From positions 1 through 64,000 of IMG/VR virus record IMGVR_UViG_3300033513_000001: a DNA stretch of 64,000 nucleotides; one strand, 5' to 3'. The notes below the pieces were generated by a model, which was not told the DNA's origin, made no database searches, and saw nothing but the letters and a program-made list of their open reading frames with translations. Origin of the DNA: a virus. Taxonomy: Duplodnaviria; Caudoviricetes. This document shows, one piece after another, positions 1 to 64,000 of this stretch. Position numbers and translations under genes: made by a program. Positions within the stretch are counted from its first letter, which is position 1. Each line of letters starts with the position of its first letter.

Positions 1-12
1 TGAAGTCTACTT

Positions 13-2004
13 TCATTGTTCGTCCTCTCCAATCTTGATGACTTTCACCTCGTCGCCTGATTTTAGTACAATCATGTTCTCTGGTACGCTAGGCGACAGA
101 GTAACAAGCGCACCGTCTGTTCTCCTTATTCCCACTACACACCCAAAGTAGGGCGATGTGTACAAGCCGTCATTGCCTTCACCCCCTCCAACAAAGAACA
201 AATCGCTTGACGCTTTGCATGGTCGCGCTCCCATCCATTCGTACTTTTGCTCACTCCAAAAGGCGCAGTCCCTACAGTGAATCATTGTCTTTTCCTCCAA
301 TCTTCACATCCATACATCCCTTGCAAAACAACGTTGCCTCCCATCCATCATCGTCCCCGCCCGACAGGAGCACCCCAACGACCATCCCGTTGCTTGCGTA
401 CACGGCTTTGACCGCCGTCACTAGGCGGCGCAGAAGTTTCACGAGGTCTTTGCACTCGGAGTAGTAGTGGTCAACTTGATAGAGGTTGGCGAAGGTGCGG
501 GGCAAGACGTTCGTCGGTGTCACTCTACTCCCTCGCACTCTCTACAGATGTCATTTGGTCTGCCTCCCTTGTACGAACTGAACTCGCTTCGTTTCTTTTC
601 CTTGTGGCACTTGAGGCAGTACCAACGCCCACGACGAACCTTAGGAATACGGGGAAATCGGTCAAGAAATTCTCGCATACTTGAGTCACGCAATATCCGA
701 ACAGGAATCTTCTTGCTCACAGCGCCCCCCTGACACAAAAACACACATCTCTCCCCCCTTCGGGTTTGGTGTGTGCTTTTGTTTGGGTTTTCCCCAACGT
801 CATTTGATTGCTCCTGATGATAACACAAAACAGTCAGTGTGTCAATGCCTTCGCCAGTTCAATGACTCGGCTCCACTGTTCATCGCTCAACCTCTCGCAC
901 TGTTCGGCAATCTCAAGCAGTTCCTTCATCTGGTGCGTTGGAACATACAGGTCGCGCAAGTTTGGAAGTTGAGAGAGCCTATCGTTGAGTTTCTTCATTG
1001 TATCACTGGAGTTTTCGTAATACCGTTCAGCGGCAAGATAGACTTTATCGTTGGCGGCGTCAAGGTCTTCAAGCAACTTGACCACATCATTGTTGATCTT
1101 GCCTATGACTCTTTCCAGTTCTTCTGTTGCCGACTTTTCTTCATCAGTAACGCTGGTGACAATGGAGCGTGGCAATTGCTCTATGGCCGCCGTGACACTC
1201 TTGACAATCTCGCCTAGTTCGTAGTAGGTGACTTGTCCGTCTTCAAAGATGTGTTTGATTTTCATTGGTCTTCATCCTATCATTACGCATGGGTCTTTGG
1301 TCTGCACCAGATACTCAACCCAAATTTCCGTTCGGCGCTCTTTGCTCAGGCCCATCTCGTCCCGCATGGCCTTGAGCAAGGCGACTTTCTTGCCTGTCCT
1401 GCTATGGAATCGGTCTTTGCGGGAACACTGCGCTTCGGCCACAAATTCTGGGCCGTCGTCGGGCGTAAGGAAGCAGGTCGTGATGCCCGTTCCCTTTGAC
1501 TGGCGGAAGTAGATTGAGTAATCCGTGTTCATAACATGAATCAACATTTCTTTTCTCCTATTCTTCGTAACTTTCTTCCCCGCGCAGCATCAAGTCTGCG
1601 CGTGGGTAACGGTGACTTTTCATGTGCGCCCGGTCGCCCTCGACGTTCAGCCTCTCGCAGCGAGGGCAAAAGACTTGGCGCTTGACTCGCGGCTCAAACC
1701 ACTGCTTGCAGTCTGGGCATTTCTTGTGACCCAGAGCGCGATGGCCTTTGGCGGTTAGGACTAGCCTTGCTTTCATGGAATAGCGATAGCCAGAGTCGCC
1801 CACGCGATAGCACATAGAAGCGACACGACTATCTTCTCCTGTTTGTGTGGCGAGTTGTCGTTCTTGAATATCATAACCAAGTCTGCCACAAAGATGTTGA
1901 ATATACTGAGTCCAATTGCAGCGTATTTGATTGTTTCCATGCTCAAATCCTACCACAAGTCGCCCTGATTGGCTAGTGATGAATGTCACTTCAAGATAGG
2001 ACAA
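13..2004 (-). CDS. Cluster of six short leftward phage hypothetical genes (13-300, 272-538, 520-828, 834-1265, 1272-1547, 1558-2004)
   Basis: Abutting or overlapping minus-strand ORFs. CxxC pairs occur in 13-300, 520-828 (CLKC/CREC) and 1558-2004 (CPDC/CPRC); 834-1265 looks coiled-coil. No family recognised. Confidence 0.6.
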
Positions 2005-2040
2005 ATGTCACTTGACCTTTTGGCCGTAATCCTGTATTCT
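1976..2040 (+). promoter_or_regulatory. Two degenerate palindromic operator sites plus a sigma70-type promoter at the divergence point
   Basis: GTGATGAATGTCAC at 1976-1989 and AGGACAAATGTCAC at 1998-2011, then TTGACC(2012-2017)-N17-TATTCT(2035-2040). Confidence 0.65.
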
Positions 2041-2060
2041 ATAGGCAAGGCTTTGAGGTT

Positions 2061-2810
2061 TTGCGTAAGCATGAGCTGGCCTCTGGAGGGGAACGCCGAG
2101 AGAGGACGCCGCGAAAATCGGCAAAGCCTGACTTGGAGAGAATAATGAAGAACAAGAATCAAGAAATCCGCACTCTCAAAGCCGCTCTGAGAGCCACTTG
2201 CAAAGCGGCGACTCAGTTACAGAGGGAGAACGAGGTGCTGAAAGCCGAAGTCAAACTTCTGAAACTCATCACGCTTGCCGACATTGAGATTATCGGGGAG
2301 GCGGTGAAGAGGAATCGTGGCTGACCAGTGGCTAGGTAGGCGCAACTTTGGAAATCACTTCATTGATGTGCGAACATCGCTAACAATGGGCAATGTTCCG
2401 AAGGTGACTGCCGAGATGATTGCCCATGACTTCTGCTGTGACCAGATGGCGCTACTGGCAGACGATGGATTCTTTGTGTTCCACACGAGCGGCAAGGCGG
2501 GAGTCATGCGATTCGGTTATGAGCCTGAAACGAGCGAGGAACATGAGATTCGCTTCTGCCCGTTCTGTGGAAAGGCATTGTCGTGATTGTCAAATACTAC
2601 ATGAACAGCACCGTCCTCGCCAAATTGAAGCAAGACGTTGGCGACGGGCAGTTTGGGCCGATGTCAAAGATTGTCGTGGATGAGGCGCTGACTGATGACC
2701 AGTACGTGATAGAGTTGGGCAGTGGCACAAAAAGGACAATGAACGTTCCAACGAGTCCTTCTCTTGAGAAAGTTATAGATAATTTGGATTTTGTCTTGAG
2801 GTTTGTCTGA
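2061..2810 (+). CDS. Three small hypothetical genes (2061-2324, 2317-2586, 2583-2810)
   Basis: Overlapping stop/start chain downstream of the 2012-2040 promoter. The 2317-2586 product ends in CPFC. Confidence 0.55.
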
Positions 2811-2837
2811 CAGATAGAATCATCTCCCTACCCTACC

Positions 2838-2871
2838 GACTGGCTACATAACTGTGTAGCCAGTCTTTTTT
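2838..2871 (+). terminator. Rho-independent terminator
   Basis: Perfect 11-bp stem GACTGGCTACA/TGTAGCCAGTC with a 6-nt loop, followed by TTTTTT. Confidence 0.85.
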
Positions 2872-2875
2872 ATTA

Positions 2876-2904
2876 TTGACACCGCGCAAATTCTGTGGTA
2901 TCCT
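2876..2904 (+). promoter_or_regulatory. Sigma70-type promoter of the terminase genes
   Basis: TTGACA(2876-2881)-N17-TATCCT(2899-2904), just upstream of ATG 2911. Confidence 0.65.
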
Positions 2905-2910
2905 CTATTC

Positions 2911-3405
2911 ATGCCGAACCCACACCCCACTGATGGAACCGCAAATCTAAAAGACTTCCAAGAGGGCGAGGACAAACGCCGCACCCTCAAAGGACGCAAA
3001 CCGCGTTACGAAATCGCCAAAATCATTGAGGAACGCGGAGCGCGTCTAAAGGACGATGACCCCGAAGGGCGTACTATCGCGGAAGCCGCTGTTGACGCTA
3101 TGTGGGAAAAGGCCCAAGTGGGCGATGGCACGGCGGTCAAGGCATTTGCAGAGTTAGCCAAGTATGGTTGGGGTACGCCAGAAGTCAAGGACGTTCGGCA
3201 AGTCCTGTTGATGATTGTGGCTGGCGCTCAACAAAGGGGCTTGAATCCAAGCGATGACCCAGTTCTCGGAGCAATCTTCGCCGCAGCAGATTATAGAGTT
3301 CCTAAGCTCGCTTCGCCCAGACCAAATGAGCGAGATAGTTCAAGCGAGATTCAAGCAACTCGATCAGGCGAAACAGACATCGTGGACGCCGAAGCAGTTT
3401 CCTGA
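2911..3405 (+). CDS. terS: Terminase small subunit (probable)
   Basis: Directly upstream of TerL. N-terminal 'F.EG...GRKP' and 'A.GD..A.K.(L)...G' patterns typical of DUF5681-like small terminases. Confidence 0.65.
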   Translation: MPNPHPTDGTANLKDFQEGEDKRRTLKGRKPRYEIAKIIEERGARLKDDDPEGRTIAEAAVDAMWEKAQVGDGTAVKAFAELAKYGWGTPEVKDVRQVLLMIVAGAQQRGLNPSDDPVLGAIFAAADYRVPKLASPRPNERDSSSEIQATRSGETDIVDAEAVS

Positions 3406-4879
3406 CAACTCTGTCGTAACAGAGGAAGGGGAAATTCTGCCGTTCAATCCCGCTCAGAAGGCAACCTATGAGGCTGACACACGCATGGTTGCTCTTATCT
3501 CAGGCCCGCAACTTGGCAAGACCTGCCTGTCACCGATTTGGATGTGGCGCGAGATTCAGCGGCTTGGCAGAGGGACATATCTTGCTGTGTCCAACGACAT
3601 GGATATGTTCAAGCTCAAGATGTTGCCTGTTTACATCCGATTGTTTGTTGAGCATCTTGATGTGGCCCGCTATTGGGCATCCGACAAGCTCCTAGAGATT
3701 CGCAATCCCCACACAGGCGAATTTGAAGCCCAACACTCTCAAGACAAGATGTATGCCCGCATCATCCTGCGTTCTGCTGATGACAAGGGCGGCATGGAAT
3801 CGTCCACCGCTCAGGCTGTTCACATGGACGAGGCGGGGCAAGAAAACTATGACCTAGAACTGTGGAAGGCGACTAGGCGCAGGATTGCCGTCAAGCGCGG
3901 CAGAGTCCTCATCACAACCACTCTCTATGGCCTTTCCGCTTGGTTGCAAAACACAATCATCAACCCTGCGGAACTTGGCGGGGAGCAACAGCTTTTTTCC
4001 TTTGAGAAGGGCGAGATGATTATTACTCGCAATGAGGCTTCGGGTATTACTCTCGTTCAGGCTGACTCCACCCTCAACCCAAGTTTCGAGGTTGAAGAGT
4101 TTGAGGAAAACCGCGCCTCAATGCCTGATGATGAATTTCAGATGATGTATCGTGGCCGCGTGACTACTCCCCGCGACCTCATCTACGATTGCTTCGGCCT
4201 CAAGAATCTGTGTGGTCGCTTTGACCCGCCTCCTCACTGGCAAAGGGTCTGGGGCATTGACTTTGGCGGCGTCAATCTGGCGTGCGTCAAGATGGCGCGT
4301 AACCCCGAAACGGGCGTCTATTACCTCTATGGCGAGTATCACGCGGGCGGAAGGTCTGCGTTGGAGCACGTCGCAGAGTTGATGCGGGGCGAGAGCAACC
4401 GTAGTGTCATGTGCTTCGGCGGGGCACGAGCCGAGGAAAGTTGGCGCAACGAGTTCGCTGCCGCTGGCTTGGTCGTCATCAAGCCGCCGTTTGATGACCT
4501 GTGGCTTGGCATCCAGCGGGTCTACGCGCTGTTGAAAAAGGGCGAGTTGGTGATTTTCAATGACTTGCCTGGAACCCTCAAGCAGTTGAAAGGCTATCGG
4601 CGCAAGAGGGACAGGTCAACGGGAGAGAGTTTGATGGAAGTCGAGAAGAAGGCGACGGCGCACTACTTGGACAGCCTTCGTTATGTCACAGTCGGAATGT
4701 CGGAAGTGGCAAGCCCAGACTCTTGGTTGTCTTCGGAAATGAAGGCTCTCGGACTCATCAAGGAGAGCGAGGAAAACAAGCCGCCCGTTCCATCCAATGC
4801 AGAGTTATTTGCAAGACTACAGTCTGGGAAATTAGGTGTTGACAATATTTCAGGTAGGGCTTATAATATTCTCAAGTGA
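3254..4879 (+). CDS. terL: Terminase large subunit
   Basis: Walker A GPQLGKT, Walker B VHMDEAG, coupling motif LITTT, RuvC-like GIDFGG and C-terminal HYLDSLRY. The start could be 3254 or 3326. Confidence 0.9.
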   Translation: MTQFSEQSSPQQIIEFLSSLRPDQMSEIVQARFKQLDQAKQTSWTPKQFPDNSVVTEEGEILPFNPAQKATYEADTRMVALISGPQLGKTCLSPIWMWREIQRLGRGTYLAVSNDMDMFKLKMLPVYIRLFVEHLDVARYWASDKLLEIRNPHTGEFEAQHSQDKMYARIILRSADDKGGMESSTAQAVHMDEAGQENYDLELWKATRRRIAVKRGRVLITTTLYGLSAWLQNTIINPAELGGEQQLFSFEKGEMIITRNEASGITLVQADSTLNPSFEVEEFEENRASMPDDEFQMMYRGRVTTPRDLIYDCFGLKNLCGRFDPPPHWQRVWGIDFGGVNLACVKMARNPETGVYYLYGEYHAGGRSALEHVAELMRGESNRSVMCFGGARAEESWRNEFAAAGLVVIKPPFDDLWLGIQRVYALLKKGELVIFNDLPGTLKQLKGYRRKRDRSTGESLMEVEKKATAHYLDSLRYVTVGMSEVASPDSWLSSEMKALGLIKESEENKPPVPSNAELFARLQSGKLGVDNISGRAYNILK

Positions 4880-4890
4880 CATTTGTCACT
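4839..4890 (+). promoter_or_regulatory. Perfect consensus promoter followed by a palindromic operator
   Basis: TTGACA(4839-4844)-N17-TATAAT(4862-4867) inside the 3' end of terL, then AGTGACATTTGTCACT at 4875-4890. Confidence 0.8.
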
Positions 4891-5095
4891 TGACAGGAAG
4901 GGGGCGAAGTGGACATTTCGGACACCGCGTTGTTGTCGGAGCAATTTTTCTCCAGATTGCCTAAGCAATACAACTGGCGTCCCAAGCCCGACATCACCGT
5001 CTATGAATTGGCGTTAGCCGTTCCCGTCCTGTTGCTTCGGCTCTATGACATAGAGACGGCGGTCAAGAGCCTTCCAGAATCGGTACAGCGCCACT

Positions 5096-5353
5096 TTGAG
5101 GAAGCTGTCTAGGAGGTCAATCGTGAGTTTCTTGGAATTTCTCAAGTTCTTCTTCTCGGACGCCTCGCGTGTAACTGCCTTCGTCGGTCTGCTGGTCAAC
5201 ATCGCTATTTGGGTAGGCGCTCGGTACTTCCCCAACCTTCCCGTTGACATCATCAAGGCCATTGGCGCATTCGTTGAGATGGCGCTGATTGCGTGGGCAG
5301 GCTATAGTTCTGGCGTGAAGGTTGAGCGGGCGAGGTCATTGAGAGTCAAGTGA
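5096..5353 (+). CDS. Small two-TM membrane protein (holin-like)
   Basis: Two hydrophobic segments and a basic C-terminus in 85 aa. Confidence 0.5.
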   Translation: MRKLSRRSIVSFLEFLKFFFSDASRVTAFVGLLVNIAIWVGARYFPNLPVDIIKAIGAFVEMALIAWAGYSSGVKVERARSLRVK

Positions 5354-5375
5354 CACGGCCCGTTTCGTTTTTTGT

Positions 5376-5450
5376 GGCGCGGCCCGGTCTGGCAGGGCAG
5401 GGCTTTGTCAGGCAGTGCAAGGCATGGTCGGGCGAGGCATGGCAAGGAAC
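5376..5450 (+). repeat. Pentamer array A: 15 phased xGY-NN units (putative guide ncRNA)
   Basis: ggcgc ggccc ggtct ggcag ggcag ggctt tgtca ggcag tgcaa ggcat ggtcg ggcga ggcat ggcaa ggaac; intergenic. Confidence 0.85.
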
Positions 5451-5472
5451 ACTTTTTCAGTAGGGGGCAAAG

Positions 5473-5646
5473 TTGAACGAAAGAGAGTTCCTAGTAGAAT
5501 TTAGGCAAATCGTTCTGCATCTTGCGGACTTGATTGAACGCAAGTTAGATATGCGTCCGAGAACATCGGAACTCAGGCGCGAATGGAAAGAGCGCCATAA
5601 AAAGGAAAGCCAAGATGGACTTCAGCAAGTGCAGAACGGACAATGA
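5473..5646 (+). CDS. 57-aa hypothetical protein (not in the ORF track)
   Basis: GGGGGCAAAG RBS-like element then TTG; reads LNEREFLVEFRQIVLHLADLIERKLDMRP...NGQ-stop and overlaps the next start. Confidence 0.55.
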   Translation: MNEREFLVEFRQIVLHLADLIERKLDMRPRTSELRREWKERHKKESQDGLQQVQNGQ

Positions 5647-6013
5647 GTGGTGGGAACTTTACAACAGGTATCTTCAAACTAATGAGTGGCGACAGAGGCG
5701 AGAAGAAAGACTCGCCATTGATGGGCGCAAGTGTGTTGTGTGTTCAAGTGGCGAGGATTTGGAAACGCATCATCGCCACTACAAAACGGTTGGAAACGAG
5801 AATGCCTTGACTGACTTGGTGACTTTGTGCAAAAGACACCATGAGGCAATCACAAATTCTGACCGAGAGAATCGTTACCAACGGCGAAAGCCGATTCTTG
5901 TAGACGTTGTGTCTACGTTCACCCGAAAGGAGTCTAGTCATGTCGTACCAGAGTTTGTCGTTCAAGATTGTCGGCGTTGCACCCCTCATTATGCACAATG
6001 GGCAGACGGCTGA
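5615..6013 (+). CDS. HNH endonuclease (paralogue 1)
   Basis: CVVC...ETHHRHY..VGNE...DLVTLCKRHH: zinc-binding HNH signature. Confidence 0.85.
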   Translation: MDFSKCRTDNEWWELYNRYLQTNEWRQRREERLAIDGRKCVVCSSGEDLETHHRHYKTVGNENALTDLVTLCKRHHEAITNSDRENRYQRRKPILVDVVSTFTRKESSHVVPEFVVQDCRRCTPHYAQWADG

Positions 6014-6512
6014 CCCACTCAACCATTTCGCAAAAGAGATGAAGAAAATCACCTCTAAGCGAATGAAAACCGATGCTGACTTAGAGCAACTTGCAAAGAT
6101 TGAGTGGTATGCGTCCCTGTACACTAACAACGGAAAACCATGTATTCCGTCTGAGGTGATTGAGTCCTGTTTCACCGAGGCGGCAAAAAAGACCAAGAGC
6201 GGCAAGAAAGCTCTTATCGGCTTCTATTGTCCGGCGCACTCGGAGCTTATCTATGATGGCCCAAGTGACCCAGAGGAAATGTGGAAAAGTGACAAATTCC
6301 GCTTCACCACTGCGGTCAGGCTGAACGGTAGAACAAAGGTCATGCGAACGCGATGTCGCTTTGAGCAGTGGGGCGCGACCATCGCTGTGATGTTTGACCC
6401 TAGCACATTCAATGAGCCAGAAATCTTTGACATTCTGAAAACGGCAGGCGAGGTCATTGGCCTGTGTGATTGGAGGCCGAAGTTCGGAAGGTTTCAGGTT
6501 TCAATTGAATAG
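5940..6512 (+). CDS. Standalone RAMP/Cas7-like RNA-binding protein (Vipr-like)
   Basis: AAGGAG RBS and ATG 5940. N-terminal beta-strand 'FKIVGVAPLIMHN', 'CIPSEVIESCFTEAAK' helix and C-terminal Gly-rich loop 'AGEVIGLCDWRPKFGRFQV', matching the RAMP pattern. Flanked by pentamer arrays. Confidence 0.75.
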   Translation: MSYQSLSFKIVGVAPLIMHNGQTADPLNHFAKEMKKITSKRMKTDADLEQLAKIEWYASLYTNNGKPCIPSEVIESCFTEAAKKTKSGKKALIGFYCPAHSELIYDGPSDPEEMWKSDKFRFTTAVRLNGRTKVMRTRCRFEQWGATIAVMFDPSTFNEPEIFDILKTAGEVIGLCDWRPKFGRFQVSIE

Positions 6513-6520
6513 AATCGCGG

Positions 6521-6595
6521 GGCGAGGCGCGGCGCTGTCGGGATAGGCATGGTCGGGCAGGGCGTGGCTTGGTGGGGTGAGGTAGGGCGTGGATT
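6521..6595 (+). repeat. Pentamer array B: 15 phased xGY-NN units
   Basis: ggcga ggcgc ggcgc tgtcg ggata ggcat ggtcg ggcag ggcgt ggctt ggtgg ggtga ggtag ggcgt ggatt; begins 9 nt after the RAMP-like stop codon. Confidence 0.85.
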
Positions 6596-6622
6596 AGGAA
6601 TCATTCTTGATTCACTCAATTT

Positions 6623-6772
6623 GGTTTGGCGGTGCTAGGCTGGGCATGGTGCGGCAAGGTGTTGCTGAGTCTGGCAGGGTTGGGTTGGGCGCAGTTGCGT
6701 GCGGTCTGGCGAGGCGTGGCGCAGCGAGGCGTGGTCAGGGTTGGCAAGGCGGGGTCAGGCATGGCATGGGTT
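6623..6772 (+). repeat. Pentamer array C: 30 phased xGY-NN units
   Basis: Unbroken 5-nt register from ggttt(6623) to gggtt(6768-6772); G at position 2 in all 30 units. Separated from array B by a 27-nt AT-rich linker. Confidence 0.85.
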
Positions 6773-6795
6773 TACTCAAGTTGAACAGTAGGACG

Positions 6796-7104
6796 ATGAT
6801 TGTTACTCGCCAGTTTCTAAATAGCCTTCTGCGGGGCGCGACGTTTGACTTTTCCAAATGTCGCACGAACGACGAGTGGTGGCGGCTCTATCGGCTCTAC
6901 CTGCAAAGCCCGCAGTGGCGAAGGAAGCGGGAGGCGCGGCTCATTCTTGACAGACATCGGTGCGTGAAGTGCAACGCGATGAGGCGGCTGGAAGTCCATC
7001 ACTTGAGTTACCGCAACGTTGGGAACGAGCCGATGGATGACTTGCGGACGCTGTGCAAGGACTGTCACGACGGAGTGACGGAGAAAAGTAGGGGGCATAA
7101 GTGA
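6796..7104 (+). CDS. HNH endonuclease (paralogue 2)
   Basis: DFSKCRTNDEWW...CVKC...EVHHLSY.NVGNE..DDLRTLCKDCH. Likely start is ATG 6796; the longer ORF-track N-terminus is just array C translated. Confidence 0.85.
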   Translation: MIVTRQFLNSLLRGATFDFSKCRTNDEWWRLYRLYLQSPQWRRKREARLILDRHRCVKCNAMRRLEVHHLSYRNVGNEPMDDLRTLCKDCHDGVTEKSRGHK

Positions 7105-7491
7105 CACCAGAACAAGAATACCGTGAGGCGCTAATCCGCATCTCTACATTGATTCCATTGCTTGAGGACACCTTGCACGATATGGAGCACAACCCACTTG
7201 TCAAGTTGTCCTATGCGATTGTGGCAAAAATGGGATTAGCGATTCCAGATTCTATCTATTCGCTAGGGTGCAAGTCGAATGACCAAGTGTGACTACTGCC
7301 AATCACGCAACGATGACAAGCAAGAATTGTGTAGGCATTGCGGTGCGCCGTTGCCTCTGGTCATTCCGCGAGTTGACGACAACTTTGAGCGCAACAGCGG
7401 GAAGTTGTATTTAGCGCCAGAGTCAACATGGATAGCGTCAACGTGTAGCACTAGACCGTCCGCCACATCATTCGCCATTTACTTGACTTAG
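7101..7491 (+). CDS. Two small hypothetical genes (7101-7292; 7279-7491 zinc ribbon)
   Basis: Overlapping chain; CDYC...CRHCGAPL in the second. Confidence 0.5.
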
Positions 7492-7497
7492 GGGGCA

Positions 7498-8328
7498 TTG
7501 GGATTGTTTTCTCTCAGGAGTTTCTTTCCCGATGTTTCAATCCGAATCTGTGACATCGGCGCATCGCCCCATGAGGGCAACCTGATACCCTACGGCAAAC
7601 TGGTTGAGGACGGCGTTGCAACCGTCATCGGCTTCGAGCCGTTGCCAGAGGAATGCCGCAAGTTCAATGAGGCCAACCCGAAACTCAAGTGCCTGCCCTA
7701 CGCCGTTGGCGACGGGAAAGAGGCAACGCTCCACAAGTTCTTCGCGCCAGGGATGGCAAGTCTTTTACAACCGAATAGGGAACTTCTGTCCTACTTCGTC
7801 GGCTTTGATGACTGGCTTGAGCCAAGAGGCGAGGCGCGAGTCCAGACACATCGTTTAGATGACCTAGAAGAAGTCGGCGCGGTGGACTACTTGAAACTGG
7901 ACACTCAGGGAAGCGAGTTGACCATCCTGCAAAACGCCGAGAAGGTCTTGCGCGATGTCCTGATTATCCACACCGAAGTCCAGTTCTTGCCGATGTACTT
8001 GGGCCAACCGCTGTTCGGTGACATTGACTCGTTCCTGCGGAGCGCGGGATTTGTCCTGCACGTCTTTGGGATGAAGAATTTTAGGTTTGTCGCCTTGCCC
8101 GATGCTCTATCGAGGCACGCGGCTGAGGCCGATGCGGTTTACGTCAAGGACTTTACCAAATGGGACGCGATGCAGATTGAGAGCCTGAAAAAGACGGCGC
8201 TGGTCTTGCACGACTTGTACAGTTCCTACGCGCTGACGACTCTGGCGCTCAAGTGCATTGACGACAAAATCAACACCAAGTTCCGACAGAGGTATATTGC
8301 GCTTTTGGAGAAGGGGGCAAAGAGGTGA
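7498..8328 (+). CDS. FkbM-family SAM methyltransferase
   Basis: ICDIGAS, VIGFEP, RLDDL..V..VDYLKLDTQGSELTIL, IHTEV motifs. Confidence 0.85.
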   Translation: MGLFSLRSFFPDVSIRICDIGASPHEGNLIPYGKLVEDGVATVIGFEPLPEECRKFNEANPKLKCLPYAVGDGKEATLHKFFAPGMASLLQPNRELLSYFVGFDDWLEPRGEARVQTHRLDDLEEVGAVDYLKLDTQGSELTILQNAEKVLRDVLIIHTEVQFLPMYLGQPLFGDIDSFLRSAGFVLHVFGMKNFRFVALPDALSRHAAEADAVYVKDFTKWDAMQIESLKKTALVLHDLYSSYALTTLALKCIDDKINTKFRQRYIALLEKGAKR

Positions 8329-8800
8329 ACTGGCTTAGTTATCAATGGAATCGCATTGGATGGCGGTTCTTTGAGTCTAGAGTTCCAAAGCCTTTCCCGC
8401 TCAACAAATGGGTCAGATACGGATGGGCAGAGTGGCACTATCGGACTTCTGACATTCTGGCCCATATCCATTGGGATAGGTTCACAAAGAAGTGGCGAGC
8501 GCAGTCACTCAATTGCAATGTAAATAGTGCCAACTTCGGGCATCGTGTTGATGCTAGTCGGCATGACACCAAGCAAGAGGCAATGTTGCACTGCGAGAAA
8601 TTGAAGTTGGAGGCAACCAAGTGAGCCTTGTGACTGGCGCTTCGGTCATTTACGCCATTGCTTTTCTGATTGTCATTTTTCTGTATCTAGTCCTTGATGT
8701 TGTTCTAGTAATCGGAATAGTGAAAATTGAGCGCGAGCGGCGGAAGATAGAGAAAATCACGGTTCGCATGAGGAGCGAACTAAAGGGGGCAACCAAGTGA
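8325..8800 (+). CDS. Hypothetical protein (8325-8624) and single-TM protein (8621-8800)
   Basis: GTGA overlaps; long hydrophobic run in 8621-8800. Confidence 0.5.
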
Positions 8801-9606
8801 AATTCAACCCACGCATCGCCATTTGCCGTTTCGCCTATGGTGGTTCAGAGTCCAGCGATGAAGAGAATTGGGTCATTCAGACAACGGCCCACTGTGCCAA
8901 AAACAAGATTTCTCTGACCCATTGTGTCTATGATGACACACCCGCTCCGATGGTGCGGAATCGGGCGGTCAAGGATTGCCTTGAGGCTGGCATTGACCTG
9001 ATGTTCTTTTTGGACAACGATATGTTTCCCGACATAGAGCCGGATAGCAATTTCTTTGACAGCGCGATTCAGTTTTACATAGAAAGGTTCTACAAGGAGC
9101 CAACCGTCATCGCGGCTCCCTATTGCGGCCCGCCGCCGAAGGAGATGGTCTACATCTTCCGATGGCGGGGCTACCAGTCGGACAACCCGAATCCCGACTT
9201 TGACCTGAAAATGTACACGCGGGAAGAAGCGGCAGAACGGCGGGGGCGTGAGGCGGTCGCGGCGCTGCCCACTGGCCTGATGGCTATTGACGCTCGAATC
9301 TTTACGGGATTCGATGTGAAAGACGAGAAGGGCGACACCTACACGGTTGGGCTGCGACCGCCTTACTTCTACTATGAGTACAAGGACGAGTTCCAAACGG
9401 ATAAGGCCAGCACCGAAGATGTGACGTTCTCCCGCGATGTCTCGCTCCTGTATGGGCAATACGGTCTACAAGTCGTGTGGGTGGATTGGGACAGTTGGGC
9501 GGGACACTGGAAGCGCAAACTGGTAAGCAAGCCTGTCAAGATTGACCCCGGTGGGCTGGCTAAGTTGTTCAAAGAGGCTGTTGCGGGGGCACAACGCAAG
9601 GAGTAA
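8797..9606 (+). CDS. GT-A fold glycosyltransferase-like protein
   Basis: VRNRAVKDCL, LMFFLDNDM (DxD), GLMAI and EDVTFSRD motifs. Confidence 0.7.
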   Translation: MKFNPRIAICRFAYGGSESSDEENWVIQTTAHCAKNKISLTHCVYDDTPAPMVRNRAVKDCLEAGIDLMFFLDNDMFPDIEPDSNFFDSAIQFYIERFYKEPTVIAAPYCGPPPKEMVYIFRWRGYQSDNPNPDFDLKMYTREEAAERRGREAVAALPTGLMAIDARIFTGFDVKDEKGDTYTVGLRPPYFYYEYKDEFQTDKASTEDVTFSRDVSLLYGQYGLQVVWVDWDSWAGHWKRKLVSKPVKIDPGGLAKLFKEAVAGAQRKE

Positions 9607-9607
9607 A

Positions 9608-9919
9608 ATGCTAATCAGGGAAGAAACTATCACCGTGACGTGTGCGGGTGCTGCTGGCACATCCGTTGGCTCAATCCCAAGCACCAACTTGATGGGCCTC
9701 TTGATGGCAACTGCTGTGGAGTACACCAGTTGTCCTGCCACGACTGACATCCTCGTGACCGAGATGGCGACGGGCTACACGCTACTGTCCATCCCCAACG
9801 CCGCCACCAACATTGAGTGGAGTACTCTGTTGTGGGTACTCAATGGTACTTACATTCTCAATGTGACGGGCGCGAACAATGGGAGTGTGGTCAAGTTGAG
9901 GCTGAGGTATCAGTGCTAA
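9608..9919 (+). CDS. Small beta-rich probable virion protein
   Basis: ATG 9608; composition rich in T/G/A/V; precedes the fibre-like genes. Confidence 0.5.
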   Translation: MLIREETITVTCAGAAGTSVGSIPSTNLMGLLMATAVEYTSCPATTDILVTEMATGYTLLSIPNAATNIEWSTLLWVLNGTYILNVTGANNGSVVKLRLRYQC

Positions 9920-11448
9920 CACCACTTGGATACGGGCGCATAGGCGGTGGGGCGAAACTGCTCAAGACAGGGCAAACAACCTGTTATATGTTCGGGGACG
10001 ATGGTGACACTGAGAAAGGTGTTGCCAAGTCGTACACCGTCAACAGCACCGGCGCACAGTCAGGGACGACGAACATTGACTCGCCTGGATACGCAGGCAA
10101 CACTATCGCATTTGACGGCGCGGCAGGCACAATCACCGATAGCGCGGCGGGGCTGGCGGTATTCAAGACAGGGGATGTCATTCGGGTGCGGGGGAGTGCG
10201 TCAAATGACAATGTGTTCACCATTGACACGGGTGGAGTAGCTGGAACTATACAAATCAGTAGAGTTGTTCCAAATAGCGGTTTTGAAACAGCCGGTGCAT
10301 TACCTCCTGTTTTCTTGAATTGGGTACAGGCACTCGGAGACGGAACTTTAGTTGATGAGGGAGTTCTGGTACACTCTGGTAGCCACGCCGCTAAAATGAC
10401 TGCGGGGGCAAGTGCTAACACGGCAATGCGTAGTGGTAATATTAGTGTTACCCCAGGATATTCATACACAATTTCTTTTTGGACAAGAGGAGATGGAACT
10501 TATAGCGGCAGATATGGTATAAAAGATGTAACACATTCCACATGGATTATCGCAGACCTTACCCCGACCAACATAACAAATACTGTCTATGCACTGTTTA
10601 CAAATACTTTTACTGCACCCGCAGGATGTATAGCTGTTCAAATATGGTTTGAGTGTCCCTCTACTAATGGCGGTATTGCTTACTTTGATGATGTGTACCT
10701 GACTCTTGTGTCCAATCCTGCCCTTGTTACCGAAGCCGCAGGCGCGTACATCACCATCTGCAAGCGCGAGGCGCACAGTAACAATACCGTGTTCGATGTC
10801 AACACCGGCCTGACGTGGAGCCGCTACGCGAGCGCATCCGTTGGGCCTGCCAGTGACGGCAAGTTGAACTGGTACAATGCCGCGACGTGCTACACACTCC
10901 ATCCCGCAGCCGCAGATGTGGCGATGGTCGTAGGGAATATTCTGCGCGTGGTCGGGTCGGACGAATCGGCGCGATATTATGCGGGGCAACCGCTGGTGTG
11001 CAGTGGGTTCGTGAATGACACACCAAACAACAAACCTGGGCTAGTCGTGGTATCCGTCTCATTCACGGGCGGCAATACTGACATCGTGGTTGACCCAGGC
11101 GAGCAGACGCTCATCGCAGAGGCGGCAGGCGGGAGTCGGGACATCAAGGTGATATGCCAGTCCATCTTCGGCTACGCCGCCGCCGCGAATGCGGCGTCAT
11201 TGGCGGAGTACACGGATTGGAGAGTGCCAGATAGATTTGAATATACCAGTTTGATGTCGCATGGTGTTTGGGGGCCGTGCATAGATACGGTATCGTTTCC
11301 ATCATTTCCAAGTGTAAGTTTATGGTCTACCAACACGCGAATACGCACGGTCACGCAGGCGCTTTCGATAGATTTTAGCGAGAACACTGTTTCTAATGCT
11401 TCTGCAAAAACCGTAACTTTCCAAGTCCTTCTCGTTCGTGGAGGCTGA
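9913..11448 (+). CDS. DUF1566 (Lcl/C-type lectin-like) protein with inserted carbohydrate-binding module
   Basis: KTGQTTCY..GDDG, VFDVNTGLTWSR, AEYTDWRVPD..EY.SL, LWS and terminal VLLVRGG fit DUF1566. NSGFET...HSGSHAAK...YTISFW...YFDDV is a CBM4/9-like insert. Confidence 0.7.
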   Translation: MLTPLGYGRIGGGAKLLKTGQTTCYMFGDDGDTEKGVAKSYTVNSTGAQSGTTNIDSPGYAGNTIAFDGAAGTITDSAAGLAVFKTGDVIRVRGSASNDNVFTIDTGGVAGTIQISRVVPNSGFETAGALPPVFLNWVQALGDGTLVDEGVLVHSGSHAAKMTAGASANTAMRSGNISVTPGYSYTISFWTRGDGTYSGRYGIKDVTHSTWIIADLTPTNITNTVYALFTNTFTAPAGCIAVQIWFECPSTNGGIAYFDDVYLTLVSNPALVTEAAGAYITICKREAHSNNTVFDVNTGLTWSRYASASVGPASDGKLNWYNAATCYTLHPAAADVAMVVGNILRVVGSDESARYYAGQPLVCSGFVNDTPNNKPGLVVVSVSFTGGNTDIVVDPGEQTLIAEAAGGSRDIKVICQSIFGYAAAANAASLAEYTDWRVPDRFEYTSLMSHGVWGPCIDTVSFPSFPSVSLWSTNTRIRTVTQALSIDFSENTVSNASAKTVTFQVLLVRGG

Positions 11449-11451
11449 CCC

Positions 11452-11808
11452 ATGTGTACCCTATCCTCAAAAACTCTAGCCGAACTAACCGCCATGACGA
11501 AGGCGCAACTCATCACCGCCGCATTAGAGGGTGTGACTTACACGACGCTGGCGCAAAAAGAGGACTATCCAGACGGGCAACAAAAGTTGCGCCTGTGGGT
11601 GACGCGAACGGTGTACCCTGATACGTTCGTGTCGAAGCATAAGCACACATGGACGTATTATGATGTTCAACCAGATGGAACACAACCAGTGAATGTGTTT
11701 GTTGAATCGCACTACGATGCAGGTGACATTGAGATAGGACGAAGGAGAATCAAGCACTACCTCGATGGTAGACAGCCGGTTATTATTGAGGACACGATAC
11801 CAATATGA
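11452..11808 (+). CDS. Hypothetical protein
   Basis: ORF with tight spacing between neighbours. Confidence 0.5.
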   Translation: MCTLSSKTLAELTAMTKAQLITAALEGVTYTTLAQKEDYPDGQQKLRLWVTRTVYPDTFVSKHKHTWTYYDVQPDGTQPVNVFVESHYDAGDIEIGRRRIKHYLDGRQPVIIEDTIPI

Positions 11809-13388
11809 GTAAAGACATCATCTTTGGCGCGTTCTACTACGACAACTCTAGCCCGCCTGTAGGCAAGACGGGCCTGACTGTGACCTTCACCGTCTACAGC
11901 CTCAACATCTCGACGCTGGCTGTGGCGACTGTGGCAACCGCGCAGCCTGCAACCACGGTGGGCGGCGGTCTTTACGCTTACAAGGTGTCTGCCGCTGACT
12001 TGCAGACCTATTACTACTACGCCATCGCCAGCACAACCGACACAACCGTTGACGCAAGGGACAAGCCCGCTGTGATGCTGGACTGGGGCGATGTGACGGG
12101 CCAAGGCGGGATTGACCTGACGAACATCAAGCAGGCGACTAACCCGACGACCCTGACAAACATCACTGTGCCGACCACGACCAGCGTGACGAACGATGTC
12201 ACCGTGGCGGCAGCGTCCAAGACGGGCTATGCTCTCTCCTCAACTGGCGGCGACTTGATTCTCAAGACCTCTACCTTTGCGCTGGCAATGGCCGATGCTA
12301 TCTGGGACGAAGTTCTGACGGTTGCTACCCACAACGTCGTCAGTTCTGCGGGCCGCAGGCTGCGTAGTTTGGGAGCTTTCTCAATCGTTGACGGGCAGGT
12401 TGACAGTGCCACCACGCAGACCGTCACGCTTGGTGCAGAGGCGAGTGCGACAGCGCACATCTATGACCAGAACCTCATCGTCATCACGTCTGGCGCGGCG
12501 GCTGGACAGACGCGAATGATTATTGAGTATTCAACTGGCAAGATAGCCGTCGTTGACCGCGACTGGGAAGTTCTGCCCGTTGCCGGAAACACCTATGAGA
12601 TTGTGGCGTTCGCCGGTGTCCTTCTGGCGACTCACGGGACGGCTCAGTCAGGCGCGGCTTCCACAATCACGCTGGCGACTTCTGCCCTGAACATCGCAAA
12701 CTCCTATGTGGGCTGCGGCATCTACATTGCGGCGGGAACGGGCGCAGGGCAGACGCGGCTCATCACGGCCTACACGACGGGGCGCATTGCTACTGTGTCG
12801 CCTGCGTGGGACACACAACCTGACAACACTACCGTCTACAAGGTGATTCCTGTTGGCCGATCTATTGTCGAGACTAGCAACGACAAGACTGGCTATGCTT
12901 TGAGTACAGCGGGTGTGCAAGCCGTCTGGGATAATGTTGTGCGAACACTGACTCAGAGCGCGGCGGCGGTCACGGCGGCTGTTTCTGGTTCTGACATCAC
13001 CATCACTCGCGGCGACACCTTGAGCGCGGCCTTGACGGGGCTAGGCAACATCTCAAGCTACGTCTCGCTTGACTTCACCGTCAAGACAAACAAGGCCGAC
13101 GCGGACAGCGCGGCGATTCTCCGCATTCGCAAGAATCTGAGCGGCACAGGCGATGGGTTGCTGACCATCAATGGCGCAGCGGCAGTGACGGCCAGCAAGG
13201 GCAGCATCACAGTCAACAACGCCACGCTTGGCAACATCACGATTGCTCTGGCGGCTGACCAATCGGCTTTGCTTGAGCCGCACGGCGGGCTGTATTACGA
13301 TGTGCAAATGATTACGGCGACAGCCACCACGACGATGACACAAGCGGAGTGTGATGTGAGCGGCGACGTGACGAGAGCGGTGACGTAA
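11805..13388 (+). CDS. Probable virion fibre/baseplate-type protein with internal ~80-aa repeat and BppU-like C-terminus
   Basis: Repeat 'TVTLGAEASAT..IY...IVITSGAAAGQTRMI..YSTG' / 'TITLATSALNI..SY...IYIAAGTGAGQTRLI..YTTG'. C-terminus ITITRGDT...LDFTVK...LYYDVQM. Confidence 0.55.
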   Translation: MSKDIIFGAFYYDNSSPPVGKTGLTVTFTVYSLNISTLAVATVATAQPATTVGGGLYAYKVSAADLQTYYYYAIASTTDTTVDARDKPAVMLDWGDVTGQGGIDLTNIKQATNPTTLTNITVPTTTSVTNDVTVAAASKTGYALSSTGGDLILKTSTFALAMADAIWDEVLTVATHNVVSSAGRRLRSLGAFSIVDGQVDSATTQTVTLGAEASATAHIYDQNLIVITSGAAAGQTRMIIEYSTGKIAVVDRDWEVLPVAGNTYEIVAFAGVLLATHGTAQSGAASTITLATSALNIANSYVGCGIYIAAGTGAGQTRLITAYTTGRIATVSPAWDTQPDNTTVYKVIPVGRSIVETSNDKTGYALSTAGVQAVWDNVVRTLTQSAAAVTAAVSGSDITITRGDTLSAALTGLGNISSYVSLDFTVKTNKADADSAAILRIRKNLSGTGDGLLTINGAAAVTASKGSITVNNATLGNITIALAADQSALLEPHGGLYYDVQMITATATTTMTQAECDVSGDVTRAVT

Positions 13389-14500
13389 TGAAGCGCAAAC
13401 ACCCAGACAGAATTTTCAGTGGCGACTATAGCGTTGAAATGTGGGACAGCATCAACAACGCGAGAACAAAGAGAGAGTTGCGATGGGCGCTCTATTTTGT
13501 GTGTTGCCGTTTGCAAGAGTTAGAGGCGAAACTGGCTGACCAAAAGGCTCGCAAATCAAAGGGGGCAAAATGAAATCTCTGGGTACTACACCAAACGGAA
13601 GCCGCATTGTCGAATTGACATCGGCTGAGTATGCAATCATCGGGGAGTTGCAAGCTACGCTTGCGGGGAGTACGTTCTCTTTCCATGAGATATACCGCGA
13701 TGTGGCTGACATAGACTGCAATGACGCTTTCAAGGCAGTCTATGAATTTACCAAAGCGCGGTTTGAAGTCAACAAGATGCAAGAACTCTTGGATAATATG
13801 AGGCGCATCGTGGGGGTAGAAAAATGACCAAGAAGATTGAAGTCTCAAAGATTGTTCTAAAGATTGGCGACACCGAGTTGTCGCTGTCGGTGGAACAGGC
13901 GAAGGAACTGCGCGATATTCTAAAGGCGACGTTCGGTGACGAGGAAGTTGTCACTGTGCCATATCCCGTTTACCCAACTTACCCCGTCTACCCAACTTAC
14001 CCCGTCTATCCTGCCGTACCAATGTGGAGCGAGTGGAAAATAACTTGTGGTACATCTGGTAACACTACCCTTCAGACAACTAACAATTCGGGGGCAACGT
14101 GACCAACTCAGAGCGATTCGTTTTCTGGCTGGCAGAGAGGCTCGAGGTCTGGATTATTTCAAGGCAGAGATTTGAGATTTTGCAGGCAGAGCATATTAGT
14201 GTACGGAACGAACTTACATCCGAGCAACAGGCCCACGACGCCACTCGTGACGCGCTCTCACAATCTGAAAAGGAACTTGCCATCGCCAAGAATCACGAGT
14301 CCGAACTCCTCGCCGTCATCAAGACCCAATTCACCAACGCCTCAATGACAGCCCATTCAGGGATGCACGGCAGGGAAACTCAGGCGTGGTGGGGCGGCAT
14401 CGCCTACGCCTGCGCCTTGATGGTCGAGAAGTTGGGCCAAGAAGTGCCAGAAGACACCACGACACTGATTGAGAAATTCAGCCGCATAATGACTGTTTAG
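13388..14500 (+). CDS. Four hypothetical genes (13388-13573, 13570-13827, 13824-14102, 14099-14500)
   Basis: ATGA/GTGA-coupled chain with GGGGGCAA-type RBSs. Confidence 0.6.
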
Positions 14501-14520
14501 GGGGCGCAAGGACACAAGCG

Positions 14521-16176
14521 ATGTCATTCATTGACAGAATAGCGAAAGCAAACTATCCCTCAACCGTCTCGGAACTGGTGCAGATTCCAAACGTGCGTGA
14601 TGTGCCTCAGTCGTGGGCCGCGTGGCTCGGCCCCGGCTATCCCATGCCGCCCGCCATCACCAGCGGCGGCTACCGCGATATGCGTGCCAAGCTGGAACTG
14701 ACCGAGCCAAGAAGCTATCAGTACACGCCCAATGTCAACATCATCATCACGCCGCGCATTGCCTATGGGCTAACCTCATTCTCTCTGTTGGCCTACTACG
14801 CCGAAACCGTCTCGGAGTGCGCCTTAGCCAAGTTCATGCTGACCGAACGGATGAAGGCGCTGCAACCCACTATCTTTGACGAGAACGACGACCCCGTTGA
14901 GAAAGAAGACCTGCAATGGATGACGACCTATCCTGACGCGCACACGTCTTGGGAATCGTGGCTTCCGCCGTTCATCTACAACACGCTGGTCTATGACGCG
15001 GCCTGCATCTATTTTGTCTACGGCGAAGACGGCAAGATTATCGGGATGCGAAACCTTGACGGCTCGACCATCCTGCCGCTGATTGACCAGCGCGGCGAGA
15101 CGCCCAAGCCGCCTGCGCCCGCTTTCACTCAAATCATCTTCGGCCAGCCGTTCACTTGGATGACGGGTGAGCAGATTTGGTACAGGCCACGCGGAAGGCG
15201 AATCAACGCGCCCTACGGCGAAAGCCCGATTGAGAGAGCTATCAAGCCTGTGGAGCTTCTGAGTAGCATCTATGACTTTGAACTTGCTTTCTATCAGGCG
15301 GGAAATATGCCAGAGATGGTCATGGCTGCGCCGCTGAATTGGACGCCTGACCAAGTGCGCCAGTACGAACAGGTGTTCAATGCACAGATGGCGGGTAGCC
15401 CGAATGAGAGACGGCGAATCCGCTTTGTCCCCAACGGATTCACTCAAATCGGCGTCAAGACGCTTGAGTGGCGCAAGGAAGTCTATCAGGCCGCAGCCCG
15501 ACAGGTCTACTATCAGTTCGGCATCCCGCCAGAGGAAATGGGCGAACTCGCCTCGGCAACCCGAATGATGAACATGAAGTTCATCACGACCAAGTTCTTT
15601 CAGAACGGCATCCAGCCCATCAGCGCCCATCTGGAAAGTTTGCTCAACTTCGTCTTGGCCCGCAATGGGCACAAGGGCTACTACGCCAAGATGGTTGTGC
15701 CGTCTACGCAACTTGACCCAGACATGGTAGAGAAGCAATGGACAGGCCGATGGGCAATGGGCCTTGTGCGGCGCGATGAGGCGAGATTGGCGCTTGGGCA
15801 AGACGCGCTTGAGGGCGATGAGGGCAACGCCCTGTTGACGCCCGTCGGTGGAATGCCGCCCACCGAGCACGCCCCGAAGCCGGGCGGCGCACCCACTGGC
15901 GCAAGTCCGGGCGAGGCCGTGCCGGAAGCGGGCGACGAGGATGTGGAGAAGGAGTATCTGGGCGAGTTGTGCCCGTGGTGCGAGCATGACCTTGCAATCC
16001 CGCGAGAGGGGTGGTATGAGTGCGGGAACTGCAACAAGGTGTTCTTTGCCGAAGCGTCCGACAGCGGCATTGTGGATTTTGTCAATCACCCGTTGGGAGA
16101 GGACGGGTACGAGACGCCGCCAGAGTTGGTGAAAGCGGCAAGGGACTTGGGGGCGATTTGGAAAAAGACAGCGTAA
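14521..16176 (+). CDS. Portal protein with C-terminal zinc-ribbon extension
   Basis: YDAACIY, LDGSTI, PYGESPIERA, FYQAGNMPE, YQFGIPPEEMG, NEAR-like DEARLALG; tail CPWC...CGNC. Confidence 0.85.
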   Translation: MSFIDRIAKANYPSTVSELVQIPNVRDVPQSWAAWLGPGYPMPPAITSGGYRDMRAKLELTEPRSYQYTPNVNIIITPRIAYGLTSFSLLAYYAETVSECALAKFMLTERMKALQPTIFDENDDPVEKEDLQWMTTYPDAHTSWESWLPPFIYNTLVYDAACIYFVYGEDGKIIGMRNLDGSTILPLIDQRGETPKPPAPAFTQIIFGQPFTWMTGEQIWYRPRGRRINAPYGESPIERAIKPVELLSSIYDFELAFYQAGNMPEMVMAAPLNWTPDQVRQYEQVFNAQMAGSPNERRRIRFVPNGFTQIGVKTLEWRKEVYQAAARQVYYQFGIPPEEMGELASATRMMNMKFITTKFFQNGIQPISAHLESLLNFVLARNGHKGYYAKMVVPSTQLDPDMVEKQWTGRWAMGLVRRDEARLALGQDALEGDEGNALLTPVGGMPPTEHAPKPGGAPTGASPGEAVPEAGDEDVEKEYLGELCPWCEHDLAIPREGWYECGNCNKVFFAEASDSGIVDFVNHPLGEDGYETPPELVKAARDLGAIWKKTA

Positions 16177-16193
16177 CCAGTGACGCCGCAAGG

Positions 16194-16666
16194 ATGGATG
16201 CTATTCTAGGAGAACTGTGGAATAACTACTCGGTTGCTCCGTCCATGTACATTGTCAAAATTGAGCACAGGCCGGGAGTGGTTGCTTGGCTGGCTAGGCT
16301 GACAAGCCGCATTACTTTCAACAAGATTAACTTCTTGCTGAATAGGGGTTGGCGGGTACGTGACCCATTCTTTGACGTGTTGCTGGATGGCGGGATGATA
16401 AAGACGCGATGAAAAAACACCCATCCCGCAAAGACCAACTCGCAAACTTGTTGCGGGTACATCCATTGCCGTGGTGTGTGGCGGAGAGACGCCTGACAAA
16501 CATCGTGGTTGACATCTTGGACGCGAACGGCGGGACGGTTGCGGCCCTGCACCAGTCATCGCCCAATGCGAATGTGGACACCGTTGTCCGTTTGCTGGTG
16601 GGGGCGTTGAACAAGGAACGGGCGAGGGTTGTGACGGAGGAAATGGAGAAACAGAATGGACTTTAG
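16194..16666 (+). CDS. Two hypothetical genes (16194-16412, 16409-16666)
   Basis: ATGA-coupled ORFs after the portal. Confidence 0.5.
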
Positions 16667-17435
16667 TCACATCGTCTTTGGTCGGAATCCGCTCAAGTAT
16701 GACATGAGGGATTTCCGACTGTCCGACTTTATCACACCAGCGATGCGGAAACGGGCAAAACAGACCACGAGTAGCGATTGGGCGGTTGCCAGAATCTTGA
16801 ATCAAGGTAGCACTCCTCACTGCGTCGGCTTCGCTTGGTGTGGCTTCGGTATCTCGCTTCCTGTCTTTGACGACTGGGACAACTCTCGCGGTGACGAGAT
16901 TTACTACCAAGCCAAAATCTTCGACGGCGAGCCGGGGCAGGAGAACGGTAGCACGACCCGCTCTGGCGTTCAAGCGTTCCAATACTTCGGCCTACTCAGC
17001 AGTTATGCCTTTGCCACTTCACTAGATGACATCGTGACTTGGCTTCTGGTGAACGGCCCTGTCGTCACTGGGACTAACTGGTACAACCAGATGATGTCGC
17101 CCGACTCAACGGGCCTCATCAAAGTCGGCGGTAGCATTGTGGGTGGGCATGAGTGGATGCTGTCGGGCGTTGACACCGTGACGCGCAAACTCAAGGGGAC
17201 AAACTCATGGGGTACTGAGTTCGGCATCAACGGGCAGTTCTTCATCGGGTTTGATGATTACCAGAGACTCCTGAACGAGCAAGGCGATGCGTGTACAGCG
17301 GTAGAGATTGTTGGAACGCCTGTTCCGCCGCCCGTGCCAGCGCCGAGCGGTTGCCTCTCGGTTGCTTCGTTGGGGCTGTTCAGGCTGGCGCACGCGATGA
17401 TGGTGGCGGCGCAGGACTTGGCGAGGAAAGGGTGA
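16656..17435 (+). CDS. Papain-like (C1) cysteine peptidase
   Basis: NQGSTPHCVGFA (Gln/Cys), GGHEW (His) and TNSWG (Asn) catalytic motifs. Confidence 0.85.
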   Translation: MDFSHIVFGRNPLKYDMRDFRLSDFITPAMRKRAKQTTSSDWAVARILNQGSTPHCVGFAWCGFGISLPVFDDWDNSRGDEIYYQAKIFDGEPGQENGSTTRSGVQAFQYFGLLSSYAFATSLDDIVTWLLVNGPVVTGTNWYNQMMSPDSTGLIKVGGSIVGGHEWMLSGVDTVTRKLKGTNSWGTEFGINGQFFIGFDDYQRLLNEQGDACTAVEIVGTPVPPPVPAPSGCLSVASLGLFRLAHAMMVAAQDLARKG

Positions 17436-17598
17436 GGAACTTCATTTTGGGCATTCTGTGGCTGTTTCCGTCATTCCTTCACGAATGGGTTGACAAGTTG
17501 ACGGGGCACGTCATTGTAAGATACGATGCGAATTGCATTGGCAAAGACGCTTCCCGCAAAATTGTTTACTACACCATTGCGCCTTCAAGTGAGTTCAA

Positions 17599-18357
17599 GT
17601 GAAACTGACCAAGACTCGCATTGGCTACATCTTTCCTGACCGCTTGCGCGACAGGTTTGCCAAGCATTGTGGCGTCTGCCATGACGCAGATTTCTATTTT
17701 CACGCTCCCGTTTCCAAAGAGGTCACACTGGTTTGGCCCAAGCACGGCATCAACGAGAGCGAGATAGTTGCAATGTGCCCAGAAGGACGCAGACCTAGAC
17801 CTGCAATCTTCAAGCCAGAGAACGGGGAAGACGAGGGAATCAATCGTTCCATCGGCGGGCATCAGAGCGTCAGGGAAGAAGCGGCATTTCTGATTGACAG
17901 GGCATTGGGCTACTATCTTGTGCCAGTGTCCTATGTGACGGAAGTAAACGGCGAGAGGGGCGCAGCCATCCACTACGTTCCTGTGACCAAGCGCAAGCCT
18001 GTCTCGGCCTATTCGCCAGAGTGGATTGAAAAGTCGGCTATTCTGGACTACATTATCGGACAAATTGACAGGCGCAACCACAATTGGATGACATCGCCCA
18101 TCCTTGCTATAAAGCCTGTCCTTTACGACAACGGCTATGCCCTGCCCGTCACGGGCGACCACCACATTCACTCTGCCTTTGTGGACGCGCAAGTGGGCAA
18201 GCCGCTGACAGACACGGGGAACTTGGAACGGGTCTTGAGGGATTCCGTTCTGTGGAATGACGTTAGACGCTTGGTTGGAACAAGCGCGACGGAATTGGCG
18301 CAAGATAGGACAAATGCGCTGCTAGAGCGGGCAGGGATTCCCGCAGAAGGGGGTTAG
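17599..18357 (+). CDS. PI3/PI4-kinase-like (HipA/CtkA-type) kinase
   Basis: AIFKP (ATP Lys), REEAAFLIDRALG..LVP, LDYIIGQIDRRNHN and LYDNG motifs. Confidence 0.7.
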   Translation: MKLTKTRIGYIFPDRLRDRFAKHCGVCHDADFYFHAPVSKEVTLVWPKHGINESEIVAMCPEGRRPRPAIFKPENGEDEGINRSIGGHQSVREEAAFLIDRALGYYLVPVSYVTEVNGERGAAIHYVPVTKRKPVSAYSPEWIEKSAILDYIIGQIDRRNHNWMTSPILAIKPVLYDNGYALPVTGDHHIHSAFVDAQVGKPLTDTGNLERVLRDSVLWNDVRRLVGTSATELAQDRTNALLERAGIPAEGG

Positions 18358-18358
18358 A

Positions 18359-19171
18359 ATGTTGTCACTCAAAGAATGCCACGAAAAGTGCTTGTACCCA
18401 TGCGTCAGGATTAGGACTCCGAAGGCGCTTGGTAGTGGCACGGTCATTCACACCGAGCCGACTCAGGGCGAAGATGAGATGTTTGACACCTACATTCTGA
18501 CGAATGAGCACGTGGTAGACAATCTCATCTCGGTGCAGGAGAGGTGGAGTACGCTCTTGCAGAAGATGACGAAAGTAGACACATTGGGTCATCCCGATGT
18601 GGAGGTATTCAGTTTCGCCTATCAGACCCGTGTACAAGGAGCATCGTCCTTGCAGGCCGACATCATGGCCTATGACAAAGACGAGGACATGGCCCTGTTG
18701 CGGGTGCGCTCAGGGATGCAGTTCAAGCACGTCGCTCAGTTCTACCCGGAGGCCGATGTCAACAAACTGGTCGCCTTCATGCCCGTGTGGAATGTCGGCT
18801 GTGGCTTGGGTGGGCCACCCGCTATAACGCCCGGATACCTGTCGGCATTCGGAATTGACATTGAACACAAGGACTTCGCGCTTGTGACCGCTCCAGTCAT
18901 TTTTGGAAATTCCGGGGGGGCAACCTTCCTGCAAGAGACCGGGCAGTACATTGGCATCCCCGCAAGAGTTTCGGTCACATCTCTCGGTTGGTCTGCTGAC
19001 GTGGTGACGCATCTGGGCTTCTCCATCACCATCGCCCGCATCTACCAGTTCTTGCGCGATCAGGTCTTTGATTTCATCATTGACCCAAGCAAGACTTCGG
19101 TGCAATGCGAGGCCGAGCGCAAGGACAAGCGGGAGAGTGATATGTTCCAGAGGAAGGTGGAGGACAAGTAA
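18359..19171 (+). CDS. Trypsin-like serine protease
   Basis: LGSGTVI, ILTNEHVV (His), DMALL (Asp), GNSGG (Ser). Confidence 0.9.
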   Translation: MLSLKECHEKCLYPCVRIRTPKALGSGTVIHTEPTQGEDEMFDTYILTNEHVVDNLISVQERWSTLLQKMTKVDTLGHPDVEVFSFAYQTRVQGASSLQADIMAYDKDEDMALLRVRSGMQFKHVAQFYPEADVNKLVAFMPVWNVGCGLGGPPAITPGYLSAFGIDIEHKDFALVTAPVIFGNSGGATFLQETGQYIGIPARVSVTSLGWSADVVTHLGFSITIARIYQFLRDQVFDFIIDPSKTSVQCEAERKDKRESDMFQRKVEDK

Positions 19172-19195
19172 TGAACAGACGGGGGGCAATTCCAG

Positions 19196-20449
19196 ATGAA
19201 ACTCACTAGCAACGAATACCTAGAATACGTCTTCAAAGAGTGGCTAGAGGACTTCTGTTCATCTCGATGGGAAGGCTTGTCTCTTGACGAGAGAGACGCG
19301 CTTCTGGCGCACTACTGGCAGGAGTTCAGAGAAGAATACAACAAGGGTTGCAAGCAGGGCGATGGGATTGGTGACGATATAATCACCATTACGGGCGCAA
19401 GGTGTTTGGGTTGCAGCTACCCTCTCACAGAGGGCGAGACGCACTGTTGCCCCACAACTGGTCTGCAAGTCACCGTCACTCGCTTTCGCGTCAAGTGCGC
19501 CAAGTGCGGGAAAGAGACGGAGAACTTTGTCACTGCGCCATACGGGTCAAAGTGGGACGGCGACCCGATTTGCGCGGAGTGTATTGACAGGTAGCGCATC
19601 AATCAAACAAGGGGGGTAAAATGGCAGATTTGGGACAATCCGCTATTGCAGATCAGACGCAAGTACAAGACCGAATGAACCAGTTGTCTATCGCGTGTGA
19701 CCAACTGGACAAGGCGGTTGCGTCTATTGAAGAACGCCTGTCGTCAGTTCTGAGGCAGGAAAATCTCGTGGTTTCAAAAAGCGGGGACGAGAAACATCCA
19801 ACGCTTGTTGAATTGGCAGAGCACCTAGACAAGAGAATCTGTTGCATCAGGCTTGCAACAGATAGGCTTCTGAGTATTCGACAGCGCACGGAGTTGTAAT
19901 CATGCCGCCACAAATCGTCACCCGCAAGGACGTTGAGGACGCGCTTGACCGAATCGAAAAAGGCGAGGCGCTTCCAGAGGACGCCACGATGCTCAGGGCA
20001 ATCGTCCATGCCTACTATGCGCTGGTCGAGGAAGAAATTATCCTAGAGCCTGACTAAAGGAGGTCACTATGTCATGGGCCGCGTGTGCAATGGCGCATCT
20101 GGCAGACCAGATGAGCGCCTACACGAGCAACGTTCAGGGCTGGCTCGACCAAGCCAAGCGCGACTTGGAAGACCGTCACCTGTCGCGCCGATTCTTCGAG
20201 GTCTTGGGCTTGGGCGATGACGCGCCCGACATCCTGCCGATGCAACACGAGGTCAACGACATCAGCCGACAGATGGCGGCTCTGCTTCTGGCAATCGGAA
20301 CGGGAACTCAATTTGAGTGGAACGAGGACAGGCCGATGAGGGCAGACAGGACGGCGAACGGGTGGCTGCTGTACTTCGCTTCCACACTGGACGACGACCC
20401 GCTTGAGCGCCTGAACTTGGGGGAGCGACTGAACTTGAAGATGATTTGA
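19196..20449 (+). CDS. Hypothetical genes (19196-19594 Cys-rich, 19621-19899 coiled-coil, 20069-20449)
   Basis: ORFs with GGGGG/GGAGG RBSs; no family recognised. Confidence 0.55.
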
Positions 20450-20487
20450 CACAAAAACAACCGACCTTGCGGCTGGTTGCTTTTGTC
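20448..20487. terminator. Bidirectional terminator-like hairpin
   Basis: ACAAAAACAACC...GGTTGCTTTTGT. The first 15 nt (GACACAAAAACAACC) are identical to 54995-55009. Confidence 0.6.
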
Positions 20488-20545
20488 CTGCTTGCAGGCG
20501 GATACCAATTTCAGTTATCATACTACAGTTCGGTGTGGGTGTCAA

Positions 20546-21247
20546 GTGCTAACAGGCTTTGAGTATCTCCTAACAAAACGTCACATTCAGTCCGCTACAG
20601 AACAGTCTCTCGCCCCGCAAGTGGAGAGCCTGCTCCTGTCAGCACGGACTCGCCTCGCGCCTTTGCTTCCCAACTATTCGAGCCAACAGAATTACAAGCG
20701 CGATGATGTTCTGTTGCTTCTCATTCTATTTTCAGATTGGCTACAAGGAGAGTGGCTTGACCAGTTCTCAAACACGCTTCTGCTACAGGTTGAACCCGCG
20801 AACGAGATTGAATTGTCGTTCTGGACGAAAAACGGGTATGCGATTCCAGATGGGTTACAGGATTCGGTTAGCGAGGCTTTTCAGTCGTCGCGGGATTGGG
20901 CGAGGATAGCCGATGTCACGCTCAATCGGACGGTCAACTCAATTCTGCGATGGGACGCCCAAGAGAACCTGACTAGGCGGGACTTGGACGCTCTGCTGGA
21001 CTATTGGTACAGCCAGAATCGGGCGGGGAACATTGCAAGCAATGAGACGACGGCGCTAAACTCGCTGTTGACGAAAGAGTATATGCAGAGGCTTGAATTG
21101 AGGCGTTGGGTCTGGTGGACTACCCCGCCAGAATACACGATTTGTCCCTTTTGTCGGGAGAGGCACGGTGTTACCTATGATATCACTGACCCAATGCCGC
21201 CGTTGCATAACCATTGCAAGTGCATACCTGAAATCCTGTTTGAGTGA
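20546..21247 (+). CDS. Head morphogenesis protein (SPP1 gp7 / Mu gpF-like)
   Basis: RAGNIASNETT, WVWWT....ICPFCRERHG..YD...PPLHNHCKC. Start uncertain. Confidence 0.8.
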   Translation: MLTGFEYLLTKRHIQSATEQSLAPQVESLLLSARTRLAPLLPNYSSQQNYKRDDVLLLLILFSDWLQGEWLDQFSNTLLLQVEPANEIELSFWTKNGYAIPDGLQDSVSEAFQSSRDWARIADVTLNRTVNSILRWDAQENLTRRDLDALLDYWYSQNRAGNIASNETTALNSLLTKEYMQRLELRRWVWWTTPPEYTICPFCRERHGVTYDITDPMPPLHNHCKCIPEILFE

Positions 21248-21453
21248 TGGGTGAGCCTGTGTTTACCGCAACCAAAACTCCCATTGACGCCGCCATAACC
21301 CAAGCCGAGTACAACCTGATTCGCCGCATCCGACAGGTCAAGCGGCAAAAACTGGCGGAAGGAATCTACATAGACTTCGCCAAAGGCACATTGCAACTCG
21401 TCGGCAAGACGGAGGCTTTTGACTGTGTGACAATCACCAAAAGTGACACTTGA
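21244..21453 (+). CDS. Small hypothetical protein
   Basis: Coupled to the gpF-like stop; 'EYNLIRRIRQ' helix. Confidence 0.45.
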   Translation: MMGEPVFTATKTPIDAAITQAEYNLIRRIRQVKRQKLAEGIYIDFAKGTLQLVGKTEAFDCVTITKSDT

Positions 21454-21478
21454 CACGCACGGAAAAATAATGTAGAAT
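21450..21478 (+). promoter_or_regulatory. Strong sigma70-type promoter of the structural operon
   Basis: TTGACA(21450-21455)-N17-TAGAAT(21473-21478). Confidence 0.8.
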
Positions 21479-21543
21479 ACTGCTAATAGATATTGCAATA
21501 ATCCGCTGGCGTCACAGCCAGCAGTGGGGAACTGTACACGACC

Positions 21544-21576
21544 AGCCCCAAGTCTGCAACGGACTTGGGGCTTTTT
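21544..21576 (+). terminator. Intrinsic terminator within the 5' leader
   Basis: Perfect 11-bp stem AGCCCCAAGTC/GACTTGGGGCT followed by TTTT. Confidence 0.8.
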
Positions 21577-21613
21577 GCGTTCAAGGGGGCTTTTCCGAAC
21601 AAGGAGAACGAAG

Positions 21614-23938
21614 ATGTCTTACATGGGCCTTGCGCTTCCAGTTGAGGTCATCGGGTCGAGTTACGCGGCAAGCGGGCTTTCGATTCCGATGTACATAAAG
21701 AGCATCACCGATGCTCCATTGGCCCTGACGGGCACAACCGCAACGTTCACGATGGGGTCTAACGCTAATACGTCCGGCAGTGCGACGGCGTTGCTTCGTG
21801 CGAGTCGGACGGCGGCTTTTCGCGTTTACGCCGATGACGGCGGGGCGGTCTTGTGGGGTGTGGGCAGTGTGCCTGACCTGCGGGCGGGATTGTCACGGAC
21901 GCTTGTCACGACCAGTCAAGCGGGCGGCTTCGTTCGCCTGTGGGGACACATGGGCTACCTCACGGCCTACAACGCCAGCGTCAGTAGTGAGCAGGTAGGT
22001 GGGCTGAATGGTCGTCTGGAATTGTGGCAGGCCGCTGCGGGGACAGTCGCGTTTGCTGGATATGGTGTCAGTGCTGGCGTAGTGGGTACTCTCGCCACAG
22101 TGGGCACAACCTCGGTTGGGTCTACCGCTGTTGTGGCAGGCTTGGCGGCTATGGCAGACCTGCGCGGCACGTTTACTCAAACGGGCAAGGCTGTTGGTCT
22201 TTACGTCGGCAAGTACGACACAACCAACTGGTCGGATGCAACCTCGCGGGCCAAGTTCGGCTATGGCATTTATGTTGATGCGGCCAGTGTCACCAACGGT
22301 TTCCAGTTTGGCGCGAGTGCTTCTAGTGATGGCTCTGGTGTCTCATTGGCGGGTTCGGCACGGCCATTTTCCCTGTACGCAGATACGGCTACCACATCGC
22401 TGACGACAGACACGCGCACCTTCTTGGTACGAACCCTGATTGGTACAACTCAGACCTCTTCGCAAACGCTGTCCAGCATCCGCGCACAACTCAAGGTCAA
22501 GAGTGCGGTTGACCTGCAAGCGGGCTTCTGGCACGCCATTCGCGGTTACGTTGAGGTTGAGGGCGCGACATCTCTGACCAATACTCTAATGTGCCTGTCT
22601 GCTCTGGAAGGATACTTTGGTCTTTCTGGCACGGTGACGATTGGTGCGAACGCGGTTGTCGCGGGTGTCAAGGCCATTATTGCCAACGAAGCCGCAGGCG
22701 CTTTCTCTGGTAGTGGTATTGCGGCAGCCTTCTATGTCGCGTCTGGTACTCCTTACTGGACGTATGGCCTCTATATTCCTGCGGGCTGCGCGACGCAAGC
22801 CATCGGCCTCGGCACTTCGGCTGCTCCGCTTGCTCTTGTCGCCTCAACGCCGCACGTGGCGATGTACACGACCAGCGCGTCCACCTCTGGCGAAATCGTG
22901 GGAGCGCAGATTACGCAGACCATGACGGCTGTAAGCACAGGGGCCTACGTTGAAGGGTTGAAGGTTTCTCTCAACTCTGCGGTCAAGCTCGGCAACCCCT
23001 GCGCCATCTATGGCATCATTGACTTCAAGACAGCAGGCTTCGCTCATGGTGCAACGTCGGTTATTCAAGGCGAGTTGATCTTCCCCTCTACTGATGTTGT
23101 GATACGCGGGACTTACCCAGTGTTCTCGGCAGAAATCGGATGTCCCGCAGCGTTCAAGGCTAACGGCAACCCGATTATCGGGTTTGCCCTTGACGCTTAC
23201 GGAGATGGCAAGACCGAGTTTGATACTGCGGGATACTTGATCTCTCTTGCTGGTGTCACGCCAGCCATCGGTAAGTTCCTGTCTGCAAACTCTCAGACTG
23301 CGCGTTGTCTAACTGCCACTGGCGTTACTCGTTACATGGTCTTGAGTCGAATTGAGGACGGCTTGGGCTTGGGTGTCACAGGTACACCAATGACTCTCGT
23401 GGCGTCAAGTCCATTCTTCTCAATGTTCACAACCAGCGCGGCCACATCGGGCGAGACATATACGGCGCTAATCAACCATGTGAACACGGGCGTAAGCTCA
23501 GGTGGTTACTACGAGACGCTCAAGGTCAGGTTCGAGTCCGCTGTCAAGGTTGGTAATCCTTGCGCTATCTATGGGATTATTGACTTCAAGACCGCTGGTC
23601 TTGCTCACGGCGCAACGTCGGTCATTCAGGGTGAACTGATTTTCCCGTCCACCGATGTCGTGGTGCGCGGGACGTATCCAGTGTTCACAGCGGAAATCGG
23701 CTGTCCATCTGGACTCAATATGCACGGCAACCCGATTATCGGGTTTGCTGTGGACGCTTACGATACTGGCAAGACTGAGTTTGACACCAACGGGTATATG
23801 TTCTCTCTGAGTGGCATTACGGCTGGGGGCGGTAAAGTCTATGACGAAACTGGCACGACCATGACGGCTGACTCCACGCTGAGAATCCTAATCAACGGCG
23901 TGCCGAAGTACCTGCTGGTCAGGGACGCCGCGAGCTAA
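21614..23938 (+). CDS. Large G/A/T/S-rich virion protein with a 187-aa internal duplication (head fibre/decoration candidate)
   Basis: AAGGAG RBS then ATG 21614. Duplicated block GNPCAIYGIIDFKTAG.AHGATSVIQGELIFPSTDVV.RGTYPVF.AEIGCP. Confidence 0.6.
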   Translation: MSYMGLALPVEVIGSSYAASGLSIPMYIKSITDAPLALTGTTATFTMGSNANTSGSATALLRASRTAAFRVYADDGGAVLWGVGSVPDLRAGLSRTLVTTSQAGGFVRLWGHMGYLTAYNASVSSEQVGGLNGRLELWQAAAGTVAFAGYGVSAGVVGTLATVGTTSVGSTAVVAGLAAMADLRGTFTQTGKAVGLYVGKYDTTNWSDATSRAKFGYGIYVDAASVTNGFQFGASASSDGSGVSLAGSARPFSLYADTATTSLTTDTRTFLVRTLIGTTQTSSQTLSSIRAQLKVKSAVDLQAGFWHAIRGYVEVEGATSLTNTLMCLSALEGYFGLSGTVTIGANAVVAGVKAIIANEAAGAFSGSGIAAAFYVASGTPYWTYGLYIPAGCATQAIGLGTSAAPLALVASTPHVAMYTTSASTSGEIVGAQITQTMTAVSTGAYVEGLKVSLNSAVKLGNPCAIYGIIDFKTAGFAHGATSVIQGELIFPSTDVVIRGTYPVFSAEIGCPAAFKANGNPIIGFALDAYGDGKTEFDTAGYLISLAGVTPAIGKFLSANSQTARCLTATGVTRYMVLSRIEDGLGLGVTGTPMTLVASSPFFSMFTTSAATSGETYTALINHVNTGVSSGGYYETLKVRFESAVKVGNPCAIYGIIDFKTAGLAHGATSVIQGELIFPSTDVVVRGTYPVFTAEIGCPSGLNMHGNPIIGFAVDAYDTGKTEFDTNGYMFSLSGITAGGGKVYDETGTTMTADSTLRILINGVPKYLLVRDAAS

Positions 23939-24007
23939 CGATACATGGCTTCTGGGGACTGTGCCTGAAACAGTCCCCAACCAAACTTTTCTAGGGGGCT
24001 AAGGAAA

Positions 24008-24927
24008 ATGAAACTCTCAGTCTTTGAACGTCTAATCTTGTCGCAGATTCTATCGGAGCCGGGTGTCGAGGCCGACTTCACTACCCTTCGCATCGTGCGG
24101 AAGTTGCGCGAGAACGTTTCTTTCTCAGAAGAAGAACTCGCTGCGCTAAACTTCCGACAGGGCATGGATTGGAGCAAGTGCCCCAAGTGCGGTGCGAGTA
24201 CGATAGAGTTTACGAAGGGCAGGGCCAGTCCCGAAAGGCGTTGCGTCATCTGCGGCTTTGAGGGCATGGCAGGCGAGAATCAAATTTTCTGGAATCAGGC
24301 CGCGCCTCAAGAGGCCGAGATTGAGATTGGCAAGAAGGCCACCGAAGTTGTCAAGGACAGGCTGGAAGCGATGGACAAGTCCAAGAAACTTGTCGAGGAA
24401 CGCCACTTTACCCTGTGTGACAAGTTCGGGCTGAAGTTTGAGGACGAATAACTATGGCAACTTACGAAGGCGCAATAGCGCAGCCCGTTGAGTTCAGGCC
24501 CGAAGCCGACAAGGGGCAAGGGCTGAACCTTGCGCTCTCCCCGCAGTGCGGCGGCGGGACGGTGGTTTACAACATCACCTTTGACGCGACTCTGGCGCTC
24601 ATCAATGCAAATGCTGTTGTCGTCTCCGTCCCGGTCAACCGGCGGTTTCGTCTCATTGACGCGATGGCGGTTGCCTACGGCGGGGCGGTCACGGGCCTGA
24701 CGCTATTGGAACTTGTGTGCGGCGCTACTGTGCTTGTCTCTTACGCGCAAACCAACCTGACAGAGAACACCTTGCTCAAGTTTGGGGATACGGGCGTGAC
24801 CCTCTTGGCGGCTGGCGCGTCCTTTTCGGCTCAGACGGCGGACGTTGACTTGCAAGTGACCAGAACGGTTGCGGACGCAGAGACGGCGACGGGGGTGAGG
24901 TTCATCATCACCTACGCGCTGGACTAG
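24008..24927 (+). CDS. Two head-region genes (24008-24451 with CPKC/CVIC insert; 24454-24927 beta-rich)
   Basis: Tightly packed ORFs before the capsid gene. Confidence 0.55.
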
Positions 24928-24942
24928 GGATAAAGGCGACAG

Positions 24943-27900
24943 ATGAGTGACCTTGATTTTCAACTTTTCATTCCGCTCGACAAGAGCAAGACAGACGATG
25001 AAAAGCAAATGGTCTATGGTTATGCCTCTGTGGAGGAACCGGATTTCTCAGGGGAAATCATGGACTTTGAGACAACGTTGCCCTATGCAATGGCGTGGTC
25101 GGAGGATGCTTATAAGCGCACTGGTGGGTTATCTCGTGGAAACCTGCGCGGGCAACACAATGAGAAAATCGCCGCTGGGGTCTTGACGGAATTTTCGGCT
25201 GACAAGACAAAGAGAGCATTTCCGATTGCGGCGCACGTTGTAGACAAGCAGGAGTGGATCAAGGTCAAGACGGGGACATATTCGGGCCTAAGTTGGGGGG
25301 GCAAATACGTCAATCGCTGGCACGATGGAAATTACATACGCTATACTGCCAAGCCAATTGAATTAAGCCTAGTGGATGCCCCGTGTGTTCCAAGCGCGAC
25401 ATTTCAAATGGTCAAGGGCGGGAACGTCCTTATCAAATCATGGTCGCAGCCGAAGCACAAACTTCTGCTGGTTGGGGAGGATGATATGACCAATGTTGTT
25501 GTGAACATCCCTATCTCGGCTTTGAAAGGGGGTGATCCAATCTCAATCTCTGCCCAACAAGCAGACTTGGCGAAGGCGATGCCGCAAGGCCCAAGCATCA
25601 CGAACGTTCTGATTGCCGCCGACAAGGAAAACCCGCCAGAGCCGATTGCACAGAAGCCTGACTTCTCGGTGAATGTGGTGGACGACCAGAAGAAAGTCCT
25701 GCCTATCAGTCCAGACTTGGCGAATGTCGAGAGCGGGGCGCAAGCGGCGGAAAGACACCCGCCTGTGGTGAACATTACGCCCGAAGTGGAGAAGGTCATT
25801 GCTCAGTCCGAGTCACAATTGCCAGCGACCTACACGCCGCCCATCGGGGTGCGCGACATCGCAATGCGTGGGCTGGAAGGCGTCAAGGACAACGACGTCG
25901 CCAAGCTGATTTCAAGCGGCGCACCCTTGACGTTGGGCTTTGTTCATTCAATGGTAAGTTACTTTGCAACCCACGAAAGCACCGACCCCAACTGGCAGGT
26001 GTGGGGCGGGACTGAGGGGCGCAAGTGGGCTGAGAAGATTGAGCGCAAGGTGGGCAGTGACACCGTTATCAAGGCGGTGCAGGACATCCCTGGGTTGAAA
26101 CACATTGCGGAAGGCGATTTGCAAAAGTGCGAGAACTGCCAGCACTTCCGCGATATGGCCTGCGGCTATTGCCAGAAGTATGACAGCAAGATTCAGCCCG
26201 ATTGGGTATGCCAATCGTGGGACAAGTCAAGCGGTCATCCTGACGCCGCTCCGATTGCGGAACAGGGCGGTATGCTGATGGACGCACAGAAAGCCGTTTC
26301 AACACCAACCGAAACTACCAGCACATCCGAAACCGAAGCGGTGAAAGCCGAGCCTGTAACCGAGTCCACCACAACGGAGGATTCTAAGGCTTGCAAGGCC
26401 GATGATGTTGACAAGGCAATTACCGAAGCCGAAAAACTAGGCAAAGCCGTCGGCATTGAGAACAAGAACTTTGACAAGTCCCTGCCCTATGACGATGAGT
26501 TTGAGAAGCGCATCCCGAAGAAGGAAGGCGAGCCGAAAAGCCCGCCGAAGGGCTACCCGAAGGACGCCAAACTCTACGGCGACCCGGCCAACTTCTCTTG
26601 GCCCTGCGACAATCCGGGCCGATGCGCTTCCGCGATGGCCTACTACAACGCAGGCAAGGGCAAGGGCAAGTACGACGAGCGCGAGTGGCGCATCTTGGGA
26701 CGCCGCATTGCGCGACTGGTCAATCAACACGGTGCTAAAGACGGCACTGTGAAATTCAATCCCCGCACAGGGAAGCTGGAGCGGGAAGCGGAGGGTAAGA
26801 AAATGGCGAAGGATTTGAAGACGGCCCGCACCCTCGTTGGCGAAGTGCGGGGCAAATTGGACAGTGCGCCAGAAGGCATGACGCCCGAACTCATCGCGCA
26901 AGCGGCGAGTGCATTGGACGTTGTGATGAACGAGCTATCCGAAGCGACGAACGAACAGGGCGCGGTGATTGGGGCAGAGCCTCCGGCGGTGAAGGCTGCG
27001 AAACCCGAAACCAAGCCATCGCCTGAAACGACTTCTTCACCGTCTAGCGAGACGACCGAATCGCCTAAGACGGTCAAGAAGGAGGACAAACCTATGAGCG
27101 ACACGACGACATCCCCGACCACCAGTGTCCCGTCGCAAGCCGACGTGAAGAAAGTTGAGCCGATGCCGACTCAGCCCCCGGTGGCCTATCAGACGTTCAA
27201 CATCAACACGGGCAACGTTCACCTGCCGGAGTTCATCTCCGCGCTTGCGGACGAAGGCAATATGTTCAAGGCTCAGAAGATTGCGGGTCAGGGTTCCAGC
27301 TTTGACGAGATGTTTGCCAAAGCGCAGATTGACTTGCTCAATCAGGGCGGCTGGACGAGCGCCAACGCCCGGCGCGGCATAGGCGGCCTGCCTGCCGCTG
27401 GACAGGACTTGTGCTTCAATGCTGACTGGGGCGGCAAGGACGAGCAACTGAAGAAAGCTATCACGCTTTCCAGCATCCCCGGCATCTACCTGATTCGCCT
27501 AGCCAAGCTGATGCTCCCCGTCTATGCGGGCCTCCGCAATCGCCTGCCGACTCAAACGGCGGCGACGGGCAGCAATCAGGCGATTTGGCGCGTGAAGTCG
27601 GGCTTCGGCACGTTCTCGTTCGTGGACGCCCTGATGAGCGCGGAAAACACCACGGGCGCATCCGTGACCGATACGTTCCTGTCCTTCACTGCGCCCTACC
27701 AGCGCGTGACGGTCAACGACAACGTGACGCTGGAAGCCGTCTACACCACGCGCCAGTACGATGACCCGCTACAAGTGGCAATCATCGGCTCGTTGTCTAC
27801 CCTGCTTCAATCCGAAGAGATGAAGATTATGGGCGACAACTACACTGACCTCGGTGCGCCTTCTGGCACGCCCGTTGCGGCGGCAGTGGCGGGCGCTGGC

Positions 27901-28842
27901 TTCTCAGCTGGCACGGCGGACACGTTCAAGGTCTCGGCTCTGTCCTACATCGGCACTCTCGTTCCTGCGAAGGGACAGGTGGGCGCTGTGGACGCTGTTG
28001 GCGAGAGCACTCCATCGAGTGTGTCCAGCCCGACGGTCAATGGCACGACCTCAACTTCTGTAACCCTGACGTGGAACGCCGTCAAGGGCGCTGCGTCCTA
28101 CAACATCTACTGGGGCTTGAACGGCGCGAACTGGTACTGGGTCAAGACCAGCACGGCGACCTCGTGCAGCATCTCGGCGGCTGAGGTTGCGGCGGCTCTG
28201 GCGACGAACACGCCCAACACTGGCGATGAGAGCGGCAACGCTTACGGTTACGAGGGCTTGATTGCTTGGGCCGAGAAATCTACCATCTACTCTCAAGTAA
28301 CGACCCTCCGCAAGTTCACCGACCAAGCGGGCGCGGCCCTGACCACGACTTCCAGCGGCATCAGTGAGATTGACTCGGTGCTGTCCTACCTGTGGACGAA
28401 CTGGAAGACCGCGCCTTCTCTGATGGTGTCCAGTCCGGCGAGTCACCAGCACTTTAGCGAGAAAATCATGGCGGCGAACAACCCGGCCATGTACCGCGTC
28501 GAGACTAACACCAACTTGGCGGGCGCAATCGTCGGCGGCGTGTTCGTGACGGGCTACCACAACAAGTTTGCCAACTACGCTTCGGGCCTGCCGAGGGTGA
28601 TGGACACGATGGCTCACCCGAATATGCCTGACGGCACGTTCCTGTTCTTGAGCGAGAACGTCCCGTACCCGATGGCGAGAGAGGCACGCGGACTCGCACT
28701 CGACACTCTGATTCCGTACACCTACTTCCCGTTGGCAGCAGCGACGACCATCAACTACCCATTCGCTATGCTTTGTTCAGAAACGCCCATCTGCTTCCAT
28801 CCGGCTGGTCAGGCAGCCATTGTAGGTGTGTCTATCGTGTAG
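24943..28842 (+). CDS. Prohead protease-scaffold-major capsid polyprotein
   Basis: N-terminus is HK97-type protease (VYGYAS, LRGQH, YSGLSWGG, ELSLVDAP). Middle is T/E/K/P-rich scaffold-like with YGDPANFSWP. C-terminal ~580 aa is capsid-like with an FN3-like insert (VTLTWNAVKGAASYNIYWG). Confidence 0.75.
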   Translation: MSDLDFQLFIPLDKSKTDDEKQMVYGYASVEEPDFSGEIMDFETTLPYAMAWSEDAYKRTGGLSRGNLRGQHNEKIAAGVLTEFSADKTKRAFPIAAHVVDKQEWIKVKTGTYSGLSWGGKYVNRWHDGNYIRYTAKPIELSLVDAPCVPSATFQMVKGGNVLIKSWSQPKHKLLLVGEDDMTNVVVNIPISALKGGDPISISAQQADLAKAMPQGPSITNVLIAADKENPPEPIAQKPDFSVNVVDDQKKVLPISPDLANVESGAQAAERHPPVVNITPEVEKVIAQSESQLPATYTPPIGVRDIAMRGLEGVKDNDVAKLISSGAPLTLGFVHSMVSYFATHESTDPNWQVWGGTEGRKWAEKIERKVGSDTVIKAVQDIPGLKHIAEGDLQKCENCQHFRDMACGYCQKYDSKIQPDWVCQSWDKSSGHPDAAPIAEQGGMLMDAQKAVSTPTETTSTSETEAVKAEPVTESTTTEDSKACKADDVDKAITEAEKLGKAVGIENKNFDKSLPYDDEFEKRIPKKEGEPKSPPKGYPKDAKLYGDPANFSWPCDNPGRCASAMAYYNAGKGKGKYDEREWRILGRRIARLVNQHGAKDGTVKFNPRTGKLEREAEGKKMAKDLKTARTLVGEVRGKLDSAPEGMTPELIAQAASALDVVMNELSEATNEQGAVIGAEPPAVKAAKPETKPSPETTSSPSSETTESPKTVKKEDKPMSDTTTSPTTSVPSQADVKKVEPMPTQPPVAYQTFNINTGNVHLPEFISALADEGNMFKAQKIAGQGSSFDEMFAKAQIDLLNQGGWTSANARRGIGGLPAAGQDLCFNADWGGKDEQLKKAITLSSIPGIYLIRLAKLMLPVYAGLRNRLPTQTAATGSNQAIWRVKSGFGTFSFVDALMSAENTTGASVTDTFLSFTAPYQRVTVNDNVTLEAVYTTRQYDDPLQVAIIGSLSTLLQSEEMKIMGDNYTDLGAPSGTPVAAAVAGAGFSAGTADTFKVSALSYIGTLVPAKGQVGAVDAVGESTPSSVSSPTVNGTTSTSVTLTWNAVKGAASYNIYWGLNGANWYWVKTSTATSCSISAAEVAAALATNTPNTGDESGNAYGYEGLIAWAEKSTIYSQVTTLRKFTDQAGAALTTTSSGISEIDSVLSYLWTNWKTAPSLMVSSPASHQHFSEKIMAANNPAMYRVETNTNLAGAIVGGVFVTGYHNKFANYASGLPRVMDTMAHPNMPDGTFLFLSENVPYPMAREARGLALDTLIPYTYFPLAAATTINYPFAMLCSETPICFHPAGQAAIVGVSIV

Positions 28843-28856
28843 TATCTTGTCGCAGA

Positions 28857-28881
28857 GGGGGCAGGAACGATTCTTGCCCCC
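28857..28881 (+). other. Stem-loop after the capsid gene
   Basis: GGGGGCAGGAA-CGA-TTCTTGCCCCC between convergent stops; no U-tract. Confidence 0.5.
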
Positions 28882-28888
28882 AAAGCGA

Positions 28889-29638
28889 TTAGGAAAGGTG
28901 CTTCCAAGACTTTCGGTTGACTATGTTCATGACTGTCATGCGACTCAGACCATACTGTTCAGCAACGTCTTTCTGCATCTTTCCAGAATAAACTAGGCGA
29001 CGGATTTCCAGAACATCTAGGTCAGTCAATTTAGCATTCCAATTCCGTTCGCCGCGAGGCGGGTTGTTCCTGCCCTTTAACATCATGTCTTGGTTGTTGT
29101 CAGCGTCAGTACCGACAAACAAGTGGCTTGGGTTCGTACAGGAAGGTCGGTCGCAGGTATGGCATACCAACTTTCCTTCGGGAATCTCGCCATGTGCAAG
29201 AATCCAAGCAACTCGGTGAGCGTGAACCGTCTTGCCTCTGAATCTAAAGTTGCCGTAGCCAAGTGAATCTTTAGAGCCAGTCCAGTTCCAACACTCTTGG
29301 TCTGAGCGTTTGTCAACTTTGGCCCAGAATAGGCCCACTGTGTCAACATGGGAATAACGGTTCGAGTTGGCGCAGTGAATGGAACAAAACTTGACGTGCG
29401 GGTGTCCCTTGTGGTCAAACTCTTTGCCGCACCACTCGCAGGTCTTGGTATGGTCGGTGCAGCGCTGAGTCAGGTTGCACCTGTGGCAATACTTGGCGGT
29501 GTTGAGAATGGGCTTACCGCAGAGCGGACAGGTCTTTCCTTTCTCGTATCTGTACCGAGCATCCCAACACTTGCGACACAGGCCATGAGTACCTGGCGCA
29601 GCCGAGACGGTCTTACAATCGTGACATAGTTTTTTCAT
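28889..29638 (-). CDS. HNH homing endonuclease (HNH_3 type) with N-terminal zinc ribbons, antisense to the structural operon
   Basis: CWNWTG...GYG...AHRVAW...VCHTCDRPSC.NPSHL..GT..DN..DM; AGGAGG RBS; own promoter TTGCGC-N17-TATCAT at 29699-29671. Confidence 0.9.
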   Translation of the reverse strand: MKKLCHDCKTVSAAPGTHGLCRKCWDARYRYEKGKTCPLCGKPILNTAKYCHRCNLTQRCTDHTKTCEWCGKEFDHKGHPHVKFCSIHCANSNRYSHVDTVGLFWAKVDKRSDQECWNWTGSKDSLGYGNFRFRGKTVHAHRVAWILAHGEIPEGKLVCHTCDRPSCTNPSHLFVGTDADNNQDMMLKGRNNPPRGERNWNAKLTDLDVLEIRRLVYSGKMQKDVAEQYGLSRMTVMNIVNRKSWKHLS

Positions 29639-29718
29639 CGTAGCCTCCTAACAATAGTTTGTGCGATTGAATGATAGCACATATCAGTCAATAGCGCAAG
29701 TGGTAGAGTTGATACTTT

Positions 29719-30183
29719 ATGCCAGATGCTTTCGGTAACACCCTTTTGCCTCTCTTGTCGGAGGTCGCAGAGGATTACGGGTCTGCACTTTACGAAGTCA
29801 TGCAGCCCTACCCGCCTCCGACGATAGCCAACTCGCCCGACAACCCAAAGGGGCGCTGGTACGAGCGCGGCTACGGCGAGAGATGGCGAAGGCGAAACGG
29901 AAGCATCGGCGGTCGCCCGACATCGGGGCAATTGGGCGACAGGTGGACAAGGACAACCGAGACTCTGGGCGAGGACGAAGTAGACGCAACGGTGGAGAAC
30001 ATCGCTCAGAACGCAATCAGCGGCGCTTACTACCCGACCTACGTTCAGGGCGAGGTAGAAGACCAGAGCCGAGTTCACCAGAGCATCGGCTGGAAGTCGG
30101 TGGACACAGGACTCAGCGAGACTGAGCCAACCCTGGACAGGCTGCTTGATGAAGCGTTGGACAAGTTCTTGGAGGCTCTTTAG
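29719..30183 (+). CDS. HK97 gp10-like / tail completion protein
   Basis: Position, plus YERGYG...SGQLGDRW and YPTYVQG...VH...GW patterns. Confidence 0.55.
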   Translation: MPDAFGNTLLPLLSEVAEDYGSALYEVMQPYPPPTIANSPDNPKGRWYERGYGERWRRRNGSIGGRPTSGQLGDRWTRTTETLGEDEVDATVENIAQNAISGAYYPTYVQGEVEDQSRVHQSIGWKSVDTGLSETEPTLDRLLDEALDKFLEAL

Positions 30184-30789
30184 GTGGATTACACAAGTTT
30201 TGAGCAAGTCAAGCTGGAAATCGGCGCTCACGAAAACGTGGACGACTCAAAACTTGCCACCTACGTCACGGCGGCCAGCCGAAGCGTTGACCGCTATTGC
30301 ACGGGCGCACAGGACAGCGCGGGCGATAACTATTTCGCTATCAGCACCTTGACCGACGAGGTCTTGACGGGGTGGGCCGACAGCGACAGTTACGTGTCCA
30401 CCTACCTGCACAAGCCGACAATCAGCGGCGTCACGGCCCTGTCATGGCGGGTGACGCCGAGAGATTCTTGGACAGCCGTTGCGTCCACTGACATTGTGAC
30501 GGACGGCTCGCCGCTGGTCAGGGGCTACGCGCCGGGCTACGTCATCGGAAGAGTGTTTCTCAAAGTGACTTACTCTGGTGGGCTGGCGGCGACTGTGGCG
30601 GCGTTGCCGAGCGACTTTGTGGAGAACGTTGCTGTCATTGCGGCCCGTTTCTACCGCGAGGGCGAGGCGGGTGTCTCGGACGTTATCGGCGTGGGTGACT
30701 TGGGGCAATTGATGTATCGCAAGGCTCTGCCCAACCGCGTCTATCTGTTCTTGGCGGCCTATGTTCGGCGCATCCCGTGGAGGCTCTAG
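30184..30789 (+). CDS. Head-tail connector protein
   Basis: YTSFEQVKLEI, DD..L..Y..AASRSVDRYC, VTYSGG, LPSDF. Confidence 0.75.
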   Translation: MDYTSFEQVKLEIGAHENVDDSKLATYVTAASRSVDRYCTGAQDSAGDNYFAISTLTDEVLTGWADSDSYVSTYLHKPTISGVTALSWRVTPRDSWTAVASTDIVTDGSPLVRGYAPGYVIGRVFLKVTYSGGLAATVAALPSDFVENVAVIAARFYREGEAGVSDVIGVGDLGQLMYRKALPNRVYLFLAAYVRRIPWRL

Positions 30790-31260
30790 GTGAGCGTCAC
30801 CGATGTAATGGCTGGCCTCGCCATAGTGGAAACGAGGCTCAAGACAGCGGGGACAATCAACCACGTCTTTGACGTTGCGCCGAACAGCATCAATCCTGCT
30901 GACCTGCCATGCTTTGTCAATATGCCGGGGCAGGAGCGGGTCAAGTGGGAAGGCGGGAGCGACGAGTCGGAAACGGCGGGGCTGGCGACAAGGGTCTACC
31001 ACTGTTTGCTCTACGTCGTGCCGAGGGGCGTGGGCGTAAGCGGCGAGATTGTCAGGGTGACACTGCCTGTTCTGGACTTGGCGAGAGTCGAGTTTCAAGG
31101 CAGCCAGTCTCTCGGCGGCAAGAAAGGAATCGTCCGGGTGAATTACTTGGGCGACAGCGGAGTGCGCGAGTTGACCTACGTGGGCATGGGCTACATCGGG
31201 GTTGACATCCAAGTGGAAGTGACGGAGAGGATTGTGGCTTACTATGCTGACAGTGAGTAA
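30790..31260 (+). CDS. Tail terminator-like protein
   Basis: Position before the major tail gene; ADLPCF pattern. Confidence 0.55.
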   Translation: MSVTDVMAGLAIVETRLKTAGTINHVFDVAPNSINPADLPCFVNMPGQERVKWEGGSDESETAGLATRVYHCLLYVVPRGVGVSGEIVRVTLPVLDLARVEFQGSQSLGGKKGIVRVNYLGDSGVRELTYVGMGYIGVDIQVEVTERIVAYYADSE

Positions 31261-31319
31261 GCATACCCAAGCCGGTTGAGGAAGGAACTCCGGCGCAGGA
31301 CTTTTAGGAGGAATAGAAA

Positions 31320-32153
31320 ATGGCAGTTCCAAGTTCACTTTTCGCAACCGTTGGGTTTAGGAACTTGCGAGTGTTCGCACTGGACAGCAACGGTTACATG
31401 GCGGCGACGACCTCGACGACGGCCTACGAGGGCATTCGCGTCACCAAGAGCAAGGTCTTGACCCTCACGCACCCAGAGGCGCGGCTCATCATCCATCACG
31501 GCGATGACCGAATCTTCTCTCTGGACACCTTGCCGCCCACCGAGCCGCTGACGGGCGAGATTACGCTTGCCAACTTCAATCTTGAGTTTGACGCGCTGGT
31601 GGGCAATGTCCTAGTCGTCACGCAGAACGAAATCAAGATGATTTTGGTGGCGAGCGACCAGCAGGGCAACGAGCCGCTGGTGGGCCTGTTCGCCTATCAA
31701 CAGGGCTTGGACGCGGACGACACTTCGGCTGAGTTCAATGAGCGCCGCTGGCACTTTGCAATGATGCCGAAGGCATGGTGCATCAAGCGTATGCCGCCCG
31801 CGAATGCGGACGCGGCCAACCCGCTGTACACCGTGCGCCCGAACTTTGTCACCAAGTACCTGACAGGCAATGCGTTCGCCTCTACGACTGAGGGGGCGAC
31901 CCAAGCCCAACTTGTTCATGGTGTGGCGAACTACAAGCCCAAGCTGGTAGCGTGGAAGTCCACCACGTCGGGCGAGACGTTCTACCCGTTCCCGACTGCC
32001 ACTCCTGCCGTCTCTGGCGACACGATGGGCATCCCGATTGTGTGCGATGCGGCGGCTCTCAAGGCCGCCAATGTGACCTACAGCACCACAGGCATCACGC
32101 TTTCCAGCACAACGGTTGGCAACATCATCTCGTGTATGTACGAGACGAGTTAG
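31320..32153 (+). CDS. Major tail (tube) protein
   Basis: AGGAGG RBS; 277 aa; synteny with chaperone and tape measure. Confidence 0.65.
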   Translation: MAVPSSLFATVGFRNLRVFALDSNGYMAATTSTTAYEGIRVTKSKVLTLTHPEARLIIHHGDDRIFSLDTLPPTEPLTGEITLANFNLEFDALVGNVLVVTQNEIKMILVASDQQGNEPLVGLFAYQQGLDADDTSAEFNERRWHFAMMPKAWCIKRMPPANADAANPLYTVRPNFVTKYLTGNAFASTTEGATQAQLVHGVANYKPKLVAWKSTTSGETFYPFPTATPAVSGDTMGIPIVCDAAALKAANVTYSTTGITLSSTTVGNIISCMYETS

Positions 32154-32308
32154 TATGTACGAGACGAGCTAGCGGGTCTAGCGCAGACGGTTCTCCTAAC
32201 TCTCTACGCGGTTTGTGCGGAATCGGCTCTGCGCCGAAACCGGACGGGCAGAGGACACGCCCCCGTTCTCTGCCCGCCTTCGTACAAGCGGGGGCAAAAG
32301 GGGGCACG

Positions 32309-32794
32309 ATGCAAACTAAGACCATCACGTATCAAGACGCAGAAGTCTCGGCGGAGTTGACCATCGGGCGGGCCAACTATCGCATGGGGCTTGTCCATTC
32401 CTCTTTGATTGACTCCGCACGCGAACGCCTGTTCCCAAAAAAGAAAACCGAGCAGGACAAGGAAAAAAAGCCTGAACCTCCTCGTTACGATGAGGATTAT
32501 TGGATTGGCTTGTTCTCTTATCCTGCCCTGTGTGCGGGGACGGTCAAAGGTGTGATTGCGCTGACCCCAAAGGCTTACACAACCGTTGTGGACGGTCAGA
32601 GCATGGAGGTAAGCGGGTGTTCCCAATACAATCTTGACCTTCACAATCACATCACTTGGGAGCAATATGAAGACCTGCCCGAAGAACTGGTGACGCAGTG
32701 GGAGAACGCCGTCTTTGAACTTAATCCCCACTGGCTACCCGCGAAGCCGAAGGACGAGCAAAAAAAAGCAGTTGGCGAGTCTACCGAAAGTTAG
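32309..32794 (+). CDS. Tail assembly chaperone (gpG-like)
   Basis: Lies between major tail and tape measure; ends with a CAAAAAAAAG slippery run. Confidence 0.7.
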   Translation: MQTKTITYQDAEVSAELTIGRANYRMGLVHSSLIDSARERLFPKKKTEQDKEKKPEPPRYDEDYWIGLFSYPALCAGTVKGVIALTPKAYTTVVDGQSMEVSGCSQYNLDLHNHITWEQYEDLPEELVTQWENAVFELNPHWLPAKPKDEQKKAVGESTES

Positions 32795-33081
32795 CCAAGC
32801 GGGGAAAGGGCAAAGACCCCAGAGGCGATTCGGAAGAAAGCCTTGTACCCGTTGAACTGCACGACCCGGAGTTTGCATTTTACGTCTATGACTTGATGGA
32901 AGCGTTCGACTGGCGCTTCCTTCCATCGCAACTGTTGGCAGAGGATGAAGCCCTAATGGATGACCTGTTCACCATCAGCCAGATGTCAAGTTGGGTGAAG
33001 GAAGCGGGCGAGATTGAGCAGATGTCAAGTTGGTCTGACAAGGTAGTGCAATGGCGGGAAAAGCAACTGAAAGAATCCTGA
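32761..33081 (+). CDS. -1 frameshift extension of the chaperone (gpT-like)
   Basis: The -1 frame is open from A AAA AAA (32761-32767) to TGA 33081; contains FDWRFLPSQLLAEDE. Confidence 0.7.
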   Translation, partial: KKSSWRVYRKLAKRGKGKDPRGDSEESLVPVELHDPEFAFYVYDLMEAFDWRFLPSQLLAEDEALMDDLFTISQMSSWVKEAGEIEQMSSWSDKVVQWREKQLKES

Positions 33082-35981
33082 CCGTCAGGATACAACTCTT
33101 GCTGGAAGACAAGCAGGGGGCGCAAGCCGCGTTAGCCAAGATTCGGTCCGACGTTGACGCGGTGGGCGCTACGTCGGTCAAGTCTGGACAGGTCGCGGCG
33201 CAGGGGCTTGGACAAGTCGGGAATGCGGCGGCCCAAGCCAAGCCGCAGGTGGACGCGCTCAACGAGTCGCTGGAAAAGGCGGTTCAGTCTGCGAAGGTTG
33301 CCCCAACCGTTCCAGCACAAGCCGCTGCGGGTCAACAGCCTACCAACGCCATACAGCGCATGGAGGCTCTGAAAATTGAGGCCCGCGCCGCTCTGGAAGC
33401 CGCAACCGCACACAAGCAAGTCGCCGTCGCAACGGTTCAGGACGCACAAGCCACCAACCAAGACACGCAAGCCACGCAGACATCGGTCAGGGTAGAGGAA
33501 GAACTAAACGCTACTCTGGCCCAAAGAATCAACCTGTTCAACCAGATGCGCCAGCAAGGAGTCTCGCCTAAAGACGCCGCTGCGTTCTTGGGTGTTCCCG
33601 CTGAAACCCTCCAGCGGGCCGTTCCATCAGCGCAACCCGTAGAGTCAGCGGTTCAAAGATTGGCGCGGCAGAAGCAAGAGGCGATTGAGGGCTTGCGAGC
33701 GGCAGGAGTCGGAGCGGGCAGAACGACTGGGGCTGGTTTCGTTCCCCCAGTTGGCGATGTTCTACGTGCAGGCGAGGGGATGTCGGTAAAGGAAGCCGAG
33801 AAGTTCAACCAGTTGGTTGCTCAAGGCGTCCCTGGGATTGAGGCCGCCCAACAAGCCATGTCGGGATTGGGACAGCAGACCAAAGGCGTCACCGGTGGTC
33901 TGCGCGGTATGCACGGCGCTTACATCGCTATCTTCTCCATCATGCGCCTCGGCATGGAACTGCAAACGGCGGGCGCTGCGCTCCAAACCGACATCAACAC
34001 CAAGCAAGCCACGTACCTCAAAGCCGCTGGACAGTTCAGCCCACTGGCGAGGGCATGGAACGAGCAACTGGCGAACGTGGAACGCGCCAACGCCAGAATC
34101 GGGGAAATCATCACTGAGCAACAGTTGCCTGCCATGAAGGAACAGGCAGCCCAAGCGCAACTTCTCTCAGACATCTATGCGCGTCATCCCGCGCTGTCTA
34201 GGGCGCAAGTCGGGGCGGGGCAAGTCTTGACTGGCGCAGGCGGGATACTGCAATACGGCTCGCAGATGGCTATGCTGGCGCTGAGTTTGCAGCAACTCAG
34301 CCACAGCGGGATGCTTGGCGCGGGCGGCATATTCGGAGCAGGCGGGCTAAGAGGACTAGCTGGAACAACTGGTCTTGCGACTGCGGGAGCAGGCGCGGGA
34401 GTCATGGGAACTGGCGCACTCGGACTTTTGACAAATCCTGTGACGGCTGGCATTGCTACTGGCGCTATTGCTAATCAGTTTATGCCAACTATTAGAACAG
34501 GAGCACGTGGCGTAGATATTGGAATGGGTGCGACCATCGGGGCAGAACTGGGCAAGTTTGACTTTGACAAGGCCGCTGCGCTTGTACAACGATGGGCACT
34601 TGCACATTTGGCGGGCCAGAACGCTGCCGATAAATACTTTACTGCCATATCCGAGGGCAAAGGCTGGATTGACGCAGCAACCGCCGCTGAGATGAGACTT
34701 GCTATGGCGCGCAAGGAAGGTGTTACAGAGATTGACACCTTGAAAATGAAGGCTACTTGGTCGCAGGGTGTCACGGCCTACGTGGATTACCAGAAGCAAT
34801 TGACCGACCTAGACCAGCAGACTTCTGACCAGCGCACCAAAATCAACAAGGACTACTCCGACAAGGAAAGTGAAATCCGCTCAAAGTATGGTCAGGACTG
34901 GCTTGCCATAACGTCGGACTCCATCAAACAGCAGAAGCGAGAGGATTCTGACCTCGCCTTCAACCGCGCCAAGCAAGCAAGGGACTTTGAAAAGAGCGAA
35001 ACTGAAACCACTCAAGACTACTATGCCGACAGGCTCAAGGCCGCGCAGGACTTTGGCGAGGAAGAAGTCAACAACGAGCGCAAGCACCAGCGCGAGATGG
35101 CGAACATGGAGCAAGACCACCAGTTGCGAATGGAGGAGTTTGTCGCAACGGGTGATGCGCTAGGCGCGTTCAGGGAGATGCGGAACTATGAGGTCAAGCG
35201 CCAGCAGGCGGAAGCGACCTACGCCGATGAAACCGAGACGCGCAGCAAAGACCTCGGCAAGCGTCTGGCCGAGATGGACGCCGACTTTGCCAAAGAGCGG
35301 GAGAGGCGCAAGGAACACTTTGACCAGCAAATCAAAGACCAAGATGAGGTTCTGGCTAGGCAGAGAGCGCAAGACGCACAGGATTTGAAAGACCGCTTGA
35401 AGGCGCTTGACGATGAGCGCACAGCATCGTTGACAAAACTGGAAGAGAACAAGAACGCCGCACTTGGCGAGCTTGACGACACCGCCACGAAGGAGAGGGA
35501 GAAAATCACAGGGACTTTCAACGACCTGATGAACGACCTCGGCATACAGACCGATGCGGCCAAGAAAAAGTACCAAGCCTACTTTGACATGATGGGCCTA
35601 CAATTCGAGAACTACATCGGCAGGGTCGGGGCGGCTATATCTGGCCTGCCTGGGTTTGAGCAAATGGCGGGCCTAGCGCCAGCGCAGAGGTTGGCGGACA
35701 TCTCCAAGAAAAAAGAACAGGACATGACCACGCCAGAAGGGTTGCCCATTCAACAAAAAACGTCGCCGAGAGGGTATCCGGGTGTGGGCGTGGGCAGACA
35801 GCCAGTGCAGCCTCAAGCCGTTGGCGGGACACAGCCACAAAGCGTCAGGACAGAAACAAATTTCAATGTGAACATCACAGTGGACGGGAGCTTGTCTGAC
35901 TCTGAGATGGCAACCATCCAATCCCAGACGCGACAGACGATTGACGATGTGATTCGGACACACAGGACAGGGCCGTACTGA
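33051..35981 (+). CDS. Tape measure protein
   Basis: 976 aa, A/G/Q-rich helical, hydrophobic middle and long coiled coil; canonical position. Confidence 0.8.
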   Translation: MAGKATERILTVRIQLLLEDKQGAQAALAKIRSDVDAVGATSVKSGQVAAQGLGQVGNAAAQAKPQVDALNESLEKAVQSAKVAPTVPAQAAAGQQPTNAIQRMEALKIEARAALEAATAHKQVAVATVQDAQATNQDTQATQTSVRVEEELNATLAQRINLFNQMRQQGVSPKDAAAFLGVPAETLQRAVPSAQPVESAVQRLARQKQEAIEGLRAAGVGAGRTTGAGFVPPVGDVLRAGEGMSVKEAEKFNQLVAQGVPGIEAAQQAMSGLGQQTKGVTGGLRGMHGAYIAIFSIMRLGMELQTAGAALQTDINTKQATYLKAAGQFSPLARAWNEQLANVERANARIGEIITEQQLPAMKEQAAQAQLLSDIYARHPALSRAQVGAGQVLTGAGGILQYGSQMAMLALSLQQLSHSGMLGAGGIFGAGGLRGLAGTTGLATAGAGAGVMGTGALGLLTNPVTAGIATGAIANQFMPTIRTGARGVDIGMGATIGAELGKFDFDKAAALVQRWALAHLAGQNAADKYFTAISEGKGWIDAATAAEMRLAMARKEGVTEIDTLKMKATWSQGVTAYVDYQKQLTDLDQQTSDQRTKINKDYSDKESEIRSKYGQDWLAITSDSIKQQKREDSDLAFNRAKQARDFEKSETETTQDYYADRLKAAQDFGEEEVNNERKHQREMANMEQDHQLRMEEFVATGDALGAFREMRNYEVKRQQAEATYADETETRSKDLGKRLAEMDADFAKERERRKEHFDQQIKDQDEVLARQRAQDAQDLKDRLKALDDERTASLTKLEENKNAALGELDDTATKEREKITGTFNDLMNDLGIQTDAAKKKYQAYFDMMGLQFENYIGRVGAAISGLPGFEQMAGLAPAQRLADISKKKEQDMTTPEGLPIQQKTSPRGYPGVGVGRQPVQPQAVGGTQPQSVRTETNFNVNITVDGSLSDSEMATIQSQTRQTIDDVIRTHRTGPY

Positions 35982-36592
35982 TGACTACTCTTTACCAACT
36001 TGGGCCGACCAATTCACTGCTTTACAGCACCGACACGCTGTTTGGTGTTGAGAGCCTAGCCAGCACGCCGTCACCCGGAAGCGAGTTCGTGGAGAACATG
36101 GCGGGTGGCATTACGGTTGAGGGCTACCGCCGAACGGTGTGGAAGTTCGGCTTCATGGCCGTGACAATCTATCATCGCCTACTGGCAACTGTCCTGTCCA
36201 GCGCGGGTACAGGGACGGTGGACATCACAACCACCACGGCGCTTGAGGGAGGCGGGACAGCGTTCACTACGCAACTCGTCGTTGACGCCGATATATGGGT
36301 TGCGCCCACAGGCGGGTTTGACAACATCGGCATTATCTATTCCATCACCGACGCGGATAGTGCTGTCATGGCGGCGGCTTGGGCAAACACCCTGAACACG
36401 CAGGCTTTCCGCTATCGCCTACCGACAACCTATTCCAGCACTTGCGTTGTCGTCACCCGCAGCGATGTTGACAACTTCCGTAAGTGGAATGCCGTCATCA
36501 GGATGCCGAACCCGAAGGACTTGAAGCGGTGGGGCGGTGACTATGAGGACGTGGTTCTGGATTTCGTGTTGACGAGTCTGAACGTGTCATAG
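35981..36592 (+). CDS. Distal tail (Dit)-like protein
   Basis: Directly follows the tape measure; WKFGFM and VVVTRSD..FRKWNAVI. Confidence 0.5.
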   Translation: MTTLYQLGPTNSLLYSTDTLFGVESLASTPSPGSEFVENMAGGITVEGYRRTVWKFGFMAVTIYHRLLATVLSSAGTGTVDITTTTALEGGGTAFTTQLVVDADIWVAPTGGFDNIGIIYSITDADSAVMAAAWANTLNTQAFRYRLPTTYSSTCVVVTRSDVDNFRKWNAVIRMPNPKDLKRWGGDYEDVVLDFVLTSLNVS

Positions 36593-36607
36593 CGGGATGG
36601 AGAAAAG

Positions 36608-39600
36608 ATGAACCTTGCCCCTTCCCGCGTCGGTGTCCTTTTCTCACCCAGCACACCTATCTGGACAGGGACAATCTCTGCCTACGTTGGAGCGGATACC
36701 TTTCGCCTGACCGTCGCCACGGTGACGGGCAGTTTGGCCGACCTGTCGGCGGGCCTCGCCGTTTACACCAGCGACGGCAGGCTGGTTAGAATCAAGTCCG
36801 TCAACGCGGGTAGCAACTATATCTATGTCGCGGAGAACAGCCTGTCCACTGTGGCGGGCGGTGGGTTCGTGCTTGGCACAACCCTCTCGGTCTACAACTT
36901 GCGCCTCCCCTTCCCCAAATACCAGCGCGTGATGACCAATGTGGCGACTGTCACAGGCGATGCCTATTCCCTGATTACCGACCTCAAGTTGTTTTCCGAG
37001 ACGACACTTGACTCTACCTACTGGTGGGATGTCTATGCCAATTCGGGCAACTGGCATCTCCAAATCTACAATGACAGCACCCGCGACCCGGAAACTCTCG
37101 TTGCGCGCTCAACTGTCATCCCTTCTACCGGGTCAGGCTGGCGGTACAGCATAAAAGAGAAGAACGACAGCGGTTTGTCAGGCGGGGTGACGCTGACATT
37201 TTCAGGTGCATCGCCCACAGCCGATGATGGCACTATCACCGTTGCCGCTTACCAAGTAAGAAAAGACTATGACATCACTTGGGCTAGTCTTGGCGCGAAC
37301 GACGCGGCACGCAACAATGCCGAGCAAGGGCCGATAGCCATTGTCTACCCAGAGACGGCCAAGCTGGACTTGAATGAGGTCGCCACATTCGATGCAAGCG
37401 GCTCGTTCGCCACTTACTACGGCGCAGACCACCGAGCGCCCAACCCCGATGACCCCGCCACGATTCCAGCGGGGGGCTATGAGTGGGTCTTGGGAACAGG
37501 CGGCGTGTTCGACAGCGGTGAGGATACCTCTGTCATCACTTGCCATTTCACCACAGCGGGTTTCCGCTACATCTCCCTGACCGTCACCGACGACAACTCC
37601 GTCTCTCAAGTTCGTTACATCCCCGTCTGGGTTGGCATGACGCCAGAGACGAACTTCCTGAGCGGCAGTATGTCGTTTGAGATTGGAACGAGTTACCGCG
37701 CTCGACTGACCATGTATATGCCTACCGAGCCGTTCCGCTACGCGCTGGTGTTGTTAGTAGACTTGGATAATGACGCACCTCTGTTTCTCGGTTGGATTTG
37801 GCCGCATGAGGCGGAGTACGACTTTGAGAAGCGCATCGCCTCATTTGAGGTTTGGCCGACTCTGGCGTTTCTGCAGAACGTGTCCGCACGCCCATTTGAG
37901 TTGTATGGGCAGAAAGGCGATGCTCAAAGTTGGGACTATTTTGATATGCTGTCCGTCCCGCGCATCGCCTATTTCCTCTTGCGCTGGCACTCGACGGCGC
38001 TGGAACTGTGCAACTTCAAATTCAACGTGGTCACGGCCTCAGTCCCGACAGCGGCAGCGGCAGACACGCCTTTGCAGTACATCCGAGACGTGACGGCGGG
38101 CAGCATTGGTGAGCAACTGAGCGTTATGGCCGCTTCTCCCTTTCTGGCGCTGTACGGCCATGCGCTTGGCGACATCGAGGCTGTGCTTGACCCGATTTAC
38201 GCCGCCGACATCACCACGCCCTACGACACGCAGACGCTTGACCTGACCTTGCCCAACGTAGCCGTGAAGGTCAGGCATACTCTGACCACGCCGACGGTCA
38301 ACGAGGCGAGGTTGGGCGGGTGGTACTACGATGGCTCAAACTACTATCCCATCGTCGTGCAATCGCCCACGCGCCCCGGCAATTGGGGCAAGCCGAAGGA
38401 TGACCAGAACTTTGTCGTGTCCACAGTCTCGGAACTGGTGACGCGGGCAGGGCGCTACATCGGAGCGGAGAACTACGGCGACATCTACGGCTTCCGTTGC
38501 CTGAGCCACATTGACCTCAAGACCTACAAGTTGGTGGACTATCCTGCTGACCTGTTCACTTCTGCAACTCGCATGATTATCAGGAAGCTGGACTTGACCT
38601 TTGATGTGTCCAAGTCGCTGTGGGTTGAGACGCTGGAAGCCAAGACGTTTGGGCTGACAGAACTGGCGGGACAGGAACAGGAAACAGGAATGGATCCAAG
38701 CCCACCGCCAGAATCGCCGTCAACGCCCGTCACTCCAACAAATCTAATCGCAACAGCAATCTCCAACACCCAGATTGAACTGGATTGGAGCGCATCGGGC
38801 GATTCCCACACCTTCATTCAGATTTGGCGTAGCCCGGATGGGACAACTTACGCCAACATTGCTACTGTGCCTGTCACAGAAACGACCTATTACGATTCGG
38901 GCCTGAGTCCAGCCACGCCGTATTGGTACAAGGTGATTGCGTTCAACAACATAACCTTTTTGTTTTCCAGTTTTTCCAATGTGGCGACAGCCACGACGAC
39001 CAACTTCACAGACCCAACCAACCTGTTTGCGATTGCCATTGATGCAACGCACGTCACAATTGACTGGTCATCCACCAGCACGGGTGTCACGGCGTTCTGC
39101 GTCGAGCGCGGTACAGATGGGGTGGGTTTCGCGCAGATAGCCACAACAGATGATTTGGTGATGACTTACGCCGATTCGGGCCTGACAACGGACGTGGCTT
39201 ATTACTACCGCGTCCGCGCAACAAACGGCGTAGGTGCATTCTCTGGCTACTCCAACGTCTCAAGCGCCACTCCATCAGGCTTCCTTGCGCCCATCTTGAG
39301 TACGAACAACTCAACCACGACAACCGTTGACTTGATTTGGGATGACCGCACCTCGGACGAAGAACACTTTGAGATTCAGCGCAAGCAGACGGGTTCGTGG
39401 GCGACGGTTCAGACGACGCTGGCTGATGTAGTGACTTGGCAGGACACGCTACTGACGCCAACGAACCTGTATTACTACCGTGCAAGGGCAACCAAGACAG
39501 GCGTCAATTCGGCGTGGTCAAACACTGTTGCGGTTGTGACGATGAACTCGCCTACGGTGTTGACGGCGACGGCGATTTCCACAACGGCGATTGACTTAGG

Positions 39601-40708
39601 ATGGACGGATAATAGCGCAAATGAGACAGGCTTCCAGATTGAGCGCGGACTTAGCGAGTGGGGCTACTTTACCATCATTGATACGGTTGGGGTTGGCGTA
39701 GTGGTGTACCATGACACGGGGCTAACACCTGATACAACCTACTACTATCGCGTTTGCGCCACTCACGCGCTTGGAAATTCGGGTTATTCCAATGTAGCCC
39801 ACGCAATCACAACATTGCTACTTGCCCCCTCTGGCCTAACGGCGTCAGCAGTATCCAACATTGAGATTGACTTGTCGTGGACGAACAACGAGGGAACTGC
39901 TACGCTCAATCTGATTGAGCGCAGTCCAGATGGCATCACATTTGCCCAGATAGACAGTGTGGACGGAGGCGATGCTACCTATAATGACACCACCTGTATT
40001 GCTAACACACAATACTGGTATCAAGTGCGCTGTACAGACGGGGTTACGCACTCTGATTACTCAAACGTCGCAGACGCAACGACGGAACCAACCTTCCCAG
40101 TAACGGGGATTCTGGACACATTCTCTGGCGGAGATCAGGGCCCGCCTCCCGACGCGGATTGGGTGACTCCGGCTGCGCGTGATGGGTGCGTTACCAAAGA
40201 TGGTCAAATGCAGCCTGACCCCGCCGGAGGTCTGGACGGCGGCGCGGTATGGAATCACGGCATCGGAGCATACTCCGAAGTCTATGCAACGACTGCTCAC
40301 GTTCAGGATATGACTGGCGTAGTTGGCACGGTAGACGTGCTCCTCCTTGCCTGCAATTTGGCAAACCACGATCCGCTGGCCGACAACGGTTACTACCTAC
40401 GAGTGTATTACACAGCTGGCTCAGGATTCTCTGTACAACTCTGCGATGACGTGAGTTCATGCGGGGTTGAAAGTTCCTACTTTACACTTGGCGAAGGCGA
40501 TGAGATTGGATTCTCATACAGAGACGATGGGTACTTGCGGGCCTATCGCCGTCCTTCTGGTGGGTCTTGGGTAATGATTCTCAAGCAAGCGACATTCGAT
40601 GTGCATGGTGCTGGTGATTTGGGCGTGTGGATATACCGAGTGCAAATCGGTGCGCCATTTTTCTCCTGTGTTTATCTAGACAACTTTGGTGGAGGCACAA
40701 TCCCGTGA
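36608..40708 (+). CDS. Baseplate hub/central fibre with a PKD-like domain and five FN3 repeats
   Basis: FDASGS...YEW...ISLTVTDD (PKD-like). Five repeats of P.NL.ATA.S...I.L.W...IERS...Y.D.GL...Y.YRV.A...S..SN at ~38.7-40.1 kb. Confidence 0.75.
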   Translation: MNLAPSRVGVLFSPSTPIWTGTISAYVGADTFRLTVATVTGSLADLSAGLAVYTSDGRLVRIKSVNAGSNYIYVAENSLSTVAGGGFVLGTTLSVYNLRLPFPKYQRVMTNVATVTGDAYSLITDLKLFSETTLDSTYWWDVYANSGNWHLQIYNDSTRDPETLVARSTVIPSTGSGWRYSIKEKNDSGLSGGVTLTFSGASPTADDGTITVAAYQVRKDYDITWASLGANDAARNNAEQGPIAIVYPETAKLDLNEVATFDASGSFATYYGADHRAPNPDDPATIPAGGYEWVLGTGGVFDSGEDTSVITCHFTTAGFRYISLTVTDDNSVSQVRYIPVWVGMTPETNFLSGSMSFEIGTSYRARLTMYMPTEPFRYALVLLVDLDNDAPLFLGWIWPHEAEYDFEKRIASFEVWPTLAFLQNVSARPFELYGQKGDAQSWDYFDMLSVPRIAYFLLRWHSTALELCNFKFNVVTASVPTAAAADTPLQYIRDVTAGSIGEQLSVMAASPFLALYGHALGDIEAVLDPIYAADITTPYDTQTLDLTLPNVAVKVRHTLTTPTVNEARLGGWYYDGSNYYPIVVQSPTRPGNWGKPKDDQNFVVSTVSELVTRAGRYIGAENYGDIYGFRCLSHIDLKTYKLVDYPADLFTSATRMIIRKLDLTFDVSKSLWVETLEAKTFGLTELAGQEQETGMDPSPPPESPSTPVTPTNLIATAISNTQIELDWSASGDSHTFIQIWRSPDGTTYANIATVPVTETTYYDSGLSPATPYWYKVIAFNNITFLFSSFSNVATATTTNFTDPTNLFAIAIDATHVTIDWSSTSTGVTAFCVERGTDGVGFAQIATTDDLVMTYADSGLTTDVAYYYRVRATNGVGAFSGYSNVSSATPSGFLAPILSTNNSTTTTVDLIWDDRTSDEEHFEIQRKQTGSWATVQTTLADVVTWQDTLLTPTNLYYYRARATKTGVNSAWSNTVAVVTMNSPTVLTATAISTTAIDLGWTDNSANETGFQIERGLSEWGYFTIIDTVGVGVVVYHDTGLTPDTTYYYRVCATHALGNSGYSNVAHAITTLLLAPSGLTASAVSNIEIDLSWTNNEGTATLNLIERSPDGITFAQIDSVDGGDATYNDTTCIANTQYWYQVRCTDGVTHSDYSNVADATTEPTFPVTGILDTFSGGDQGPPPDADWVTPAARDGCVTKDGQMQPDPAGGLDGGAVWNHGIGAYSEVYATTAHVQDMTGVVGTVDVLLLACNLANHDPLADNGYYLRVYYTAGSGFSVQLCDDVSSCGVESSYFTLGEGDEIGFSYRDDGYLRAYRRPSGGSWVMILKQATFDVHGAGDLGVWIYRVQIGAPFFSCVYLDNFGGGTIP

Positions 40709-41901
40709 GCCTCTCCTCCGTTCTCGACCAATACCAGCAACTCGGCTACCGCGAGTTTGGGACGCTTGGGCATCCCAACGGGAGCCTCGCCGTCTCTGGG
40801 CGGCCTGGCTGGTACTACGTCACCTTCCCGAAGGGCGCAACGGGCGATGTGGACGTGGGCCAGTTCCCCGGCGGCATCGGCCTAGAGCGCGGCATGACTG
40901 TTGCCATCGTGCGTGACCCGTACACAGGCCAGCGCGTCATCAGTTCGTCTACAGCGGGGGGCGCTACACCCATTGGCGGCACAGCGGGCGGGGGCGGCAT
41001 GACGCTTGCCGCACACGCCGCGACACACGGCAAGGACGGAAGCGACCCTGTTGCAACCTATCTCAGCCAAACGCTCGACTTCCGCGCCGTGCCGCAGACC
41101 GCCTTGACCGTCTACGTCTACGGCGGCGTGATACTGTTGGCGGGTGTTTTGACTCTAGTCGCCGCGCAGACGATTGACCTGACCGCCTACAAGCCGCCTT
41201 CTGGCTCTGGCGCTTGCTACGTCCTTGTCTACTTCAACACAGCGGGCACGATTCAGGCGACGGCGGGTACTACGGTGTCGAGTCGCGGCCTGTTGACAAT
41301 GGCCGATGTTCCCGCGATTCCTTCCGGCTGCCTCGCAAGCGCAGCGGTCATCTTGGTGGCGAGCAACACCACAGTCATGGACACGCCCGCCCGACGCGAC
41401 ATTGTGGACTTGCGCTTTGCTGGCTCGGCTTCGCACAATCTTCTGAGCGGAACGCACGGTGACACGCTGACGGCGAGCGTTGTGGACGGCGACATTATCA
41501 TCGGCAACGTCACGCCGAAGTGGTCAAGGCTGGCTATTTCAATTCCAGCAGCGGGAACGCTCAACTATCTCGGCATCAACAACGGCGAGTTGAGGCCAAG
41601 TTGGAAATCGGCCAGCGCAGCGCCAGGTGTGGCGGCCTCTGTCCTGCAAAGTGACACAGCGGGAAGCCTGACTCTTGGCGGCATCGTCTACTCCAAGCAA
41701 GCGGCGGCGGCAGGAATCTCGCTTGACCACAACAGCGCAACGGGCAATTTCACGCTGTCGCTCAGTCCGTCAAACCTGACAGCGAACCGTCGGGCAACGT
41801 TCCCAAACTACACAGGCGGGGTTGAACTTGTCCCGATTGAGTCCGCAACCGAACCTGCCGCCCCGCTGTTCGCGGGGATGCTGTGGCTGGATACGTCTTG
41901 A
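40705..41901 (+). CDS. Tail fibre/baseplate-associated protein
   Basis: GTG overlapping the upstream stop; HAATHGKDGSDP motif; G/A/T-rich. Confidence 0.55.
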   Translation: MSLSSVLDQYQQLGYREFGTLGHPNGSLAVSGRPGWYYVTFPKGATGDVDVGQFPGGIGLERGMTVAIVRDPYTGQRVISSSTAGGATPIGGTAGGGGMTLAAHAATHGKDGSDPVATYLSQTLDFRAVPQTALTVYVYGGVILLAGVLTLVAAQTIDLTAYKPPSGSGACYVLVYFNTAGTIQATAGTTVSSRGLLTMADVPAIPSGCLASAAVILVASNTTVMDTPARRDIVDLRFAGSASHNLLSGTHGDTLTASVVDGDIIIGNVTPKWSRLAISIPAAGTLNYLGINNGELRPSWKSASAAPGVAASVLQSDTAGSLTLGGIVYSKQAAAAGISLDHNSATGNFTLSLSPSNLTANRRATFPNYTGGVELVPIESATEPAAPLFAGMLWLDTS

Positions 41902-41910
41902 GGGGGCGTA

Positions 41911-44900
41911 ATGGAGGATTTTTCTGTCTGCGTCATAGCGCGTAATGAGGAGCGCGGTCTGGGGCGCCTGCTAAAGTCTCTGGCGGGCGTCAAGGATATT
42001 GTCGTCTTGGACACAGGCTCCACTGACCGAACGGTGGAAATCGCCAAGTCCTACGGTTGCAACATCGTCTCTGTGGGCGACCGCTTCCGCTACAAGGCAA
42101 CCCAAGCGCAGGTAGACGAGTGGCAAGCCCGCTTTGGGTGGAAGCCTGCTTTTGACACGCAAGGCAGTTACTTCCACTTTGCTGATGCGCGTAACTATTG
42201 CGCCTCGTTCGCCAAGAACGATTGGGTGTTCTGTCCCGACGGTGACGAGGAGATGCGATGGGACTTGGCGAAAGTGCGCGAGGTCATCCAACACGAAGAC
42301 CATCTTGTGTACAGATTCGCCTATGCCCACAACCCGGATGGGACGCCCGCATTGGAGTTCACGCAATGCAAATTCTTCCGACGCAGCAAGTTTCACTGGA
42401 CAAAATGGGTGCATGAAGTTGAAGGGCCACTACCGGGGCAGAATCCAAAGCCCCCATTCTACTGCGACTTTATCTATCACCATCATTGGCAAAATCCGAC
42501 AACGGCGCGGGCCAATTATTTGCCGGGCCTTGAGCTGTCCGTCTTGGGAAATTTTGACGATGACCGCAACGTGTTCTACTTGGGCCGCGAGTATATGTGG
42601 TTGGGCCGATGGGACGAAGCCATTTTCATGTTCAAGCACGCGCTTGAAATCCAAACTTGGCTGGCAGAGCGCGGAGAAGCGTGGCATTTCATCGGAAACT
42701 GCTATCGTACTCAAGGCAAGAACAGCGAGGCTATCGAGGCTTACCATCACTCAATGATGGAAGACGACTCGCGCCGAGAGGCATTTTTCGCCCTAGCCTC
42801 TCTCTACGATGACGCGCAACAACTTGAGCGGGCCATTGTCTATTATCAGGCAGCGATGGCGATTCCCTACAGTCCGCACGGCTATCTCAACGACATGAAG
42901 TTGTTTGGCGCGACCATCCCTGACCGACTGGCCTTTGCCCATCACCGCTTGGGCCACTATGAGGAGAGCAAGAAGTGGTGGCTGGAGGCGATGGCCCACA
43001 ACCCCGATGAGCGCATTCTGAGCAACTTCCGATTCTATTATGGCTACAGCCCGCCGCTGGTTTCCATTGTCGTGCCGACAGTCCGACCCGATGGGTTCAG
43101 GCGTCTTGAGGAGTCTATCAAGAGGAACACCCTCTACCCCAACTGGGAAATCGTCAAGGTGGATGGCGAGGGAACGGCCATTGAGAAATTCAACAAGGGT
43201 GTGGAACAGGCGAAGGGCGACTTTATCGTGTTTCTTGCCGACGACACTGAGGTTTGCTATGGCTGGCTCGTTCAGGCATACACCTGCTTCAAAGAGCACT
43301 TTGACAACAGGGGATTGGTTGTTCTGAACGAAGGCTATTGGCGCGGGGCTATGGCTAACCATTTCTTTTGCAGTAAGAATATCCGCGATGAGTTGGATGG
43401 AGAGATATGGCACGGCGGCTACCATCACGTTGGAGCCGACAATGAACTCAGTCAGCGCCTTAAGCAAAAGCGGCTCATTGCCTACGCCCCGAATGCCAAA
43501 ATCATCCATCACCATCCCTGGACGCAAACTGATGGGACACCGCCTGCACCGAATGATGAATACTACGAGCGCATCTACAAGCATCTTGAGGCTGACCGCC
43601 AATTGCTGTGTGACCGACAAAGGGCGCTAAAGTTTGGCCCGAAAATCGCGGCCTTCTGCACGACCAACAACAACGCGGACATCATTGAGGAGTTCGTCAG
43701 AGAGAGTCTGAAGTACGTGGCGGAAGTCTATATCTCCGACAACGGCTCAACGGATGGAACGGCTGAGATTGCCCGCGCCGATGGCGCTCGTGTCCGAGAC
43801 TCCGGCCTCGTCCACAACGACGAGGACTACAATGAGGGCGCAACCAAGCAAAAGGCGCTTGACTTTGCAATGGCGAGCGATTGCGACTGGTTCCTGTACT
43901 TGGACTCCGACGAGATACTTGAGGAACGAGCGGCAACGATATTGCCCCATCTCATCAACGACTTGCGCTATGACTCCTACGGCATGGCAGTTCCAACCTT
44001 CTGGCTGGACAGGGTTCACTACCGCGTGGATGGGGACTTTGCCATGTACATCAACCATCCCTACCCGACCAAGCTGTTCAATCGGCAGTCGGGCATTCAG
44101 ATGACCGACCCGCCAAAGGGACAACACTCACGCCCACAGGTCAAGAACGCACTCAGGCACACCGACTGCGACTTGATGGTAAAGCATTACTCATTCCCAG
44201 ACCGAGAAACAGCCCTGCGTAAGTACAACCGCTACCGCAAGGCTGACCCAGATAGCGTGATGTCCCGAAGCGTACCGCACTATGAGCACATCCACCCAGA
44301 CTATTCGGGCGTGAAACTGGAATCTTGGGGGCAATTCTATCCCGCTTTGAATGAGATTGTCCGACAAGACGACCTTGTGTTTGACATCGGAGCCAACGCA
44401 GGCAACTGGACACGCATTTTCAAGAGTCTCGGCGCTAGAGTGGTATCCGTTGAGCCAAACCCCGAAGCGGCTGACAGCATCACGAATGACGTTGTAGTGC
44501 GTAAGGCGTGTACAGACCGGGCGAACGGTACGCTGAGTTTATGCCTGCCTAACGACCACGACCTCAGCGTGTTGGCAACGATTCTGCCAGAGCGTGCCCA
44601 TTGCAATTTCTACCACGCTGCCTTTGACCAGAACAAGACCATTCAAGTCCCAACGACCACGCTGGACGAATTGATTGAGCAATACGGAGTCCCGAAGCAC
44701 ATCAAGGTTGATGTCGAGGGAGCCGAAGTCCAAGTCCTGAAGGGGCTTTCCTGCCCTGTCCAGTGGCTATCCTTTGAGATTCTGGGAATGCAACCAGATT
44801 GGAACGAGCCTTTTGATTTGATTGAGAAACTTGGCGAGTACCAGTTCAACATCACGTCCGGTCTTGACAGCGGCCCAGAGGATTGGAAGTTCCTTACCGA

Positions 44901-44991
44901 GTGGGGTAGCAAGGAATCCATTGAGAAATACTTTCAGAGCATCGCCAAGCCGACAAGTTACTTCAATGTGTACTGTAGGAGAGCGACCTGA
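41911..44991 (+). CDS. Multidomain GT2-TPR-GT2-GT2-FkbM protein
   Basis: [20 protein letters not shown]; TPRs ([22 protein letters not shown]); VSIVVPT/FLADD; [17 protein letters not shown]; [21 protein letters not shown]. Confidence 0.9.
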
Positions 44992-47717
44992 TGGCAGTCT
45001 TGAAAATACGTGACGCCACAAACTCTAGTTGGATTGAAGTCAGCGGCGGCGCTACCGGATACACCGGGTACACTGGCTATACTGGTTACACAGGATATAG
45101 CGGTGCCGACTCGGCTGTCACAGGCTACACAGGATATACTGGCTACACCGGCTACTCAGGAGCAGACTCCGCTGTAACGGGTTACACGGGCTATACAGGC
45201 TATACTGGCTACACGGGCGACTCAGGCGCGGCGACTGCAACGGGCGCAACGGGATACACTGGTTACACCGGCTACACCGGCTATACCGGCGCGGATTCTG
45301 CTGTAACGGGCTATACTGGCTACACCGGATACACGGGCTATACAGGTTACTCAGGAGCCGATTCTGCCGTCACCGGCTATACTGGCTACACGGGTTACAC
45401 CGGGTACACTGGCGCTGATGGAGCCGCTACCACTACCGGGGCAACGGGCTACACAGGTTACACCGGCTACACAGGTTACAGCGGTGCGGATTCCACTGTC
45501 ACGGGTTACACAGGATACACTGGTTACACCGGCCCTGTTGGAGAGACGGGCTACACAGGTTATTCGGGTGCAGACTCAACCGTCACGGGCTACACGGGAT
45601 ATACCGGCTATACTGGCTATTCTGGCGCAGACTCAGCCGTAACCGGGTACACAGGGTACACGGGGTACTCCGGGGCTGACTCAACTGTGACAGGATACAC
45701 CGGATACACAGGAGCGGACTCAACAGTCACAGGTTACACAGGATACACTGGTTACAGTGGAGCGGATAGCGCGGTCACAGGCTATACAGGCTACACAGGA
45801 TACACCGGCCCAGATATCACCGGCCCAACGGGGTACACCGGCTACTCCGGCAAAGATTCTACCGTGACGGGCTACACAGGATATACTGGATATTCTGGGG
45901 CGGACTCGACGGTCACGGGGTACACTGGATACACCGGGTATACTGGATACAGCGGGGCAGACAGTTCTGTAACAGGCTACACGGGTTACACGGGTTATTC
46001 AGGCTATACGGGTTACACGGGTTACAGTGGTGCGGACTCTGCTGTTACTGGATACACAGGTTATACCGGCTATACAGGATACTCTGGGGCCGACTCCGCA
46101 GTTACAGGATACACTGGTTACACAGGTTACAGCGGAGCCGACTCAACAGTAACGGGGCCAACTGGCTATACGGGATACAGCGGTGCGAACTCCACCGTTA
46201 CTGGCTACACTGGTTACACTGGGTACACAGGCTACAGTGGGGCCGATTCCTCTGTGACTGGTTACACGGGCTATACGGGCTATTCGGGCGCAGATTCCTC
46301 CGTCACAGGATACACTGGCTACACTGGCCCAATCGGGGCGACGGGATACACGGGCTATTCTGGTGCAGACTCAACTGTGACAGGTTACACTGGCCCAGTA
46401 GGGCCAACAGGCTACACGGGATATTCCGGGGCCGATTCCTCTGTAACGGGGTATACGGGATACACGGGTTACTCTGGCGCGGATTCAACGGTGACGGGCT
46501 ACACAGGATATTCAGGAGCAGACTCAACTGTTACTGGATACACGGGCTATACAGGCTATAGCGGAGCCGACAGCACCGTTACGGGGCCGACAGGTTATAC
46601 GGGCTACACTGGTTACTCAGGAGCAAACAGCACCGTAACGGGTTACACGGGTTACACTGGATACTCAGGAGCAAATTCAACCGTCACGGGGTACACTGGC
46701 TACACTGGATACAGCGGGACTAACTCAACAGTAACAGGATACACTGGCTACACTGGATACACAGGCGACATTCAGGGCGCGGGCATCATCGGGCGAGTGG
46801 CACAATTCGTTACGAACACAAAGACGCTTGAAGCGGCCAACATCATCGGGCCAGCCGCGAACGTCCTGACATTGACCGCAACGGCAGCCAGCACGTTGGG
46901 ACTGGCAATTTCAGCCGGAAAGGTATTGACGCTCACGGCAACCGATACCAGCGGCATCACATTCACGGGCGCATCGGTTCTCACTGTGCCAGTGACAGGC
47001 ACGGCAGCTTTGCTTGGAGTCGCCAATGCCTTCACGAACGACAACACGGTTGCAAGCGGGAAATTCTTCACCTGCCTGACCGATGGTGACACAGGCGGGT
47101 TGCGGGCTGGCTCAGGCTCAGACGTCCTGTTGTATCGCAATGCGGCAGACACATGGCGAACGCCAGACTCACTAATTGTAGATTCGGGGTTAGGTGTAGG
47201 CACAGTGGCCGCACCTACGACAAAGATTTTGACAGTGGGCGCAGGCGCATCTGGCGTGGATGCAGAGGTCATCAGGTTCAACAGAACCGATGATGCCAAC
47301 CGATATAACTCTATCAAAAGTTTATCGGCCACTGGCGGCAATGCTTCTATCTCATTCTATGTTCACGACGGAGTTGGGGCAGCGACTCAGAAGGATGTGC
47401 TGGTGCTATACGGGAGCGGAGTATCGGCGTTCGGCGGATTGGTGACGATTAACGGTGGTCTTAATGTCGGTGCGGCGACTGACCCAGGCGACAACAACCT
47501 ATGGGTGGAGGGGACTGCTTTTGCTCAATATTTAGTCGCAAACAATTCAAGCGCAATCGCTACCGCTACAGTGAACGGGGCAATAGCTATCGTGGACGGC
47601 ATGACGGCTCCTGGGACATCGGCAGGTTGGGCGCTCATCTACGTGGATACTGCCGATGGCGACCTCAAGGTCAAATTTGGCGATGGGACGGTCAAAGTCT
47701 TGGCGGCAGACACGTGA
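44991..47717 (+). CDS. Collagen-like fibre protein (GYT/GYS triplets with GADSTVT interruptions)
   Basis: ~570 aa of Gly-X-Y repeats at 45049-46770, followed by a beta-rich C-terminal head. Confidence 0.85.
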
Positions 47718-47724
47718 GGTAACT

Positions 47725-47994
47725 ATGTTTTCAGATTATGGCACAAAGTCATCCAGCGTTTTATCCGGTGCTCAAATCCTGACCAATGTCAGGTCGCTGT
47801 ACAGGGAAGCCAATATACTAGCGGCGAAGTTGGCACTCTACCAGTCTGCAACTGACCCTGCGTTCAACGCCGCCGTCAACGCAACGTACACAGTCGCAGA
47901 GCGGGCAGAATTGGCAGCAATGCTGACTGAAGTCACCGCGCTGGTGACGGATTGGGAAACCAATCATCCACAAGCGATTGGCAACGCAAGTTGA
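47725..47994 (+). CDS. Small helical protein, possible fibre chaperone
   Basis: GAGG RBS then ATG 47725. Confidence 0.5.
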   Translation: MFSDYGTKSSSVLSGAQILTNVRSLYREANILAAKLALYQSATDPAFNAAVNATYTVAERAELAAMLTEVTALVTDWETNHPQAIGNAS

Positions 47995-48019
47995 CACACC
48001 GCCCAAACGGGCGTATACT
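47991..48019 (+). promoter_or_regulatory. Sigma70-type promoter of the lysis module
   Basis: TTGACA-N17-TATACT; the spacer contains the inverted repeat CGCCC-AAAC-GGGCG. Confidence 0.75.
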
Positions 48020-48038
48020 ACACTCATGGAGTAGAACA

Positions 48039-48473
48039 GTGAATTGGGAAACTCTTGTCCTCACGCTCATCACGTCTGCGCTATCCGCCACAATCATCTC
48101 TGTCGTCGGCAACGTCATCGTCGAGTCCATGCGAAGGGGCAAGACGCAGGCCGAGGCGAACAACATCCGGGCCGAGACGGAGGAGAAACGGGCACGCGTA
48201 GCAAAGCAACAGATGGAAACCGACATCAGGTTGGGTGATGAACAGGATGAGAAGATTAGTCAACTCAGGGAAGAACTGGATAAGCAAGGCTGTCGCATTT
48301 CCCTGATGGACATCCACATCAACGATTTGGTAATGTTGGTGTCTCAATTGCTAGAGTGCATTCAGGCGGGCAAACCCGCAACGGGGATTGACTTCTCCAT
48401 TCTCAACCGCGTTCGCTGGCAGCAACGGCTGGCGACGATGGAGAAGATGTCCGAAGAACAGGGGGTGAAATGA
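48039..48473 (+). CDS. N-terminal TM plus coiled-coil protein (holin/antiholin-like)
   Basis: WETLVLTLITSALSATIISVVGNVI TM helix then coiled coil; sits in the lysis region. Confidence 0.5.
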   Translation: MNWETLVLTLITSALSATIISVVGNVIVESMRRGKTQAEANNIRAETEEKRARVAKQQMETDIRLGDEQDEKISQLREELDKQGCRISLMDIHINDLVMLVSQLLECIQAGKPATGIDFSILNRVRWQQRLATMEKMSEEQGVK

Positions 48474-49357
48474 AACGACTCGTTATTGCGATTGTCTTGG
48501 CGCTTGCGGCGTGTGTTGTCCCGCCGCCCGTTAGCCCACCTATCACACCAACTTTCGTCAGTGCGCTTCCGCGACCCGTCTGGACTTCCACCATCATCCC
48601 CAACGCGCTGGTGAACGGCGGCATGAATACGCCCTACAGCAATCCTCAGTACATGACCATCAATCTACCGTGGGGCTGGTCGTTCGGCTGGCAACAAGAC
48701 CCACCCTGCATCCCGAACTCGCCCGGTTGCCCGTGTCCGACGAACTGCATCCAGCCAAGCGGGTCGTGCAACCACGACTATGGTTGCTCATGGGCAATGC
48801 CAGAGGCTTCAAGGGTATTGGCGATTGAGTACGAGGGGCTAAGGACACGCGAGGGGGACGCGAGCGCCAAAGTGTTTGTCATGGGTCGTCAGTTCATGGG
48901 ATGGTACTACCAACGGGTCGAGGTCGGGCTAGGCAATCCCATCACCTTCACAACCTACCTGCAAGCGTGGATGTATTTCGACTATGCAAACACCAGTCAC
49001 GGCCAACGGAGCGACAAACCAACCACCATGCACTTGCGAGTTGGAATTGACCCATTCGGCGGGAACGATGTCAACAGCGCCAGCATCGTGTGGAGTCCAG
49101 AGGGGGACGCGTTCAGGATTGACAAGAACAGCCCAAACATCTGGAAAAAGTTTTCGGTCACGACAAACTCAATGGGCAGATTTGTGACTGTGTTTGTCTA
49201 TGCCAACCCAGACTGGTCAAAGCCTGCATTGGACTTTCCAGAATTGTACGACGGAAACTACGCCAGATCACAAGATTTGTATGTAGACGAGTCACGTCTT
49301 GAAGTCAATGTGATTCATCCTATCTACAGACTGTACCTGCCGCTAGTCAGGAGATAA
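48470..49357 (+). CDS. Lipoprotein with carbohydrate-binding-like domain and Chloroflexota-type C-terminal motif
   Basis: Signal peptide with lipobox LAAC; LRVGIDPFGG; ends IYRLYLPLVRR. Confidence 0.65.
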   Translation: MKRLVIAIVLALAACVVPPPVSPPITPTFVSALPRPVWTSTIIPNALVNGGMNTPYSNPQYMTINLPWGWSFGWQQDPPCIPNSPGCPCPTNCIQPSGSCNHDYGCSWAMPEASRVLAIEYEGLRTREGDASAKVFVMGRQFMGWYYQRVEVGLGNPITFTTYLQAWMYFDYANTSHGQRSDKPTTMHLRVGIDPFGGNDVNSASIVWSPEGDAFRIDKNSPNIWKKFSVTTNSMGRFVTVFVYANPDWSKPALDFPELYDGNYARSQDLYVDESRLEVNVIHPIYRLYLPLVRR

Positions 49358-49362
49358 CCGCA

Positions 49363-49641
49363 ATGTCTTGGCGCAACACTGTCCTAGAACTCTACGAGCC
49401 TGACGACGGCTGGCCCACCGAAGGCGAACCTGCCGACTGGATTGCAGAAGCCAAAGTCGGCTGGTGTCAAGGAACGGCAGAATGTCTCATCGTCTTGACG
49501 CCCACTTGGAGAATCGCGTGGTGGAAGGTCAAGTATTGGGTGGGCCTGATTGCCGAAACATTGTCCTATTACCTCTACTGGAAGTGGTGGATGGCGGGGC
49601 ATGAGAAGGAGTTTGCGGAGTGGTATGGACAGGCCGATTGA
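49363..49641 (+). CDS. Trp-rich hypothetical protein
   Basis: ORF between the lipoprotein and the lysin. Confidence 0.4.
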   Translation: MSWRNTVLELYEPDDGWPTEGEPADWIAEAKVGWCQGTAECLIVLTPTWRIAWWKVKYWVGLIAETLSYYLYWKWWMAGHEKEFAEWYGQAD

Positions 49642-49803
49642 CCGAATAAGGCAATACCAATTCGTCAGTTGGTTTCCTGACTGGCGCGGGTTTTGGTTTC
49701 GCAGATTTGGTGAGAAGGACTCTGACCTTGCAATGTTTTTCAAATGGTTCTTGTCCATCGGCTTTTGGGAAATCCGCAAGTGGCAAGCAAAGAGGCCATA
49801 CTG

Positions 49804-58331: not shown

Positions 58332-58883
58332 ATGGCAGACTACTATGCCTACAGTGGTACTGATACCACATGGTACACTTGGAACAACGATGCGACCAGC
58401 AGCGCAAATACCTGCTGGCAATCGTGGACAAGCGGGACGTATGGAACGAGCGAAACGTATGGGGCGAACTCGGTCACAGTAGCATCAAGAGGCAATGCGG
58501 CAAGTCCATCCCCAGAGGAACGCGCTAGGATTGAGCAAGACCGCCAGCGTCTTGCGCGGGAATCGGAAGAAAGGGAGCGCAGTCGGAGGGAGTCTGGTCA
58601 ACGGGCCGAGGCTCTGCTCAAAAGCCTGCTGACCGATGACCAGCGCAAGTCGCTTGAGGAAATGAAGCGGTTTGCCATCCGTAGCGAAACGGGAAAGCCA
58701 TACCGCATTCGGCTTGAAAGTAGTATGAATGTGGACGAGTTAGACGAACAGGGCAAGGTTCTGAATACCTATTGCCTTGTACCGAAAGAGCCTCTGCCCC
58801 TGTGCGACAACTTGGCAATCCAGAAACTCATGCTTGAAACAGCAGAGGCAGAGTTCTTGAGGATTGCCGCCAAGAGGCGCTAG
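58332..58883 (+). CDS. Hypothetical protein coupled to the GG-ending protein
   Basis: W/T/S-rich N-terminus, coiled coil, then YRI...NV..LD...YCLVP...D.LAIQKLMLE. Confidence 0.6.
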   Translation: MADYYAYSGTDTTWYTWNNDATSSANTCWQSWTSGTYGTSETYGANSVTVASRGNAASPSPEERARIEQDRQRLARESEERERSRRESGQRAEALLKSLLTDDQRKSLEEMKRFAIRSETGKPYRIRLESSMNVDELDEQGKVLNTYCLVPKEPLPLCDNLAIQKLMLETAEAEFLRIAAKRR

Positions 58884-58958
58884 TCTTGTTCAGTTAGTCT
58901 TGATTCTGCCAGCGGTGTGAGGTGTTCCGCTGGCAGAGTTTTCTATTACGGCGACACA

Positions 58959-59000
58959 TGACATTCGTCACTATGCGCTGAGGGAAAGTTGGGATAGAAT
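58959..59000 (+). promoter_or_regulatory. Palindrome plus promoter with a poor -35
   Basis: TGACATTCGTCAC(58959-58971), then TATGCG-N17-TAGAAT(58995-59000). Confidence 0.6.
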
Positions 59001-59022
59001 AGGGAAAACGAAAGGGGGCAAG

Positions 59023-59286
59023 ATGATTCAGGTCAAGCGAGACAACGGGAAAGTCACCATTGAGGTTGAGACTGGATTGGCGTTTGATTGCGCGGGAACG
59101 AAAATCACGACACTTGCATTTGAGTGGAATGTGGCGCATCCGTACTTGGCCGATGTCCTGCGCCGATACGTCAAGAAACTTTTGTCTGACGCAATCAGTA
59201 AAACTCGCCAAGAGTATTATGAGGCTGGCTGGAGGGATGCCAAGTCAAAGCAAAAGAAAGCGGACTGGTTCAGCGGGGAACTGTGA
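59023..59286 (+). CDS. Hypothetical protein
   Basis: GGGGGCAAG then ATG. Confidence 0.55.
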   Translation: MIQVKRDNGKVTIEVETGLAFDCAGTKITTLAFEWNVAHPYLADVLRRYVKKLLSDAISKTRQEYYEAGWRDAKSKQKKADWFSGEL

Positions 59287-60131
59287 TTTTTGCAGATGAC
59301 ACTGAGGCCCGCAAGACCACCCGACTCCCCAAGTCTGTCAGGGACGGGGCTAGGGTCTTGACTGGCCTAGAGGACGCAACGGGCGCAGACCTCTTGCTTT
59401 ACGACGGCGATGTTTCCCTTGACGCCGTTGACGACACGCCTCTAGCCCAAGCCCGACTTCGCAAGATGTGTCAAGACGGCATTCTGATTCAGCGCAAGAC
59501 AGAACGTGATGTGTGCAACAGCATCCCCCGACTCAAGGAACACCTTGCCAAGATGCAACTCTGGTGTCCCTTCTGCTGGCTGGCGGTGGAGGGGCATATC
59601 ACTAGGGCGCTGGACGGCAAGACCTCAGTCTTGAAACGCGAGAAACACTACCAAAGCGGAAAGGTCTTTGTCTTGTACGAGAAAACGGGATGGGACTATG
59701 GTGCTTACCTTGCCGCAATCGTCAAGTGGCAACTCAGGGGCGGCCTGTACCTACCCGTCCCGAACGCTGATGCCTGGCCTTCGGCTCTTGTGACAGTGAC
59801 ACGTGTCACTCAACACTTGAGAAAAGAGCCGGAAAAGGTTATCATTGGGCATGAGAAAGTCCAGACCTTGAGGATTGAGGACAGGCAAATTGCAACAGTG
59901 GCAAGCCTGCCCGGACTTGGCGGGAAACGAGCACCGATGGTGTGGGCGCAGTACCACAACCTAGCCAACTTGATTGTGGCGTTGTCAGACCCGTACCAAG
60001 AGACGGACGGCGTAGGTACAAAAGGACAACACAATATCCGTCAGTATCTCGGACTAGAGTCAACGGAGAAGCTGGCAAAGGTCGCGGTAGACGAAGCGAA
60101 AAAGCCGCTCGGTGACGAGCCTAACTTTTAG
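59283..60131 (+). CDS. ERCC4-like nuclease with helix-hairpin-helix
   Basis: GADLLL, ILIQRKT..DV..SI, LAVEG; HhH SLPGLGGKRA. Confidence 0.6.
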   Translation: MIFADDTEARKTTRLPKSVRDGARVLTGLEDATGADLLLYDGDVSLDAVDDTPLAQARLRKMCQDGILIQRKTERDVCNSIPRLKEHLAKMQLWCPFCWLAVEGHITRALDGKTSVLKREKHYQSGKVFVLYEKTGWDYGAYLAAIVKWQLRGGLYLPVPNADAWPSALVTVTRVTQHLRKEPEKVIIGHEKVQTLRIEDRQIATVASLPGLGGKRAPMVWAQYHNLANLIVALSDPYQETDGVGTKGQHNIRQYLGLESTEKLAKVAVDEAKKPLGDEPNF

Positions 60132-60142
60132 GAGAGGGAAAG

Positions 60143-60505
60143 ATGAAAAAGCGAACCGCGAAGCAACTAGAGAAGGTCATCCAGAAAGCACGCGAGGAAC
60201 TTTACGAGATTGAGAAAAAGCAGACCCAGAAACGCAACGCGGCCCTAGTGGGCAAGTGCTTCAAGTTTCTCAACTCGTATGGCGGCGGGAACGACGAGTG
60301 GTGGACACACGAAAAGGTCTTGGGCGCAGAGGGCATGATGCTCCTCGTGTTCCGATTTGAGACAGACTGCTACGGCAAAATTTCAATTGAGCCGTATGAC
60401 CAGACATCGGTTGTTCCGTATGCGGACAATGGCTATATCGAGATTACACCCGACCAGTTTCACGCAGAGTGGCAAAAACTTCTTGCGGGGCTGAATCAGT
60501 TATGA
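60143..60505 (+). CDS. Hypothetical protein
   Basis: GGAGAGGG RBS then ATG. Confidence 0.55.
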   Translation: MKKRTAKQLEKVIQKAREELYEIEKKQTQKRNAALVGKCFKFLNSYGGGNDEWWTHEKVLGAEGMMLLVFRFETDCYGKISIEPYDQTSVVPYADNGYIEITPDQFHAEWQKLLAGLNQL

Positions 60506-61086
60506 CCCGCCAACAAGACCGTGACAGCGCCATCCTAGAGTGCCGCAAGATTGTGTCTGGGCCGTTTGTTTGTCTTGACACGGAAACCACATCCCTTGAC
60601 TTGCCCGAAGCCTGCCAAATCGCTCTTGTCAACCAAGACAGCGAGGTGGCCGAAACGCTGGTCAAGCCAAGCAAGCCGATTGAGGCGGGGGCGACTAGGG
60701 TACACGGAATCACCAACGAGATGGTCAAGGATGCGCCTGACTTCATGGGTGTGTACGCTGAACTCAGAGGCGAGACAGTCAGTGTGCCCGTCGTCATCTA
60801 CAACGCCAAGTTCGATTTGGAAGTTCTGCGTAACTCTGCCAAGTCGTGCGGCATCCTGAACTATGAGTTGAACAGCACGGTTCACGATGCCATGCTCCTT
60901 TTCGCCAAGTTTCGCGGTGTCAATGACTTCCGACACGGCCACTACCAGTGGTTCAAACTTGGCGAAGCCTGCCGAATGTGCAACATTGCTCCCGTCGGCC
61001 AGCTTCACGGCGCGGCGGTGGATGCGGAGATGACCAGAAGGCTGGTTGTCTTTATGGCGGAACAAAAACTTTCAACGGAGGAATGA
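60502..61086 (+). CDS. DEDDh 3'-5' exonuclease (DnaQ-like)
   Basis: CLDTETT, VHGIT.EMV.DAP.F, IYNAKFDL, LHGAAVDA. Confidence 0.9.
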   Translation: MTRQQDRDSAILECRKIVSGPFVCLDTETTSLDLPEACQIALVNQDSEVAETLVKPSKPIEAGATRVHGITNEMVKDAPDFMGVYAELRGETVSVPVVIYNAKFDLEVLRNSAKSCGILNYELNSTVHDAMLLFAKFRGVNDFRHGHYQWFKLGEACRMCNIAPVGQLHGAAVDAEMTRRLVVFMAEQKLSTEE

Positions 61087-61424
61087 GATGATTCCAACTT
61101 CGTTTGCTGTGACCTTTGTCATAGTCCTTACAGTCGTTGCGGCTCTTTGGATTAGTTACATTGTCGGGACAATGCGAGGGTACAAAAAGGGGCTGGAAGA
61201 TGCTGACAAGTTATGGAGAGACAGCAGGAGGACTAGATGAACGCCAACGACCTGATTGACAAACTGGTGTGCCTAGCGCAAGGATGTGAGGAGGCTGTGG
61301 CTGAACCAGTTATCGTATACACATACAATCCCATTGGCGGTTCAAATGAATCGGGAATTGCAGTGTACGATTCAAGCCACAACAGAATCGGCACGGTCAA
61401 TCTTGAGACAGGAGAAATGACAAA

Positions 61425-62483
61425 GTGCAACAGCTAAACGGAATCATCCATGTGTGCGGCGAGAATGACACCGGGAAAACCACCTTTGCCCTAGAGTGCG
61501 GCGCAGACCCGAACCGCATCCTGTTCTTTGACGACGACGTAAAGGGACGCGCCACGATTCGAGACATGATTGAATCGGGCATCCTCAAGGGCGGTGAGAA
61601 CTATTACGATTTGCCTTCTCTGTCACGCGGTAAGCGCGAAACCGACTTCCACGATGCCATTATGAAGATTCTTGACGGTGTAAAGCCGGGTCAGTTTGAC
61701 GCCATTATCTTTGACACCTGGACGCGCTTCGCCTCCACCTGCACGGCGAAAGTCAAGGCCAATCCAGACAAGTACCGCCAGTTCTGGGCGCACGATGGGC
61801 GAATCAAGGGAGCAGAGTGGATTCAGGAAGGGCAACTTCTGGAAGCCTCGGTGACTGACCACTTGCTTGAACTGACCCAGACTGTCATCTTGGTGACGCA
61901 CCTGAAGGACTTTTACCTGAACAACGCAAAGGTTGAGGGCAAGCAGATTCCAGCGGCCAGCCGAACAGTCAGCCGAGTGCCGCGTATGCGAATCTGGCTC
62001 AGGCAAAACCCGTCAGGGCGGCCTGTTCCCATCGGCTTGTTGCTCAAGCGGCTTGACCGCAAGGAGATGATTGAGGGCAAGGGAATCCGAACCGTCAACA
62101 TCCTGCCGCGCAAGATTACGCCGCACGACGACGAGCATAGCGTGTGGGATTCCATCTGGCGCTATTGGGCCAATCCCGTGGGCGACAGAGTGCCGCTACC
62201 AGAGGAAACACCAGACGAGTTTGAGTTGTCCATCCTTGACAGCACCCTGACCCGCGACCAGCGGCGCACCTTCAACCTGATGGTCGAGAAGGGCTTGGTC
62301 GAGAAAGAGGAAGTGGATAACACGCCTGTCCCAGAAGGCTTGCCCACAGTGACGATTGGACAGCCTGACCGAACCGCCGAGATTCGCCAAGCCCTGACCG
62401 AAGGGAAAGCGCCGCCCGTCATCGCGCAAGAGTTGGGAGTGGCGCTGCCAGAGGTCTTGAAGGTCAAGGCGGGGATGCAATAG
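61425..62483 (+). CDS. AAA/RecA-like ATPase (Sak4-like recombinase candidate)
   Basis: Walker A GENDTGKT, IIFDTW, VILVTH. Confidence 0.7.
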   Translation: MQQLNGIIHVCGENDTGKTTFALECGADPNRILFFDDDVKGRATIRDMIESGILKGGENYYDLPSLSRGKRETDFHDAIMKILDGVKPGQFDAIIFDTWTRFASTCTAKVKANPDKYRQFWAHDGRIKGAEWIQEGQLLEASVTDHLLELTQTVILVTHLKDFYLNNAKVEGKQIPAASRTVSRVPRMRIWLRQNPSGRPVPIGLLLKRLDRKEMIEGKGIRTVNILPRKITPHDDEHSVWDSIWRYWANPVGDRVPLPEETPDEFELSILDSTLTRDQRRTFNLMVEKGLVEKEEVDNTPVPEGLPTVTIGQPDRTAEIRQALTEGKAPPVIAQELGVALPEVLKVKAGMQ

Positions 62484-62491
62484 GAGGCAGC

Positions 62492-63867
62492 ATGAAGCAA
62501 CTTACAATTGTCACGCCGCTTGGAACTTTCGAGGGAAAGCCGCAAAGCGACACAGACATTGATGTCACTATGGGACGACGAACGACCTTTGACACCTATC
62601 TAGCGCAAGTGGGTGGCTGCACCGTCATTCCAGTTGGGATAGCGAAAGACTCTATCTTTGTCGTCAAGGATGTTGGGGAAAGCAACCTCGTTTTCGTCAA
62701 GGACGCTGAATGACCATCCTTGAAGATATGGCAGGGATGCAATGATTTGCGGTATGCACAAGAAGGGTATCTGGTGGTTTCGCATTCTCGGAGTAGGGCT
62801 ATCGGGAAAGGACACTCGCCTGCACCCGCTTCTATTCTCGGAGCGAAACGGTTATCAAAAAGGGCTGCGCTTGGGAAACTGGATGTTCCATTTCCTACCA
62901 TATATGAAAGAGGGCAAGTGACCATCCTTGACAATGATGCAGGGAGAAAAGAAATGACAAAGAAAAATCTAGTCTATCTGATAGTTGGGGCCGCAATGCA
63001 GGTAGCCGTAAGTTGCTCTTTGGAGTTAGTGGGCATTCATCCTGACCCATGCCAGCAAGTATTGGCGGCAATCATCCTTGTTTCTATAGCAGTCGCAGTG
63101 AGCCTCACAAAATGACAATCATAGACGACATGGAAGCCTGCGCCGCTTCCCGCTCCGTTTGGCTTGTCGAAGAAGCCAACCGAGAGCCTGATGAGCAAGA
63201 CCCAGTACAGAGAGCCTTCGGCGCGGGGTTCTTTGAGGGCAACGACTACGGTTTCAATCGGGCTGTGAAGATGGCACTGGTCAGGATTGACCCGAAAGAG
63301 GTCTGTGAGATTTTTGGACTCAAGCCGATTGAGGTTGTGAAGATGAAGGCGGGATTATGAGTGAAGACCCTAGAATTGCAATCTACAACAACAAGTTTGG
63401 TGTGTCCCTCGCTTTGGCAGGCTACCTTGTCTCTGGCGAGGGACTGAGCGATGTTCTGAGAGCCATCGTCGTGTCCAAGATTGAGGTTGGGCCGATTCAG
63501 GAGAGGCTTGCCAAGTTGGGCGAGGCGCTGGCGACGATTGGGAAACCGATTGAGGTGAGCAATGAATGACCTGCCTGGATACGATAAGGCAACTGAACTA
63601 GGATACACTCTACATCACTACAGCGGTGACAGGAAGCAAGCAAGTTACCTCAAGGACGGAGTAACTCTGACTGTAAGAAGGACGCCTACAAGTGTGTATG
63701 GATACGATGAACTGAAAGCTGAATTGTGGGCAGTGCTTGGTCTTGTTGAACTTCGCGTTTCTGATTTCCAGTTCCCTCACCCGCGATTCGAGATGCTTGA
63801 GAAACAGATTAGAACTGTTCTGAACGTATGCAATGCTGAATCTGAGGCAGAGCGCAATGCCGCCTGA
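62492..63867 (+). CDS. Chain of small hypothetical genes (62492-62713, ~63112-63360, 63357-63569, 63562-63867)
   Basis: ATGA-coupled short ORFs. Confidence 0.5.
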
Positions 63868-64000
63868 GATTTGGGCCTACTGCCAATGCGTTGGGGAGCG
63901 CCACTCGGATTGGGCTGTCAAAGGCGCTCAGAACTTTGGCGGCGTTCTGATGACGGTGATTGAGTGCGAACGCTGTCACAAGTTGAAAAGAGTCAAGAAA

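Follow-up and report, generated by a model that had tools for sequence, protein, structure and literature searches.

Within the 64,000-nt stretch of phage DNA analyzed here (the window), part of a genome of 89,430 bp, we found a compact locus in which a gene for a RAMP (Cas7-like) protein, three arrays of pentameric repeats, and two genes for small HNH proteins all lie on the same strand (Table 1). The initial annotation of this DNA, made from its letters alone, had described three tracts of phased pentamers around a 190-amino-acid (aa) open reading frame (ORF) whose Gly-rich C-terminal region carries IGLCDWRPKFGRFQV, the whole flanked by small HNH genes. The tract coordinates and all pentamer counts proved exact upon recount, and both the ORF with its C-terminal region and the two HNH genes were confirmed.

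Table 1. Genes and other features of the locus, numbered from the first nucleotide of the window
Feature	Coordinates	Strand	Remarks
Consensus sigma-70 promoter, TTGACA-17-TATAAT	4839..4867	+	12/12 matches
vrRNA array 1	5376..5450	+	15 GGY-NN units; terminal unit GGAAC
Predicted 3' hairpin	5442..5495	+	Begins in last array 1 units; -15 kcal/mol, z -3.1 against shuffles
57-aa ORF, interval between array 1 and HNH-a	5473..5646	+	No Pfam or PHROG match; no counterpart in related loci
HNH-a, HNH nuclease gene, 132 aa	5615..6013	+	Overlaps vipr start by 74 nt
vipr, RAMP (Cas7-like) protein, 190 aa	5940..6512	+	Assigned by homology, PHROG, and predicted fold
vrRNA array 2	6516..6595	+	15 units from 6521, 16 with CGCGG at 6516; terminal unit GGATT
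Predicted 12-bp hairpin	6589..6615	+	Begins in array 2 terminal unit; -12.5 kcal/mol, z -2.7
vrRNA array 3	6623..6772	+	30 units; register differs from that of array 2; terminal unit GGGTT
HNH-b, HNH-a paralog, 102 aa	6796..7104	+	Directly 3' of the arrays

Pentamer arrays and the Vipr protein

Together, the three tracts comprise 60 pentamers on the + strand, each tract keeping one single 5-nt register in the same orientation as vipr. Position 2 of the pentamer is G in 60/60 units, position 1 is G in 51/60, and position 3 is C or T in 55/60. Positions 4 and 5 are near random, with entropies of 1.95 and 1.94 bits and 15 different dinucleotides; the NN string of array 1, for example, reads GC CC CT AG AG TT CA AG AA AT CG GA AT AA AC. 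We scanned the complete 89,430-bp genome on both strands for runs of loosely defined units. Runs of 15, 16, and 30 units were confined to the three tracts, all remaining runs comprised at most 6 units, and the longest runs in 20 shuffled genomes comprised 6 to 8.

Arrays of this kind are known from VIPR (Viral Interference Programmable Repeat) systems, which were described in bioRxiv preprints of 2026 (10.64898/2026.04.26.720920,.720927) and which the initial annotation had correctly named as phage loci built on GGY/NN guides. Published vrRNAs consist of 9 to 16 tandem GGY/NN (YNNGG) repeats followed by a structured, invariant 3' tail (bioRxiv 10.64898/2026.04.26.720920,.720927). Array 3 is longer than this range unless it contains two guides, and it may consist of two guides of 15 units each, which would meet at the degenerate units AGTTG CGTGC (6693-6702). 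The hairpin predicted at the end of array 1 is a candidate for the 3' tail, or for a cap, of vrRNA1, and the one predicted at the end of array 2 is a candidate 3' tail of that array. The tails following arrays 1 and 2 have no sequence in common, and folding against shuffles predicted no significant structure 3' of array 3. The arrays of relatives likewise finish in a GG-purine unit.

We also looked for a ribozyme or other known RNA family between the arrays and found none, Rfam returning no family match in 5000-7500, CRISPR repeats and hammerheads included. As had been noted from the sequence, no CRISPR repeat family and no further cas-like gene is present at the locus (Pfam, PHROG, and Rfam searches of 4800-7600). 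The consensus promoter upstream of array 1 is the likely start of a transcript that would span the whole locus, and no convincing + strand terminator was found between this promoter and position 7104.

The 190-aa protein is homologous to a Vipr of solved structure. Residues 6-189 align to residues 4-189 of PDB 36pp_D, entitled "SUSP1 Vipr protein" (E 5.5e-28), and the two proteins are ~34% identical over their full length. The protein also matches phrog_4652 (E 1.7e-51) and 130 phage records, Felixounavirus phages among them. The RAMP/Cas7-like fold suggested for it earlier is borne out by an AF2 model (pLDDT 94.5); the PDB matches listed by Foldseek for this model are chains of CRISPR effector complexes, Csm3 for the most part, and their E values reach down to 3e-6.

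Homology extends to the residues that hold the RNA. In the cryo-EM structures of SUSP1 Vipr, the residues contacting GGY or DNA are H17, K33, R39, K82, R138, D177, W178, and R179 (bioRxiv 10.64898/2026.04.26.720920,.720927). When the two sequences are aligned, the same residues are identical here (H19, K35, R41, K83, R138, D177, W178, and R179), and all of these except K83 are invariant or nearly so in 39 homologs. In the Y3 pocket, E72 aligns to SUSP1 E71, and V73 stands in place of M72. As expected of a VIPR, then, the protein combines residues holding G1, G2, and Y3 with a minimal RAMP fold (RRM core, Gly-rich loop, and thumb).

In the solved Vipr, one protomer occupies each pentamer of the GGY/NN RNA, and the NN pairs form a discontinuous guide (bioRxiv 10.64898/2026.04.26.720920,.720927). 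A GGY gripped by each subunit and a guide spelled by NN pairs had been proposed for this locus as well, and homology to SUSP1 Vipr supports that proposal; the protein should polymerize on GGY-NN RNA. Given that VIPR is already published and that the homology is full length, the class is not new, a possibility for which the initial annotation had allowed: by sequence, the locus is a member of VIPR.

The HNH genes and the clade of related loci

To place the locus among its relatives, we fetched 45 related loci. In most of these, vipr is followed on its own strand by GGY-NN arrays, in agreement with the earlier expectation that homologs would be accompanied by 5-nt-periodic tracts. The Vipr studied here belongs to a clade of 27 rows (support 99/96), in 23 of which an HNH gene lies immediately upstream of vipr, often overlapping it, and whose loci neighbor baseplate, tape-measure, head, DNA-polymerase, and Mu-F genes. 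The Viprs of five isolate phages (wV8, LittleE, Medea1, LESphi2, and MakoManhole) form a separate clade (support 100/99), and their loci carry a downstream vap1-like gene. At the vap1 position of our locus, the arrays directly follow vipr, and a phmmer search with five vap1 proteins against all ORFs found no homolog at E <= 1 in the 89-kb genome.

The adjacent vap gene with a DNA-related function that is expected of a VIPR locus is represented here by the conserved, overlapping HNH gene upstream. HNH-a and HNH-b both score slightly below the Pfam gathering threshold for HNH (18.2 and 21.3 bits, respectively, against a cutoff of 21.4), and both match PHROG HNH families (E down to 3.7e-10 and 7.6e-11, respectively). 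An alignment of the HNH family shows the CxxC, HH, and CxxH residues to be invariant. Among solved structures, the closest to the family profile is the HNH domain that HNH-Cascade carries as a fusion to its RAMP protein Cas5/CasD (E 3.8e-9), followed by IscB. HNH-a is a candidate accessory (vap) effector. The family also has a conserved "AQRxD" motif at the C terminus, which we rejected as independent functional evidence because it is an alternate-frame reading of conserved vipr codons (MHNGQTAD).

HNH-b is 51% identical to HNH-a (E 4e-30). No related locus has a second HNH gene within 3 kb. HNH-b is not conserved in relatives, and in the HNH layout only this second paralog after the arrays is particular to this phage. 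To that small extent, the earlier idea that a layout flanked by HNH genes could be new holds. An upstream HNH gene is the rule in the clade, and an HNH-domain Vap already appears in the discovery preprint, in the legend to its Fig. S21 (bioRxiv 10.64898/2026.04.26.720920,.720927).

A comparison with 50,697 phage records yielded no near relative of the phage itself. No TerL relative exceeds 50% identity, the few named ones being Chloroflexota and Acidimicrobiales MAGs, and the window contains no tRNAs. A TIGR-Tas-like locus is also present on the same phage, which may be useful as a model of two unrelated RNA-guided systems in one virus.

It is conceivable that the HNH genes have no part in the system. 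The locus would then be a VIPR that only silences transcription, as that of SUSP1 does, and both HNH genes would be unrelated passengers, either homing endonucleases or terminase-associated HNH genes of cos-type packaging. HNH genes are common in phages as selfish or packaging genes, and a large terminase gene (3254-4879) lies directly upstream of the locus. The HNH proteins also match phrog_4581, annotated as small terminase, and the solved phage HNH 5h0m; HNH-b is without counterpart in relatives, and the VIPRs characterized to date repress rather than cut. Nevertheless, HNH and then vipr, often with overlapping frames, is a recurrent order amid very diverse neighbors (baseplate, DNA polymerase, and head genes, for example), which is unexpected for a packaging gene or for a homing gene that moves freely. 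Moreover, SUSP1 needs vap1 in vivo, and no vap1 is available here as an accessory. We consider silencing alone unlikely for this locus, although it deserves to be kept in mind.

Searches for targets of the guides

We examined whether the guides match DNA of the phage itself or of other genomes. The phage is not a target of its own guides: the best match in its genome scored 20/30, and shuffled guides scored 20-23. The VIPR preprint likewise reports guides without a match in their own genome (bioRxiv 10.64898/2026.04.26.720920,.720927). Other sequences were searched with exact sub-windows of the guides, namely, seven 8-unit windows in IMG/VR, two 10-unit windows in genome_contigs, and one 10-unit window in metagenome_contigs, and none of these searches yielded a natural target above chance for any guide.

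In IMG/VR, units 7-14 of the four guides gave 13, 2, 19, and 25 hits, of which the best full-guide score was 24/30; we discounted this score because 16 forced matches plus chance suffice to produce it. Units 1-8 of vr1, vr2, and vr3b reached 23/30 at best. The 10-unit window of vr3b had 0 hits in genome_contigs, and that of vr3a had 1 hit in metagenome_contigs, at 23/30.

The 10-unit window of vr1 found 2 homologous hits in genome_contigs, both in the 23S rRNA gene of Acidobacteriota MAGs, one hit in each of two MAGs. Their scores are 25/30 and 24/30, with units 5-15 perfect in the better one. We rejected this match as evidence of a target, since it is at chance level and lacks support from the remaining three guides, which have no match in those two genomes. 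A 20-base pattern should occur about once by chance in 596 Gb, and we calculate that tens of sites scoring at least 25/30 are to be expected in genome_contigs. The 23S site occurs in 1 of 401 sampled Acidobacteriota genomes. Finally, a comparison of all guides with 50 related loci gave a best score of 22/30 and no sign that rival vipr or HNH genes are targeted.

Proposed mechanism and relation to known systems

For this locus, we computed homology, fold, conservation of the RNA-contact residues, array anatomy, HNH-vipr synteny, and phage context, and we infer guide transcription and processing, RNP formation, HNH recruitment and activity, and the identity of the target. Transcription, probably starting at the 4839 promoter, would yield one long + strand RNA with three or four vrRNAs of ~15 GGY-NN units each, along with the three genes HNH-a, vipr, and HNH-b. 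Each Vipr protomer would bind one pentamer and bury its GGY, and the exposed NN pairs would read double-stranded DNA by the published rule, in which two bases are read and one is skipped. The resulting Vipr-vrRNA filament would bind a rival mobile element inside the infected cell. Beyond mere silencing, the HNH nuclease would most likely nick or cut the bound target, given that in this clade an HNH gene translationally overlapped with vipr takes the place of vap1.

Taken together, these observations leave us highly confident that the locus is a VIPR system from a vap1-less branch in which an HNH gene overlaps vipr, and that its bound target is probably nicked or cut. A more specific proposal, which we advance only tentatively, is that this is a phage-borne, nuclease-armed branch of VIPR whose filament brings the HNH protein of the overlapping gene onto rival DNA and cuts it; in this phage, the two diverged HNH paralogs might each nick one strand, together giving a double-strand break.

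It is very improbable that the locus instead belongs outside VIPR, as a new class of RNA-guided system with a standalone Cas7-like protein at its core, which was the bolder reading in the initial annotation. Such a class could account for the lack of a CRISPR repeat near the gene and for accessory genes and 3' tails unlike those of SUSP1, but the Vipr homology is direct and full length, conserved GGY-contact residues included, and the repeat grammar is identical to that of published vrRNAs. In addition, the discovery preprint already describes seven VIPR types, with HNH-bearing ones among them (bioRxiv 10.64898/2026.04.26.720920,.720927). We can practically dismiss the idea that the tracts are coding low-complexity sequence or structural repeat DNA rather than RNA genes: although a 165-aa ORF (6607-7104) is open from TTG 6607 across array 3 into HNH-b and two + strand frames are free of stops in 5354-5472 around array 1, the constraint has a period of 5 nt and not 3, stops occur in each of the three frames of the interval 6513-6795 (arrays 2 and 3), these two arrays are in different registers, dozens of unrelated phage contigs have homologous arrays flanking vipr, and HNH-b has its own ATG and Shine-Dalgarno sequence at 6796, where its homology begins.

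If a nuclease-armed VIPR is indeed encoded here, RNA-guided DNA destruction by a RAMP protein and an HNH nuclease already existed inside viruses. The VIPRs characterized by experiment belong to type II and act as silencers, with vap1. The present locus is a complete, clean, and high-confidence example without vap1, and the vap1-less HNH branch as a whole sits in phage genomes. The question of whether phage VIPRs cut DNA, beyond repressing it, can be addressed with this 1.7-kb cassette. With a 190-aa protein, an HNH protein of 100-130 aa, and a 75-nt guide, it is also a compact candidate for programmable cleavage.

Several known systems resemble the locus in part. With type II VIPR, found in Escherichia phage SUSP1 and a Pseudomonas fulva prophage (bioRxiv 10.64898/2026.04.26.720920,.720927, 2026.10.15.759431; PDB 36pp), it shares a homologous Vipr, GGY-NN arrays that run in the direction of vipr and flank it (one upstream, the rest downstream), carriage by a phage, and the absence of a self-target. 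Unlike type II VIPR, it has no vap1 in the genome and an HNH gene that overlaps the start of vipr, its Vipr falls in an HNH-associated clade apart from the five isolate-phage loci with a vap1-like gene, and one of its arrays runs for 30 units without a predicted tail. Whereas SUSP1 has a pseudoknot tail, the predicted tails here are simple hairpins that begin in the terminal GG-purine unit and are not homologous to it.

In the discovery preprint, types III and V pair Vipr with a predicted nuclease; the authors propose destruction of the target rather than repression and report that nuclease-bearing types are enriched in host defense islands, acting against viruses (bioRxiv 10.64898/2026.04.26.720920,.720927). 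Our locus likewise pairs Vipr with a predicted nuclease and, as far as the preprint text defines type III, resembles that type in its HNH-domain Vap. In contrast to the nuclease-associated types as portrayed there, the locus and its relatives are carried by phage genomes, where structural and replication genes surround them, and do not lie in defense islands.

Outside VIPR, the Csm3/Cas7 backbone subunits of type III CRISPR-Cas have in common with our protein a RAMP fold, a Gly-rich loop, and, as predicted for the latter, fixed-step polymerization along a guide, but sequence identity is only 9-17%, our locus has neither a CRISPR array nor Cas10 or another cas gene, and the step would be 5 nt of RNA and 3 nt of DNA here versus 6 nt there. 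HNH-Cascade, a type I CRISPR effector, cuts its target. In that system (PDB 8yb6, 8zp9), the HNH domain is fused to the RAMP protein Cas5/CasD within a multisubunit Cascade that uses a CRISPR array and a contiguous guide. Our locus resembles it in joining a RAMP-based, RNA-guided DNA-binding complex, here a putative one, to a small HNH protein, and differs from it in that the HNH protein is encoded by a separate, overlapping gene and is combined with a single RAMP protein and a gapped guide.

A VIPR-type array and its Vipr protein

The locus is very likely a VIPR system acting through the published Vipr-vrRNA mechanism. The initial annotation had pointed, with the caution that the class might not be new, to a report of 'VIPR' loci built on GGY/NN guides; this was correct, and the class is already in print, in 2026 bioRxiv preprints on its discovery (10.64898/2026.04.26.720920), its structures (10.64898/2026.04.26.720927) and its use by phage against satellites (10.64898/2026.10.15.759431); in a fourth preprint, entropy periodicity serves to detect VIPR arrays. 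The VIPR preprints describe a vrRNA as a run of 9-16 YNNGG repeats with a structured tail at its 3' end. Each repeat is bound by a single Vipr protomer, and dsDNA is read through the NN pairs, every third base being skipped. A target needs no PAM and may be on either strand; often it falls in coding sequence, with wobble positions as the skipped bases. Satellites, prophages and rival VIPR loci serve as natural targets.

Re-cutting the sequence from 5376, 6521 and 6623 gave 60 pentamers in total and reproduced exactly the coordinates and unit counts of the three tracts first noted, here vrRNA arrays 1 to 3. G occupies position 2 in 60/60 units and position 1 in 51/60, and the third base is C or T in 55/60. 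The last two positions (4 and 5) reach 1.95 and 1.94 bits of entropy and between them take 15 different dinucleotides. A degenerate unit, CGCGG, lies at 6516, directly 5' of array 2. A single virus record of 89,430 bp (G+C 53.9%) contains the window as its first 64 kb, and a loose-unit scan of both strands of this whole genome found runs of 15, 16 and 30 units at the VIPR locus only; all remaining runs had ≤6 units, and the longest in 20 shuffled genomes had 6-8. Coding constraint as the origin of the tracts is ruled out, since the period is five and not three, every one of the three + strand frames of 6513-6795 (arrays 2 and 3) is interrupted by stops, and arrays 2 and 3 do not share a register.

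The vipr ORF is preceded by a GGAG Shine-Dalgarno sequence. Its product matched no Pfam family, but matched phrog_4652 in PHROG (E 1.7e-51), which is annotated as of unknown function. When the sequences of all PDB chains were searched, a single protein matched end to end: 36pp_D, the 'SUSP1 Vipr protein' (E 5.5e-28, residues 6-189 against 4-189). Cryo-EM of SUSP1 Vipr showed that GGY and DNA are held by H17, R138, D177, W178, R179, K33, R39 and K82 (10.64898/2026.04.26.720927). The aligned counterparts here are, in the same order, H19, R138, D177, W178, R179, K35, R41 and K83; across 39 aligned homologues, all of these except K83 vary little or not at all. Because these contact residues align and are conserved, the Gly-rich loop IGLCDWRPKFGRF can be identified as the G-loop, in which the triad D-W-R holds G1, G2 and Y3. 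The RAMP fold proposed at the outset is likewise supported: an AlphaFold2 model built on the homologue alignment (mean pLDDT 94.5) was compared by Foldseek with a PDB copy predating release of the Vipr entries, and all listed matches were chains of CRISPR effector complexes, mostly Csm3 (E to 3e-6, probability 1.0).

Features of the VIPR locus, in + strand order, and of a second candidate locus
Feature	Position	Strand	Details
Predicted sigma-70 promoter	4839-4867	+	TTGACA-17-TATAAT, perfect match; from sequence
(T)AGGGGGC(A/G) motif	4888-4911		gene starting 4909
Small ORF	4909-5112	+	no assigned function
Small ORF	5123-5353	+	no assigned function
Array 1	5376-5450	+	15 units; terminal unit GGAAC
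(T)AGGGGGC(A/G) motif	5461-5475		gene starting 5473
57-aa ORF		+	
HNH-a	5615-6013	+	132 aa; 74-nt overlap with vipr
vipr	5940-6512	+	190 aa
Array 2	6521-6595	+	15-16 units; terminal unit GGATT
Gap between arrays 2 and 3		+	27 nt
Array 3	6623-6772	+	30 units; terminal unit GGGTT
HNH-b	6796-7104	+	102 aa; 3' of array 3
(T)AGGGGGC(A/G) motif	7084-7103		gene starting 7101
(T)AGGGGGC(A/G) motif	7491-7500		gene starting 7498
TIGR-Tas-like locus	52237-54998		36-nt-period arrays
Calcineurin-like phosphoesterase	52431-53327		
TasH-like protein	53874-54809		311 aa

Guides, their ends and their targets

With no convincing + strand terminator found between the promoter and HNH-b, the guides would probably be excised from, or protected inside, a single long transcript. 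The terminal unit of each of the three arrays has a purine at position 3, as in the arrays of relatives. For arrays 1 and 2 a hairpin is predicted that takes this unit as its 5' arm (z -3.1 and -2.7, respectively), and the modeled hairpins may be counterparts of the SUSP1 pseudoknot in its capping role; no comparable structure is predicted after array 3. Two neighboring degenerate units in array 3, AGTTG CGTGC, are exactly units 15-16, so this array may hold two 15-unit guides, which would make four overall. Several IMG/VR relatives have long arrays punctuated singly and in register by GA(C/T)NN units (GATGA, GACGC, GACCC and others; fetched loci L011 3623-4213, L013 3580-4181, L010 and L043), possibly as markers between guides; no such unit occurs in the arrays of the window.

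Scored by the NNx rule (two bases read, one skipped), the four guides reached at best 20/30 against their own genome, with shuffled guides reaching 20-23. This absence of a self-target matches the control of the VIPR discovery preprint. Target searches used exact patterns only, each match being rescored with the full guide. No score rose above forced matches plus chance in IMG/VR with 3'-side 8-unit windows (16 informative bases, four guides) or 5'-side 8-unit windows (three guides), in genome_contigs with 10-unit windows (two guides) or in metagenome_contigs with a 10-unit window (one guide). By the same rule, two Acidobacteriota MAGs matched guide 1 within the 23S rRNA gene, at 25/30 and 24/30 (L110 5983-6017 and L111 702-736), and the guide's eleven 3' units (5-15) were perfect in the better match. 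We rejected this site as a target, as the match is chance-sized in 596 Gb and unsupported by the other guides; it would be of renewed interest if the host were an acidobacterium. The 64-kb window has no tRNA genes, no near relative was found among isolated phages, and TerL relatives, at ≤50% identity, occur in MAGs of several phyla.

HNH genes and neighboring loci

HNH-a and HNH-b are paralogues (51% identity, E 4e-30). Both score just below the Pfam HNH threshold (18.2 and 21.3 against 21.4 bits), match many PHROG HNH families (E down to ~1e-10) and keep the CxxC, HH and C..(C/H)H residues that do not vary in their family. We fetched 38 related loci from IMG/VR and 7 from genomes, encoding Vipr relatives at 34-48% identity. 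GGY-NN arrays lie 3' of vipr on the same strand in most of them, and a minority, including L008 and L011/L012, have an additional upstream array, as here. In a maximum-likelihood tree, the Viprs of five isolated phages, wV8 (Felixounavirus), LittleE, Medea1, LESphi2 and MakoManhole, form their own clade (100/99), each with a mutually homologous vap1-like gene downstream. The window's Vipr falls in another clade of 27 rows (99/96), of which 23 have an HNH gene of ~140-150 aa immediately upstream, frequently overlapping vipr; among the four exceptions, one sequence begins at vipr and L045 has the HNH gene, with an overlap past the scoring threshold.

Genes around the loci of this clade encode baseplate hub, tape measure, major head, head morphogenesis (Mu F), DNA polymerase and exonuclease proteins, and the HNH-vipr pair therefore moves as a unit among differing phage genomes. 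In many relatives the start of vipr and the still-open HNH frame share 74 to ~146 nt (5940-6013 here, 3001-3146 in L009), and this conserved overlap suggests translational coupling. The conserved 'AQRxD' at the HNH C terminus was not counted as independent evidence of function, being the conserved vipr codons MHNGQTAD read in an alternate frame. No vap1 homologue exists anywhere in the 89,430-bp genome, though SUSP1 VIPR requires vap1 in vivo, which makes the HNH gene the candidate accessory gene of this clade. Given the conserved overlapping synteny, the missing vap1 and the HNH-Cascade precedent, we favor, with reasonable though not high confidence, an HNH nuclease effector acting with VIPR over a passenger gene.

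At least four small genes near the locus have upstream of them the motif (T)AGGGGGC(A/G), with a GTG or TTG start codon a few bases further on; the motif is either a strong common ribosome-binding site or a cassette-junction element. Directly 3' of the locus (region 7498-9606) lies an FkbM-type methyltransferase gene (Pfam E 1.4e-20), then an uncharacterised 269-aa ORF and large fibre-like genes. The phage also carries a second RNA-guided candidate locus, which looks like a TIGR-Tas system: arrays of 36-nt period, in which two conserved repeats (GTGTAACCCA... and GTGCGAGCCA...) alternate with each other and are accompanied by short variable segments, flank a protein that matches TasH of known structure (E 6e-15) as well as a protein with an IS110 C-terminal domain (9mty, E 4e-28).

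Relation to known systems

The HNH-flanked layout had been offered as possibly new. The VIPR preprints already show Vap proteins with HNH domains; a second HNH gene within 3 kb is absent from all relatives examined, and HNH-b is peculiar to this phage. Points of interest are a phage-borne nuclease-type VIPR, twin HNH paralogues, hairpin tails starting in a GG-purine unit and a co-resident TIGR-Tas-like locus. The solved structure nearest to the HNH family profile is the HNH domain that HNH-Cascade carries fused to Cas5/CasD (E 3.8e-9); IscB comes next, and then a phage HNH. The preprints recognize seven VIPR types, with a DNA-binding vap1 in type II (SUSP1, P. fulva) and predicted enzymes in types III-V. 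The present locus resembles type III in its accessory gene, but its context, a phage with several arrays, does not fit that type as the preprint text describes it.

Follow-up and report, generated by a model that had tools for sequence, protein, structure and literature searches.

A predicted phage-borne VIPR system with a putative HNH accessory nuclease and a second, tail-less HNH paralogue

VIPR, first described in 2026 (bioRxiv 10.64898/2026.04.26.720920), is an RNA-guided system that resembles CRISPR and is carried by phages; structures are given in 10.64898/2026.04.26.720927, which also mentions guides of up to 30 repeats. In the type II form, represented by Escherichia phage SUSP1 and a Pseudomonas fulva prophage, one guide lies upstream and three lie downstream of vipr, the gene for a predicted DNA binder (vap1) follows vipr, and the system acts by silencing. 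Silencing is the only form that has been tested, and the vap nucleases of the nuclease-bearing forms are predictions; the first preprint reports an enrichment of the nuclease-bearing types in host defence islands and includes single-vrRNA systems among the architectures it lists. That a single guide RNA (vrRNA) is a trait of the nuclease types is our own inference from its figure legends. HNH nucleases are also known from a type I-E Cascade, in which an HNH fused to the Cas5 RAMP serves a multi-subunit, RNA-guided DNA-binding complex with a contiguous guide (PMC11794572), and as small free-standing phage or packaging proteins built on an HNH zinc-finger core (HK97 gp74; GVE2 HNHE, 5h0m).

The locus described here lies in the first 64,000 nt (the window) of an 89,430-bp viral record, IMGVR_UViG_3300033513_000001, between a terminase gene and methyltransferase/tail genes (Table 1). 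Judged by homology and repeat pattern, its RAMP gene and pentamer tracts are a VIPR system and its YNNGG vrRNAs. In profile comparisons the vipr product matched the 'SUSP1 Vipr protein' (PDB 36pp) over its full length (E 2.6e-47) as well as phrog_4652 (E 2e-51), and its AlphaFold model (pLDDT 91) had Csm3/Cas7 as top Foldseek matches (E 7e-6). As guides we counted tandem YNNGG (GGY/NN) tracts of ~9-16 units or more that flank vipr on the same strand. A scan of both strands of the 64 kb found phased GG tracts in three places, all on the + strand, which is that of vipr, and these tracts of 15, 15 and 30 units flank the gene; Y occupies position 1 in 58 of the 60 units and GG is kept in 51. Tract C could be read as one guide of 30 units or as two adjoining guides of 15 units each, C1 (6620-6694) and C2 (6695-6769), and it is by the second count that we speak of four guide tracts, one upstream and three downstream of vipr. 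Homologues of vipr likewise have same-strand tracts beside them in phages LESphi2, Medea1 and LittleE, at nearly all of 38 IMG/VR loci and at many of 80 bacterial-genome loci. Vipr should polymerise on these vrRNAs. An Rfam scan of 4800-7600 returned no matching family, no DNA similarity to deposited phages was found, and a terminase-based search of IMG/VR found no sibling phages.

Table 1. Features of the VIPR locus and its surroundings, in window coordinates.
Feature	Position	Strand	Remarks
Promoter TTGACA-17-TATAAT	4839-4867	+	sigma-70-type consensus, 12/12 match
Palindrome GTGACATTTGTCAC	4876-4889	+	directly after the consensus promoter
vrRNA A, 15 YNNGG units	5373-5447	+	upstream guide; short 3' tail to ~5472
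Weak promoter-like site ahead of HNH1-vipr	5473-5500	+	coincides with the TTG start of the 57-aa ORF
57-aa ORF, TTG start	5473-5646	+	no family match
HNH1, 132 aa	5615-6013	+	core residues 1-90, tail 91-132
vipr, 190 aa, Cas7-like RAMP	5940-6512	+	phrog_4652, PDB 36pp, model fold
vrRNA B, 15 YNNGG units	6518-6592	+	tail to ~6619
vrRNA C, 30 YNNGG units	6620-6769	+	no internal tail; tail runs into the HNH2 start
HNH2, 107 aa from TTG 6781	6781-7104	+	alternative starts ATG 6766, ATG 6796
Best 1-nt-skip match of guide A	6799-6842	-	21/30 specified letters

The consensus promoter likely starts the transcription unit that enters the cassette. The 57-aa ORF had no counterpart at L012, the one compact related locus inspected. 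Across the scanned region there was one weak terminator-like match, inside vipr, and none between array C and HNH2. HNH2, which follows array C as the sequence-only reading had noted, is probably co-transcribed with the guide array as the first gene after it, and its stop overlaps the GTG start (7101) of the next gene.

The closest known systems are VIPRs with a predicted nuclease Vap, most likely 'type III', with which the locus shares a Vipr homologue, same-strand YNNGG tracts and a small HNH beside vipr. Differences can be seen as well. The preprint describes the nuclease-Vap systems as concentrated in defence islands, whereas the present locus lies on a bona fide phage contig near a terminase gene, carries four guide tracts (tracts of 15, 15 and 30 units) and has an extra, tail-less HNH paralogue. 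Neither a single vrRNA nor a host-defence-island setting was found here, and around the relatives, too, lie phage genes for structural proteins and replication. Relatives in Azospirillum, Methylobacterium, Bradyrhizobium and other bacterial genomes, many of which have HNH-vipr followed by one short array, fit the single-vrRNA systems that the preprint lists. Because of its phage location and its four guide tracts, the VIPR type of our locus is uncertain. It shares with type II a homologous Vipr and the arrangement of one upstream and three downstream guides, but has no vap1, and its HNH lies upstream of vipr.

Both HNH proteins (HNH1, 5615-6013; HNH2, here taken from 6796 to 7104) are predicted beta-beta-alpha-metal HNH endonuclease cores with His...Asn...His and zinc ligands. 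The core (HH...N...H) is intact in both, with zinc ligands of the form CxxC...CxxH in HNH1 and CxxC...CxxC in HNH2. PHROG HNH families match both copies (E 1e-10 to 1e-11), and their Pfam HNH (PF01844) scores of 17-21 bits fall slightly below the gathering cut-off of 21.4. The sequence-only reading had judged the two to be about half identical, and BLASTP bears this out, with 43 identities in 87 residues (49%, E 2e-29). The whole record has no further copy, and the two are, apart from one protein (P0001), each other's closest relatives. The N-terminus that had been called unusual is so in part: DFSKC(R/K)T is rare, but the adjoining Y..YL.S.EW..KR...L..D is common to an HNH family of great size, whose representatives number 29,476 at E<=1e-3. 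A tree of these short domains was mostly unresolved, the sole supported grouping being HNH2 and P0001 as sisters, near HNH1. Word searches for near homologues gave no match for HNH1 and the own record alone for HNH2; when HNH relatives were sought by pattern, viral contigs yielded a single degenerate locus (L006, where a remnant of the N-terminal motif persists without an HNH) and metagenome contigs yielded none. PADLOC and NCBIfam returned generic HNH-domain echoes (DpdF, ZorE, IscB), far under the family cut-offs.

We assign HNH1, on the grounds of genomic association, as the putative accessory (Vap) HNH nuclease of the VIPR system. Immediately upstream of vipr and in the same orientation, an HNH gene is present at 25 of 38 viral loci and at ~65 of the 80 loci from bacterial genomes. 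In the Vipr tree the loci without an HNH, among them LESphi2, Medea1 and LittleE, form a single separate clade with three exceptions, two of which are uninformative (one at a contig end, one with masked N). Outside this clade, in the part that contains our locus, 81 of 84 loci are HNH-positive, and the HNH often overlaps vipr. In both of the HNH relatives with the xAQ[WR] ending (described below) that were checked on contigs, P0002 and P0006, vipr follows the HNH, and on the P0002 contig an array is also present after vipr. The proposed check of whether this HNH subfamily co-occurs with RAMP/pentamer loci therefore turned out strongly positive. The suggestion that the HNHs are dedicated nucleases for the guide complex holds for HNH1, in agreement with the vap nucleases predicted in the preprint, and fails for HNH2, as discussed below.

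The structural model of HNH1 has a core with pLDDT >90 and a low-confidence tail (residues 91-132), and the last 74 nt encoding this tail overlap vipr in the -1 frame, exactly as had been read from the sequence; vipr starts at ATG 5940 with AGGAG ahead. Among the 34 top HNH relatives aligned, drawn from a search of 1.8 billion representatives, ~22 end in xAQ[WR]. Read in the -1 frame, the invariant MHNGQ of Vipr gives just this ending, so that it marks an overlapping vipr and could serve as a simple protein-level marker for vipr-linked HNHs. A selected, functional C-terminal tail is unproven, the conserved motif being the -1-frame image of the Vipr N-terminus. The overlapping vipr frame explains the conserved look of the tail, and the His CAC codon by which this frame stays open is as common in HNH-less loci (15 of 18) as in loci with an HNH (48 of 50), so that the tail gives no sign of a Vipr-binding motif. 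One apparent natural fusion protein with Vipr, at L076, was rejected because its long frame arises from a masked N run.

HNH2 is, by comparison, a shortened and apparently catalytically intact offshoot of the clade of HNH1, and a non-standard part of a VIPR locus. It has no C-terminal tail and ends exactly where that of HNH1 begins. At none of the other ~120 loci was a second HNH present within 5-6 kb. Its sole close relative, P0001 (107 aa, 57% identity, E 3e-45), has the same length and the same shortened end, and an unrelated gene comes next on its contig of 597 nt. Two more distant family members without the tail, P0003 and P0024, are flanked by closely spaced genes on short contigs, with no vipr downstream. 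The source gene call starts HNH2 at ATG 6766 (112 aa); because P0001 aligns without gaps, the start is probably TTG 6781. On its own HNH2 would act as a free-standing HNH nuclease, and like HK97 gp74 or GVE2 HNHE it is, together with P0001, P0003 and P0024, a single gene between unrelated genes. We considered whether the VIPR cassette had been inserted between a CCCGTTTCG element and HNH2, on the basis of the 38 nt that precede P0001, but the shared 10-mer is at chance level.

A possible connection between HNH2 and the guides came from target searches. Guide A has its single best match in the genome within the first codons of HNH2, with 21 of 30 letters (70%), including 11 of the 12 in the first six units. 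The match lies 30 nt beyond the cassette and is wobble-phased, its skipped bases falling on position 3 of codons 2-16 (counted from ATG 6796). On the P0001 contig the best site for guide A again lies in the homologous codons (19/30). By chance ~0.002 matches of at least 21 would arise in the 700 nt next to the cassette, a figure to be read with the fact that the match was noticed post hoc; shuffled guides, all four summed, gave 0.24 such matches per genome, and 4% of shuffled versions of guide A equal 21/30 somewhere in the genome. The match suggests that guide A may be aimed at rival alleles of HNH2, and it lends indirect support to the sequence-only suggestion of homing that spreads the cassette. 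Taking as a target at least 80% of the NN letters by the 1-nt-skip rule (>=24/30), we found that none of the four guides had one in the own genome or in ~1.1 Mb of fetched related loci. Exact patterns of 10-11 guide units, five run against viral contigs and one against metagenome contigs, gave no match, and under 0-, 1- and 2-nt skip rules nothing in the own genome rose above shuffles when taken genome-wide. A C1 match at 661-704 (20/30) was taken as chance because it is out of the codon register (wobble phase) of ORF 520-828.

The reading that we favour, as reasonably probable, is that of a phage-borne VIPR system in which HNH1 is the accessory nuclease and HNH2 an outsider, most likely the resident allele of a gene that guide A attacks. 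Homology, co-occurrence, predicted folds and the guide match are the observations behind it: the phage carries vipr, four guide tracts and an HNH that is co-inherited with Vipr across a whole Vipr clade. The Vipr-vrRNA filament would bind DNA by a code in which two letters are read and one is skipped, and HNH1, recruited to the DNA-bound filament, would convert binding to cutting, with the DNA of rival phages or satellites as the target. In this scheme HNH2 could be the resident allele, protected by its mismatches, of the gene against which guide A is directed in siblings. The locus adds a clear phage-borne VIPR in which the HNH is co-inherited with Vipr, plus an unusual extra paralogue that apparently belongs to the gene family at which one guide is aimed.

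It is tempting to speculate, though we consider it rather doubtful, that the same parts amount to RNA-guided homing. Guide A would send the filament and HNH1 to the first codons of an HNH2-type gene in cassette-free siblings, a target only tens of bases from the insertion point, and repair from a cassette-bearing genome would copy in the whole VIPR cassette; the own HNH2 allele would escape through its nine mismatches. If true, this would be a testable case of a guide RNA and a nuclease working as a homing or sibling-exclusion device between phages.

Improbable, in our view, is that both HNHs are effectors of one Vipr-vrRNA complex, for example with each nicking one strand to give a double-strand break. 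The catalytic residues are kept in both, HNH1, HNH2 and the guides lie in one apparent transcription unit uninterrupted by any terminator-like site between array C and HNH2, and the two proteins are so closely related; but none of the ~120 other vipr loci has a second HNH, which argues that one suffices for VIPR, and the relatives of HNH2 have no vipr downstream on their short contigs. We give equally little weight to the idea that HNH2 is the remnant of a second tandem cassette (array C-HNH2-vipr2), its overlapping tail having been truncated when vipr was lost. Its end would fit, an array right upstream of an HNH is nothing unusual for a cassette (as with array A, and at L012), and deletions of vipr-vap that leave solo guides are documented (10.64898/2026.10.15.759431). 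No vipr remnant was found downstream of HNH2, however, and one upstream and three downstream guides are already canonical for a single cassette. Moreover, P0001 shares the short end in a different context, with no pentamer array in its 38 nt of upstream sequence, so that the short form appears to be an old and stable lineage.

That both are ordinary homing endonucleases, parked beside the guide system and unrelated to it, is very unlikely. HNH genes are frequent mobile passengers at phage module borders (PMC10448857), and HNH2-type genes do occur without vipr; the linkage of HNH1 to vipr, however, is clade-wide, in fixed order and often overlapping, unlike what independent mobility would give, and homologues of HNH1 are not equally frequent away from vipr, the opposite being seen. 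Barely credible is the suggestion that both are terminase cofactors for DNA packaging, as in HK97 gp74: although the HNH genes follow the large terminase gene (3254-4879) at a distance of 0.7-2 kb and a profile weakly matches the GVE2 packaging HNH (E 2.4e-4), the consensus promoter and two small ORFs intervene before HNH1, and in other phages the cassettes are found at the junction of baseplate hub with tape measure or of portal with capsid, or beside DNA polymerase, with no conserved terminase/portal adjacency across the relatives of HNH1, whose constant neighbour is vipr rather than a terminase gene.

The nearest solved relative of the HNH core is likewise no packaging HNH but Cas5-HNH (PDB 8yb6, 8zp7), with E 1.2e-11 for the family profile. 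The predicted fold of HNH1 superimposes on it with an rmsd of 1.7 A over 63 columns at 30% identity. Like Cas5-HNH, HNH1 would serve a RAMP-based, RNA-guided DNA-binding complex; unlike it, HNH1 stands alone as a protein of 132 aa, encoded by a gene that overlaps vipr. It is conceivable that one HNH lineage has shifted among free-standing, VIPR-linked and Cas5-fused states.

The 190-aa gene vipr, which lies between the two HNH nuclease genes HNH1 and HNH2, is identified from its sequence and modeled fold as Vipr. Vipr is a minimal RAMP protein that polymerises on YNNGG-repeat vrRNAs; each repeat reads DNA through its two variable letters and skips one base, and accessory 'vap' genes complete the systems (bioRxiv 10.64898/2026.04.26.720920). 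The vipr product matches phrog_4652 (E 2e-51), its profile matches PDB 36pp, 'SUSP1 Vipr protein' (E 2.6e-47), and its structural model (pLDDT 91) has Csm3/Cas7 subunits as top structural matches. Pentamer tracts A, B and C agree with the YNNGG consensus, and a search of both strands found no phased GG tracts elsewhere in the window and none on the opposite strand. A Vipr homologue with same-strand tracts also occurs in two Pseudomonas phages, LESphi2 and Medea1, and in Mycobacterium phage LittleE. Of 38 IMG/VR loci nearly all show this pairing, as do many of 80 bacterial-genome loci.

The window covers positions 1 to 64,000 of an IMG/VR viral contig of 89,430 bp, and within its structural region the VIPR cassette seems to form a separately regulated unit. 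A consensus promoter is positioned at the extreme end of the terminase gene. In tract C, which is 30 units long, the junction of units 15 and 16 shows no tail, just the weakened units CGCAG and TTGCG; the tract may be one guide spanning all 30 units or two guides lying end to end.

Features of the VIPR locus and the genes that bound it
Feature	Position	Strand	Remarks
Large terminase gene	3254-4879		phrog_2; bounds locus upstream
Sigma-70-type promoter, TTGACA-17-TATAAT	4839-4867	+	12/12 consensus match
Palindrome GTGACATTTGTCAC	4876-4889	+	Recurrent in phage; directly after promoter
Two small ORFs	Between palindrome and tract A	+	
Pentamer tract A	5373-5447	+	
HNH1	5615-6013	+	
vipr	5940-6512	+	190 aa
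Pentamer tract B	6518-6592	+	
Pentamer tract C	6620-6769	+	
HNH2	To 7104	+	
FkbM-type methyltransferase gene	7498-8328		Bounds locus downstream

The sequence-only reading described the HNH genes as twin paralogues about half identical, and they indeed share 49% identity over 87 residues (E 2e-29); catalytic and zinc-binding residues are intact in both, and no further copy was found in the 89,430-bp genome. The same reading suggested that both could be dedicated nucleases of the guide complex, which synteny with vipr upholds for HNH1 but not for HNH2. The 74-nt overlap of HNH1 with vipr is real, and HNH genes of this subfamily clearly co-occur with RAMP/pentamer loci. Among viral loci 25 of 38, and among bacterial-genome loci about 65 of 80, have a same-strand HNH gene directly before vipr, and the two genes often overlap. 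Bar three loci, the HNH-less Viprs group as one clade of the Vipr tree, which is type II-like with a vap1-like gene downstream (LESphi2, Medea1, LittleE). Across the rest of the tree, where the window falls, 81 of 84 cases are HNH-positive, and two of the three remaining cases are uninformative. At L076, a vipr locus on an Alphaproteobacteria MAG contig, a masked run of N (420-690) sits just upstream of vipr at the expected HNH position, so that this locus merely appears HNH-less.

The HNH family is large, with 29,476 representatives at E<=1e-3. Of the 34 top HNH relatives aligned, about 22 carry a C-terminal xAQ[WR]. In VIPR-linked HNHs (window 5973-6013; C-termini of relatives P0002-P0049) this motif is what the codons for Vipr's invariant MHNGQ yield when read in the -1 frame, and it therefore marks an overlapping vipr. 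In both xAQ[WR] contigs examined (P0002 and P0006) vipr follows the HNH gene, and in the P0002 contig an array is present after vipr. The motif is thus usable as a protein-only marker where databases lack genomic context. The apparent family-wide conservation of the HNH1 tail (residues 91-132, modeled with low confidence) is due to the highly conserved Vipr N-terminus that overlaps it. Because the frame-keeping His codon CAC is equally frequent at loci without HNH (15/18) and with HNH (48/50), and because the HNH/vipr overlap ranges between 0 and about 160 nt, we do not claim a Vipr-binding motif in this tail; its conservation is forced by the vipr frame.

That the HNHs are packaging cofactors, as their nearness to the terminase had suggested, is not supported: depending on the phage, the HNH-vipr cassette sits between baseplate hub and tape measure, between portal and capsid or before a DNA polymerase, which speaks against packaging and favours an accessory cassette that is self-contained. 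Since the VIPR preprints give such Vaps only as predicted nucleases of unknown action (bioRxiv 10.64898/2026.04.26.720920, 10.64898/2026.04.26.720927), both recruitment of HNH1 to the Vipr filament and cleavage by it are steps that we infer here. Among solved structures, the HNH domain of the Cas5-HNH type I-E Cascade comes closest to the HNH core both by sequence (profile E 1.2e-11; HNH1 alone, E 3.5e-4) and by fold (rmsd 1.7 A and 30% identity; HNH1 residues 21-81 against PDB 8yb6 chain A 279-338), followed by IscB. That HNH is fused to Cas5, and the match hints at a single HNH lineage serving two RAMP-based guide systems.

HNH2 is different. Its end at 7104 stands, but its start is more likely TTG 6781 than 6796, giving 107 aa, as judged by gapless colinearity with P0001 (107 aa), its sole close relative (57% identity, E 3e-45). 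This start falls within the 3' tail of tract C. The C-terminal end of HNH2 coincides with the point where the HNH1 tail begins, and P0001, a singleton on a 597-nt contig, is similarly truncated; the gene downstream of it is unrelated, and pentamer tracts are absent from the 38 nt ahead of its start. Two other tail-less clade members, P0003 and P0024, sit in tightly packed gene neighbourhoods, neither being followed by vipr on its short contig, and no second HNH was found within 5-6 kb of vipr among about 120 other loci. HNH2 is therefore a stand-alone offshoot of the VIPR-linked HNH clade. It heads a tightly coupled downstream operon, with a stop/start overlap at 7101-7104 and more overlaps further along.

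VIPR as a kind of system is already described, and the discovery preprint mentions HNH-bearing VIPRs (bioRxiv 10.64898/2026.04.26.720920). According to that preprint, nuclease types are enriched in host defence islands and single-guide systems are among the listed architectures (bioRxiv 10.64898/2026.04.26.720920); from its figure legends we infer that the single-guide architecture belongs to the HNH type. Compared to the nuclease-type VIPRs as described there, the window's locus lies in a true phage rather than a host defence island, has four guide tracts and carries HNH2 as an extra paralogue. In Azospirillum, Methylobacterium, Bradyrhizobium and related bacterial genomes, HNH-vipr precedes a single short array with about 13 units (L052-L056, L058, L064, L070 and others), in contrast to the multi-guide versions of phages.

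Scoring the four guides (A, B, and tract C as C1 and C2) across the genome by the 1-nt-skip rule gave no match of at least 80% for any of them, in agreement with the preprint, which did not find self-targeting (bioRxiv 10.64898/2026.04.26.720920). The top genome match of guide A, 21/30 letters (70%; 11/12 over the first six units), is at 6799-6842 on the minus strand, 30 nt past the cassette. This site is HNH2 codons 2-16 counted from ATG 6796, with the skipped bases at wobble positions by our count of the codon register. Shuffled guides, all four summed, gave 0.24 matches of at least 21 letters per genome, or about 0.002 expected in the cassette-abutting 700 nt; when confined to the flanks, shuffles reached 21 in 2 of 200 trials. 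In the P0001 contig, the best guide A site is the homologous codons (19/30). Given that the match was noticed post hoc and reaches only 70%, we treat this relation as a lead, not a result. It is consistent with guide A being aimed at other alleles of HNH2-type genes in sibling phages, the resident allele escaping through its mismatches; such targeting could serve sibling exclusion or RNA-guided cassette homing. A terminase-based IMG/VR search found no sibling phage, and no better-matching HNH2 allele was found in about 1.1 Mb of related loci or by exact-pattern scans of viral and metagenome contigs.

Elsewhere in the window, tandem repeats of period 18/36 occur at 52291-52390 and 53457-53830, with alternating CGTGTAACCCA-type and GTGCGAGCCA-type units and about 9 copies of 36 bp. 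These are iteron-like or putative binding-site arrays.
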